From: an uncultured Thermococci archaeon
GTDB lineage: Archaea; Methanobacteriota_B; Thermococci; Methanofastidiosales; B48-G16
Length of the DNA: 49,631 bases
Direction of reading: 5' to 3'
NCBI GenBank assembly: GCA_964595645.1
Contig: CAZQQT010000013.1
Coordinates: 1-49,631 of the forward strand
Shown here: piece by piece, positions 1 to 49,631 of the stretch
Numbering within the stretch: the first letter of the stretch is position 1
Layout of the letters: each line of letters opens with the position of its first letter
Position numbers and translations under genes: made by a program
The notes under the pieces: generated by a model
Told to the model about the DNA's origin: nothing
The model's database searches: none
Seen by the model: only the letters and a program-made list of their open reading frames with translations

Positions 1-122
1 TTGTATAACGCCCTGTTAGTTGTGAAAGAGGTGATGAGAATTTAGTGCCAAACCCCATCAATCGAAAGAGTTATATATGGAAAGAAAAATTAGAATATTG
101 TATATTGGCCAAAGGAGATTAT

Positions 123-482
123 ATGAAAAAAACAAAATGGATAATAGGAGCGATGGTACTTTCGATCGTCGTAATAGCAACAAGCGTAGCGGGCGCTAGT
201 GGCTTCAAAAATTGGCAAGGGACTAACGGCCGACCACCCCCCATGGTTATTCCACCCAGCTGTTTTTGCGCAGTTTCGCACCACCAGCTGAGAGTGGTAA
301 ACGGACTGCTCGCTGAAGTAGAAGAGAAGCTTCCCGACCCAGTACCAGAAGACATTCAAGAACTCTTGAATGAAGCGCAGGTACATATCGACAATGCGAA
401 TACAACAAATGTATGTGTATACGCTAATAATGAATTGTTAAAGGCAAAAGAGATCTTAGAACAGATACTGACACAACTTTAA
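123..482 (+). CDS. Small secreted hypothetical protein (signal peptide, helical C-terminal domain)
   Basis: ATG at 123 follows a GGAG RBS; MKKTKW plus a hydrophobic stretch ending in AGA is signal-peptide-like. The ORF track start at 45 (GTG) is probably too early. Confidence 0.7.
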
Positions 483-506
483 TTTCCTTTTTCTTTTATT
501 TTTTTA
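483..506 (+). terminator. Oligo-T archaeal terminator between convergent genes
   Basis: T-rich tract tttcctttttcttttattttttt directly after the stop codon. Confidence 0.4.
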
Positions 507-510
507 ATGT

Positions 511-1908
511 TCAGGACACCGTACTATTCTTTTCTTCTATTGGCAATGTAATAACTACTTCTGTTCCCTTTTCACGTGAAACAATGTCCATTGTTCCGTT
601 AGAACTTTCAACAATCCTTTTTGAAAGGAAAATTCCCATTCCTGTACGTTTAGATAATGTTTCAAGGTTTTCAAGAAGATCTTTTCTCTTTTCTTCAGAG
701 ATACCAAGACCGTAGTCGCAGATGCACACTTCGCACATGGAATCTTTTTCTTCGATAGAAATATCTATCTGTACGGGCTCCTGGACAGTGTACTCCACAG
801 CATTTTCTAAGATATTGAAGAATGCTTCATCGAGAAAACTATTCGCGGTAACATGAATCTCAGAACTGATATCGAAGTTCAGTTTAATCTCCTGATCAAA
901 GTCTTCTTTTAGGTTATTTGCTGCCTTTTTTATACAAGTACTTATTTTAAGCGTTTTTTGTGGTTCCTTATTTATTTTTTTGAGTATTTGTATATTTTCC
1001 GCAAGTCGTTTACATTTTCTGATAGATTTTTTCATGTTTCGGATGTTCTCCTCTCGTGTTTCTGCATTCTCTGTGTGTTCCAACAGGAAAAGGTACCCCA
1101 TCATTACTTGATTGATATTTCCTATATCATGGGCGAGGACATCCGCGTAGAACTCTGCTTCTTCCTTAGCTCTTTCTTTTTGTTTTTCCGCTCTTTTACG
1201 CCCTGTGATCTCCAACGTAACTTCAACTACTCCGACAATGCCGCCATTTGCATCTCGAAATGGATACCCCCGTATAATCCAGTCTCTTCCATCAGGGGCA
1301 GTTACCTTTGCTTTCTGAGGCTGTCCTGTTTCACGGGCTTTTATGACAGGACAGTTAGGGCAGGGATCATTTCGTTGGGGCCATATCTCATAGCAATAGC
1401 GCCCCACCAGCTGCTCAGGTGTTCTCCCTACTGATTCGCCTGCAGCTCTGTTTGTCCATAAAATCCTATTCTGCATGTCCTGATACACTACATGCTCTGA
1501 CATGCTGTTCAGAATGGCCGTTTTCTCCTGTTTTGCTTTTCGTAGCTTTTCTTTCATTTGTTTGCGCTCAGTGATGTCGGTGGCAATATGGAGTATCTTC
1601 TCGAGATCGCCGTTCTCATCTACTACGGGTGTACAGGAGACAAGGTACGTACCAGCTAGTGCTTCCACCTCCATATCCTCTGTTTCCAGCGACTTGCTCT
1701 TCAGTAATTTTTTCATCGGGCACCCTTCTGCCGGCTTTTTGGTTCTATGGAACACCTCATAGCACTTTTTCCCTCGTAGTTTCTCCCTCGAGACGCCAAC
1801 GGCTTCAACCGTCGCTTTATTCGCATCTACAATAGTATGATCTGGAGTAAGAATTAGGACGGAATGGCCGATAGCTTGAAAGAGATCCTCCTTCTCTTTT
1901 TCTCTCAT
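511..1908 (-). CDS. Cytoplasmic PAS-PAS sensor histidine kinase
   Basis: Two PAS/PAC domains (GKKCYEVF..C..CP and GRYCYEIW..C..CP; DITERK), H-box LAHDIGN, N-box NILENAVEY, G1 DYGLGI, G2 GMGIFLS. Confidence 0.93.
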   Translation of the reverse strand: MREKEKEDLFQAIGHSVLILTPDHTIVDANKATVEAVGVSREKLRGKKCYEVFHRTKKPAEGCPMKKLLKSKSLETEDMEVEALAGTYLVSCTPVVDENGDLEKILHIATDITERKQMKEKLRKAKQEKTAILNSMSEHVVYQDMQNRILWTNRAAGESVGRTPEQLVGRYCYEIWPQRNDPCPNCPVIKARETGQPQKAKVTAPDGRDWIIRGYPFRDANGGIVGVVEVTLEITGRKRAEKQKERAKEEAEFYADVLAHDIGNINQVMMGYLFLLEHTENAETREENIRNMKKSIRKCKRLAENIQILKKINKEPQKTLKISTCIKKAANNLKEDFDQEIKLNFDISSEIHVTANSFLDEAFFNILENAVEYTVQEPVQIDISIEEKDSMCEVCICDYGLGISEEKRKDLLENLETLSKRTGMGIFLSKRIVESSNGTMDIVSREKGTEVVITLPIEEKNSTVS

Positions 1909-2002
1909 TTATGCTCATTATAATTTTTTTCTATGTATACTTAAAGTTTTCGGAATGGTAATTAAAGGAATAGATGAGAGTATCAAAACTAAAAAAGGAC
2001 CA

Positions 2003-2950
2003 CTATTTCAGTTTCTCTGAAAGTTTCTCCAACATATCCTCCGTCATGGCAGGAAGATCGTACTCAGGTTCCCATCCCCATTCCTCCCGTGCCGCAGAGT
2101 CATCGAGAGATTTGGGCCATGAATCTGCGATCTCCTGCCGAGAATCAGGTTCAAATCTACAGGTGAACTCGGGAATATGCTCTTTAATCGATTGAGCAAG
2201 TTCTTTGGCTGAAAAACTCATCGCCCCAACATTAAAATCACAATGATGCTTCAGATTGGAGATGTCTGTCTCAGCTAAGTCTATCAGTGCTTTAATTGCA
2301 TCGGGCATGTACATAAACGGAAGTACTGTATCCTCACGTACAAAACACGTATATTCTCCATTTTTTATTGCTTCATAATATATTTCAACTGCGTAATCTG
2401 TGGTCCCCCCACCTGGTAATGTCTTGTGGCTGATAATTCCCGGAAACCGCACACCCCGCACATCCAATCCGAACTTAGAAAAGTAGTAGTTGCCAAGAAG
2501 TTCTCCCGTCACCTTCGTGATACCATACATTGTTGTGGGACGGAGAACCGTCTCATTCGGTGTGTTCTCTCTGGGTGTCTCCGGACCGAAAGCTGCGATA
2601 GAACTGGGTACAATAATCCTTTCAAGTTCGTGTTCCCTCCCCACCTCAAGCACATTGTACAATCCTAGTATATTCACTTTGAAGGCAAGCTGTGGGTTCT
2701 CCTCACCTACTGCAGAGAGAATTGCTGCCATATGGAAGATAGTATCGATGTCATACTCTTCAACAACGCGCTCCATCGTATCTCGTTCAAGTACATCGAG
2801 CTGCTCAAATGGCTCTATATTCGATGTATCGTCCTCAGGATCTTTGATATCGGACGCAATGACATTATCTCTTCCGTGTTTCTCTCGAAGTGTATCAATT
2901 AACTCTGAACCTATCTGGCCGCAGGCGCCTGTCACAAGAATATTTTTCAT
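2003..2950 (-). CDS. tdh: L-threonine 3-dehydrogenase (SDR/epimerase type)
   Basis: TGACGQIG Rossmann motif, LSAVGE, YGITK, PGGGTTDYAV and IADSWP motifs typical of SDR-type Tdh. Confidence 0.85.
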   Translation of the reverse strand: MKNILVTGACGQIGSELIDTLREKHGRDNVIASDIKDPEDDTSNIEPFEQLDVLERDTMERVVEEYDIDTIFHMAAILSAVGEENPQLAFKVNILGLYNVLEVGREHELERIIVPSSIAAFGPETPRENTPNETVLRPTTMYGITKVTGELLGNYYFSKFGLDVRGVRFPGIISHKTLPGGGTTDYAVEIYYEAIKNGEYTCFVREDTVLPFMYMPDAIKALIDLAETDISNLKHHCDFNVGAMSFSAKELAQSIKEHIPEFTCRFEPDSRQEIADSWPKSLDDSAAREEWGWEPEYDLPAMTEDMLEKLSEKLK

Positions 2951-3001
2951 GATAGATTCTCCTGGGGATACTACCCCATACTTATTGCAGAATCATCATT
3001 T

Positions 3002-4096
3002 TTATACTTTTTCGGTTTTTTTCTCAATATGAATATTCTTTTTTTCCAGCTCACGTAGGTACTGCTTTTCGGATACCAGTTCTGGGATTATGATCTCCTG
3101 TGGTATCGCTCCTGCCACGTGATGATCAGTGATAAGTCTAGCCGAGAGCGCCGCAGGATACGCCGTAGTCCTGGCCATGGCGGTAAACTCTTTTTCGTAA
3201 TCTATCAATTCGTATATCGTTTTTTTCTCCCCTTCTGCCGTCACTCTGAGAAGCACCATATCCTCGCTTTCGTAACTGAGGTTTTGGGAGAGCAGCTGTA
3301 TCAACACCTTTCTCGGGACCACTTCCCGTCCATCGACATCGATTGCTTCCGTATCGGCAAATCCTAGATCCAGCAGCGGTTTTATTACATCCCGATGTCC
3401 GGGAAATCGTATTGTTTTATAATCGAGATACTCCAGTTGACGTTCAAATGTTTTGGGAAGTGTAGACGTTCCTCCAGAGGTGTAAAAAGCTTCATACGTC
3501 GTTTTTCCGAAAGAGAGTTTCTCCAATCCTGTCATCGGATCTACATATGTAATTTTTCCCTTTTTCAGTATCCTCACAGGCTCTACGTATTCATTTATCA
3601 ATCCCTCTGGAGAAAAAACAATTTTATATTTCAATATTCCCTGTGGATTCTGCGGTAGACCGCCGACTCGTATTCGTAGCTCTCTACAATCCTCTGAATA
3701 CGCAAAAGAAGCTAGAATGTCTGCCAGCCCGGGGGCAAGTCCACAGTCGGGAAGAATTGCTATTTCGTTCTTTTCAGTCTCTTCGTGAAGCGCCAGCTCT
3801 TTATCTACAATCGTATCATTACCGCCGAGATCACAGAAGCTGGTACCGGCCTTCAGTGCCTTCTTCGCGAGTTCATAGTTAAACCTGTACGGTACTGCAC
3901 CGATGGCACAGTCGTATCCCCTCATTATGTCCACAATCGCATTATCCTCAATATTCTTTTTATATGTCTTGTATCCAACACTTGCAGCCTTGTTCAGTAC
4001 GTCTTCATTGGAATCGACCACGCCCACATCATATTTGTGAAGATAATCGGCTATCGCCTCCCCCATTTTGCCAAATCCTAGAACAAGAAACTTCAT
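3002..4096 (-). CDS. Saccharopine dehydrogenase family / lysine 6-dehydrogenase-like oxidoreductase
   Basis: GFGKMG, DCGLAPGL, VGGLP, GLINEY, YKTIRFPGH, AMARTTAYP. Confidence 0.85.
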   Translation of the reverse strand: MKFLVLGFGKMGEAIADYLHKYDVGVVDSNEDVLNKAASVGYKTYKKNIEDNAIVDIMRGYDCAIGAVPYRFNYELAKKALKAGTSFCDLGGNDTIVDKELALHEETEKNEIAILPDCGLAPGLADILASFAYSEDCRELRIRVGGLPQNPQGILKYKIVFSPEGLINEYVEPVRILKKGKITYVDPMTGLEKLSFGKTTYEAFYTSGGTSTLPKTFERQLEYLDYKTIRFPGHRDVIKPLLDLGFADTEAIDVDGREVVPRKVLIQLLSQNLSYESEDMVLLRVTAEGEKKTIYELIDYEKEFTAMARTTAYPAALSARLITDHHVAGAIPQEIIIPELVSEKQYLRELEKKNIHIEKKTEKV

Positions 4097-5172
4097 CGGG
4101 ATGTGCCTTCCATCAACTCTTCTATAACATCCTGTTTATCTTTGAAATAGTTTCTGCATGGTTCGAGCAGAGAGATCAGTTCCGCTGCTACAGCCTTCTT
4201 GAGATCCAGTGGATGAAGATCCCCCTCTCTAAATGCATTTTTTACTTCATCATAACACCAGTAAGTGACATCTCCTCCAAACTTTTCTGGTCTAGATACT
4301 GTAAACTCCCTCTCCTCACCTCTGAAGAGTGCATACTTCGCTATCTCAAGGATCGGATTGTTCTCCACGATCTTCGCGGGACAGTACGCATCATTCACCT
4401 TCTCCTTTATCTCTTCCTCTGAATCGTGGACAAAAATATTCGATTTTGGCGTTGATTTGCTCATTTTTGAACTTATTGCAATATCTTCCTCTTCTTTTTC
4501 TTCAAATCCATCTTTTTTGGGGCTGGTAAGTCCCATAAGTAGGTGGTAGTGAACACAGCAGGGCTTTTTCACATTCAAGTTTCCACTCACCTCTCTGGCA
4601 AGCATGTGTGCCTTTCGCTGGTCCATTCCTGCACAGGCAATATCGAGTTCCATCTGAAAAATATCGGAGGCCTGCATGGCAGGGTAAAGGTACTGGGCAA
4701 CATCCTGCAGTTCTCCTTCTTTTCTTCCCATGATAGTGAGACATCGGGTCATCCGCGCGGTGGTGGTATTTTTCGTGATCCGTATTATCTTCTCCCAGTA
4801 GGAGAGATCATCCAACAGCTCAGACGCCCAGAGATACGTCACCTTCTTCTCATCCACGCCCAGAGAGGTCCACACATCCTTAAGATACTCTCCAGACTTT
4901 CTGATGAGGTCCATATCTCCTCCCATTTTCTCATTTATCCAGGCGTGCCAATCGGCAAGATAAAAAATAAAATCCACGCCTGCGTTTATCATATCGATCG
5001 TTTTCATTGCAGCTAAAAGACCTGTACCTAGATGTGCCAGCCCCGAAGGCTCGAATCCTTGGTATGCGCGGGGCGAATCATTTGTTTCAAAGATTTCTCG
5101 GAGCTCTTCATCGGTCACTACTTCTTCTGTAGGTAACCGTGTTGCCAGTTCTATCTTCTTCTCTGTGTCCAT
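4093..5172 (-). CDS. tyrS: Tyrosine--tRNA ligase (archaeal type)
   Basis: AYQGFEPSG..HLG, ADWHAWIN, YPAMQASD, GMDQRKAH, KMSKS, LHPLDLK. Confidence 0.95.
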   Translation of the reverse strand: MDTEKKIELATRLPTEEVVTDEELREIFETNDSPRAYQGFEPSGLAHLGTGLLAAMKTIDMINAGVDFIFYLADWHAWINEKMGGDMDLIRKSGEYLKDVWTSLGVDEKKVTYLWASELLDDLSYWEKIIRITKNTTTARMTRCLTIMGRKEGELQDVAQYLYPAMQASDIFQMELDIACAGMDQRKAHMLAREVSGNLNVKKPCCVHYHLLMGLTSPKKDGFEEKEEEDIAISSKMSKSTPKSNIFVHDSEEEIKEKVNDAYCPAKIVENNPILEIAKYALFRGEEREFTVSRPEKFGGDVTYWCYDEVKNAFREGDLHPLDLKKAVAAELISLLEPCRNYFKDKQDVIEELMEGTSR

Positions 5173-6196
5173 AGTCCCACCATATATTAAGCCTATTTCC
5201 TTTCCGAATCGCCTTGTACTCTTTCTTCACTGTGATATTTATATCTTCCGGCAACTCATTCTGTGGTATGTACTGTGTCTCATATCGCTCAAGTGACATG
5301 ATCTGGATCTTTTCCGGTGTAATTTCCGTCACCATCACATCAACAACCTTTGGCTTTTCTAGGATGGTAAATTCATCCTCCTCAATGTCTCTCCACTGAA
5401 AATGCTTTTTCTCACCTGAGAGGGTTCTCAAGTGAAGCGAGTCCTTCGCATCCTCCACAACAAATAGCTCTCCTTGCCGCTCGACAATCATTCCCTCTTT
5501 GTACTGTGGGAGCCTGAGTACGGAGATCGTTCGATATTTTTCTTCCCCTATACGTTCAAAACTTCTTTTTATACTCCCCCCATACCGTGATTTCAGGCGT
5601 TTTAAAGAGATTTTTGCTGCTTTTTTTGTAATAAAGTAAATATCAATGCCTTCTTTTCTGTTGGTAAGTTTTGATACCTCTTCACTTTCGTGCGTGCCCT
5701 CGATGATTCTCACCATGTCCTCTCGCTCCTCCTTCGTTAGTTCGGTGTTCTCTCTTCGAATCTGGAGTACAGCCTCGTAGTATCCTCCTCTGATCTTGGC
5801 ACACCGCGGACATGTGGTGTAATTGAGATGAATTTCTGATGTCAGTTCTTCTCGTATCTTAAACTCGTGCACAGTAAGAAGTTCTATATCGAGATCGATC
5901 TTTTCTTCTGTACGAAAGAACTCTATCCGTATTTGATCCTCATTCTTCTCGTCCTTTATCTTTTTTACTATCTCAAACATTTTTTTTGGCTCTAAATAGT
6001 AAAAAACAGCCTTCTGAATGATATCATGTACCGTGCCGTGTTCCCACCCACCCAGATAAAACCTTCCACAGTGTTTACATACCTGGATATCAATTCTCCT
6101 TTTGATAGAAAAGGGAGATTTTTCCTTTGAGAAACAGGATTCACACATTCCCTCTTTCACTCTATCCGTCTCTTTACCGCAGATACAGCATCTCAT
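5108..6196 (-). CDS. nmd3: Nmd3 family ribosome biogenesis protein
   Basis: CxxC pairs (CCICG, CESC, CKHCG, CPRC) and GGYYEAVLQIR motif; C-terminal OB-like region. Confidence 0.88.
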   Translation of the reverse strand: MRCCICGKETDRVKEGMCESCFSKEKSPFSIKRRIDIQVCKHCGRFYLGGWEHGTVHDIIQKAVFYYLEPKKMFEIVKKIKDEKNEDQIRIEFFRTEEKIDLDIELLTVHEFKIREELTSEIHLNYTTCPRCAKIRGGYYEAVLQIRRENTELTKEEREDMVRIIEGTHESEEVSKLTNRKEGIDIYFITKKAAKISLKRLKSRYGGSIKRSFERIGEEKYRTISVLRLPQYKEGMIVERQGELFVVEDAKDSLHLRTLSGEKKHFQWRDIEEDEFTILEKPKVVDVMVTEITPEKIQIMSLERYETQYIPQNELPEDINITVKKEYKAIRKGNRLNIWWDYGHREEDRTGNTVTYRRSSDR

Positions 6197-6489
6197 ACCT
6201 TCACCATCTGAGCGTGGACTGTGTCTCCCACGCGCAGCACCTTATCCTTCTCTATATACCCCCACTCTATGCACTTTTCAACAACCGCAGTTCCTACGAG
6301 GTTCAGCACCGTCGCTCTTTCCAATGTTGATTTGATATCTTCCAATTTTTCTCTGTTCCCTCTGTAGAAGCTCTCTTTCACTTCAAAATCAATATCGCCA
6401 AAGGAAAATGTCTTTCCAAGGATATCCTCATCGCACACAGCTATCAGCACATCTCCAGCTGTTTCGTATACTTTTATATACACATCCAT
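6193..6489 (-). CDS. DUF424 family protein
   Basis: LIAVCDEDILGK, FYRG, NLVG..VV motifs; usual neighbour of aIF-2beta. Confidence 0.85.
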   Translation of the reverse strand: MDVYIKVYETAGDVLIAVCDEDILGKTFSFGDIDFEVKESFYRGNREKLEDIKSTLERATVLNLVGTAVVEKCIEWGYIEKDKVLRVGDTVHAQMVKV

Positions 6490-6497
6490 CTAATTCC

Positions 6498-6908
6498 CTA
6501 AATACGTTTAATGGGGTGTCTGGCACCACAGGCGCCGCACTTGAGGAGGTACACTCTCTCTTCCTTTATTATTTCGGTATCGGGTCTTTCACACTCTGAA
6601 CAAAGCACGTAATCCTTAGTGTACTGTTGTATTTTCGAATTAATGATTCTCGTTTTAAATTTACCCTGGAACTCTGCCTTGTTGTCCATAATCTCACCTG
6701 ATGTTGCTAGTTCTTTTAATAAAAATTTCATCAAATGGTCTGGATCTCTGCCGAGTTGTGTGGCTATTTCGTTGAAGTTCCGGATCAATGTTCTGCTTCC
6801 TGAGACAACAACATCAGCTTCAGGTATCTCAAACCGTCCATCCTTCAGTACATCTTCTGGGAGGTTTTTCCATGCCCTCTCTAACAAATTCTGGTAATTC
6901 TCATCCAT
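6498..6908 (-). CDS. eif2b: Translation initiation factor aIF-2 subunit beta
   Basis: RFEIP, NF.EIA..L.RDP.HL.KFLLKELAT, YVLCSEC..PDT, CGACGA. Confidence 0.96.
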   Translation of the reverse strand: MDENYQNLLERAWKNLPEDVLKDGRFEIPEADVVVSGSRTLIRNFNEIATQLGRDPDHLMKFLLKELATSGEIMDNKAEFQGKFKTRIINSKIQQYTKDYVLCSECERPDTEIIKEERVYLLKCGACGARHPIKRI

Positions 6909-6946
6909 AAGATCACCTTTTTAATCTAATTTTCACAGTAATAATT

Positions 6947-8005
6947 ATGTATAGTCTATGTAAAACCTGTTTAAAAAGACTTGGTTTGAAGGGCGAAACA
7001 GGGGGGTGTGAGTTATGTGGTAATATCTTTGAAAAAATTAATAATCTTACTGACTTTGCGTATAACGCAGAGTTTTCAGACTTTAATATCGGTATAAAAC
7101 TTAGTTCTGAAATGGAAGAAAAAGAAAAAGAAATCATGAGAAGGTACAATCTCTCTGGGGAAAAAACGTTGAAACGAGAGTTGCTCTCCCTTCTTCGGGA
7201 GGAATTGAAAAAGAAATTTGAGAAAGAAATAGAATTTGAAAATCCTGACGTCATATTCATCTTCGATCTTGAAACGGAGGAGGTAATACCCAAAACACAA
7301 TCCCTTTACATAAAGGGGAGGTATAATAAATATATTAGGGGGATTCCTCAAACGAAATGGCACTGTAAGAAATGTCGAGGGAGGGGATGTCCCCATTGTA
7401 GCTTCACAGGGAAGATGTACGAGACGAGTGTGGAGGAGATCATTGGGGGGGTAGTATTGAAGTATGCAGAGGGGGAGGATGAAAAATTCCATGGTGCTGG
7501 AAGAGAGGACATCGATGCAAAGATGCTCGGAGATGGGAGGCCATTCGTGATCGAGATTGTAAATCCAAAGGTGAGAACGCTGGATCTTGAAGAGATTATG
7601 TCGAGGATAAACGAAGACGATAGGATTGGAGTTCGGGAACTGGAGTACACAGACAAGAAAGAAATTGTGCAATTGAAACAGGGGAGCTTTGATAAAACGT
7701 ATCTTGCCTATCTAAACACAGAAATCACCGATGACGAACTCGCAAAACTCAAAGAACTTTATGAAATCCATCAGAAAACGCCACAGCGGGTACTCCACAG
7801 GAGGGCGGATAAGACGAGAATCAGAAAAGTTTATAAAGTAGAGAGGAAAAACACTAACTGTCTAAAGATCTGCTGTGAAAGCGGACTTTACATAAAAGAA
7901 TTGATTTCAGGGGACGATGGAAGAACAGTACCCAGTGTGTCTTCTGTCCTCGAAAAAGATGTGAAGTGTATAGCTTTGGATGTAGTAAAAATCCACGATA
8001 GGTGA
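6947..8005 (+). CDS. pus10: tRNA pseudouridine(54/55) synthase Pus10
   Basis: GRYNK..RGIPQTKW, FHGAGREDID, GRPFVIE, QKTPQRVLHRRAD, GLYIKELISGD.GRT.PS. Confidence 0.95.
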   Translation: MYSLCKTCLKRLGLKGETGGCELCGNIFEKINNLTDFAYNAEFSDFNIGIKLSSEMEEKEKEIMRRYNLSGEKTLKRELLSLLREELKKKFEKEIEFENPDVIFIFDLETEEVIPKTQSLYIKGRYNKYIRGIPQTKWHCKKCRGRGCPHCSFTGKMYETSVEEIIGGVVLKYAEGEDEKFHGAGREDIDAKMLGDGRPFVIEIVNPKVRTLDLEEIMSRINEDDRIGVRELEYTDKKEIVQLKQGSFDKTYLAYLNTEITDDELAKLKELYEIHQKTPQRVLHRRADKTRIRKVYKVERKNTNCLKICCESGLYIKELISGDDGRTVPSVSSVLEKDVKCIALDVVKIHDR

Positions 8006-8009
8006 GAGT

Positions 8010-8303
8010 ATGGAACGATCAAGAGGTTTCAGATCAAAAAGCAGAGGAAAGCTTACAAAAAGATACAGAGATAAAGATTTAAACATTATTTCGCGACTTT
8101 TAGTAAACTACAAAGAGGGAGACAAGGTACATATAGTACTGGAGCCCTCTATACAAAAAGGTATGCCACACCCCCGTTTCCATGGGACAACAGGAACAGT
8201 TATTGGTAAAAGAGGGAGTTCGTATCTCGTGAAAATTAGGGACAAAAATAGAGAAAAAACGATCATCGTCCGACCAGAGCATCTCAAAAAGCAGGAGATA
8301 TAA
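8010..8303 (+). CDS. rpl21e: 50S ribosomal protein L21e
   Basis: SRGFRSKSR, GDKVHI, KGMPHPRFHG.TG, RPEHL. Confidence 0.97.
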   Translation: MERSRGFRSKSRGKLTKRYRDKDLNIISRLLVNYKEGDKVHIVLEPSIQKGMPHPRFHGTTGTVIGKRGSSYLVKIRDKNREKTIIVRPEHLKKQEI

Positions 8304-8304
8304 T

Positions 8305-8637
8305 ATGTTGGGCAAAAAGAAGCTCGATGAGAAAATGCTGACACTTCCAGAAGTAAAGGCGATCTTGGAAAAACGGCAAGAGGGGGATGAACTACTGTAT
8401 GAACAGGGGATCGCCCTGGATCACCTTATGAAGTTCTGCAAACTCGACATTGAACAGGCTCAAAAATTGAGAGAAGAACTTGTCGAGAATGACGTGCCAG
8501 CCGGAATCGCTATAAAAATAACAAATATACTGCCCAAGGACAGACACGACCTTGAGGTAATATTCGCAAAGAAACGACATGTGCTGGATGACGAGAGGGC
8601 AGAAAAAATCCTGGAGATTGTAAAAAAATACGAGTGA
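8305..8637 (+). CDS. rpoF: RNA polymerase subunit Rpo4 (RpoF)
   Basis: TLPEVK.IL, YEQ..AL.HL.KF, AIKI.NILP; conserved position after rpl21e. Confidence 0.92.
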   Translation: MLGKKKLDEKMLTLPEVKAILEKRQEGDELLYEQGIALDHLMKFCKLDIEQAQKLREELVENDVPAGIAIKITNILPKDRHDLEVIFAKKRHVLDDERAEKILEIVKKYE

Positions 8638-8641
8638 TATC

Positions 8642-9205
8642 ATGGCAAAACTCTATGAAAGTTACGCATACGTACTTGATTATCTCTCTGAAGGATATCC
8701 TTCCGAGAGGATGTCTCGATCAAAAAAATCACCGGTTGGTCAGGTTCTTGGAGAAAGCTACTTTTCACTTTTAGAGGTTGCCCCAAAGGAAAGGATGGAG
8801 ATCCACGAACGCGTATTCGTCGGAAAGGGTGAGAGAAAGAAAGTAAGCCATATCAAAAAGAGGCTCTCCTATGATGAAATTACCTCAACGGCAAAAGCAG
8901 AGATGCCATATCTTGTGGAAGAGATCGTAAAGAAAAATGAAGAGCGCTTTGTGAAGTTCTTTAACGATGCGAAGCCCATATCCATACGATTTCATCAATT
9001 GGAACTTCTTCCAGGAGTTGGAAAGAAATTGATGCAATCGATACTGAAAGAAAGAAAAAAAGAAAAATTCAAAAGTTTTAAAGAGATAGATGAACGTGTT
9101 CCATCCATGCCAGATCCTACCGGCATGATTACAAAAAGAGTTGTCAATGAAATAAAGGGGAAGGATAGATATACTGTGTTTGCCCTCCTGAGAAAAAAAG
9201 AATGA
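8642..9205 (+). CDS. DUF655 family putative RNA-binding protein
   Basis: YAYVLDYL, FSLLE, FVKFFN.A.PI..R.HQLELLPG.GKK; conserved position after rpoF. Confidence 0.92.
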   Translation: MAKLYESYAYVLDYLSEGYPSERMSRSKKSPVGQVLGESYFSLLEVAPKERMEIHERVFVGKGERKKVSHIKKRLSYDEITSTAKAEMPYLVEEIVKKNEERFVKFFNDAKPISIRFHQLELLPGVGKKLMQSILKERKKEKFKSFKEIDERVPSMPDPTGMITKRVVNEIKGKDRYTVFALLRKKE

Positions 9206-9217
9206 ACACTCGCTTTT

Positions 9218-9574
9218 TTAGTATCTACCCATTCCAAGTTCTTTTTCAGAGATATTATTTTTCTCATTTACTTTGATTTCTTCATCTACTTCTTTTATTT
9301 CGCCGTACCTCCCGGAATTTAGGCGTAACGACCCTTTGAAAACATTTGTGTAACCATTCTCTAGTTTGTATGTGTTTCCTTCTTCTACTGTTTCTATGTC
9401 ATCATCCCAGAGTGTCATGATTACTGTACCTGTTTCATCTCCCACAGTAGCTTCTACCAGTCTGTGCTCAGACCCATCCCTTCGGGAAGTGACCGTCCGT
9501 TCTTCCCCCAAAGATACAACCCTAAACACTAAATCCACCTTTCTACTTCTTGGTCCCAGTTCTTCAACTTTCAT
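9218..9574 (-). CDS. ssb: Single-OB-fold single-stranded DNA-binding protein
   Basis: VGDETG....TLW, NGY...FKG.LRLN.GRYG as in crenarchaeal-type SSB. Confidence 0.88.
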   Translation of the reverse strand: MKVEELGPRSRKVDLVFRVVSLGEERTVTSRRDGSEHRLVEATVGDETGTVIMTLWDDDIETVEEGNTYKLENGYTNVFKGSLRLNSGRYGEIKEVDEEIKVNEKNNISEKELGMGRY

Positions 9575-9752
9575 AGTCTATTTCCTCCATAAAATATTGC
9601 ATTTGAATCCTATCATGACAAATATAAAAATGTTTTCTTTCTCATGATTCCTCTGTTAATATCTTGTTTGAGGAAAAAAGTATGAACAATCAGGTGATAA
9701 ATGCATTTTAGAAGGGTAAGGTATTTAAAGTAGGGGCTCTTACACTCCACTA

Positions 9753-9842
9753 GCAAAAGGCTGAAGAATGGATGCTCTAGTACGTTCATTTGGTTCAGTC
9801 CTTTTGTAAAAGTTCGGGCATAATGCCCGAGGAGTTGAAAAA
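9753..9842 (+). promoter_or_regulatory. Structured 5' UTR of the cold-shock gene (two hairpins)
   Basis: Stem caaaaggctgaa/ttcagtccttttg with inner aatggatg/cgttcatt; perfect stem tcgggca-taa-tgcccga next to the GGAG RBS; TATA-like tttaaa at about 9724. Confidence 0.55.
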
Positions 9843-10034
9843 ATGAAAGGAACAGTAAAATGGTACAACCCAAGAAGAGGATATGGGTTCATCGACGGTG
9901 AAGGTGAAGAAGATGTCTTTGTTCACCGATCTGCCGTGCCCGATGGAATCTTCCTCAATGAAGGGGACGAAGTTGAGTTTGAAGTTGAAGAATCAGAAAA
10001 AGGACCGAAAGCGGCAAATCTTAGAAAGTTGTAA
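9843..10034 (+). CDS. cspA: Cold-shock protein (CspA family)
   Basis: KGTVKWY...GYGFI, DVFVH.S, GPKA.N. Confidence 0.95.
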
Positions 10035-10118
10035 AGCACTCTATTATAAGAGGACGTGTTAAAACTTTCTCATTTTTCTCTTTTTATTTAATTTTATTTA
10101 TATTCGATAAATAAAGAA

Positions 10119-11381
10119 CTATGTAGTATTATTCGTGTTTTCGAAGCCCTCGATCACCTTTTGTGAGTATTTAAATACGAATGCTAGCGTAACAATTGCT
10201 GTACAGATCACCGCTCCAAGATTGATAAAATGAGCGGGAAAGATATCGAGCAGCAGACCCATTATCCCAAATCCTATGGGGATGATTCCCTGTGTACCAA
10301 CTTCCAGTACTGAAAATATTCGTGCTCTAAACTCCGTGGGGGCGAGTTTTTGGAGCTCAGTCATCAAGGGGGTATTTACAAAGGCATTGAATGATCCGAC
10401 AAATATAAATGTAGCTGAGAGTGCAAAAAACATCGTCCAACTCGCATAGCCCAGATACTGAATGCTTATTGGGAATATGAGGGCAGCAAATACAAAAAGG
10501 AGAGTAGTTTCGCCCAATAGTCCTTTGTTCAACAACTTTCCTGCTCTTTTTTTTGCTAAAAACGTCCCAATAATAACATTTCCAATAAGAAGTCCAATCA
10601 TAAATGAAGCCTGAATACCACCATACTGCTGGGAGGAGAACTGTATCACCTCTCTTGCCACGTAAGGAAGAAGGACACTAAAGACAGGAGATAAAAAGAA
10701 ATTTGTTATCAAGGCAAAGATAAGCAGAGTGAGAAGACTCGTATGGTTCTTTGCAAAAATAAATCCCTCTTTGAGGTCATCAAACGTTTTGTGTACTCCT
10801 TCAAGCTTCTTTGTTTTCTGTTCATAACTGATAAAGAACTCACTCACTCCAGAAGCAATGAAGGAGATGCCATTTACCAAAAACGCAAGATTTATGCCGC
10901 CTAATCCGTATATGACACCACCAAGTGCTGGACCCACAATGGCAGAGATACTGTTGATGGATCCAATGGTGGAGTTTGCCCTGTTGAGATCCTTTTCCGC
11001 TACAAGATCAGGGAGCATGGCCATGGTGGTGGGACCAAACAGTGCATTCATAAGTGAAATGACGAACTGCGCACCAAAAAGTACAGGGATAGTGATGAAA
11101 TTCCAGGAGGCGAGTAGTGCAAGGGACAAAATTACAGCTCCTCTTCCGTAATCCATCTATATCATGATCCATTTCCTATTCAGGCGATCCCCCACCACAC
11201 CGGCCAGAGGGTAAAGAATAAGCCGTGGTACCATCGTGATGATCATAAAAGATCCCATCATAGTTCCTGATCCTGTGAGATCGAGGATGAATAGCGGTAC
11301 CGCGATATCCTGTATCCCTGTACCTATCAATGAGACGAGTCGGCCTGTGGCATATAGCCAAAAATTTCTCCACTGCGTCAT
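10119..11381 (-). pseudogene. MFS transporter (DHA3/macrolide-efflux-like) interrupted by an in-frame TAG
   Basis: ORFs 11157..11381 and 10119..11156 are in frame and separated only by TAG (11157-11159), just after MFS motif A: GVVGDRLNRKWIMI*MD. Confidence 0.85.
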
Positions 11382-11534
11382 TAGATATCACTCTCTCTAG
11401 GAACAGTTCCTTTAAAAAGTTTACTAAAGAAAACTTCAAAATTATAAAAATAGACAAATTTATCATGAAATTGTATCATGACCAACAATGGTTCCATGTA
11501 CTCGCCCATGAAAAATGTAAAAAAAGTAGCTGAA

Positions 11535-12275
11535 TTAAATCGTTACTTTTGCTGAAACTTTGCTTGGATACGTGAGATGTATGCGAATCTCGTCATTGAG
11601 CATACTCTCCACGGTATTCTTCGCCTTCTTCGGTGTATTGTTATTTTCACTTATATGTGCAAGAAACACCTCGGCATTGTTACACATCTCGTTCAGTGCA
11701 GATCCACACTGTGTGTTGGAAAGATGTCCATGATCGCTGGCAATTCTATTTTTAAGGAACTCAGGGTACCTCCCGTTCCATAACATTTCCCTATCATGAT
11801 TGGACTCGAAGATATAAACATCAAGGTGTTTAAAGTAGGATAAAAGCCTAGAATCTACCGATCCAAGGTCTGTAGCCATGCCTATATCTCGATCCCCTTT
11901 GATAAGATATGCGACTGGATCTGACGAATCGTGGTTGGTGCATACCGGTGTGATCCGAAGCTCCTTTACTCTAAACTCCTGAAAATTTGTGAAAAGTGCA
12001 GGAACAATATTTTCTTCTATTCTTTGGTATGTTCTTTTGTTCATCAAAAATGGAACCTTGTATTTCCTGGAGAAGGGTCCAATCCCTCGAATATGATCGG
12101 TATGCTCATGCGAAATAAGTACTGCATCGACTTCGTGGGGATCGACACCTATTTGTGACAGTGCAGTTTCTGTATAGCGTAGAGAGAATCCAACATCTAC
12201 TAAGAGAGTCGTGTTCTCTGTTTTTACAAGAGTGCAGTTCCCTGCACTGCTGCTTCCAAGCACGCATATTTCCAT
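11535..12275 (-). CDS. MBL-fold metallo-hydrolase (YycJ/WalJ-like)
   Basis: LGSSSAGN, SHEHTDH, ESNHD, GHLSN, AHISENNN. Confidence 0.9.
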   Translation of the reverse strand: MEICVLGSSSAGNCTLVKTENTTLLVDVGFSLRYTETALSQIGVDPHEVDAVLISHEHTDHIRGIGPFSRKYKVPFLMNKRTYQRIEENIVPALFTNFQEFRVKELRITPVCTNHDSSDPVAYLIKGDRDIGMATDLGSVDSRLLSYFKHLDVYIFESNHDREMLWNGRYPEFLKNRIASDHGHLSNTQCGSALNEMCNNAEVFLAHISENNNTPKKAKNTVESMLNDEIRIHLTYPSKVSAKVTI

Positions 12276-12346
12276 TGGAGAAACATTCAAATAAGTATAT
12301 AAAAGATTTTTTGATTTCGAAAACTTTTTTTACAATAAAAGAAGTG

Positions 12347-13072
12347 TTAGAATACTTCTCCGCGCGTGTGGACGATGATTCCATTGTCCTCAATGCTGAA
12401 GGGATACTTCCCCATTGAAAAACTTGTTTCTCTCATCTTTCTCACGTAAAGAGCTCTTTCAAAGGTAGTACCCTTCTCTATAATTTCAAGCTTAATTACT
12501 CCTCGAGAAACAAACTCCTCCACCCCATATCGAGAGAATCCTTCTCCCATAGGTGTTTCCGTCGTGACAAAGGATGTCACTCCGATCTCAAGGAGAAGTG
12601 TACTCAATCTATAGATAGAGTTCCTTATTTCTTTTTCTGTTTCAAGACTTAGCCCAAGAGAAGGAATCGAATCGACAACAACTCTTTCTGCATCTATCTC
12701 TTTGGCTACTCTATTTATTTCAATTATCAGTGCATCAACATCCATCTCTATGAGCGAGTGTTTCTCCTTTGTACTTTTTTTCCTTAATTTGGCAGACGTT
12801 CCATCAATTATGGCCAGTTCATCCATATTCTCGTATTTTTTAAAATCCCATCCAAAGTTCTGCATCTCTCTTCGCAGATCCTCGGCTCGTTCCTCCAGCG
12901 TTACAAATATTCCATTTTGGTTGTAATCTTCTACCCCTTTATAGAGAAACTGGGAACAGAGTATTGTTTTGCCTGTGCCTGTACCCCCCACTACCAATAC
13001 ATTTGTTCCTTTGGGAACGCCCCCTTCCAAAATTTCATCGAGACCTGGTATTCCTGTCTTTATTTTCTCCAT
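12347..13072 (-). CDS. KaiC-like single-domain RecA-superfamily ATPase, intact Walker A
   Basis: TGIPGLDE.L.GG, GGTGTGKT, VTLEE, VVVDS, VRKMRET; ATG at 13072 follows AGGTGA. Confidence 0.9.
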   Translation of the reverse strand: MEKIKTGIPGLDEILEGGVPKGTNVLVVGGTGTGKTILCSQFLYKGVEDYNQNGIFVTLEERAEDLRREMQNFGWDFKKYENMDELAIIDGTSAKLRKKSTKEKHSLIEMDVDALIIEINRVAKEIDAERVVVDSIPSLGLSLETEKEIRNSIYRLSTLLLEIGVTSFVTTETPMGEGFSRYGVEEFVSRGVIKLEIIEKGTTFERALYVRKMRETSFSMGKYPFSIEDNGIIVHTRGEVF

Positions 13073-13081
13073 CGTACTCAC

Positions 13082-13813
13082 CTACAAAATCCTCTCCGTT
13101 GTCTCCAACTCTATTCCTTTTTTTGTGATTCTATAAGGAATTAATCGTGAGCTGTATATTCTCCTTTTCAACTTTAACATTTTCATATATCTCTCTATCT
13201 TGCTTCCTTTCTCATTCACGCGGAACTGAATTACACCATCCGCCATATGATAGATAGTATTCACTACGTTTTCTTCATGCATTCCTTCGACAACTAAAAA
13301 GAAATATACGCCGCCGTATCGCTTAATTGTAAGCTGAATGGTCTCAAAAAGATCTACCATCTCTTCAAAATCATTGATTCGCAACAGGTACGAAAAAGAG
13401 TCCACAATCCCTCTGCATGATGTATTTTCGTACTCCTTTATATGTTCGGAAAGAAGAACCCTCAGTTGGTTTGCTGCACCCACATCCCATGACCAGTAGT
13501 CCTCCTCATCTACCTCTTCCCCGGAGATACTTTGATACCTGGGAGTGTACGCATCAATAAACTTCAATATTTCTTTCTCAAGAAAAAGATCGATATCCCA
13601 GTTGAAAAAATCCATTTCTTCCTTTATCTCTGATGGTGACTCCTCTGATGTAAAATAAAGCCCATGATCACCATTTTTCAATCCATGGTATAAAAATTGA
13701 TGTGCAAAAATCGAAACACCTGATCCTGGAGGACCTGAAAGGATCATTATTGTTTCATCAGGTAATCCTCCTCCTAGTGCATTATCCAACAGCGGAATTC
13801 CTATCTCATACAT
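13082..13813 (-). CDS. KaiC-like ATPase with degenerate Walker A
   Basis: GIPLLD.ALGGG, GPPGSGVS (Lys replaced by Val), FTSEE, IVDS, ADGVI. Confidence 0.88.
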   Translation of the reverse strand: MYEIGIPLLDNALGGGLPDETIMILSGPPGSGVSIFAHQFLYHGLKNGDHGLYFTSEESPSEIKEEMDFFNWDIDLFLEKEILKFIDAYTPRYQSISGEEVDEEDYWSWDVGAANQLRVLLSEHIKEYENTSCRGIVDSFSYLLRINDFEEMVDLFETIQLTIKRYGGVYFFLVVEGMHEENVVNTIYHMADGVIQFRVNEKGSKIERYMKMLKLKRRIYSSRLIPYRITKKGIELETTERIL

Positions 13814-13817
13814 ACAG

Positions 13818-14225
13818 TCACCCATAGTTCAATTTTTTCTCTAATTCTCGTATTTTCTTATGTATCTCTTTCATTTCATTTTTTTTGTCCTCAAAATTCT
13901 TCAGCAGTGGCTTGTACTCCTCAAACAAATTCAACTGACTCTTGAGTGATCCTATCTTTTCCTTCAATTGTTTTTCCTCATTTTTATGATCGTGAAGCTT
14001 TGATACATACTCTGTCATCAGGGATTCAAAAACTTCGTTATTTATTTCTTCTTTCTTCTTTTTTAATTCTTCTATCGATCCCTCTGTCATCACTATTTTT
14101 AAAGATATCTTTATTTTATGCTCTTCAAGCTCTTTTATCCTAGAGCGAAGCGCCGTAAGTTTACCGCGTAACTCATCCATCGAAAACCGTGGTTCTTGGA
14201 CCGTGATCTCATGTATTTCTTTCAT
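13818..14225 (-). CDS. Coiled-coil hypothetical protein
   Basis: Heptad, K/E-rich sequence; start overlaps the upstream stop; GGAG RBS. Confidence 0.75.
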   Translation of the reverse strand: MKEIHEITVQEPRFSMDELRGKLTALRSRIKELEEHKIKISLKIVMTEGSIEELKKKKEEINNEVFESLMTEYVSKLHDHKNEEKQLKEKIGSLKSQLNLFEEYKPLLKNFEDKKNEMKEIHKKIRELEKKLNYG

Positions 14226-17200
14226 AGGACTCCTTCTCCTCCATTTCATTCTTCACGATTCTCTTCAAACCTTCAATCTCCTTGAGCATGTCTTCCTTAC
14301 CCATTTCTCTATACTCTTCTTCCTTTTTCTCAAGGTTCTTTAAATCTTTTTCTAACGCTCTTAGTTCGCTATTTTTGATGTGGTTCTTCCACATTTCTTT
14401 CTCTTTTGTTTTCTGTGCAAATAGCTTTGGTTCTACAGGATTAGAAATCTTTTTCTTTTTTTCTTTCTTTTTTACAGTACTCATATTCCATAATTCTTCC
14501 ATTTCTATAGACTCTCGTGAAGGTCTTTCAATTTCTCTGTCAGATTCTTCTGTGTCATAGCTTCTCATTCCCCCGAGCACCCTCCTTTCTGCCCTTCTCT
14601 CCGTTCTTTCCACTGTCTCGTCTTCACCCCAGATATCCTCCTCGGTGACAGTTTCATCATATGAAGGAATTCCATACCCCTCTCCGTACTCCTCTCTCCT
14701 CTTGGAAATGAGCAGGTAGAGGAGGAAAACTACAATCGTTACTATTACCGGGATGAAAACATATCGTAGATCTATTCCAGGACCAGGTTGTTCTGGTGTT
14801 GGTGGAGCGGTAGTTGAAGGCGGTGGTGTGGGAGTCTCTTCTTTCTCTTTTTCCTCTTCCTCCTCTTCTTTCTCCTCTTCTTCACGAGATATTGGGGTAG
14901 ATTGAGAGACTGCCTGGTAACTGTCGTTATATATATCTCTCCATTCCACAACAGCGCCGGGAAGTTCTGCTGCATCGCCCATCTTCGTGAAGGTATAGGA
15001 GAACGTTTTTGATTCACCGGCATTTAGACGGCTCAATTCAAATATCCGTGAACTGTTTGTCTCAAATCCAGAGGGTATGCGATCCACTATCGTGAGCGCA
15101 AATGCCTTCTCGCTGTACGTATTCGTCACTGTGAGCTCCACTGTATTCCCCTTAAATGTCTTTTCAAGTACAACCCCCTGTACATTCAGTGTCGTTTCCT
15201 CTGTGTGTGCTGTGTACTTATTGCCAAACCTGTCCTTATACTCCACACGTGCACTGCTCAATATGACCTCTCCAGGGCGTGTCGGCGTGATTGCATACCG
15301 TAACGAATGTCTCTCACCGGGATCCAGTTCTCCTCCCCATGAGTAGTCCTTTCCAACAGAGGAGGGAAGATCATCCTGTAACACAACCTCCGCCTCACTC
15401 TCTCCTGTATTCTCTAGTGTATACACGAGCTGTGTACTGTATCCAAACCGAATTTCACCTTCCTCCAAAGACCGGGTAATGGTTACTATAGGCTTTTTTG
15501 TAATGAATGGAACACTCAATTGTTTATTCAGCGAATGTTCTACTCCACTCCTGTCCTGGTAGCTACCATTAAGAGTGAAAGAGAGCTCTTTATCCCCCAC
15601 TGGTGTCTCGAATGTACTCTTTGTAATATAAGTTTCTCCAGGTTTGAGTTCACCTATCTCGTACATTAGTCCATTGTTCCTCTTTCCCTCTGTATCAATG
15701 ACCTTAAATCCTGTATGATCTAAGGTAACGGTGAGATTCTTGGCTGTAGATGTTTCGCCGCGGAGCGTAAGTTGGAGTGTGAGTATCTCCTTCTCCTCTG
15801 ATGGGATCCTGTCCAATACCACCATCCCTGCATCTACTGTGGGAGGCTCAGCCTCGGGAATCACAACATCGAAATCGGGAGAGGTCTTCTCTTTTTTAGT
15901 TTTATCGATGGTGTATGTGGCTCTCAATCCGAGAATCCTATATTTGCCCGGTTCTACGGGCGCCTTGATAGCATACTTTACTATCTTTGCTTCCGAGGGT
16001 CTCAACTCATCGATATTGTAACGAAGGATTTTATTTTCGCTGTCCCACTCTATATTATCAGTATAGATCTTTACTAAATGAAACTCTTCGGGGATAATAT
16101 CCACAGCTTCAATATCTTTGATGCTCTCCTCTGTATTATTCCTCAACATCAATGATATGTTAACGGTTTCTCCAGTGTTGAGATAGTTTTTACTTATCTC
16201 TTTTGTCATTGTAAGCTTTTCTGTGCCGATTACATGGATATCTATTGTGTTTGACACCACTTTATGTCGTCCATAGACGTCTTCGTAGTACGCCTTTCCA
16301 CTAAAGGAGTATGTCCCCTCTTCCTCAGCTTTCAGCGTATAATCTATTTCTACCGTTTCGTCCGACTGTATTTTTCCTTCAAATGTAGGACTTCCCTCAA
16401 CAACACTCAATCCCTGAGGGATATTATCTTCAAATTCGACATACTGCTCTTTTTCGCTCCAATTTCGGATAAAAATTTGAATTCTTTTTGTTTCTCCTAC
16501 TTTTAGTTCTTTTTCTCCCACTACATGCTTTTCTACGCGTAGTACCTTCTCCTGTGGGTTCGGTTTGATATTCACTGTATATGTTTTTTCAGTGTTGTAG
16601 CTAGTACCCACATCATCCTCCCATGAGATATTGAGTGTTGTGGTATACTCCTTCTCAAAATTAAGGGATGGTGCCTCCATCTCGAGAATGATATCTCCTG
16701 TCTCCCCTGGGTAGAGATCAAAGTAGTTCTCTCCGCAGGGATTGGGGTACATCCATGTGACATCCTTGCATGGTAACTCACTTTCAATAGAGTACTGGAT
16801 ATTCCTCGCCATTCCCTTTCCTATATTCAGATCATCCTTTACATTTTTAAGAGAAACGAAGAGGTAGAACGTATCATTCGCGTAAATTCCACTGCTCCAG
16901 ATCTCTTCTTCTTTATCCCATCGTTTAAACTCGGAACTCGTCTGAACATTCGGAACAACTCGTTTATAAATCCTAAAGAGTCCCTTAAATTTCTCTCCTG
17001 TTCCAGTGTTATCAAGGAACTCAAAAACCATACCATCGTACACGCATCGCTGGTAGAGTGCCATGAGCGGTTCGCCAAGTTTCTGCGATCCTTTGTGGAT
17101 CTGGACACCGTTATTGTCATACCAGTACTTGTGTGTTTCTTCAAGAATGAGGCTGTAATCATCATAACTTATCATTCCACCAAGACCTACCCACTGTTCG

Positions 17201-19683
17201 TTTACTTTTGCGTACTTTTTGTACTCGTATGCCCGCACATAGTATGCATTCTCGGATATATCTGGGTTAACCATCGCATCTACTGTAATCGTTCCGCTTT
17301 CTCCAGCATTTACTTGTGGTATCTGCCAGAGGAGAAGGTTTCCATCTACAATGGGTGCTATAGACGCATTAATAAAAGTCATATTTTCTGGGAGCGTATC
17401 GAGTATTTTCACGTTATACGCGTTCCCATTGGCACAGATGCCAGTATTCTGATACCGTATAGTATATGTAATAATATCGCCGGGCACAGCGGTGAGAGGA
17501 GCCTCTTTCGCGACATCCATCTTGCAGCAGGGAAGCGTAGAGCGGGCGACTCCTGAAGGGACAGTCACGGTGGTGTGGACGGTGTTGCTGGTAATACCGT
17601 GGGAATCTGTCTCCTGCGAACTGGAGGTACCGTTAGGATCGCCAGAATCGCTTCCATAGAGGTTGTACTCCACGATCGTTGCATTATTATGGATCGTTGT
17701 GGAAGAAGTAACGCTGTCTACCGTTGCCTGAAAAGTAAGAGCGTGGCTTGACTCAGGGTTTAATGTAGTAAGACCGCTCCATTCAATTGTATTTCCTGAT
17801 ACACTTCCCCCATCACTTATACTACCTACTGTAACATCGTTTGGAATCTCATCTTCGATATCTATATCTGTTACGTCTATCGTACTGGGAACAGGGGGAG
17901 TACCATACTCTCTCCCCGACGACGTCGTATTGTAGTACGTCAACGTATAGGTGAGTGTATCACCAGGAGTGGCAGAGGTATCGCTTACTTCCTTGAGGAT
18001 ATCCATCGCCTGCACTTTGAAGAGAACAGGATTGGGGCTAATGCTCTGCGGTGTTCCCTCTTCTGTGTAGGAGAGGGTGATATCACTAGGGATCTCTGTA
18101 CCATACGTTGTGCCATCCTTCACTGTCGCCGTGACCTGTACTGTACCGGAATCTCCTGGGTGGAGTGTGCCAATATTCCAGGTTACCGTATTTGTAGCAG
18201 GATCGTAGGAATATGAACTTGTCGCAGAGGCAAAATCGAGATTGGTATCGAGTGTGGCAGTAAGAGAGACATTTGTCGCATCGTCTGCAGCTAACGGACT
18301 GTAGGAGTAATCAATGGTGTATGTAATCTCATCGCCACGCACGCAGGTACCATAGTTATTCTCCCCGGGTGTTGCATATCTGAAATTCGGCGGTGCAGTA
18401 TCTGCCCAGCCAGAGCCCGTGAAATCATGAGCATTTGGGTTCTCTCCCTTCACAGAGAGATTCATGTACGTCACTGTCGTTTCTGTGGAGTCTTTTTCAA
18501 AGGGCATTTCTTCGTAAGATCTCCCCTGTACATCCTCATACCGTAGACCTACCTTATTTTTCAGGATTCGTGAGCCAGACACTACATCTATGAACAAATT
18601 GCTGTATGTTTCATTGAAGGTGATCTGTTGATCACTTTCCGCGAGAGAGGACGTATCTATCTCCTTTTCATCGACTTTCTTCAGGAACTTCAGATAAACT
18701 TCTTTGGCCGTGGGGTCGAATTTCGTCACCACAATGCCAAAGCTATCCTTGAAGATGATATTCTCCTTTCCATCGTAGACTGTGTAAATATCCTCGCCGA
18801 CAATAAGCTTACAGAGGTTCATCATTCCTTCTACTGTCTCGATCGTACGTAGAGAAGATGTTATATAACCTCCTTCATTCATCTCCGAGTTGTTCACTGT
18901 AGCGTACAATGGATCTGCGGGATTCATTGTAGAGAAAATGGTATCGTTGATTATTCCAATGGTGTGCCCTGCATAACTTGTTTTATTCATTCGAAATTCG
19001 GGCATGGGGATATTTAAAGAGAGTTTAGCCCCATAATCTGTTTCATAGACCATGAATTTATCGTCTTTCAAAGTGATATAGTACGGATCAGAGACGATGA
19101 TCTCATCTTTGGATACCTGATAGCCCTTCTCGTTGTTGTCGAGAAGTCCTTCTTCTTCCATTTCAATCAGTGTCTTTTCGGCAATGGTGTCGTATTTTTT
19201 ATGGAAATATATCTGAAGTTTCGTATATGTGCCGACAGTAGTGGTTGACTCTACTGATGAGCAACATGTTTCTTCTTCCTCCTGCGTTGTTGCATCTCTA
19301 TCAAAACAATGGAACTGTATAGAGATATCACAGTACTTATTCTCGTATACCAACGTATTGGAACATGCAGGGCAACATTCCAGCAGATTGGATGCTTCAT
19401 ATATATCTCGATCACAATCACGCTTGTAGAGAGTCTCCTTTTTATTGCCTTTGTAGAGATCCAATTCTATCTCTCCATTTTCGAGATTATAATCCACCAC
19501 TTTCAGCCTGTACGGACCTTCTATATTGATAAACATTCCTTTGTAAATTTCTGTAAGGGAGGAATCGAGGGTACCGTCCTTGTACACCTCCGTCTTTATC
19601 TTGATCTCGCTTTCGTACGTATCCGCCCCCATCTTAGGAAGAAGTAGTACAATGAAAAAGAAGACGAGAAGCTTATTTTTCAT
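14209..19683 (-). CDS. Giant surface protein/adhesin with multiple DUF11 (Ig-like) domains, C-terminal TM anchor and cytoplasmic tail
   Basis: Signal peptide; repeated K....PGD.(L/I)TYT..Y.N....A.NV.I.D.LP modules; poly-E and P/T linker; TM segment YVFIPVIVTIVVFLLYLLI followed by SKRR. Confidence 0.88.
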   Translation of the reverse strand: MKNKLLVFFFIVLLLPKMGADTYESEIKIKTEVYKDGTLDSSLTEIYKGMFINIEGPYRLKVVDYNLENGEIELDLYKGNKKETLYKRDCDRDIYEASNLLECCPACSNTLVYENKYCDISIQFHCFDRDATTQEEEETCCSSVESTTTVGTYTKLQIYFHKKYDTIAEKTLIEMEEEGLLDNNEKGYQVSKDEIIVSDPYYITLKDDKFMVYETDYGAKLSLNIPMPEFRMNKTSYAGHTIGIINDTIFSTMNPADPLYATVNNSEMNEGGYITSSLRTIETVEGMMNLCKLIVGEDIYTVYDGKENIIFKDSFGIVVTKFDPTAKEVYLKFLKKVDEKEIDTSSLAESDQQITFNETYSNLFIDVVSGSRILKNKVGLRYEDVQGRSYEEMPFEKDSTETTVTYMNLSVKGENPNAHDFTGSGWADTAPPNFRYATPGENNYGTCVRGDEITYTIDYSYSPLAADDATNVSLTATLDTNLDFASATSSYSYDPATNTVTWNIGTLHPGDSGTVQVTATVKDGTTYGTEIPSDITLSYTEEGTPQSISPNPVLFKVQAMDILKEVSDTSATPGDTLTYTLTYYNTTSSGREYGTPPVPSTIDVTDIDIEDEIPNDVTVGSISDGGSVSGNTIEWSGLTTLNPESSHALTFQATVDSVTSSTTIHNNATIVEYNLYGSDSGDPNGTSSSQETDSHGITSNTVHTTVTVPSGVARSTLPCCKMDVAKEAPLTAVPGDIITYTIRYQNTGICANGNAYNVKILDTLPENMTFINASIAPIVDGNLLLWQIPQVNAGESGTITVDAMVNPDISENAYYVRAYEYKKYAKVNEQWVGLGGMISYDDYSLILEETHKYWYDNNGVQIHKGSQKLGEPLMALYQRCVYDGMVFEFLDNTGTGEKFKGLFRIYKRVVPNVQTSSEFKRWDKEEEIWSSGIYANDTFYLFVSLKNVKDDLNIGKGMARNIQYSIESELPCKDVTWMYPNPCGENYFDLYPGETGDIILEMEAPSLNFEKEYTTTLNISWEDDVGTSYNTEKTYTVNIKPNPQEKVLRVEKHVVGEKELKVGETKRIQIFIRNWSEKEQYVEFEDNIPQGLSVVEGSPTFEGKIQSDETVEIDYTLKAEEEGTYSFSGKAYYEDVYGRHKVVSNTIDIHVIGTEKLTMTKEISKNYLNTGETVNISLMLRNNTEESIKDIEAVDIIPEEFHLVKIYTDNIEWDSENKILRYNIDELRPSEAKIVKYAIKAPVEPGKYRILGLRATYTIDKTKKEKTSPDFDVVIPEAEPPTVDAGMVVLDRIPSEEKEILTLQLTLRGETSTAKNLTVTLDHTGFKVIDTEGKRNNGLMYEIGELKPGETYITKSTFETPVGDKELSFTLNGSYQDRSGVEHSLNKQLSVPFITKKPIVTITRSLEEGEIRFGYSTQLVYTLENTGESEAEVVLQDDLPSSVGKDYSWGGELDPGERHSLRYAITPTRPGEVILSSARVEYKDRFGNKYTAHTEETTLNVQGVVLEKTFKGNTVELTVTNTYSEKAFALTIVDRIPSGFETNSSRIFELSRLNAGESKTFSYTFTKMGDAAELPGAVVEWRDIYNDSYQAVSQSTPISREEEEKEEEEEEKEKEETPTPPPSTTAPPTPEQPGPGIDLRYVFIPVIVTIVVFLLYLLISKRREEYGEGYGIPSYDETVTEEDIWGEDETVERTERRAERRVLGGMRSYDTEESDREIERPSRESIEMEELWNMSTVKKKEKKKKISNPVEPKLFAQKTKEKEMWKNHIKNSELRALEKDLKNLEKKEEEYREMGKEDMLKEIEGLKRIVKNEMEEKESYERNT

Positions 19684-20026
19684 ATTCCTCCCTCCATTTC
19701 TTTGTAATCTCTACTATCTGTGCCAAAAAGTCTTCAAATCCTTCATAAATTACCCACGTATTGTTTCGTTTGTAAATAAATCCTCCCGCTTTGAGTTTAC
19801 TGATGATACTATCATACTGTCCCCGAGTGATATTGTTATCTTCACAAAACGTCGACCAGTAACTATCGTTTAGTCCTCCTCTCTTACTGATCAACTCTAA
19901 AAATCTCAAGGCGGGTCCCGCCAGTTCAGGGTTTCGCCAGAACATGCAGGCTAATACATCCTCCATTTTATCTATCATGCCGTTTTCCGGCTGAATTAGG
20001 AACGTGGTTTTGAGCTTTTTTGGCAC
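19673..20026 (-). CDS. Hypothetical protein, probable winged-helix fold
   Basis: GTG at 20026 follows GGTGATGAG; ITRGQYDSIISKLKAGGFIYKRNNTW resembles a recognition helix plus wing. Confidence 0.6.
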   Translation of the reverse strand: MPKKLKTTFLIQPENGMIDKMEDVLACMFWRNPELAGPALRFLELISKRGGLNDSYWSTFCEDNNITRGQYDSIISKLKAGGFIYKRNNTWVIYEGFEDFLAQIVEITKKWREEYEK

Positions 20027-20167
20027 CTCATCACCGTTTATGCACTGTTGATATACAACAATACGAATCATTAGTATTTAAATCTTTTGGTCAGAGTTTA
20101 TGTCTGATAAGAAGAGCAATGTATATAAAAAGTAAGTTTGGATTATAAGAATGATAACCAATAAAGG

Positions 20168-21349
20168 TTAGTAAACTTGTATAACAATAATTTCGTAAAT
20201 GGTATCTTCACCTCTCAACACGATCCTGTAGCTTCCCTTCTCCATAGGGAGGTGTCGTGTGTACTGTGAAGAGGTAAGCGTGAAGGGTTCAGAGTTTATC
20301 TCCAGCGTCAATCCTCGACAGTTTGAGGCGGTGACAATAAGATCTCCATCCGCATTGACATCAATACCTCTCTGTTCTTTTTCCTTAAAGATAGTGAACA
20401 GGATATTGATGAGCGTTTCTTCATACCCTTCCTCGATCGCAGAAAAGAAAACGGTACCGGTGGATATCTTCTCTCCGTCTTCAAAGGAAGTACTACCGTA
20501 TACTATTACATTCCTCGTTCCGCGGCGAAGAAAACCTGTTCCCTTTCCTACCATTACCAATTTTGTGTTATCAACGTAGAAATCGTGTTTCGTCATGTTG
20601 AGAACCCGTATACCTTCTTCATTAAGTAACTCCACAAAGGTTCGACCACTTCGTCCCAGAAAAAGAAGATTGCCCCCATTTTTTAGATACTCATAGAGTT
20701 GATGGACCTTCTCATAATCTACGCCAGAAATATCATTGACAATCACGAAATCATACTTTTCTATACTTCCATCTACTACCTCATACGGTGTGTACTGTAG
20801 AGGTAGTGGCGAAAAAGAACCTATTTTTGGAATTATCTCTTTATAATATCCCTCTACTCTGAATTCACTCCCACTCTTATCGGACTTTATAAATTTGTCC
20901 TCGTATCGATACAGTTTTTCGTACCGGTAAAAATCTTCATTGTCCACGACGTCTCCCTTCACAATAATTTTATCCAGAAGAAGATCCTCCACTTTTACCG
21001 TTTTCGATGAGGAGAGTAATATCGTGAATGGATCCTCTATCATTATTTCCGAGTTAAAAAGTTTTAGATAAAAATCAATACTGGTTCCCTCGATCTCCCA
21101 GTCAAGAACAATATTCACACTTTCCTCTCTGCAGAGCTCTTCCAGTTCCTTCTCAAGCGTCGCCAGATCCTCCGTAGCGTTGGTAGAGTACTTCACCGTG
21201 TCCACACACGCATTTTTTATACTTGTATAGAGGGCATAGAAGTTCTCTTTTTCTGGAGATGGAGGTGGATAGGAGACTTTGCTCACTGAAAAAATTGAGA
21301 GACATACTACCACTGCCGCTATTAAAAAAAATTGTGTCTTTTTATTCAT
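20168..21349 (-). CDS. Large pilin-like/adhesin protein with class III-like signal peptide
   Basis: MNKKT/QFFLIAAVVV N-terminus; last gene of the T4P operon. Confidence 0.7.
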   Translation of the reverse strand: MNKKTQFFLIAAVVVCLSIFSVSKVSYPPPSPEKENFYALYTSIKNACVDTVKYSTNATEDLATLEKELEELCREESVNIVLDWEIEGTSIDFYLKLFNSEIMIEDPFTILLSSSKTVKVEDLLLDKIIVKGDVVDNEDFYRYEKLYRYEDKFIKSDKSGSEFRVEGYYKEIIPKIGSFSPLPLQYTPYEVVDGSIEKYDFVIVNDISGVDYEKVHQLYEYLKNGGNLLFLGRSGRTFVELLNEEGIRVLNMTKHDFYVDNTKLVMVGKGTGFLRRGTRNVIVYGSTSFEDGEKISTGTVFFSAIEEGYEETLINILFTIFKEKEQRGIDVNADGDLIVTASNCRGLTLEINSEPFTLTSSQYTRHLPMEKGSYRIVLRGEDTIYEIIVIQVY

Positions 21350-21735
21350 TTATACCACAAATAAATTCTTATTTTATATATAAACGTCTCATCATCTACA
21401 ACTTTTACATATCTACTTATCGTCGTTTCCTTATCGGTCTCTCTTCCATACCGTGTATCATTTATCTCCACTGCATACGCCACGTTCTCAGGAAGACAGT
21501 CTCCAACTTTCTCGTAGAGGAGACTGTGATCGTGTTGTAACGCATAATACAAGAAGGAAGTTTCGCCCTGAGGCAGAGAGTCCAATACAATGAGCGTATC
21601 GTCTCCAAGGCCCTCGAGCTCGGCAAGATCGGACCTTTCAACGATGAGTGTTTCTGATGTATACGTGAGAAAACTAACCATAAGAATGCCGGCCAGTACG
21701 GCCTCTAGAATGCGTGCATATCCTCTCCTATTCAT
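21346..21735 (-). CDS. Type IV pilin-like protein
   Basis: MNRRG/YARILEAVLAGILMV class III signal peptide. Confidence 0.78.
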   Translation of the reverse strand: MNRRGYARILEAVLAGILMVSFLTYTSETLIVERSDLAELEGLGDDTLIVLDSLPQGETSFLYYALQHDHSLLYEKVGDCLPENVAYAVEINDTRYGRETDKETTISRYVKVVDDETFIYKIRIYLWYK

Positions 21736-21739
21736 AGTA

Positions 21740-22171
21740 TCACCAGACGTATAGCCAGAATTTTCCGAGCTCGTTATCGAGCAGTATTGGCCTCTCGTAC
21801 TTTTTTACACCTTTGTCCCGTGGAAGTATTTTTCCATAGGTAAACCGGTAACTTTCACTCTCGATCACCACCCGGAAATCTACTGTTGTGCCCAGCATTT
21901 CCTTCACATCTTTATAGTTTATTTTCATAAGTTCTTCTACCTTCCCTCTGTGGAGCACATTGGGACTCGATGCCAATCCTATTTCTTCTACCCCTGCAGG
22001 ATTCGATTCCCAATCTTCTGGCGATCCTTTACTTTTTATGAAGGTCTCCAACAATATCTCCCCTTCCTGGGACTCATCCATCCCATATTCCGTGGACAGC
22101 AGCGAATGAACCACAAAGGAGAAGGAAAACATGAAAATCACGAATGCAATTCCGAACTCTATCTTCTGCAT
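21740..22171 (-). CDS. Minor pilin-like protein
   Basis: MQKIEF plus hydrophobic helix, G.P.DW...IGLA motif; located inside the T4P operon. Confidence 0.7.
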   Translation of the reverse strand: MQKIEFGIAFVIFMFSFSFVVHSLLSTEYGMDESQEGEILLETFIKSKGSPEDWESNPAGVEEIGLASSPNVLHRGKVEELMKINYKDVKEMLGTTVDFRVVIESESYRFTYGKILPRDKGVKKYERPILLDNELGKFWLYVW

Positions 22172-22175
22172 GGTA

Positions 22176-23024
22176 TCATCCCATAAAGTAGAACACGATA
22201 TATGATACAACAACCATAATGATGCTATGTTTCAACCCAGATATAACCTTCCCGTTCATTATTTTTCCCATGATAAGTCCGTTGAAGGCTCCTTCGAGTA
22301 CTAAAAGTCTGAAAAAGAGTGTTTTGTATCCTACTAAGGACAACCCAGTAATCATCCCTCCTGCCTCTATCTGTGACATCGGGAGCAGAAATGCATAGTA
22401 GAGCAGCACCGTCATCGCGAGAAAAAGAGCGAAAATCATATACATGATCACCAAGTACGGTGAAATATTCCCTCTAAGCTCCCTCTCTATCTCCTTCAGT
22501 TGTTTTGAGTTCCGTGCAGCAGAGTCCAAAATCTCTCGCACATCTCCTCCAGATCTATTGGCCTCGATAATAAGATACACAAACTTCTCAATAAAGGGAC
22601 TCTTCACAGAAAATGCAAACCGTTTTAAGACTTCCTCAAAGGGAACACCCCAACTGATGAGCCTGTTTACTCTTTTTATTTCATCCGTAAGAACTCCGTA
22701 ATCCCGCTTCGCGCATATGGAAACAGCTTGAGGAATACTCATTCCTGAGTTCACAGAAGAAGAAACATCTGCTAGGAAATCTGGAAATATTTCCTCATAA
22801 CGCTTTATTTTTCTGAACTCAAAATATCGGTAGGTGGTGTATGGGAGAGATCCTATTAAAAATGAGAACAGAAGGAAATCATCGTATATTTCTGTACCGA
22901 AGTAAAATATTGTCGAGTAAAAAAGGAGGGTGCAAGCTGCCACTACGGGAACCATGACTAACCCTATATTGGTAAGGGTCCAGAATCCTCTCGTTAGCTC
23001 TTCTTGTTCATTTTGTCTTCCCAT
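22176..23024 (-). CDS. Type IV pilus membrane platform protein (TadC/FlaJ-like)
   Basis: T2SSF-like FPDFL.....SG, YG.L..EI, SGGD..EIL; several TM segments. Confidence 0.9.
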   Translation of the reverse strand: MGRQNEQEELTRGFWTLTNIGLVMVPVVAACTLLFYSTIFYFGTEIYDDFLLFSFLIGSLPYTTYRYFEFRKIKRYEEIFPDFLADVSSSVNSGMSIPQAVSICAKRDYGVLTDEIKRVNRLISWGVPFEEVLKRFAFSVKSPFIEKFVYLIIEANRSGGDVREILDSAARNSKQLKEIERELRGNISPYLVIMYMIFALFLAMTVLLYYAFLLPMSQIEAGGMITGLSLVGYKTLFFRLLVLEGAFNGLIMGKIMNGKVISGLKHSIIMVVVSYIVFYFMG

Positions 23025-23025
23025 C

Positions 23026-23880
23026 TTACTCCTCCGGATAGATTGTGTCTAACAACAGGATGAAAAGTATGGAAAATCCGGGAACAACGACGTAGGTGAG
23101 GATATTAAGAATATCATCATAAGTAAATGGCCCTATTTTCTGAGCGGAAAATAGTTTGAAGACACTCATGCTCACGATGAGCAGTAAAATCAGGAAAATG
23201 AAGGAAATAAAAATCTCAGAATATATACCAAGTGTTTCTGTAAATTCTCTTCGCGTTTCTCTGTAATCGAACATAATTCCATCGGCTTTATTCCTTAAAT
23301 ACATGTTTAAATCTCCTCCCGATCGTACGGTAGCTACAATTCCCTGCAAGAGATCGCCAAACCGATCAGAGGGGGTAATAAACGAGTACTCAGTCAATAC
23401 CGTTACAATATCTCTCCCAAAAACACGTGATTCTGTCACAATATTCTTTGCTTCCTTACTTATCTCACCGTAAAGAGGAGAGGTAGCGATATTCTCAAAT
23501 ATTCGTATAGGTGGCACACCTGCTCCCGCCATAGCTGCCATGTAAGTTACAGAATGTGCTAGCTTTGCATTGATATCCCTCTTTCTATTCGATGCCACAA
23601 ATCCGGGATATATGTAGAGGAGTGCGAAATTGATAAGAAGAATTATAGGAAGGATAATCAAATAGAGCAGATTTAAGTTAAAGTAGTAATATAGAGCGAA
23701 GAAAACACCAAGAAATATAACACTGTTGAGAAAAAGAACGAGTACCACCATACTCATGTACTCATGAAGCCTGACCTTCATGTTCGCACTTCTGAGTGTT
23801 TTTTTTAGTTCTTTAAAACTATCTCCAAAAACAATTTTCACGAACCCTCCAAAAAGAGTATACGCAATCTTGTACATCAC
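23026..23880 (-). CDS. Type IV pilus membrane platform protein (TadB/TadC-like)
   Basis: YMAAMAGAG, YGEISKEA..IV, TPS..F..LL.G, SGGDL..YL. Confidence 0.9.
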   Translation of the reverse strand: MMYKIAYTLFGGFVKIVFGDSFKELKKTLRSANMKVRLHEYMSMVVLVLFLNSVIFLGVFFALYYYFNLNLLYLIILPIILLINFALLYIYPGFVASNRKRDINAKLAHSVTYMAAMAGAGVPPIRIFENIATSPLYGEISKEAKNIVTESRVFGRDIVTVLTEYSFITPSDRFGDLLQGIVATVRSGGDLNMYLRNKADGIMFDYRETRREFTETLGIYSEIFISFIFLILLLIVSMSVFKLFSAQKIGPFTYDDILNILTYVVVPGFSILFILLLDTIYPEE

Positions 23881-25481
23881 ACCACTCCAATCCTCTGCAG
23901 TACCCGATCCGGATCTTTGTAGTATGTGGCAATGATATCCGCTACCTCCTCATAATGCCGGATATTATTATCTTTCATCCACTGCAAAACGTTTTTTCTG
24001 TTTTCTATTTCATTTTCAATTTTTTCCATGGATGTACCGATTTTTTCGCTCATCTCTTCCAGAAGGTAGCTCCGTCCTGTATAACTGAAATTGTCCTTAA
24101 ATGGATCCCACTCATAAAGTGTATTTGTGATAACCTCGTTTGTTGTGGGGTCCAGATCCACAACCTCTACTATCTCAGTGACCCTTCTCACAAGCTTTTC
24201 CTCGATTTTTGCCCTCTGTTGAAGTACAAGACAGTCGATGTTTTTAATGAGTATTCGTGGTATATTGATCGGCTCTGATTCCAATCTATGAATCACTCCC
24301 TGTGGGGAATCAGCGTGAATTGTTCCCATAGCTGCGTGACCCGTGGCAATTGCCTGAAACAGTGTGTAGGCCTCTTCGCCACGAACTTCGCCCACAATCA
24401 CATATTCGGGCCGTTGTCTTAGCGCTGCCTTCAAAAGATCGAACATTGTGACCTCCCCAAGCTTTCTCTCTCCTGTTTGTGGACCGAATCCTGTCCGTGT
24501 GACAGAGGAGATCCAATTTTCGTGAGGAAGGTTGAGTTCTGGTGTGTCCTCAATAGTAATCACTTTCAGCTCCGGCTTGATGAAAAGGGAGAGTGCATTG
24601 AGCGTTGTCGTCTTTCCAGAAGCTGTACCGCCTGCAACAAGTGTTGAAGATTCCTGCTCCATAATGTACCAAAGATATGCCAACATTTCCACCGAAAAGG
24701 TGCCGAAGTTAATGAGATCGATTGGCGTGAAGGGATCTTCTCTAAACTTTCGAATAGTAAAGGTGGAACCCTTTTTTGTCACCTCTTTCCCCAGCGAAAG
24801 CTGAACTCTACTGCCATCGGGCAATGCTCCATCCAGCAACGGTTCTGCCATAGAAAGATGTCTGCCGCACCGCTGGGCCAGTTTGATGATAAATGAGTCG
24901 AGTTCTTCCTCGGAGTGAAACCGCACATTCGTCCTCGTGGAACCGTAGAGCCGATGATACACGTAGACAGGGATCTTTGGGCCGTCACAACTTATATCCT
25001 CAATGTTTGGATCCCGTTTGATCGGATCTATCTTTCCATAGCCTACAAAATCTCTAATAATATAATATATAACTCTTTTCTTAGATTTGGGGCTCATTTT
25101 TACTTTATATTCTTTTATAATTCTTTCTATCTCTTCTTTTACTAGTCTTTCCAGCTCCTTTTCCTCATAGGAGGTAAAGTCTATTGTAATTGTATCTTCC
25201 AGTGTACCCACAATCTCCTTCAGAACTTTCTCCTCCCCTTGTGTGAGGCCGGGTTCAACGATGCTGTATAGGAGTGATTTCTTTTCAGGATCGAAAAATA
25301 GATGGGCAAAGGCATACGGATAATGTGTAGGGTACATAATATTCAGCTCTGTCTCATGTGTTTCGAGGATCTCGTCGGAAAGATAAGGATCGTTCAATCG
25401 TTCAGCCTCGATACTGTGGATATTAATAGGATCAGGATATTCTTTCTTAAAATTTGGATTCTCTTTTTTTCTTCCAAACAT
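23877..25481 (-). CDS. Type II/IV secretion ATPase (VirB11/FlaI/TadA family)
   Basis: DPNIEDISCDG, FTIRKF, Walker A GGTASGKTT, IEDTPEL, LRQRPE.VIVGEVRG, TGH...TIHA. Confidence 0.95.
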   Translation of the reverse strand: MFGRKKENPNFKKEYPDPINIHSIEAERLNDPYLSDEILETHETELNIMYPTHYPYAFAHLFFDPEKKSLLYSIVEPGLTQGEEKVLKEIVGTLEDTITIDFTSYEEKELERLVKEEIERIIKEYKVKMSPKSKKRVIYYIIRDFVGYGKIDPIKRDPNIEDISCDGPKIPVYVYHRLYGSTRTNVRFHSEEELDSFIIKLAQRCGRHLSMAEPLLDGALPDGSRVQLSLGKEVTKKGSTFTIRKFREDPFTPIDLINFGTFSVEMLAYLWYIMEQESSTLVAGGTASGKTTTLNALSLFIKPELKVITIEDTPELNLPHENWISSVTRTGFGPQTGERKLGEVTMFDLLKAALRQRPEYVIVGEVRGEEAYTLFQAIATGHAAMGTIHADSPQGVIHRLESEPINIPRILIKNIDCLVLQQRAKIEEKLVRRVTEIVEVVDLDPTTNEVITNTLYEWDPFKDNFSYTGRSYLLEEMSEKIGTSMEKIENEIENRKNVLQWMKDNNIRHYEEVADIIATYYKDPDRVLQRIGVV

Positions 25482-25922
25482 CTAGACCAGCTCTATCTTT
25501 TCTTCTTCATCTTCTTTGAGATATATTACCTTCATATGCTCAGCCCATAGCCCTTTTTCTACTATAATGCTCTCATCTATATTAAGATATGTCCTTACGA
25601 AATAATCCAGTTCTGGACAGTATACCTCTACATACTCTTTTGTAAGCGTTATCGTATACACATGCCCATTTATCTCTTGAGGTGCGTGTAACTCCTTTAC
25701 AATCCTCACATGCGGTGCATTTATATTTTTTCCTGAGAGATATGTGTTTGTCACGCCATGAACGATATACTCACTTATCTCCTTCATTTGTGCCTTTGCG
25801 TCTCGTGTACTCACCTTCTCATCCAATTCAACCATTGAAAAATAAACAAAGCTTACCAAAAAGGCTCCAAGAAGCATTAGAACGATTGCATCTGTAATAT
25901 TCATCAGTGCCCGATTATTCAT
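25482..25922 (-). CDS. Type IV pilin-like protein
   Basis: MNNRA/LMNITDAIVLMLLG class III-like signal; first gene of the operon. Confidence 0.72.
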   Translation of the reverse strand: MNNRALMNITDAIVLMLLGAFLVSFVYFSMVELDEKVSTRDAKAQMKEISEYIVHGVTNTYLSGKNINAPHVRIVKELHAPQEINGHVYTITLTKEYVEVYCPELDYFVRTYLNIDESIIVEKGLWAEHMKVIYLKEDEEEKIELV

Positions 25923-26041
25923 TAGTATCTATTTATCTTAAGTCTTTTTTAAGTTTTCGAAGGGTTCGATAGTTCGAATGATCGATCAAATAAACCAAAA
26001 CCTTTTTATAGAAATTTTAAGATGTAGAGGGGGTGAGGATT

Positions 26042-26497
26042 ATGATACAACCGATAGTAATCACAGACAAAAAGAGAAAAGGGAGAGGTTTTAGTTTAAA
26101 AGAGCTAAAAGAAGCAGAATTGCATATAGATAAAGCCAAAAAACTGGGAATTATCGTAGACAAAAGAAGAAAAACAGCCTACGATGAAAATATTGAAAAA
26201 CTAAAAGATCTTTTGGAATCTAAAGGAAAAGAAGAAAAAATAGAAGAGAAAGTAAAAGAGAAAGAAGAAAAAGTGGAAAGGAAGAAAGAAGTGCCAAAAA
26301 GAAAGCCTAAAAAAGAAGAAATTGCACTTACAGAGGTAAGGGGTATCGGGAAGAAACGATCAGAGACCCTAGAAGAGGCTGGGATCACAAGTGCGAACGA
26401 CCTTGTATCGCTGAGCGTTGAAGAAGTAATGGAGAAAGCTGGATTGTCCGAAAAGATGGCAAGCAAGCTGAAGAAAAATGCTGAAGAGCTCTTCTAA
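26042..26497 (+). CDS. rpl13e: Ribosomal protein L13e fused to a C-terminal helix-hairpin-helix domain
   Basis: [14 protein letters not shown]...[13 protein letters not shown]...NIE.L is the L13e signature; [16 protein letters not shown] is an HhH motif. Confidence 0.8.
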
Positions 26498-26539
26498 ACC
26501 TCCCGAAACTCTTTTTATCTTTTCTTCTGTATACATCTT

Positions 26540-27028
26540 ATGATACGTGCAGCAAAAAAAGAAGACGCCCCTACTCTTGTAAAGTGTATCCACCGTATTT
26601 TGAAAGAAACATGGAAACAGTATGAAAGGGGATACTATCCTGAGGAAGCAATAGCATTTGATATTCAACAATTTACTGTGGAAAAAATAAAAAAATTTAT
26701 TTCATCAGAGAATCGATTTCTCTTTATCGCGGAGAAAGATACAGTAGTCGGATACGCGCATGGAATGCACTATGGAAAAAGTGGATTTGGAATACTCCAT
26801 GGAATCGGTGTGGATTTCGCGTACCAACGAAAGAAACTAGGAACACGGCTCTTGGAAAAAGTCTTCGAGTACTGCAGAGAAAAGAACCTGCACAAGCTCT
26901 CCCTCTACACGTTTCCTGTCCTGCGGCCGGCAGTAAATCTCTATCTAAAGATGGGGTTTGTGCCTGAGGCATACCTCAAAAAGCAGTGGTGGGGCGTGGA
27001 CTTCATCTTTATGAGCAAATGGTTTTAG
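26540..27028 (+). CDS. GNAT family N-acetyltransferase
   Basis: IRAA...D, IGV...YQRKKLGTRLL, AVNLY.KMGF. Confidence 0.9.
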   Translation: MIRAAKKEDAPTLVKCIHRILKETWKQYERGYYPEEAIAFDIQQFTVEKIKKFISSENRFLFIAEKDTVVGYAHGMHYGKSGFGILHGIGVDFAYQRKKLGTRLLEKVFEYCREKNLHKLSLYTFPVLRPAVNLYLKMGFVPEAYLKKQWWGVDFIFMSKWF

Positions 27029-27051
27029 AAGAGTTCAATCAGTTCTGCTCA

Positions 27052-28147
27052 ATTTCAATACTATTCTAGTTAAATGAAGACGTCGTCGCCTAGATAAATG
27101 TAGATTCTGCCGTTCGCATTTCAATACTATTCTAGTTAAATGAAGACGGCCTTTTCCGGAGGTTCCTCATTTTTTTCGAGCTGTATTTCAATACTATTCT
27201 AGTTAAATGAAGACCTACAAATAAGGAACTAGAGAGGAAAGCATTAATGAAATTTCAATACTATTCTAGTTAAATGAAGACATAAATGAATTTATTGGTA
27301 GCAATTGATGGATTAAAATTTCAATACTATTCTAGTTAAATGAAGACCTTTCCAAAGTTGTCATGGATACTTTTTCTCATTTATATTTCAATACTATTCT
27401 AGTTAAATGAAGACAAAAGGAAGGGAAAATGCTGATGTTTTTGAAGAGTTATTTCAATACTATTCTAGTTAAATGAAGACTCGTCTTCGAAAAATACAGC
27501 TTTTGACAATATACCAACATATTTCAATACTATTCTAGTTAAATGAAGACAAACTATAAAAGAAGTGGGATTATTTAATCAATCTTATTTCAATACTATT
27601 CTAGTTAAATGAAGACCCTTATTGCCGATAACAATGGCTGTCAAGTTAGATTTATTTCAATACTATTCTAGTTAAATGAAGACTTTTATTTTAGTCATAT
27701 TCAATCACCTCTTATATTTATTTCAATACTATTCTAGTTAAATGAAGACGTATTTCAGCTGATTTCTTCCCCATTATTGCACTAATATTTCAATACTATT
27801 CTAGTTAAATGAAGACCTTAATGATGAGTTGCTTGAAGAAGACTTAAGTTGTAATTTCAATACTATTCTAGTTAAATGAAGACATAGTGAAATGATCAAT
27901 ATAGGAGACATGCTTGTCAATTTCAATACTATTCTAGTTAAATGAAGACTGCGATCAAATGGGAAATAGGTGATCGTTACAGGTGGATTTCAATACTATT
28001 CTAGTTAAATGAAGACTTCCTCAACTGCTGTTGTACATTATTAATCAATTGAATTTCAATACTATTCTAGTTAAATGAAGACCATACAGCATGGTCGGGG
28101 CGTTGGGGCAGGATCGGATTTCAATACTATTCTAGTTAAATGAAGAC
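27052..28147 (-). CRISPR. CRISPR array, 17 identical 30-nt repeats (GTCTTCATTTAACTAGAATAGTATTGAAAT on the minus strand) and 16 spacers of 35-40 nt
   Basis: atttcaatactattctagttaaatgaagac starts at 27052, 27118, 27185, 27252, 27318, 27385, 27451, 27521, 27587, 27654, 27720, 27787, 27854, 27920, 27987, 28053 and 28118; the ATTGAAAT 3' end sets the orientation. Confidence 0.98.
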
Positions 28148-28240
28148 CTGCCTCACAGGTACCATTCTATTGGATTCAAGCTATATAAGGTTTCCGATCG
28201 GGATTTGCCCAACCTCGCAGATCGTCGTTATTTATAAAGA
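28148..28240 (-). promoter_or_regulatory. CRISPR leader with BRE/TATA
   Basis: Minus-strand GAAACCTTATATAG at about 28181-28194, roughly 35 nt upstream of the first repeat. Confidence 0.6.
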
Positions 28241-28348
28241 CTGGGACAAAGGGGGATGGATCCAGATATTTGATATCATCAGTTAAGTCTTTAACATGGA
28301 GAATTCTCTTGCAAAAAGATTTTTATACCGATAAAATATCGTACACTC

Positions 28349-28930
28349 ATGTTGGGAAAGTACAGATCATGGTACGAACGCACATTTCGAGGCCTTGGAG
28401 AGAAACTTGCCCGACTGAAGATCACGCCGAACCAACTCACGATCCTCTCTCTTATTCCTGCAGTAGCCTCATGTTACTTTTTTTCTCAGCAAATAGTTCT
28501 TTGGGGAGTAGTGTGTATGGCAGTGAGCTTCTTTATCGATGCACTGGACGGAAGTCTCGCACGGGCCACTGGTATGACCACGAAGATAGGAAAGGTACTG
28601 GATCCTGTTGTTGATAGGTATGTCGAGTTCTTGGTCCTCTTTGGATTGGCATTGGGAGAAATGGCAGAGTTCTGGGCAACTATGTACTGCATTTTTGGAA
28701 TGCTTATGGCTTCTTATGCAAGAGCTCGTGCAGAATCAGTAGAGAACATTAATCTTTTAAGTGTTGGGGCTATGGAACGCCAGGAAAAATTTTTACTGCT
28801 CATCGTTGGAATAATACTCTTCAACTACTATACAAATGCGCTCACCTATACTCTGGTAATTATTGGCACTTTTTCTCATATTACCGTGTTACAGCGATTA
28901 ATAGGTGCAAATAGGAGGATGGAAGAATGA
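28349..28930 (+). CDS. CDP-alcohol phosphatidyltransferase (archaetidylinositol phosphate synthase-like)
   Basis: TPNQLT, DALDGSLAR, G..LD.V.DRY, SY.RARAE. Confidence 0.92.
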   Translation: MLGKYRSWYERTFRGLGEKLARLKITPNQLTILSLIPAVASCYFFSQQIVLWGVVCMAVSFFIDALDGSLARATGMTTKIGKVLDPVVDRYVEFLVLFGLALGEMAEFWATMYCIFGMLMASYARARAESVENINLLSVGAMERQEKFLLLIVGIILFNYYTNALTYTLVIIGTFSHITVLQRLIGANRRMEE

Positions 28931-29805
28931 TTACATGTATTGGAAATCCTGTATATGACTATATTGAAACGCCATTGGTAAAACCGGAGAAAAGAATCCT
29001 CTCAGGATGTTCCACCAACGCGTGTATTGTAATGCGGAAATTGAACATGGCTACGACACTTGTGGGTAGCGTTGGTAGTGATTTCCTCGAGGACTTTAAA
29101 AAGAGTATGGAAGAACTGGGGATACAGTATTATGCGAAGGAATGTGAAGAATCTGGAGGATTTTCGTTGAAATACTTTGATAATGGGGATAGAGAGCTAA
29201 ATATACTTGGTATCGCCGAGAAGATCGAGCAATATCCTCGTGAAGTACTTCACTCTGATGCTATTCTTCTTGCACCCATACTGCAAGAGATATCCTTCGA
29301 CCTTCACCACTTACGAGAAGAGTATGAAGGAATGATCGTCCTCGATCCCCAAGGATTTCTGCGGTGCATCAAGAATGATAAAATCATGAGGCGAAAAAAT
29401 CCACAGATAGAAGAAATTGTGGGAGTATGTGATATTGTGAAGCCGAACGAGTACGAAGCTGAGGTGATGACAGGAACTGACCCGAAAGAAGACCCCAAAA
29501 CAGTCCTGGAAACACTCTACTCATGGGGGCCTGATATTGCCATCGTCACCTTGGGGGAGAAGGGGAGTCTCATCTTTGATGGAAGTGAAATCATGGAGAT
29601 ACCCGCCTATAGAACAACTACTGTTGATCCAACCGGTGCAGGAGATACCTACGCAGGAGGATTCATATTTGAGTACCTCTCCACAGGAGATTCATGGAAT
29701 GCGGGCCTTTTCGCCTCGTGCACCGCTTCAATTATGGTAGAAAATTTGGGAGAAATTCCTGTGACTGAAGAAGAAGTGAGAAGGAGAGTCGCAGAATTGG
29801 AGTAG
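28927..29805 (+). CDS. PfkB/ribokinase family carbohydrate kinase
   Basis: DPQGF, KPNE.EA, VTLGEKGS, DPTGAGDTYAGGF. Confidence 0.92.
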   Translation: MITCIGNPVYDYIETPLVKPEKRILSGCSTNACIVMRKLNMATTLVGSVGSDFLEDFKKSMEELGIQYYAKECEESGGFSLKYFDNGDRELNILGIAEKIEQYPREVLHSDAILLAPILQEISFDLHHLREEYEGMIVLDPQGFLRCIKNDKIMRRKNPQIEEIVGVCDIVKPNEYEAEVMTGTDPKEDPKTVLETLYSWGPDIAIVTLGEKGSLIFDGSEIMEIPAYRTTTVDPTGAGDTYAGGFIFEYLSTGDSWNAGLFASCTASIMVENLGEIPVTEEEVRRRVAELE

Positions 29806-29877
29806 CGGGGAGTGGATTTGAACCACTGTCCTGTGGGTTATGGGCCCACCGGGCACTCCTAGCTGCCCTACCCCGCT
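29803..29877 (-). tRNA. Initiator tRNA-Met (CAT), no encoded CCA, no intron
   Basis: AGCGGGGTAGGGCAGCTAGGAGTGCCCGGTGGGCCCATAACCCACAGGACAGTGGTTCAAATCCACTCCCCGCTA: A1-U72 pair, three G-C pairs at the base of the anticodon stem, TTCAAAT T-loop; TATA (ctttttaaag) about 35 nt upstream. Confidence 0.92.
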
Positions 29878-30431
29878 CTATCTTCACTATATTATTGGGA
29901 GGATAGTGCTTTAAAAAGCTTTCTGTGCCCTATGTAGCATCTTTTCTTCTTTAAAAGTTAGGAAAAAATAAAATGTAGATCGTCTATATTACCGGGAAAG
30001 GAAGAAAAAATAAAAATTAATATTTTTTTGTTTTCCAGGTCGTATTTTTTCTTTTTCTCTCGTATTCTTCCACATATACCATTTCAGGACCAAACATGTC
30101 TATCACCTCATATTTTGTAGTATTTTATCTTTCTGCACAGTTCTTCTATCACCGTACCTTTCATTCTTTCCTGGTGTGTGTCGTACACATGCATCATCTG
30201 CGGATACTATGGAACCTTCCTTTATAAAGTTTACGGTAATGTACTTCAATGCTATATTTTTATTTTTGAATTCCATGTTATTAATTTTCAAGTTTACTCT
30301 ACCTTACATAATGTATATATGATTAGATCAGATGGAGCAATACCGACTCCTCTCATCCGCTTCCTTTCATCACCCTCCCCTAAGTTTGATAACGTATCGA
30401 AAGATTTAATAAAGACGAAATAGGGAAAAAT

Positions 30432-30899
30432 ATGATGGAAGAAGAGTATAAACCCTATATAATTTTTTTACCCTCTGCACATGAGGATCAAATTGCTCTT
30501 TTGACTTCAGTATTCGGATCTGAAGTTAAATTGGAGATACTCGGTGAATTTCGTGCAGATAAAGAAATATACCAAAAAAATCTCATTGCAAAACTCCCCT
30601 ACTCTAATAAAACGGTGATAACACACCTGAAAGAATTAGTCTCTCTGAGGATATTAAAAGAAGACATGGTGAAAAAGGAAAGCACATGGGTGAAGAAGTT
30701 TACTGTCAACGAATCAATGAAATGGCTTGTGTCTCTTCTACGAGACCCGGATACACTCCCTGAAGACGAAATGAAAGAGATGATCACAGAGTTCTTACAC
30801 AAGTACATCGAGAGTATTTTTAGAATATCGGAACATTATGGTATTGATAAAAAGGAAATTCGGGACGCTCTCAGTGATATCTATGAAAAATCTGCCTGA
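30432..30899 (+). CDS. Winged-helix (ArsR-like) transcriptional regulator
   Basis: FGSEVKLEIL...YQKNL...YSNKTVITHLKELV...IL pattern. Confidence 0.7.
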   Translation: MMEEEYKPYIIFLPSAHEDQIALLTSVFGSEVKLEILGEFRADKEIYQKNLIAKLPYSNKTVITHLKELVSLRILKEDMVKKESTWVKKFTVNESMKWLVSLLRDPDTLPEDEMKEMITEFLHKYIESIFRISEHYGIDKKEIRDALSDIYEKSA

Positions 30900-32043
30900 A
30901 AGAATTACATTGAGGTCAGCCCTCAATATTTTCGATGAAGAAAGTGGATATATTAAACTTACAGACGAATCTTCAAAGGGGACCTTATTCTTCAAAGAAG
31001 GGAGATTATCTTTGGCGATATATAGACCCCTCAAAGGCTACAGTTTCACAACGGGAGAGGATGCAGTAAAAAAACTAGAAGAAAGAACATTTTTCACGCC
31101 GTTTGTACGTGCAGCTGATAAAAAATTCGTTTCGTCTATGGAGAAACATTTCCCTGAGGCATCAGCAGAGCTGGATAGAGAAATACAGTACCCTTGTGAA
31201 GAAAAAATGGATCTCGTTCTTGATAATGTGGAGAGGAAGGAAGAAATAAAAAAAGAGACTATCGAGTTCCTAGAAGAGTTTATATCGGAACATATAAATG
31301 ATATCCCATATATAGAGGATTTTGAAATTGGAACGGAATTACGGGAACATTTGAACAGTGTATTTTCCGATCTTGAAATAAATGAAGAATTCTATAACAT
31401 CGCTCAGGAACTGCTCGATACCCTTCCCCAAAAAAACATACGAGAGGAGTTCCACAATGAACTTTCTAAAACTATACAGACAGAAGGGAAATTAGACGGA
31501 GAATTTAAAGAAGAAACAACGTCAATGATAAGCAACGTTGCAATAGAGTATATTAAAAGTATAAAAGAATCAGCGAAAACAAAGAAGAAGGTAAAAGAGA
31601 GAAGTATAGAGTATTTTTCAAAGGTAATAAACAATCATTTGAAAGAAACGAAAAATCTTACTCCATTTGAACGTGGCGTCCATCTGAAAGAGATCGTTCT
31701 CAGAAAACCTATAGGAGATATAGAACCCAGTGTGAAGGAACATTTAAAGATCTTAAAAGAGAAATTCATAAAAAGGCTTGACCTTATCAAACGATGTCAT
31801 CTTTGTGGAAAACAGATAGAGGAAGGATTCCTCTGTGAGGAATGTGAGGGGGAATACAGAGAGTACCGAGAGAAACGCAAAAAAATAAAATCATTAGTAG
31901 AAAAGATAAAACGCTTATATATCCGTGGAAAAATTGATGAAGAAGAGTATAAATATCTTTTTAGTTCAGCAAAGGAAAAAATGAGGCTTATTCAAGAATC
32001 TGAGAGAAATTTCGAAAGTCTAAAAGAATATATAAATTTATGA
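30883..32043 (+). CDS. Hypothetical protein: DUF2226/PATAN-like N-terminus, Zn-ribbon, coiled coil, SHOCT-like end
   Basis: SGYIKL.....GTLFFKEGRL; CHLCG..CEEC; GKIDEEEY. Confidence 0.65.
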   Translation: MKNLPERITLRSALNIFDEESGYIKLTDESSKGTLFFKEGRLSLAIYRPLKGYSFTTGEDAVKKLEERTFFTPFVRAADKKFVSSMEKHFPEASAELDREIQYPCEEKMDLVLDNVERKEEIKKETIEFLEEFISEHINDIPYIEDFEIGTELREHLNSVFSDLEINEEFYNIAQELLDTLPQKNIREEFHNELSKTIQTEGKLDGEFKEETTSMISNVAIEYIKSIKESAKTKKKVKERSIEYFSKVINNHLKETKNLTPFERGVHLKEIVLRKPIGDIEPSVKEHLKILKEKFIKRLDLIKRCHLCGKQIEEGFLCEECEGEYREYREKRKKIKSLVEKIKRLYIRGKIDEEEYKYLFSSAKEKMRLIQESERNFESLKEYINL

Positions 32044-32675
32044 AAAGGAAATTCTATGATCGACTGGCTGAGGTCTATGAAGAGAGATATAACGATGATC
32101 TGAATCAAAAAATGAGAGAGGAAGAGAAAACATTGCTTTTGAGATATTTAAAAGAAGGAAATGTTCTCGATATCGGGTGCGGACAAGGGTACCATACCAC
32201 ATTCCTACGGAACCATGGATTCGATGTATATGGTCTGGACATCTCAAAGAATATGATTGCCACTGGAGAGGTACAGAATGCACTCGTCGCCGAAGCATCG
32301 CATCTTCCCTTTACAGAGAGCTCTTTTGACAATATCATCTCCATTTTTGGTGCGTTGAACCATACGGATATTCGATCCTTCTCAGAGGAACTTATGAGGG
32401 TGCTAAAACCGAATGGAAGATTCTTGTTCACCGTGGCAAACGCCCTCTCATTCAAAAGAGTGATAAAAATCGGAGTGAAGAAAAGGGGAAGAGTAACGCT
32501 GCGGCTCAATGAGAAAATGTACTCTACAAAACTCCATTATTACACACCAGAAGACCTTACTGAAATTTTTGAAGAGTTTAATATAAAAATAGGAAGTCTC
32601 TACCCTCGATCAACATTTCTGCCGGTGCTGAGGAACTTTGGCCATTATTTAGTGGTGTGCGGAAAAAAAGCTTAA
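32040..32675 (+). CDS. Class I SAM-dependent methyltransferase
   Basis: VLDIGCGQG, GLDIS..M, LPF...SFD, RVLKPNG. Confidence 0.92.
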   Translation: MKRKFYDRLAEVYEERYNDDLNQKMREEEKTLLLRYLKEGNVLDIGCGQGYHTTFLRNHGFDVYGLDISKNMIATGEVQNALVAEASHLPFTESSFDNIISIFGALNHTDIRSFSEELMRVLKPNGRFLFTVANALSFKRVIKIGVKKRGRVTLRLNEKMYSTKLHYYTPEDLTEIFEEFNIKIGSLYPRSTFLPVLRNFGHYLVVCGKKA

Positions 32676-33790
32676 TCCTCCAAAATAAAATCATCAAGAA
32701 TATCTTTCGCCTTTTCTCTCCTTTCTTGATGCATTTTTAGGAAGGATACCACCTTTTCAGTGAGATATTTTTTACATTCTCCGCATATTACATTACCCCT
32801 ACGACAGTCTCGTTCTCTCTGTTCCAGTGAGGCATCATTTTCTTCAAAGAGATAATGAAGATACTGGAATACGGAACAGACGTCGGGATCTCCCCCTTCC
32901 TCTCTCTGCTCCTTCAGACTCTTTTTTCCTCCGGTGAAGGCGTTTCCTATCTTTCTTCTTACGTCCTTTTCCGTGTCAACGGTAAATATTGCACTGTCTG
33001 GATCCGATGCGGACATCTTTCCACCCGGACCCTGGAGAGACGGGAGAAGAGCGCAGTGGAGGGCCGTTGGTTTGTGATACCCGATTTTCTCGGCCACATC
33101 ACGGGTTATCCTCCAGTAGGGATCCTGATCAATGGCTGCAGGAATAAGTACCGGCATTTTCTCATTCTCAAGATCGGAGGGTAAAAAGCACGGTGCTGCC
33201 TGTATCGCAGGGTAAAATATCATGCCGATATTTGTTGAGTTTTCGAAGCCGAACACTGCTCGCACCGTAGAAAACGTCACTCTCTCAGCTATTTTTATAG
33301 CAATGTTGTATAACGTCTTCGCATAATCTGTGTCTGTGAAAATGAAGGTTTTTTCCGGATCGAATCCCACGGCAATAATATCAAGCGCGTTCTCATACGC
33401 GAAGCTGTGTGTATCCTCCAGCGTGAGATCCCGGTTGTGAAGGAACTTCTCATCATCGGTCAGCTGAAAATAGAGATTGGCGCCCGTTTTATCCTGCAGG
33501 TATTTTGTGAATATCCACGGCATAATATGTCCCAAGTGCGTATGGCCCGAGGGACCTCTACCAGTATACAGCGCGAATTTCTCATTTTTTTCGTATCTAT
33601 TAAGAATTATATCGAAATCTCTATGAGAGAAGAATATCTTCCTCCGTAAAAATATATGTAGCTCTCCAAAATCTTCTTTGATCCTCCTCAGCATTTCATT
33701 ATCGATAGGTGTTGTACCGAACTTCTCTATCAATCGCTGATAATCTACAATACCCTCTACATCCCATGGTGTTACCTTAAAATCATCCAT
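32672..33790 (-). CDS. trpS: Tryptophan--tRNA ligase (archaeal type)
   Basis: VTPWDV, YTGRGPSG.THLGH, QLTDDEK, IDQDPYWR, KMSAS; ATG at 33790 follows GGAGG. Confidence 0.96.
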   Translation of the reverse strand: MDDFKVTPWDVEGIVDYQRLIEKFGTTPIDNEMLRRIKEDFGELHIFLRRKIFFSHRDFDIILNRYEKNEKFALYTGRGPSGHTHLGHIMPWIFTKYLQDKTGANLYFQLTDDEKFLHNRDLTLEDTHSFAYENALDIIAVGFDPEKTFIFTDTDYAKTLYNIAIKIAERVTFSTVRAVFGFENSTNIGMIFYPAIQAAPCFLPSDLENEKMPVLIPAAIDQDPYWRITRDVAEKIGYHKPTALHCALLPSLQGPGGKMSASDPDSAIFTVDTEKDVRRKIGNAFTGGKKSLKEQREEGGDPDVCSVFQYLHYLFEENDASLEQRERDCRRGNVICGECKKYLTEKVVSFLKMHQERREKAKDILDDFILED

Positions 33791-33989
33791 CGAATCCCTC
33801 CTCGCAGATCTCCTTAGGAACAAATCTAAGAACAGCCTTTCTCGCTTTTTCTGTTACGCACGAGCAGTCCATCCCAAAGAAATCACCTACACAGAAGAGA
33901 ACCTTCGTCTATAAAAATGTTTTGGTTTGGTTGGTCATAGCAAATTCTTTGCAGAATATTCTTAAAATGAAAGAAATAAAGAGAACTGT

Positions 33990-35844
33990 ATGAAAAAGTA
34001 CCTAATATTTCTAACAATTATCCTGATTGTATTCCCTTCCTGCGTCGAAAAGGAAAAACCAACTGTTGATTCAGCGAGGCTTGATCTCCTCGAACACGCT
34101 GAGATAACGATAGACGGGTGGCCGTCGGACTGGGAAGGGATCGATCCGATATATACAGACTCAGAGAAGTCGATGTTCACGGTGATCGATGGAGACTCGC
34201 TTGTACTTAGAATAGACTACGTGTCTCTCAATCCGCTGAAGGAAACGTACTTCCTCGGACTTGACACGGACTTCGATGAGGAGATAGACCATACCATCGA
34301 AATCAGAGAAAATAAAGCGAGCATGTCGGGAGGAGATGCAGAGGTACAGGTTTTCATTGAGCGCACCATCGAGGTCGCGATCCCCCGCTCCCTCTGTGGT
34401 GAAGGGTGCTTCCTCACAGGGTGGGTCTACAACGATGAGATCGGAATGGCCACCGCTCATTTCCCGTGGATCCGTTCATTGGAACAGGACACGGGGTTCG
34501 ATCCCGAACTCACGAGAAATGAGTGGGAAGAGGATTTTGAGGCGCTGTACTACCTCGTAAAGTATAACTATCCGTATCTCTGGCTGAAGGAACGGACGCA
34601 CGGCTACAACTGGTTAGACTTAAAAGATGAGTATATGGAAAGGCTGAACGAGATCGAAACAAATGAGGAGTTCCTCTCGTTGATGAGAGAGGCGGTCAAC
34701 ACATTACAAAATGCACATACGGCGGTACTCGCCTCCAAATGGATTGAAAAATATAATCATTATGTGGGAGAGGGAAATAAAGAAGCATATGCATATTGGA
34801 AAAAGAAATGGGAGTATTCCTGCCCTGAAGTATTTTTCCGCTACTTTGGAGGAGAGTACGTTGCTATTGATGGCCTCGACGGCTGGAAAAAGAAGTACGA
34901 AATCGAAGGAGGCGACAAGGTAATAGAAATAAACGGGAAAAATGTGGACGACGCAATCAAGTCGGTGAAAACGCAAGCTCAGATACTATATGATCCGAGA
35001 AGAGACAAGCTCTACATGCACTATCTTGATCCATCTCCTTTCGGTGAAGAGACTACGTTCACTATCAGAAAATTAGACGAAACAATAGTGAAAAAAAACA
35101 ATTGAATCTATCTCTCACCCCATACATGAAGAGTACTTCCAGAGCGATGCCCCAAACATTGAGTGCAAAAAATGGGAGGATAAGAAAATCGCGTATATGA
35201 AAGTACGATCGTTTGCTGTTGATCCTTCCCGAGATCAAAAAAAATTATTCGCATTTTACGATGAAATACAAGAATACAACGACCTCATTATTGATATTCG
35301 GGGAAATGGGGGAGGAAGTATTGTATACTGGACGGATAACATTGTCGCTCCACTCGCCAACAAAAATATGGAAGTTGAGTTCGTTATTGCTCTCAGACGT
35401 GGAAAGTATGCCGCCACGCGGGAGCGTCTTTCCTTCCCCAAAGATGATATACTCCCCCCAGAAGCAAAAACTGACGATTTCATTATCACAAAATATTGTG
35501 AATGCATCGATAAATCGAGGGAAAGATCCTTTGAAGGCGAAATCTACCTTTTAGTCGATAGAATTGTGTACTCTGCAGCCGAAAACTTCGCAGTATTTGC
35601 GAAGGCTTCGGGATTCGCTACACTCGTGGGCACAACAACTGGTGGGGATGGTATAGGATTTTCTCCTATCCAGTTTGTTCTCCCCAATAGCAAACTCGTA
35701 CTGCAAATGGCAAGTGGTATGGGTATCAATCCCAACGGTACCGCAAATGAAGAAACACACACGTCACCAGACATCTACGTTGAAGAAAAATGGGGAGAGG
35801 GTGATGAAATACTTGAGTACGTGCTAGAGTTGATTGAGGAATGA
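33990..35844 (+). pseudogene. S41 family peptidase lipoprotein split by a frameshift in an A8 run
   Basis: Lipobox-like FPSC; WEEDFE.LY....NYP and NAHT in the first ORF; DIRGNGGG, YSAAENF and GTTTGG in the second. Removing one A from 35091-35098 joins them as IVKKTIESISH...IAYMKV. Confidence 0.85.
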
Positions 35845-35946
35845 TGATTCCTGTCCTAGGATTTCACATGCACTGATGCGAAACTTATCCACGTGAAAAT
35901 CACGTACACCAATACGTTTAAATACAGTTATATAAAGTCCTCATAC

Positions 35947-36741
35947 ATGAAAATTGCTGTGATAGGTGCAGGGACAATAGGCAAAGCGATTGCACGGAGC
36001 CTGAAGAAGCATAATGTAATTGCAACGAGAAGAAGAACAGAAAAAATTGATCATTTGAAAGAATATGGGATAGAGGTCACGCACGATAACACGTATGCCG
36101 CTGAAAAGGCAGATATCATCCTTCTATGCGTAAAACCAAAGAAAATTCCTCACATACTGAAAGAGATCAAACCGTCCGTGAAGAACAAGATACTCATTTC
36201 CTTTGCTGCTGCAATAGAGATCGATCTAATCAAACGGATAGTACCTCACAGCAAAATAGTGAGAGCCATGACCAATGTTGGTGTCATTGTTCACGAAGGG
36301 TTTACCGTCTACGTCACCGAGGACCTTACCGAGAAGGAGAAAAAAATAATAGAAGCTCTTTTCAGCAACATAGGGGAGTACGAAAAGGTCGAAGAGGAGT
36401 ATATGGATGCGTTGACAGGACTGAGTGGAAGTGGTCCTGCATTCGTGTTTACTATTCTCGAGGCACTCATGTACGCAGGATTGAAGACCGGACTTCCCCG
36501 AGAACTCGCGTTGAATGCAGCAATCCACACAGTAATCGGCTCGTCAAAACTCATATCCGAAACAGGAACTCATCCATCACAGCTGAAAGACAAGGTTGTA
36601 ACACCTGGGGGAACGACAATCGAGGGAATCTTTGAACTCGAAGAGAGCAAAGTGAGAACTGCTTTAATCAAGGCTGTTGAGGCAGCAACGAAAAAGGCTG
36701 CCATCATCGCAACAACACTCAACAGGGAATTCCAGGAGTGA
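35947..36741 (+). CDS. proC: Pyrroline-5-carboxylate reductase
   Basis: IGAGTIG, LCVKP, TGLSGSGPAF, HP..LKD.V.TPGGTTI.G. Confidence 0.95.
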   Translation: MKIAVIGAGTIGKAIARSLKKHNVIATRRRTEKIDHLKEYGIEVTHDNTYAAEKADIILLCVKPKKIPHILKEIKPSVKNKILISFAAAIEIDLIKRIVPHSKIVRAMTNVGVIVHEGFTVYVTEDLTEKEKKIIEALFSNIGEYEKVEEEYMDALTGLSGSGPAFVFTILEALMYAGLKTGLPRELALNAAIHTVIGSSKLISETGTHPSQLKDKVVTPGGTTIEGIFELEESKVRTALIKAVEAATKKAAIIATTLNREFQE

Positions 36742-36800
36742 ATGAAAAAAGTTTATATATCCATTGCACATAAAAAGGGATAAATAGAGGAGGCGTCAAA

Positions 36801-38174
36801 ATGGAATCAATCAGTCAAAAAATGGCGAAATTTGCGTTAGAACTTGAGTATAACGATATCCCGGAGGATGTGAGAAGAAAAACGAAACGGTATCTGCTAG
36901 ATAGTGTGGGCTGTGGACTGGCCGCACTTCACAATGAAGATATGGAACAGGCCTTTGCATATATCAAAAAACTCAGCGGAAAAGAACAAGTTACCGTGAT
37001 AGGGCACGGACATAGGACGAATATGGCGAATGCTGCGTTGATGAACGCACTTCTCATTCGAGGTATGGACTACAATGATATTTACTGGGAACAGGATCCC
37101 TCGCACCCATCTGATCTTATTCCTGCTGCGCTGAGTCCTGGGGAGTATAGAAAACGTTCTGGGAAAGAGATTATTACAGGAATTGTCATCGCCTATGAGC
37201 TGGAGATACGGATGTGTCTGGCAGCCTACCCGGGAGTCAGAGAGGTAGGATGGCATCACGGGACACTGACACAGTTTGTGAGCCCTGTAGTGGCCGGAAC
37301 AATGTTTGGACTGGATAAGGATAAAATTACCGCGGCAGTCGGCATCAGTGGATCCTCCCATTCGACATTCGGCGGCGTTGTTGCCGGGGCGCTGACCAAC
37401 ATGAAAAACACTGCGGATCCCATGGCTGTAGAGGCCGGTGTTCGAGCTGCGATGTTGGCTGACACAGGGTTTACTGGACCTGTAGAAGTGTTTGAGGGAA
37501 AAGAAGGACTCTTCGAAGTGATAAACAATGTAGAGTGGAAAAGTGAGATACTGACCGACGGTCTCGGAAAGAAATTCCTCACCACAGACAGCGAGTACAA
37601 AGCGTTCCCTACGGAAGCACTCACTCACCAGCCGATCACTGCCGTGCTTGAGATTATGAAGGAACACAATATTGACCCAAAAAATGTAGAGGCGGTCCTC
37701 ATTGAAACTACCACACGCGGTGCCGACATTCTCTCCGATCCAAGTAAGTATCAACCAAAAACAAAGGAAACGGCCGATCACTCACTCCCATACTGTATTG
37801 CCATTGCCGTTACCAAAGGGAATGTACTTCCCTCACATTTTGAAGAAGAAACACTCAACGACTCCTTCGTGCGAGAAACGATCCAGAAGGTGAAAGTTAA
37901 GGCTAACAAGGAGATAGACTCTCTCTTCCCGAAGGTGAAACGTGCCATCTGCACTATCACCACGAAAAACGGAAAATCGTACAAAAAACAGGTGGATCAC
38001 GCGAAAGGGAGCAAGGAGAATCCCCTCACCGATGAAGAGCTGATTGCAAAGTTCAGAGCAAATGCGAGTACAGTAATGTCTGAGAAAAGGATGGATGAAA
38101 TTGTGGATGCCACACTTGATCTTGAGCGTTTCGCAGATATTGGAGACTATATGAAGTTGCTTGTAAGTACATAG
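36801..38174 (+). CDS. prpD: MmgE/PrpD family protein (2-methylcitrate dehydratase-like)
   Basis: LLDSVGC, DYND.....SHPSD, FEG.EG, KETADHSLPY, KGS.ENPL. Confidence 0.88.
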   Translation: MESISQKMAKFALELEYNDIPEDVRRKTKRYLLDSVGCGLAALHNEDMEQAFAYIKKLSGKEQVTVIGHGHRTNMANAALMNALLIRGMDYNDIYWEQDPSHPSDLIPAALSPGEYRKRSGKEIITGIVIAYELEIRMCLAAYPGVREVGWHHGTLTQFVSPVVAGTMFGLDKDKITAAVGISGSSHSTFGGVVAGALTNMKNTADPMAVEAGVRAAMLADTGFTGPVEVFEGKEGLFEVINNVEWKSEILTDGLGKKFLTTDSEYKAFPTEALTHQPITAVLEIMKEHNIDPKNVEAVLIETTTRGADILSDPSKYQPKTKETADHSLPYCIAIAVTKGNVLPSHFEEETLNDSFVRETIQKVKVKANKEIDSLFPKVKRAICTITTKNGKSYKKQVDHAKGSKENPLTDEELIAKFRANASTVMSEKRMDEIVDATLDLERFADIGDYMKLLVST

Positions 38175-38222
38175 AGTGTCATACAAAACTATAAAAAAGG
38201 GAGAAGAGAAGTAGGTACCGAG

Positions 38223-38741
38223 GTGATCCCCACGACCACCATAAGCGAAGTTATGAGAGGTGACGTAATAAAACTAAAACCCCGTGATAGAGTATCGCGA
38301 GCAATAAAAAAGATGAGCGAGAAAGACGTGGGGTGTACGGTAATTGTAGAGGATGGAAAACCCATTGGTATAGTGACCGAGAGAGACATCTTGAGGAAAG
38401 TAATATCCAGGGGAAAAAAGCCATCAATAGTGTGGTTAAAGAGTATTATGTCCTCTCCCGTTGTTACTGTCGACTACGACAGCACGATAATCGAAGCCGC
38501 AGAAATCATCTCCGAACAGGATGTACGGAGGCTCGTAGTAACAAGAGACGATAGAATTGTGGGTATTGTTTCCTCGCTCGATCTCCTCAACTATGCCCCT
38601 GAAGTATTTGAAGAAGAAGTGGAAAAAAGGGGGGAGATAGGACCTGGTGTGTGTGAGCTCTGTGGACAACACTTCCAGGATCTGGAGGAGGTCAACGGCA
38701 AGTACGTCTGTGGGGACTGTAAAAAAATAATGGAAGGATAG
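38223..38741 (+). CDS. CBS-pair protein with C-terminal Zn ribbon
   Basis: GIVTERDI, IMSSPVVTV, RRLVV..GIVS; CELCG...CGDC. Confidence 0.9.
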   Translation: MIPTTTISEVMRGDVIKLKPRDRVSRAIKKMSEKDVGCTVIVEDGKPIGIVTERDILRKVISRGKKPSIVWLKSIMSSPVVTVDYDSTIIEAAEIISEQDVRRLVVTRDDRIVGIVSSLDLLNYAPEVFEEEVEKRGEIGPGVCELCGQHFQDLEEVNGKYVCGDCKKIMEG

Positions 38742-38749
38742 CACCGTAT

Positions 38750-39658
38750 ATGGAAAAAGGTACGGTATTCGATATAAAACAATTTGCAGTTCACGATGGC
38801 CCAGGTATTCGTACTACTATCTTCTTTAAAGGATGTCCCCTCAACTGTTGGTGGTGCCACAACCCCGAGGGACTCTCTTCCGAAATAGAGATTTTTTACT
38901 ACAGTTCCCGGTGTATGAACTGTGAAAACTGTGTAAAAGTTTGTCCAGCTGAAGCTATTGTAAAAAAAGAACACGGAATATTACTTCTTCGAGAAAGATG
39001 CACGATGTGCGGGAAATGCGTTGAAACGTGTCCTACAGGATCGCTACAAATGGTAGGCAGTATCGTCACTGCTGAAACAATGATAAAGGAGATCAAAAAA
39101 TACATCATCTACTACAATGCATCTGATGGTGGTGTTACTTTCTCCGGTGGGGAACCATTAATGCAACCAGAGCTCCTCACGGCCATTGTACACGAATGCA
39201 ACCAACTCGGTGTACATACAACACTGGATACCTCGGGATACGCACCTTCACACACCTTTCGGTCTGTAGCAGAAGGTATTGACCTTTTTCTCTACGATCT
39301 GAAGATTATGGACGGGCAGACACATATGAAATACACAGGGGTATCCAATGACGCCATCATCAACAACCTGAAATATCTAGTAGACACAGGTCGAGGTGAG
39401 GATGTGATCATCCGCTTCCCAGTAATTACAGGGATAACAGATACAGAAAACAACGTAAATGATATTGTAGGCTTCGTATCATCTCTAGATGACGTGAAAA
39501 AGATTGATCTGCTACCCTTCCACAAGGTAGAAGAGAAGTATAAAAGGCTAGGAAAGAAATATAGAATCACAGACATTGTGTCTCCCTCTACAAATACTAT
39601 CGATCGGGTGAGGAAAGAATTTGAGGAGAAAGGATTCACCGTGAGGGTAGGTGGATGA
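38750..39658 (+). CDS. Glycyl-radical enzyme activase (radical SAM with ferredoxin insert)
   Basis: HDGPGIRT, GCPLNCWWCHNPE, two CxxCxxCxxxC motifs, GGVTFSGGEP. Confidence 0.95.
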   Translation: MEKGTVFDIKQFAVHDGPGIRTTIFFKGCPLNCWWCHNPEGLSSEIEIFYYSSRCMNCENCVKVCPAEAIVKKEHGILLLRERCTMCGKCVETCPTGSLQMVGSIVTAETMIKEIKKYIIYYNASDGGVTFSGGEPLMQPELLTAIVHECNQLGVHTTLDTSGYAPSHTFRSVAEGIDLFLYDLKIMDGQTHMKYTGVSNDAIINNLKYLVDTGRGEDVIIRFPVITGITDTENNVNDIVGFVSSLDDVKKIDLLPFHKVEEKYKRLGKKYRITDIVSPSTNTIDRVRKEFEEKGFTVRVGG

Positions 39659-42054
39659 AGATGGAGAAGGAAATGAAAATAAGAAGATCGTCAATTCATC
39701 CTGTAAGTAGAAGAATAGAAAAACTCAGAGAGGAAAGTATTACTAAAAAAGTAAAAATTTCATCGGAAAGAGCAAGATTAATCACCGAATTTTACAAAAA
39801 TAATAAATCAAAAGAAATTTCTCCTCCTGTAAAGAGGGCAATGGCCTTTAAATACCTCATGGAACACGTGAGCCTCCCCATTGAGGAGGGTCAGCTTATT
39901 GTAGGTCTCCGGGGGACTGGTGTAAAGGAGGTCCCCACGTACCCAGAGGTGTGCTGTCACTCTCTAAAGGATCTGGATGTACTAACTACCCGAGAAAAAA
40001 ATCCCTATGTGGTAGACGGTGAAACGAAAAAATTGTATGAGGAAGAGATAATCCCTTACTGGAAGGGAAAGACAATGAGAGAACACATCCTCCATAAAAT
40101 GTCCGAAGAATGGGAAGATGCGTATAATGCCGGCGTGTTCACCGAGTTCATGGAACAGCGTGTTCCAGGCCACACGGCTGGTGGTGAGAGAGTATTTACG
40201 AAGGGGCTTATAGAAATAAAGCAAGCAATAAAAGAGAAGAAACGGAAAACAGACTCATCAAACGAAAAAGAAGAATTAAAGGCTATGGAGATCGCAGCTG
40301 ACGCAATGATCATTTATGCACGTAGATACACCAAAAAACTGGAGAGGATGGTAGAAGAAGAGGAGAATGAACGCAGAAAGAAAGAACTTAAGACAATGGC
40401 AAAAATCTGTCGTAGAGTACCGGCTCACGCTCCACAAACATTCCGGGAGGCACTTCAGCACTACTGGTTTGTGCATGTAGGGGTAGTGACAGAATCAAAT
40501 CCATGGGATTCATTTACCCCGGGGAGACTGGATCACTATCTCTATCCATCCTACAAAAAAGATATTAAGGAGAACAGACTCACAAAAACAGAGGCAAAGG
40601 AACTGCTTGAGGCGCTGTGGCTCAAATTCAATGCACAGCCGGCACCACCCAAAGTGGGTGTCACAGCAGAGGAGAGCAATACCTACAACGATTTCGCGAA
40701 GATCAATATTGGAGGGGTAAAGAGAGATGGTACCAATGCCGTCAATGAGGTATCGTATCTCCTCCTGGAAGTACTAGAAGAAATGAGAACGGTACAACCC
40801 AATACTGCAGTGTTAATCAGCAAGAAAACACCTGAAAAACTACTCATGCGTGCACTGGACGTTGTAAAACCCGGATTTGGCGAACCGCCTTTCTTCAGCC
40901 ACGACGGCATTACCAAAATACTCCTACGGCAGGGGAAATCTCTGGAGGATGCAAGAATGGGGGGTGTGAGTGGGTGTGTGGAAACAGGCGCCTTCGGGAA
41001 GGAATGTTATATCCTCACCGGCTACTTTAATCTCATCAAAATACTCGAAATCACGCTGCACAATGGTACGGATCCGAGAACGAAAAAGAAGGTAGGAATA
41101 GAGACGGGTGATCCCTCTACGTTCGAGGAATTCAACGATCTTTTCACAGCATTCACAAAACAACTAAAATACTTTATCGATATAAAAATAAAGGGAAATG
41201 ACACTGTAGAAAAACTCTATGCTGAACAAATGCCCGTGCCCTTCCTCTCATTCTGGATTGATGACTGTGTGCACAACGCAGAGGACTACAATGGCGGGGG
41301 TGCACGGTACAACACACAGTACATCCAAATCGTTGGACTTGGGACTGTCACGGATGCGCTCACCTCCTTGAGATACAACGTTTTTAAGGAAGAGAGGGTT
41401 GAAATGACAGCTGTCGTGGAAGCCTTAAACAACAACTATGAAGGGAAAGAAGAGATGAGGCAGATGTTTCTGCATAAGACGCCCAAATACGGAAACGATG
41501 ATGGCAGAGCTGATACCATCGCTAAAAAGGTGTTCCGCACATGCATAGACCTCATAGAATCCTATCCTCGATCTCCGGTAAGAAAAGCCTCCAAAAGGGT
41601 GTACGGTCTTCCCACTACAGTCCATGTGTACTTCGGAAGTGTATGCAACGCAACACCCGATGGAAGAAAAGCAGGGGAGCCTGTCTCAGAAGGCATCTCC
41701 CCTGTACAGGGAGCTGATAAAAAGGGTATCGGTGCAGTATTCCAATCCGTGACAAAACTCGATCATACACGATCCGGCGGGACGTTACTGAACCAGAAAC
41801 TCTCTCCGGATCTAGTTCAAGATGAAAAGATACTGAGGAAACTGGGACAGTTAATGCGGGCATACTTCACGATGGGCGCACATCACGTGCAGTATAACGT
41901 GGTGAGTGCCGATCTCCTCCGTCACGCGCAGGAAAATCCTGAGGCGTATCAAAACCTTATGGTGAGGGTAGCTGGATACAGTGATTATTTCGTCAATCTA
42001 CCCAAAGGTCTCCAAGATGAGATCATTAGAAGGACGGAACAGAAAAACTTTTAA
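39655..42054 (+). CDS. hypD: Glycyl radical enzyme, trans-4-hydroxy-L-proline dehydratase
   Basis: RVAGY and SGCVE; HypD-type motifs FMEQR.PGH, NPWD, QPAPPKVG...ES.TY.DF, YILTGY, LPT; proC nearby. Confidence 0.88.
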   Translation: MKMEKEMKIRRSSIHPVSRRIEKLREESITKKVKISSERARLITEFYKNNKSKEISPPVKRAMAFKYLMEHVSLPIEEGQLIVGLRGTGVKEVPTYPEVCCHSLKDLDVLTTREKNPYVVDGETKKLYEEEIIPYWKGKTMREHILHKMSEEWEDAYNAGVFTEFMEQRVPGHTAGGERVFTKGLIEIKQAIKEKKRKTDSSNEKEELKAMEIAADAMIIYARRYTKKLERMVEEEENERRKKELKTMAKICRRVPAHAPQTFREALQHYWFVHVGVVTESNPWDSFTPGRLDHYLYPSYKKDIKENRLTKTEAKELLEALWLKFNAQPAPPKVGVTAEESNTYNDFAKINIGGVKRDGTNAVNEVSYLLLEVLEEMRTVQPNTAVLISKKTPEKLLMRALDVVKPGFGEPPFFSHDGITKILLRQGKSLEDARMGGVSGCVETGAFGKECYILTGYFNLIKILEITLHNGTDPRTKKKVGIETGDPSTFEEFNDLFTAFTKQLKYFIDIKIKGNDTVEKLYAEQMPVPFLSFWIDDCVHNAEDYNGGGARYNTQYIQIVGLGTVTDALTSLRYNVFKEERVEMTAVVEALNNNYEGKEEMRQMFLHKTPKYGNDDGRADTIAKKVFRTCIDLIESYPRSPVRKASKRVYGLPTTVHVYFGSVCNATPDGRKAGEPVSEGISPVQGADKKGIGAVFQSVTKLDHTRSGGTLLNQKLSPDLVQDEKILRKLGQLMRAYFTMGAHHVQYNVVSADLLRHAQENPEAYQNLMVRVAGYSDYFVNLPKGLQDEIIRRTEQKNF

Positions 42055-42091
42055 ATAAGGGAACAAAGGTATATTAACAAATACGTGGGAT

Positions 42092-42820
42092 GTGAAGAGA
42101 GTGGGATCGTTACATGTGAAACTATGGACAGTACTTCTTATCGTACTGGTTTTTTCTCTATGCCTCAGTGATGAGAAGCCGCAGGAGAGTATGATTGGAG
42201 AAAAGGAACCAAAAACTACTGTACCCATACCCACCACGACAATCGCTCCCGCCACTTCGGCACAGGAAAAGGCCGCACAGACGACACCAATAGCAAAGGC
42301 TCGAGATCTCCTCGGAGAAACAGTGACCGTGAAGGGGGTGGTGACAGCCCCTCCCGGTGTGTTTAGAGAGGATGTGATGTATATCCAGGATGACACTGCA
42401 GGAATCAAGATATACTCAGAAGTATTGGCGGATTGTGAAATACGATTAGGAAATGTGGTGTGTGTTGAAGGTGTTGTTGATAGATTCTATGGAAATATAG
42501 AGGTAAAATTCATAAAAAAAGATAAAATCTCTGTTCTAGAAGATAAAAATCCTCATCCACTTCCTTTATCAATAAAGAAAGCAAAGAAAATGGAAGGATC
42601 ATTTGTAACAGTAAAGGGAACAGCCGCCAACATTCAGCACAATAAATTTTATCTTCAAGATGATACCGAAAAAATTGCCGTGTACATCGATAGAGATACA
42701 GGGATCACATTGGATATTGAAAAAAATGAGAAGATAAGAGTATCAGGAATTATAACGCAGTACAAAGGACAAATGGAAATCTTGCCTAGATATGATGACG
42801 ACATAACATTACGGGAGTAA
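42092..42820 (+). CDS. Secreted/lipoprotein with two OB-fold domains
   Basis: Hydrophobic leader ending SLC, T/P linker, VTVKGVVT...YIQDDTAGI.IY and VTVKG...FYLQDDT..I.VY, EILPR. Confidence 0.78.
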   Translation: MKRVGSLHVKLWTVLLIVLVFSLCLSDEKPQESMIGEKEPKTTVPIPTTTIAPATSAQEKAAQTTPIAKARDLLGETVTVKGVVTAPPGVFREDVMYIQDDTAGIKIYSEVLADCEIRLGNVVCVEGVVDRFYGNIEVKFIKKDKISVLEDKNPHPLPLSIKKAKKMEGSFVTVKGTAANIQHNKFYLQDDTEKIAVYIDRDTGITLDIEKNEKIRVSGIITQYKGQMEILPRYDDDITLRE

Positions 42821-43348
42821 AATTTTTTCTAACGTATCGATATTCTCTCCTTTTTTTGCTGAAATAGGGACGAAGTTTCTGTTTCTATCCCATGGAGTCA
42901 AAAGACCAAATTTTTCTGCAATTTCGTTGAGAATTTCATCTCGCTCATACGTTCGTAGTTTATCTATCTTGTTGGCAGCAATGATCGGTTCTGTAAACTC
43001 GTGGAGAAAGTGGTAGAACTCAATTTCGACAGGTATCTGTGTCTCTACCCACCGCTCGTAAATGTCCAGAAAGGCCTTCGTATCGATGACCTCTATCGCT
43101 CGACTAAACTCTTTTGACTCGATGTATCGGACGATTTCATCCTTTAATTGCTCCTGTCTCTCTTCTCTTACATTTTTCATGAAACCAAAACCAGGGAAAT
43201 CTACCAGGATAAAATTTTTGTACGGGTACTCCTTGAATTCCAGAGTCATTCCTGGTCTTTTCCCTATCTCGATATTTTTTCCTGTGAGAGCTTTTATGAG
43301 GGAAGATTTCCCCACGTTCGACCGTCCGACTACAACAATTCTCTTCAT
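42809..43348 (-). CDS. engB: GTP-binding protein EngB/YihA
   Basis: GRSNVGKSS, GKRPG.T, DFPGFG, NKID, ISAK.G. Confidence 0.92.
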   Translation of the reverse strand: MKRIVVVGRSNVGKSSLIKALTGKNIEIGKRPGMTLEFKEYPYKNFILVDFPGFGFMKNVREERQEQLKDEIVRYIESKEFSRAIEVIDTKAFLDIYERWVETQIPVEIEFYHFLHEFTEPIIAANKIDKLRTYERDEILNEIAEKFGLLTPWDRNRNFVPISAKKGENIDTLEKILLP

Positions 43349-43427
43349 CAGAGGAAATAAAGCGAGGAGATTAAAAAAAGGTTTGGACAGGAACAACGTT
43401 TATTAGTATGTCCTCTCACAAAACATC

Positions 43428-43886
43428 ATGAAACACGTGCAGAGGACCAAAACACTCATACGTAAAAAAGGGATAGACGCTGAGGTACGGGAGCACGAGG
43501 AGTGGGGAAAGGAGAGTGAGAAAGTTGCTGAAATATTTGATGTGCCGCTGAAACATGTGATAAAATCACTTCTCGTATTCCTTGATGATACGCCCTGCCT
43601 CACCGTGCTTCAGGGAAATACACGCTTGGATACAAAAAAAGTTGAAGAAATAACAGGAAAAAAGGTGAAGATGGCGCGGGCAAAGGATATCAAAGAACTT
43701 GGATTTGAATTTGGTGGTATCCCGTGCCTCGGCTCCGATCTCCCAATGATCGTTGATAAAAATGTAATGGAGGCCGAGTTCGTCGTGGGGTCTGCCGGAT
43801 CGCCCTATGTTGGAATAAAGATCAGACCAATGGATCTCGTGACGTTGAATGACGCCGAGGTTGCTCATATCTGCAAAGCGGTTTAG
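43428..43886 (+). CDS. YbaK/EbsC aminoacyl-tRNA deacylase family
   Basis: VIKSLL, G...LD.KK, GF..GGIP, GSAGSP...I.I.P.DL. Confidence 0.88.
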   Translation: MKHVQRTKTLIRKKGIDAEVREHEEWGKESEKVAEIFDVPLKHVIKSLLVFLDDTPCLTVLQGNTRLDTKKVEEITGKKVKMARAKDIKELGFEFGGIPCLGSDLPMIVDKNVMEAEFVVGSAGSPYVGIKIRPMDLVTLNDAEVAHICKAV

Positions 43887-45066
43887 CGAGATGTCTCCTC
43901 GCGATGGGTGGTACCTCATACAATCCTTCCTCGATTCCTCGTGATATCTCTATTTTCTCTTCAATCTCTCTTTTTCGTGCCTTTTTCCCACATTTCTTGC
44001 ATTTATACACTCCTCCTCCCCTCGATTTGAATGTGCCTCCACAGGTGCAAGTTCTTTTTCGTATCTTGTACTGGGGGACGAGATCTACAACCTCAATTTT
44101 TTCAAGATTTATCGTAAGCCCCTTCGTATACTTTACACCACCGTAGACCCTCACATAATCACCCTTAATCAATTCTCTGATTATTGCTCTAAACTCTTTG
44201 GTAGGTTCGTAAGCCGCACAGAATATCTCTTCGTCATCTTTTAGCCTAAAAATGACATGTCCTCCTTCTATCGTATGTGGAGTCTCTGATACCCGCCCTT
44301 CCACAATGACAGAATCAAACTCCTCTACTTCAGATACGTTTTTTTTCACGAGATGCATATCGGTGGCCTGGTTGGTGAGGAAGATCTGCTGTTTGTCCAT
44401 GTTCTCGGACTCTACCATCGCCTGTGCTTTTCTGAGAATCTCGGGAGATTCGCCTCTCAGTCCGTAGAGCACAGGACACGGGGAGTGGGGTGCAATACAG
44501 AGATACTCGTTCTTATAGTCGTAGCTGTCAAATACCGCAGGATAATATTCCCTATCCATAGTGATAACACTCCCTGTATCTACATCTCTCTCTGTGCCAA
44601 ACCTGAAGGGTTCACGGTAGGTAATGAGTTCGTAAGTGTGATCATGGAGCTCCATCCCTACAGCTGCCAACGCACCAATAAGTCCCCTCTTGTTTCCAAA
44701 AGCATGGTAGCTCATATTGTGCTTTTTTACGTATTCAAGCGCCTCTTTTATCTCTATATTTTTGTGTAACGCTCTTAATGCAAATTTTTTAAGAGAGGAA
44801 GGAATTTTTTCCATGAAAACAATGCCAGGATTTGTATTTTCTTTTGTACGGTGAGAATAATTCGCGAAGAGTTCTAGTATCTCACTCATCTCCCCCTCAG
44901 TAACGAGATTGAGTGCTCCATTTCCCCTCGTTTTATAGGGAATATTTGGATTCAATCGAATCAATCGGGGATGGTTCTCACATTCTGCATGTTCGACAAT
45001 GAGCGCTGCCAGATATGTTGTGCACATTCCTTCACGTGAGTCTGTGTCATCGATGCCAATGTACAT
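43822..45066 (-). CDS. tiaS: tRNA(Ile2) agmatinylcytidine synthetase
   Basis: IGIDDTDS..GMCTTY, LIRLNPNIPYKTRGNGA, NQATD.H, GGHV, AYEPT, YEVP..ARRHL.KP. Confidence 0.96.
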   Translation of the reverse strand: MYIGIDDTDSREGMCTTYLAALIVEHAECENHPRLIRLNPNIPYKTRGNGALNLVTEGEMSEILELFANYSHRTKENTNPGIVFMEKIPSSLKKFALRALHKNIEIKEALEYVKKHNMSYHAFGNKRGLIGALAAVGMELHDHTYELITYREPFRFGTERDVDTGSVITMDREYYPAVFDSYDYKNEYLCIAPHSPCPVLYGLRGESPEILRKAQAMVESENMDKQQIFLTNQATDMHLVKKNVSEVEEFDSVIVEGRVSETPHTIEGGHVIFRLKDDEEIFCAAYEPTKEFRAIIRELIKGDYVRVYGGVKYTKGLTINLEKIEVVDLVPQYKIRKRTCTCGGTFKSRGGGVYKCKKCGKKARKREIEEKIEISRGIEEGLYEVPPIARRHLAKPLCRYEQPRRHSTSRDPLV

Positions 45067-45108
45067 ACCGAAAGAATTTTTAATATGAAGCTATATAAAT
45101 CTAATTAG

Positions 45109-46056
45109 ATGGAATACAAAACATTCGATATCACAAACTCAGTCGCACAGATCCTTAAAAAGGCAGGGTTCGAGGTATCCCTCTGTAATATGCGATCCTG
45201 CTACGATATCATGGCAAGGAGGGGCCTCTTCAGTTTCATCATTAAGATACTGTCCAATGTAGATTCTCTCTCCTCAGAACATGCCAGTGAAATACGAAAA
45301 ATCGCCTACTATTTCAAGGTGTTTCCTCTAATAATCGCTCACAAAACAAAGAAAGAGAGATTGAAAGAAGGTGTAGTATATAATCGAGATGGGATACCCG
45401 TTATCACTATGGAAACACTTGAAAACCTCGTTGTAGACGGACAGCCACCGTTAGTGTACGCAGACAGAGGAGGACTCTACGTAAAGATAGACCGGGAAAA
45501 ATTAAAGGAGGAAAGAGAGAAACGGGGACTCTCCCTAGGTTACGTAGCTGACGAAGTGAATATATCACGATCCACCCTCTACGAATACGAAAATGTAGAT
45601 AAAGGTGTACTCCTCGAAAACGCAATAAAACTCGAAGAGTTTTTTGATATTCCTGTCACAAAACCGGTCTCAATTCTAAAAAAAGTAGAAAAAGAAAGTG
45701 GAAAGATTAGTTTAGAAGATGTAAAAAGAGATCTAGAAAGAAAAATACTCCTCAAACTCCATGATACGGGATTTAAAGTTGTTCCAACGGAGAAAACCCC
45801 CTTTAATGCACTTGTAAAAGAAAAAGAAGTGATTATAACAGGAATAGGCAAATCACGATCCAGACTCCTTGACAAAAGAATCAGAATAATGCACGAATTC
45901 TCAATGATGATAAATAAAGACTCAATGTTTATTGTCGATCTGAAAAAGAGCCCAGAAAACGTGGAAGGAGTGCCCATTCTCAGTAGAGGAGAACTAAAGA
46001 AGATAAAAGACGTTGACAGTATACTCGAACTGCTCAAAAGTAAAAAACCCGATTAA
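45109..46056 (+). CDS. Archaeal Cro/C1-type HTH transcriptional regulator (COG1395-like)
   Basis: IKIL.NVD, GVVY.R.GIP, RGGLYVKID, GLSLG.VA...ISR.T.Y.YE; divergent from tiaS. Confidence 0.88.
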   Translation: MEYKTFDITNSVAQILKKAGFEVSLCNMRSCYDIMARRGLFSFIIKILSNVDSLSSEHASEIRKIAYYFKVFPLIIAHKTKKERLKEGVVYNRDGIPVITMETLENLVVDGQPPLVYADRGGLYVKIDREKLKEEREKRGLSLGYVADEVNISRSTLYEYENVDKGVLLENAIKLEEFFDIPVTKPVSILKKVEKESGKISLEDVKRDLERKILLKLHDTGFKVVPTEKTPFNALVKEKEVIITGIGKSRSRLLDKRIRIMHEFSMMINKDSMFIVDLKKSPENVEGVPILSRGELKKIKDVDSILELLKSKKPD

Positions 46057-46478
46057 GACCGGAGTCGTGTAGAAGAGATTTTCCCACGCTCATCGGAGAG
46101 AAGATCGATTTTCACGATTTGCAGCTTCTTCATTCCCAACTTTCGCCTTTTCTCATTTATTTTTTCCGCGTTTTTGTAGGTTTCTTCTGTGACAAGAATG
46201 TAATCGGCATCTCTCTCCAGTGAAAATCCGTATGTATCATCTATTTTGATTATTTCGTAATCTTTTTTCTCTTTATGTCCTAAAGAACGTAAAAAATCCT
46301 TAATTTTTCTTTTCCGTTTGCTGTAATCCCATATTTTCTCAGCGTACTTCTTATCCTGCACCATCTCATCACTTGTGAGTCCTATCAATACGTACCCATA
46401 TTCAAATGCCTTCTTCAGGAAGTATTTATGTCCTTCATGGAGTCGATCGAACGTACCAGAGGCAATTATCGTTTCCAC
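46053..46478 (-). CDS. coaD: Phosphopantetheine adenylyltransferase (archaeal type)
   Basis: GTFD.LH.GH, IGLTSD, VTEET...A.KIN..R, ISSTR.R. Confidence 0.9.
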   Translation of the reverse strand: METIIASGTFDRLHEGHKYFLKKAFEYGYVLIGLTSDEMVQDKKYAEKIWDYSKRKRKIKDFLRSLGHKEKKDYEIIKIDDTYGFSLERDADYILVTEETYKNAEKINEKRRKLGMKKLQIVKIDLLSDERGKISSTRLRS

Positions 46479-47407
46479 ACGACCACCCCCACTGCAGCAA
46501 CGATACAGAGAAGTACAAGATATTTGAGAAAAGGATAAAGCGCAAAATACATGGTGATGGGTGTATAAAATGTGGAATCGAGCGTTTCAATCTCTTGTAT
46601 TAATCTTTTTCTTGTAACATTCTCAATTCGTGTTGTGTCATTAACAACAACAGAGGGAGTCTCTGAAAATCCATTCAGGTAGAACTCTTTGGAGTGCTGC
46701 GAGATATCTATCCACAGGATAGAAACAGTATTGTCATATTTCTCAGACGTTATTACCTCATTAACCGTTTTTTTCTCTTCTTCTTCAGTGTAGAATCCAA
46801 CAATTTTCACCGGGTTCTTCTCGTGGTAAAATGTTACTGCAGATTTGATCAAATCCTCCGTGATATTTTCTTCAAAGGAAAGCTCATTGACCGCCACTGC
46901 CGGTGTTTCTGAAAATCCAAAATAGAGATAGCTATTCCTATTAAGCTCGTAATCAAGGGGAAGCGTTGCTACCTCTTCTGTATCAATTGTAGAGAGGATA
47001 CGATATATTCTCTCGTACTCCTCTCCTTTATTATCGGCATCGTGAAAAAATCGTACAAGGACACCTTTAGGATGTGCAAAATGCTCTATTACCTCTCGGA
47101 GATCTTCAGCTGTAATACCTCCTTCCATTTTTATTTGATCATTGAACACGAGCCCTGGGGTCCGTATGAATCCATTGTTTTTGAACTCTCTGTATCCCTT
47201 CTCTGTAAACACATCGACCATCTCGATCTCCAGGATTTCACCGTATTCCTTTTTAAAATCCTCGAAGTAGCCTTTTACTGTCTCGCAGTGGCTGCAGTCT
47301 TCGGTGAAGAAAAAGGTGACCTTCACGTGTTGTTCTTGGTTGTTCTCTTCGGCAATTACTGCGCCGAGTATAAGCAAAAGTACGAGAGGTATCACATATT
47401 TTTTCAT
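46466..47407 (-). CDS. Membrane-anchored extracellular protein with three thioredoxin-like repeats
   Basis: Signal peptide; CSHC in the first domain only; repeated GF..TP..V.N motifs; C-terminal TM segment. Confidence 0.78.
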   Translation of the reverse strand: MKKYVIPLVLLLILGAVIAEENNQEQHVKVTFFFTEDCSHCETVKGYFEDFKKEYGEILEIEMVDVFTEKGYREFKNNGFIRTPGLVFNDQIKMEGGITAEDLREVIEHFAHPKGVLVRFFHDADNKGEEYERIYRILSTIDTEEVATLPLDYELNRNSYLYFGFSETPAVAVNELSFEENITEDLIKSAVTFYHEKNPVKIVGFYTEEEEKKTVNEVITSEKYDNTVSILWIDISQHSKEFYLNGFSETPSVVVNDTTRIENVTRKRLIQEIETLDSTFYTPITMYFALYPFLKYLVLLCIVAAVGVVVWKR

Positions 47408-47446
47408 AGTGTGGAAAACAGTACCAAGTTTAAAAACATTTTGGTT

Positions 47447-48250
47447 TCATCCGACGGAAAGATTATACAATATCGACTGAATTTCTTTAAAAAGGCCCCA
47501 TACTTCTCTACGTCCAGAAAAATTCCCATACAATCGCTCAAATATATACTTTAAAGTATCTTTCTCTGTATGGTTAGCAAGTATTGCTATTATCGTTGAT
47601 AGACAGAGTGGATTCTTCTCCAGTGCACATGGGCAGCTCTCCTTTATATCTCCTCTGATCTTTGATATTCTTCCTCCATTCCACTCGATGCTTTTTTTCA
47701 AGAAATCGCATTCGTTTTCGGCTGATTGGAGGTTGTGTAAAATACCATAACCTTTTGCAGATTTTCTAATTGCTGTAGTAGATCTTTCTGCAATTGCAGC
47801 AAGCGTTGTTGATACAGCTGCACCTGTCTCTGCTACAAGTTTCCATCCACCTTTTTTTAGAACTTCTTTTGTTCCTACCCAAGCACCCATTGAGAGCCCA
47901 TCCCCTATATCCCAGGTCCATATGTCCCATGTATGTTTTATAGTTTTCCACTGTTTGTCTGCTTCACCTTTCCATTTAGTGTATTCTTCATTTGCAATTG
48001 CAAGTTCAGTTGCCCATTCTTCTTGATATTTCAGACGTTCTTCTAAATCGTCTATCATCGCTTTCACCTCGTCGTTATGTCTGCACGGACAGGGATCGCA
48101 GCAGCCCTCCCAACAGCCATTCTCGCATCCCTGACTGCAGTTTTCTCTTTGTTTCTCCGTTTCGGTGTACGCACAGTCATCAGTGCCGTAATCGTAGTAG
48201 TAGTCTCGGTACGTTTGGTAAACGACTTCAGAGTGCGGTTCAGTACTCAT
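47447..48250 (-). CDS. Cys-rich helical cassette protein A with variable amphipathic core (putative polymorphic toxin tip)
   Basis: Paralog of 49112..49631; reads through CPCALE into an unrelated tail; start ATG lies inside the upstream gene's end. Confidence 0.6.
   Translation of the reverse strand: MSTEPHSEVVYQTYRDYYYDYGTDDCAYTETEKQRENCSQGCENGCWEGCCDPCPCRHNDEVKAMIDDLEERLKYQEEWATELAIANEEYTKWKGEADKQWKTIKHTWDIWTWDIGDGLSMGAWVGTKEVLKKGGWKLVAETGAAVSTTLAAIAERSTTAIRKSAKGYGILHNLQSAENECDFLKKSIEWNGGRISKIRGDIKESCPCALEKNPLCLSTIIAILANHTEKDTLKYIFERLYGNFSGRREVWGLFKEIQSILYNLSVG
47618..48119. repeat. Direct repeat copy 1 (conserved flanks, divergent centre)
   Basis: 47618-47697 matches 49115-49194 at 79/80 nt; 48081-48119 is identical to 49593-49631. 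Confidence 0.92.
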
Positions 48251-48648
48251 TGTTGATCTCCTCGTTATATTTCCTATTCTTAATCCACATTAGAACTGGT
48301 GTCCCTATAAAAATCATTAGCACTACGAGCCATGCGAGTATTACTCCAATCAACTTGATATATCTTACGTAAACTTCACGGAGGTATCCCATCTTTGCAC
48401 AGACTTCGCCTAAGCTGTAAAATAAGAGTCCACATCCTAAAAGGGTATGTTCATAAAACTCCATATTGGATATTTCATCCTGTCTCGCAGTAACTACTAG
48501 AAACCATGCCCCTAAAAAAATAAGAAGCATCATCTCTTCTATGATCCAAGGAGGATCGCCGATTCTCCAACTCCAGAATACAGCAAAACTTATTAAAAAT
48601 ATAGAAAAGGAATAAAAAAATTCTTCTCCGTGTTCTTTTAAATCTCAT
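48240..48648 (-). pseudogene. Small multi-TM membrane protein (putative immunity) with a 1-nt frameshift near the start
   Basis: The 48533 frame stays open and hydrophobic upstream (FFYSFSIFLISFAVFWSW). The ATG at 48648, preceded by GTGA, is out of frame by one base; a T7 run lies at 48614-48620. Confidence 0.55.
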
Positions 48649-48776
48649 CGTTAATCACTTAATTCACCGTTTTACAGCAAGGTAGAGTGGTGTGGATGTG
48701 ACTCCAAAGAATATGGTCATATCGTAAGTATATTCCTCCTGTGAATGTTCTGCTAGCAGAGAGATAATCACGTCAA

Positions 48777-49106
48777 TCACCAAGTGGAGAGAGAACGCTC
48801 AAGATATAGGAGCGTACAAAGTGCCAAAAATACCAAAATCCAATATGGCGCATTATTCAAATGAAATACACCTTCTGCACTTAATATATCGAGTGTTATA
48901 AAAAAGGCACCTGTCAATACTATCCCTATGAGAAAAAAAAGGCATCTTTTTCCCAATTTCTTTAGATCAGTGAACAACACCGATAGTCCCAATATTATGA
49001 TCACTCCATTGCTTCTGTTAGCACCGTGGAAAACAGAAATAAAGAACAGTGCAACTATCAAGAAATAAAAAAAGTATTTTACGTAGTTTTTTTGTTCCTG
49101 CTCCAT
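48777..49106 (-). CDS. Small 4-TM membrane protein (putative immunity protein)
   Basis: Four hydrophobic segments in 109 aa; starts 5 nt after the cassette B stop. Confidence 0.7.
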   Translation of the reverse strand: MEQEQKNYVKYFFYFLIVALFFISVFHGANRSNGVIIILGLSVLFTDLKKLGKRCLFFLIGIVLTGAFFITLDILSAEGVFHLNNAPYWILVFLALCTLLYLERSLSTW

Positions 49107-49111
49107 TCATA

Positions 49112-49630
49112 TCACTCCAGTGCACATGGGCAGCTCTCCGTTATATCTCCTCTGATCTTTGATATTCTTCCTCCATTCCACTCGATGCTTTTTTCCAAAT
49201 TATCGATTTTGTTCTCGGTCGATTGGAGGTTGTGTAAAATACCATATCCTATAGTGCACTCTTTAGTTGTTGCAGCAGCCCTCTCTCCAACAAACCAAAG
49301 ACCTGCTGAGTATATGGTTGCACCTATTCTAGCACCTATGCTTTTAGCAACACTTTTACCTCCTTCTGTTGTTATCCATTTCTTAAAGGCACCCCAGCCA
49401 GTAACAGCACCATCTACAATATCCCAGTTCCATACTTCATACTGATGTTTTATAGTTTCCCACTGTTCATCTGCTTCACCTTTCCATTTGGTGTATTCTT
49501 CATTTGCTATTGCAAGTTCAGTTGTCCATTCTTCTTGATAATCCAAGCGCTCTTCTAAATTGGCTATCAACTCCTCCACCTCGGGATCATGACTGCACGG
49601 ACAGGGATCGCAGCAGCCCTCCCAACAGCC
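49112..49630 (-). CDS. Cys-rich helical cassette protein B (5' end beyond the window)
   Basis: Frame is open to the window edge (GCWEGCCDPCPCSHDPEVEELIANLEER...) and ends CPCALE*. Confidence 0.7.
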   Translation of the reverse strand, partial: GCWEGCCDPCPCSHDPEVEELIANLEERLDYQEEWTTELAIANEEYTKWKGEADEQWETIKHQYEVWNWDIVDGAVTGWGAFKKWITTEGGKSVAKSIGARIGATIYSAGLWFVGERAAATTKECTIGYGILHNLQSTENKIDNLEKSIEWNGGRISKIRGDITESCPCALE

Positions 49631-49631
49631 A
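49115..49631. repeat. Direct repeat copy 2
   Basis: See copy 1; the offset is 1497 nt at the left flank and 1512 nt at the right flank, so the centre is 15 nt longer here. Confidence 0.92.

Follow-up and report, generated by a model that had tools for sequence, protein, structure and literature searches.

What kind of system lies at the right-hand end of this archaeal contig, and which part of it varies? The window that we analysed is the whole of contig C13 (49,631 nt), in an archaeal genome of 1.97 Mb assembled in 14 contigs. The organism does not appear to be a methanogen, as no McrA was found in its genome. For positions 47447-49631, the original prediction was an array of polymorphic toxin/immunity cassettes in which a membrane-active core is swapped between conserved flanks. 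We asked how the locus is built, to what larger gene its truncated end belongs, where the exchange takes place, and which function best fits the result.

Layout of the locus

The locus reads B, TM-III, TM-II, A on the minus strand. B (49112..49631, minus strand) is a helical-hairpin tip module of 172 codons without a start, its 5' end being cut by the end of the contig. TM-III (48777..49106, minus strand) begins 5 nt past the stop codon of B and encodes a membrane protein of 109 aa with at least two transmembrane (TM) segments by hydropathy. It is followed by TM-II (48240..48648, minus strand), a homolog of the 136-aa membrane-protein genes on contigs C8 and C11 that is broken by a frameshift. 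A (47447..48250, minus strand) is an orphan cassette of 267 aa, a complete ORF that holds the full hairpin and starts inside a Cys-rich pre-tip domain. A Shine-Dalgarno-like GAGGAG lies upstream of A, and the ATG of A overlaps the stop codon of TM-II. The homology between A and B ends right after the codons for CPCALE; the next codon is TGA in B and AAG in A, where the frame continues for 56 codons as a read-through extension (47447..47617, minus strand). Downstream of A we observed a gene for a thioredoxin-fold protein with a signal peptide, and then housekeeping genes.

The A/B pair is a recombinant mosaic

The two paralogs, with the sequence motifs that had been described around a divergent core, are all present. 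The A and B proteins are 60% identical (BLASTP, E 2e-74), and their genes are linked by two DNA repeats, one of 222 nt (47898-48119 and 49410-49631, 85% identity) and one of 176 nt (47618-47793 and 49115-49290, 84% identity). In codon alignments of A and B, the N flank shows 85% nucleotide identity with a dS of 0.35 and the C flank 91% with a dS of 0.17. The flanks had been called near-identical; they are indeed shared, and at 84-91% identity they are better described as highly similar. Between them, the core of A (47794..47897, minus strand; counterpart in B at 49291-49409) has 46% nucleotide identity and 22% amino acid identity with that of B and a dS of about 1.7, which is saturated (51 aligned codons, one 5-codon indel). 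Synonymous differences affect 26 of 39 sites in the core versus 14 of 63 in the flanks (Fisher p = 1e-5). Because the silent sites of the core are saturated, which selection on the protein cannot cause, the A/B pair is a recombinant mosaic, and the exchanged middle that had been proposed for these two genes is borne out by their silent sites. The mosaic arose either by replacement of the core or by homogenisation of the arms through gene conversion. No donor for the core of A or of B was found in this genome or in the retrieved loci.

B is probably the tip of a large secreted carrier

The junction at the 5' end of B is a 55-mer (49577..49631, minus strand) that recurs, letter for letter, at the very start of contig C8. 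Aligned in this orientation, the end of C13 and the start of C8 match up to exactly the DPEV codons, past which B and the C8 tip have no similarity. At the start of each of contigs C4 and C6, the minus strand holds 668 intact codons of a carrier protein. The two carriers are 79% identical, each has an N-terminal hydrophobic helix of the signal type, and the contig ends interrupt both of them at another 55-mer that they share. The contig breaks next to carrier and tip genes all fall within those genes (4/4). The simplest reading, which we consider likely, is that two tailless carriers (C4 and C6) and two headless tips (the end of C13 and the start of C8) are separated by one collapsed repeat of ~0.5 kb, a size judged from the same-genus genome G001; the connecting sequence is absent from the assembly.

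The joined form of such a gene is seen elsewhere. In the metagenome locus L016, the carrier runs through TSP3 repeats into a hairpin tip in one unbroken ORF, and in G001 an ORF of 958 aa encodes the same carrier, complete with signal peptide, joined to another kind of tip. From the assembly we infer that B is probably the C-terminal tip of a secreted carrier of ~950 aa, the 5' two-thirds of which lie at the start of C4 or C6; most likely B is not a stand-alone small gene. A full-length carrier with a signal peptide or RHS/YD repeats had been suggested as the element to look for. The carrier with a signal peptide exists (C4, C6, L016, G001); RHS/YD repeats are absent from the C4, C6, L016 and L025 carriers in Pfam scans, in which TSP_3 was the sole family above threshold. 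The TSP3 region also gave weak matches to models of myxobacterial TraB and MtsC. In a separate locus search seeded with P0007, most genome matches were to TSP3 repeats only.

The structural model of the carrier has three beta-rich regions, with an Ig-like sandwich at residues 295-390 (Z about 10) and then an all-alpha domain. Foldseek searches with the carrier returned many flavivirus E proteins, which are class II fusion proteins; a reading of the carrier as a fusogen was rejected on TM-scores of 0.08-0.16 and an rmsd near 30 Å, and the 50 matches listed by VIA-align were Ig-like sandwiches only, with no flavivirus E protein among them. Neither a processing protease nor a known delivery machinery was found.

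The tip is modelled as a long hairpin between two Cys-x-Cys motifs

An AlphaFold2 model of A, computed with an alignment of nine sequences, forms a single long antiparallel two-helix hairpin. The helices span residues 60-133 and 137-205 (~70 residues per arm), and the pLDDT is above 90 in the arms and about 50 at the far end. Cys-Pro-Cys occurs at residues 54-56, just before helix 1, and again at 206-208, just after helix 2. Since these motifs adjoin the start of helix 1 and the end of helix 2, both should sit at the base of the hairpin, which, judging from the model, they could clamp via metal or disulfides. The core that appears "internal" corresponds in the model to the distal end of the hairpin, while the conserved ends meet at its base. 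The claim that the variable part is internal instead of a C-terminal tip therefore has to be revised: L016 and G001 indicate that the exchanged module is a C-terminal tip of a large protein, and the core is internal in linear sequence only.

Across the family, conservation is restricted to the first Cys-x-Cys with the start of helix 1 that follows it (D-x-[ED]-V) and to the terminal Cys-x-Cys; the arms of the hairpin vary as well as the ends. The arms common to A and B are peculiar to that pair, so that conserved flanks bracketing a variable core, as originally proposed, are a special feature of these two genes, whereas family-wide the whole hairpin varies. We considered the DPEV motif as an Asp-Pro cleavage site and rejected it: both its variation (DxEV or DxDV) and its location where helix 1 begins agree better with a helix cap.

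The prediction of a membrane-active core is not supported for A and B, in which the best 19-aa stretch of the core has a hydropathy of about 1.0, less than transmembrane segments usually show. Values of 1.8-2.2 occur in other members of the family, several of which have strongly hydrophobic, Gly-rich two-helix ends. A Foldseek search of the hairpin against the PDB gave no match at E below 0.07. In a structure comparison, the hairpin scored Z 10.4 with colicin Ia (1cii) and Z 8.9 with the colicin E1/TolC entry 7nna; as these scores are tied with those of hairpins from Smc, the dynein stalk and YscO, they reflect a generic fold match only.

Small membrane-protein genes accompany the tips

The comparison of tips with their neighbours drew on this genome and on contigs of hydrothermal or sediment metagenomes, which together supplied 13 non-redundant cassettes. 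Wherever the tip is intact, the next gene encodes a small multi-TM protein and either overlaps the tip or starts within a few bases of it; A is the exception. Tip identity is correlated with TM-gene identity (Mantel r = 0.61, p = 2e-4, n = 13), as had been expected of tip variants and their adjacent TM genes. Co-variation of tip and TM gene is expected of any co-inherited operon too. The description of the locus as a polymorphic toxin/immunity-like cassette array in an archaeon, undescribed in the libraries searched, is upheld. The tandem toxin/immunity pairing does not extend to A, which has no membrane-protein gene of its own and has a frameshifted TM gene just upstream.

The multi-TM genes between the two paralogs had been described as mutually dissimilar. 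TM-II and TM-III are indeed unlike each other, but neither is a singleton: members of both families are found repeatedly next to such cassettes at other loci, including on another organism's contigs. One of the two genes is broken. TM-III is 44% identical to the N-terminal half of a 254-aa protein on C8 (E 2e-26) and 34% identical, in a global alignment, to the gene next after the L016 carrier tip; of the tips outside this genome, that of L016 is the closest to B. TM-III is a candidate partner ("immunity") gene of B. TM-II is 71-80% identical to its paralogs on C8 and C11 and 37% identical to TM124 of L015 (E 6e-12). Relative to those two paralogs it has lost 2 nt in a T-run, which leaves an ORF of 97 aa (48240-48533).

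Tips are exchanged on a constant carrier and kept as spare cassettes

Between related genomes, tips are swapped on a constant carrier. The G001 carrier ends in a different and shorter Cys-flanked hairpin, which is present in this genome only as a spare cassette on C11. A third carrier in this genome, also on C11, has another tip again and, compared with C4, C6 and L016, is broken up by frameshifts. The Cys-rich pre-tip domain, complete in a 305-aa gene of L016, is cut short in cassettes A (C13) and D (C8), which start within it, and among spare cassettes and remnants the start points recur within this pre-tip region. In a deletion remnant on C11, the N-terminus seen in A and D is fused directly to the last helix. 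Pro/Thr linkers precede the tips in C11, P0005 and P0006.

Part of the extension of A resembles a junction between the tail of one gene and the start of the next that is found elsewhere in the assembly (C11 at ~88.4 and ~89.4 kb, C5 at ~0.8 kb). A itself is a spare cassette, and neither its stop codon nor its partner gene has survived. With A reading through and partnerless, TM-II frameshifted and the C11 carrier frameshifted, parts of the system may be decaying.

The distribution of the tip is narrow. A profile search of 1.84 billion representatives yielded seven real matches, four of them in this genome, two on one ENA contig, and one in a cluster that includes a protein labelled 'Thermoplasmata archaeon'. 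The tip was found in 0/60 related genomes, and 0/27 Thermococcales-like genomes had a match. A, B, D and the TM genes matched no known family in Pfam, NCBIfam or the ESM Atlas, and word-based homolog searches with D and with TM-II returned the genome's own proteins only. The families are undescribed in the libraries and literature searched; the kind of system is already known.

Relation to known systems

The locus has an architecture of the polymorphic-toxin type that is built of undescribed parts, with a toxic function that is putative and assigned by analogy. Polymorphic toxin systems with orphan tip/immunity cassettes, such as CdiA-CT/CdiI, Rhs and MafB (Zhang et al. 2012, PMC3482391), resemble it in the large exported carrier with an exchangeable C-terminal tip, in the break of homology at a short conserved junction and the 5'-truncated spare tips downstream, and in the co-varying small gene after the tip, the patchy distribution and the decaying copies. 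The architectural features present here are the carrier with a variable tip, the conserved junction, the orphan cassettes and, except at A, the co-varying gene. In contrast to CdiA-CT/CdiI, Rhs and MafB, the carrier, tip and partner genes match no described family, and no RHS/YD or haemagglutinin repeats, releasing protease or T5/T6/T7-type delivery genes were found here; the tip, a non-enzymatic module, is a helical hairpin whose two ends are conserved, and the host is an archaeon.

Two bacterial comparisons bear on the hairpin itself. Tox-WTIP is a two-helix pore-forming tip with RxxR in helix 1 and W-x-[ST]-I-P in helix 2 (PMC3482391); like the tip described here, it is a non-catalytic C-terminal module predicted to act via two partly hydrophobic helices. 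Neither RxxR nor W-x-[ST]-I-P occurs in our aligned tips, and whereas Tox-WTIP is proteobacterial, the archaeal tips have long coiled-coil arms and a Cys-x-Cys at each end that bracket the hydrophobic part. Colicin Ia and colicin E1 (1cii, 7nna) are secreted bacteriocins that likewise contain a long hairpin of two antiparallel helices, the functional element of which is distal, but they have no sequence relation to the hairpin here, and Pfam gave no match to the colicin pore-forming domain at E up to 1.

Closer in host is VARTIG of Thermococcales (Makarova et al. 2021, PMC8416519), which we infer to come from the same archaeal class. It too is a large secreted protein with Ig-type domains, the C-terminal part of which is hypervariable by recombination and is followed by variable membrane-protein genes (PMC8416519). 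The variable part of VARTIG is an Ig domain, in an arCOG07710-type protein (PMC8416519), whereas the variable part here is a helical hairpin between two Cys-x-Cys motifs, and no homology was seen between the two systems. For VARTIG, the choice between a toxin and a recognition system was raised for a layout like that of polymorphic toxins (PMC8416519). As of 2021, archaeal polymorphic toxin systems were predicted and without experimental characterisation, with nucleases as the commonest predicted tips (PMC8416519).

A proposed mechanism and its alternatives

We favour, with moderate confidence, the reading that 47447-49631 is one end of a polymorphic toxin-like locus that consists of the carrier tip B, two TM genes and the spare cassette A, and that works as follows. 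The carrier would be exported by Sec and displayed on the cell surface, in the order signal peptide, Ig-like beta-sandwiches, alpha-helical domain, Cys-rich pre-tip domain and tip. The Gly/Ala/Trp-rich end of the hairpin would insert into the membrane of a neighbouring cell, or bind a component of it, and cause damage, from which the cognate small membrane protein would shield kin. Spare cassettes such as A would provide a reservoir for replacing the tip at the conserved junction. A bolder and tentative proposal is that the tips represent a new class of effector, a non-enzymatic archaeal coiled-coil hairpin on a surface protein, bracketed by Cys-x-Cys, in which the distal end would carry the specificity, be exchangeable independently of the arms and have its own small membrane protein in each case.

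The same layout might instead serve self/non-self recognition or adhesion without toxicity, the variable hairpin end binding a matching membrane protein of kin so that cells are sorted and none is killed. Comparable cases are the polymorphic recognition proteins of myxobacteria and the proposal that VARTIG serves recognition, and it was for VARTIG that this very alternative was put forward (PMC8416519). We found no enzymatic or recognised pore domain, and the carriers are composed of Ig-like sandwiches and Ca-binding TSP3 repeats, which are typical of adhesins, with the weak TraB and MtsC matches pointing the same way; by fold analogy only, the long hairpins of colicins Ia and E1 serve receptor binding. 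Because the ends of A and B are only moderately hydrophobic, recognition stays a serious rival, although we think it rather improbable: a dedicated, co-varying membrane-protein gene right after the tips, spare cassettes included, is the signature of an immunity gene, and several family members do have strongly hydrophobic Gly-rich two-helix ends.

We regard two further explanations as unlikely. Archaeal surface proteins are commonly tethered by a partly hydrophobic C-terminal element that comes after a Pro/Thr linker, and the linkers in front of the tips in C11, P0005 and P0006 would suit a hairpin that is a structural C-terminal membrane anchor, with the TM proteins as assembly partners and the extra copies as paralogs or debris. 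Such an anchor leaves unexplained the 5'-truncated spare cassettes, the break of identity at exactly one junction, the recombinant mosaic, the different tips on one carrier in sister genomes and the absence from most relatives. Alternatively, A-type cassettes could be stand-alone, carrier-free small proteins made from their own ATG by coupling to TM-II. The overlap of the TM-II stop codon with an ATG, together with the first residues MST in the next frame, is kept in three copies (C13, C11 and C8), A has GAGGAG upstream, and both A and D are complete ORFs. However, A-type cassettes lack a signal peptide, they start partway through a Cys-rich domain that only genes of the carrier type contain in full, and A has neither its stop codon nor a partner gene; on C8, the frame of the overlapping ATG is not among the ORFs of at least 60 aa, and what comes next is a TM gene and no cassette.

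Significance

As the contig breaks fall inside the genes concerned, routine annotation would overlook the system. The toxin-like locus that we favour offers modules of ~150 aa, each paired with a membrane protein of 100-170 aa, for work on contact-dependent antagonism or kin recognition. A and B have common arms and unlike distal ends, which makes the pair a natural experiment on the part of the hairpin that sets specificity. If the tips do form a new class, they would be the first membrane-targeting polymorphic toxin of archaea, or else a kin-recognition code that is free of toxin.

Directly downstream of the spare hairpin-tip cassette A (window 47447-48250, minus strand) lies a gene on the same strand (46466-47407) whose 313-aa product has a signal peptide at its start, a TM helix at its C-terminal end and a thioredoxin fold carrying a CSHC motif (Thioredoxin_3, E 2e-11). 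Cys-rich exported proteins could be its clients. No comparable thioredoxin-fold gene was seen adjoining the other loci examined.

Part of the read-through extension of A (window ~47517-47569) is similar to a unit of a second repeat-broken locus, which spans C11:88350-92399 and C5:1-1300 of the same genome. One protein at this locus reaches at least 997 aa before the C11 end cuts it off, and small membrane-protein genes follow it; the C5 start is the reverse complement of the C11 end. The unit, a tail motif plus the start of the next gene, is found three times at this locus. The window start (1-55 of contig C13) and the C4 end have one 55-mer in common, in opposite orientation, and we therefore place both contigs at the entry to one further unassembled repeat.

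The 2-nt deletion that breaks the membrane-protein gene TM-II relative to its C8 and C11 paralogs lies within a T-rich run (window 48600-48625, minus strand), a sequence at which slippage might switch the gene on and off. The third carrier gene, on C11 (minus strand, 9745-12555 of locus L006, C11:56000-72000), is split into three overlapping frames of 436, 361 and 245 aa, and the region of the split is a single open frame in C4, C6, the metagenome locus L016 and the same-genus genome G001; the C11 copy is either a pseudogene or the product of an assembly error. The downstream border of the C11 array is occupied by a minus-strand gene (L006 5904-6314); its 136-aa product consists of three helix-turn-helix units and is possibly a regulator.

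On the long metagenome contigs L031 (135 kb) and L032 (63 kb), all that is found, at ~9700-10600, is a C-terminal remnant of a P0007-type tip together with the partner TM gene of that tip. Tip loss can apparently leave the partner gene surviving.
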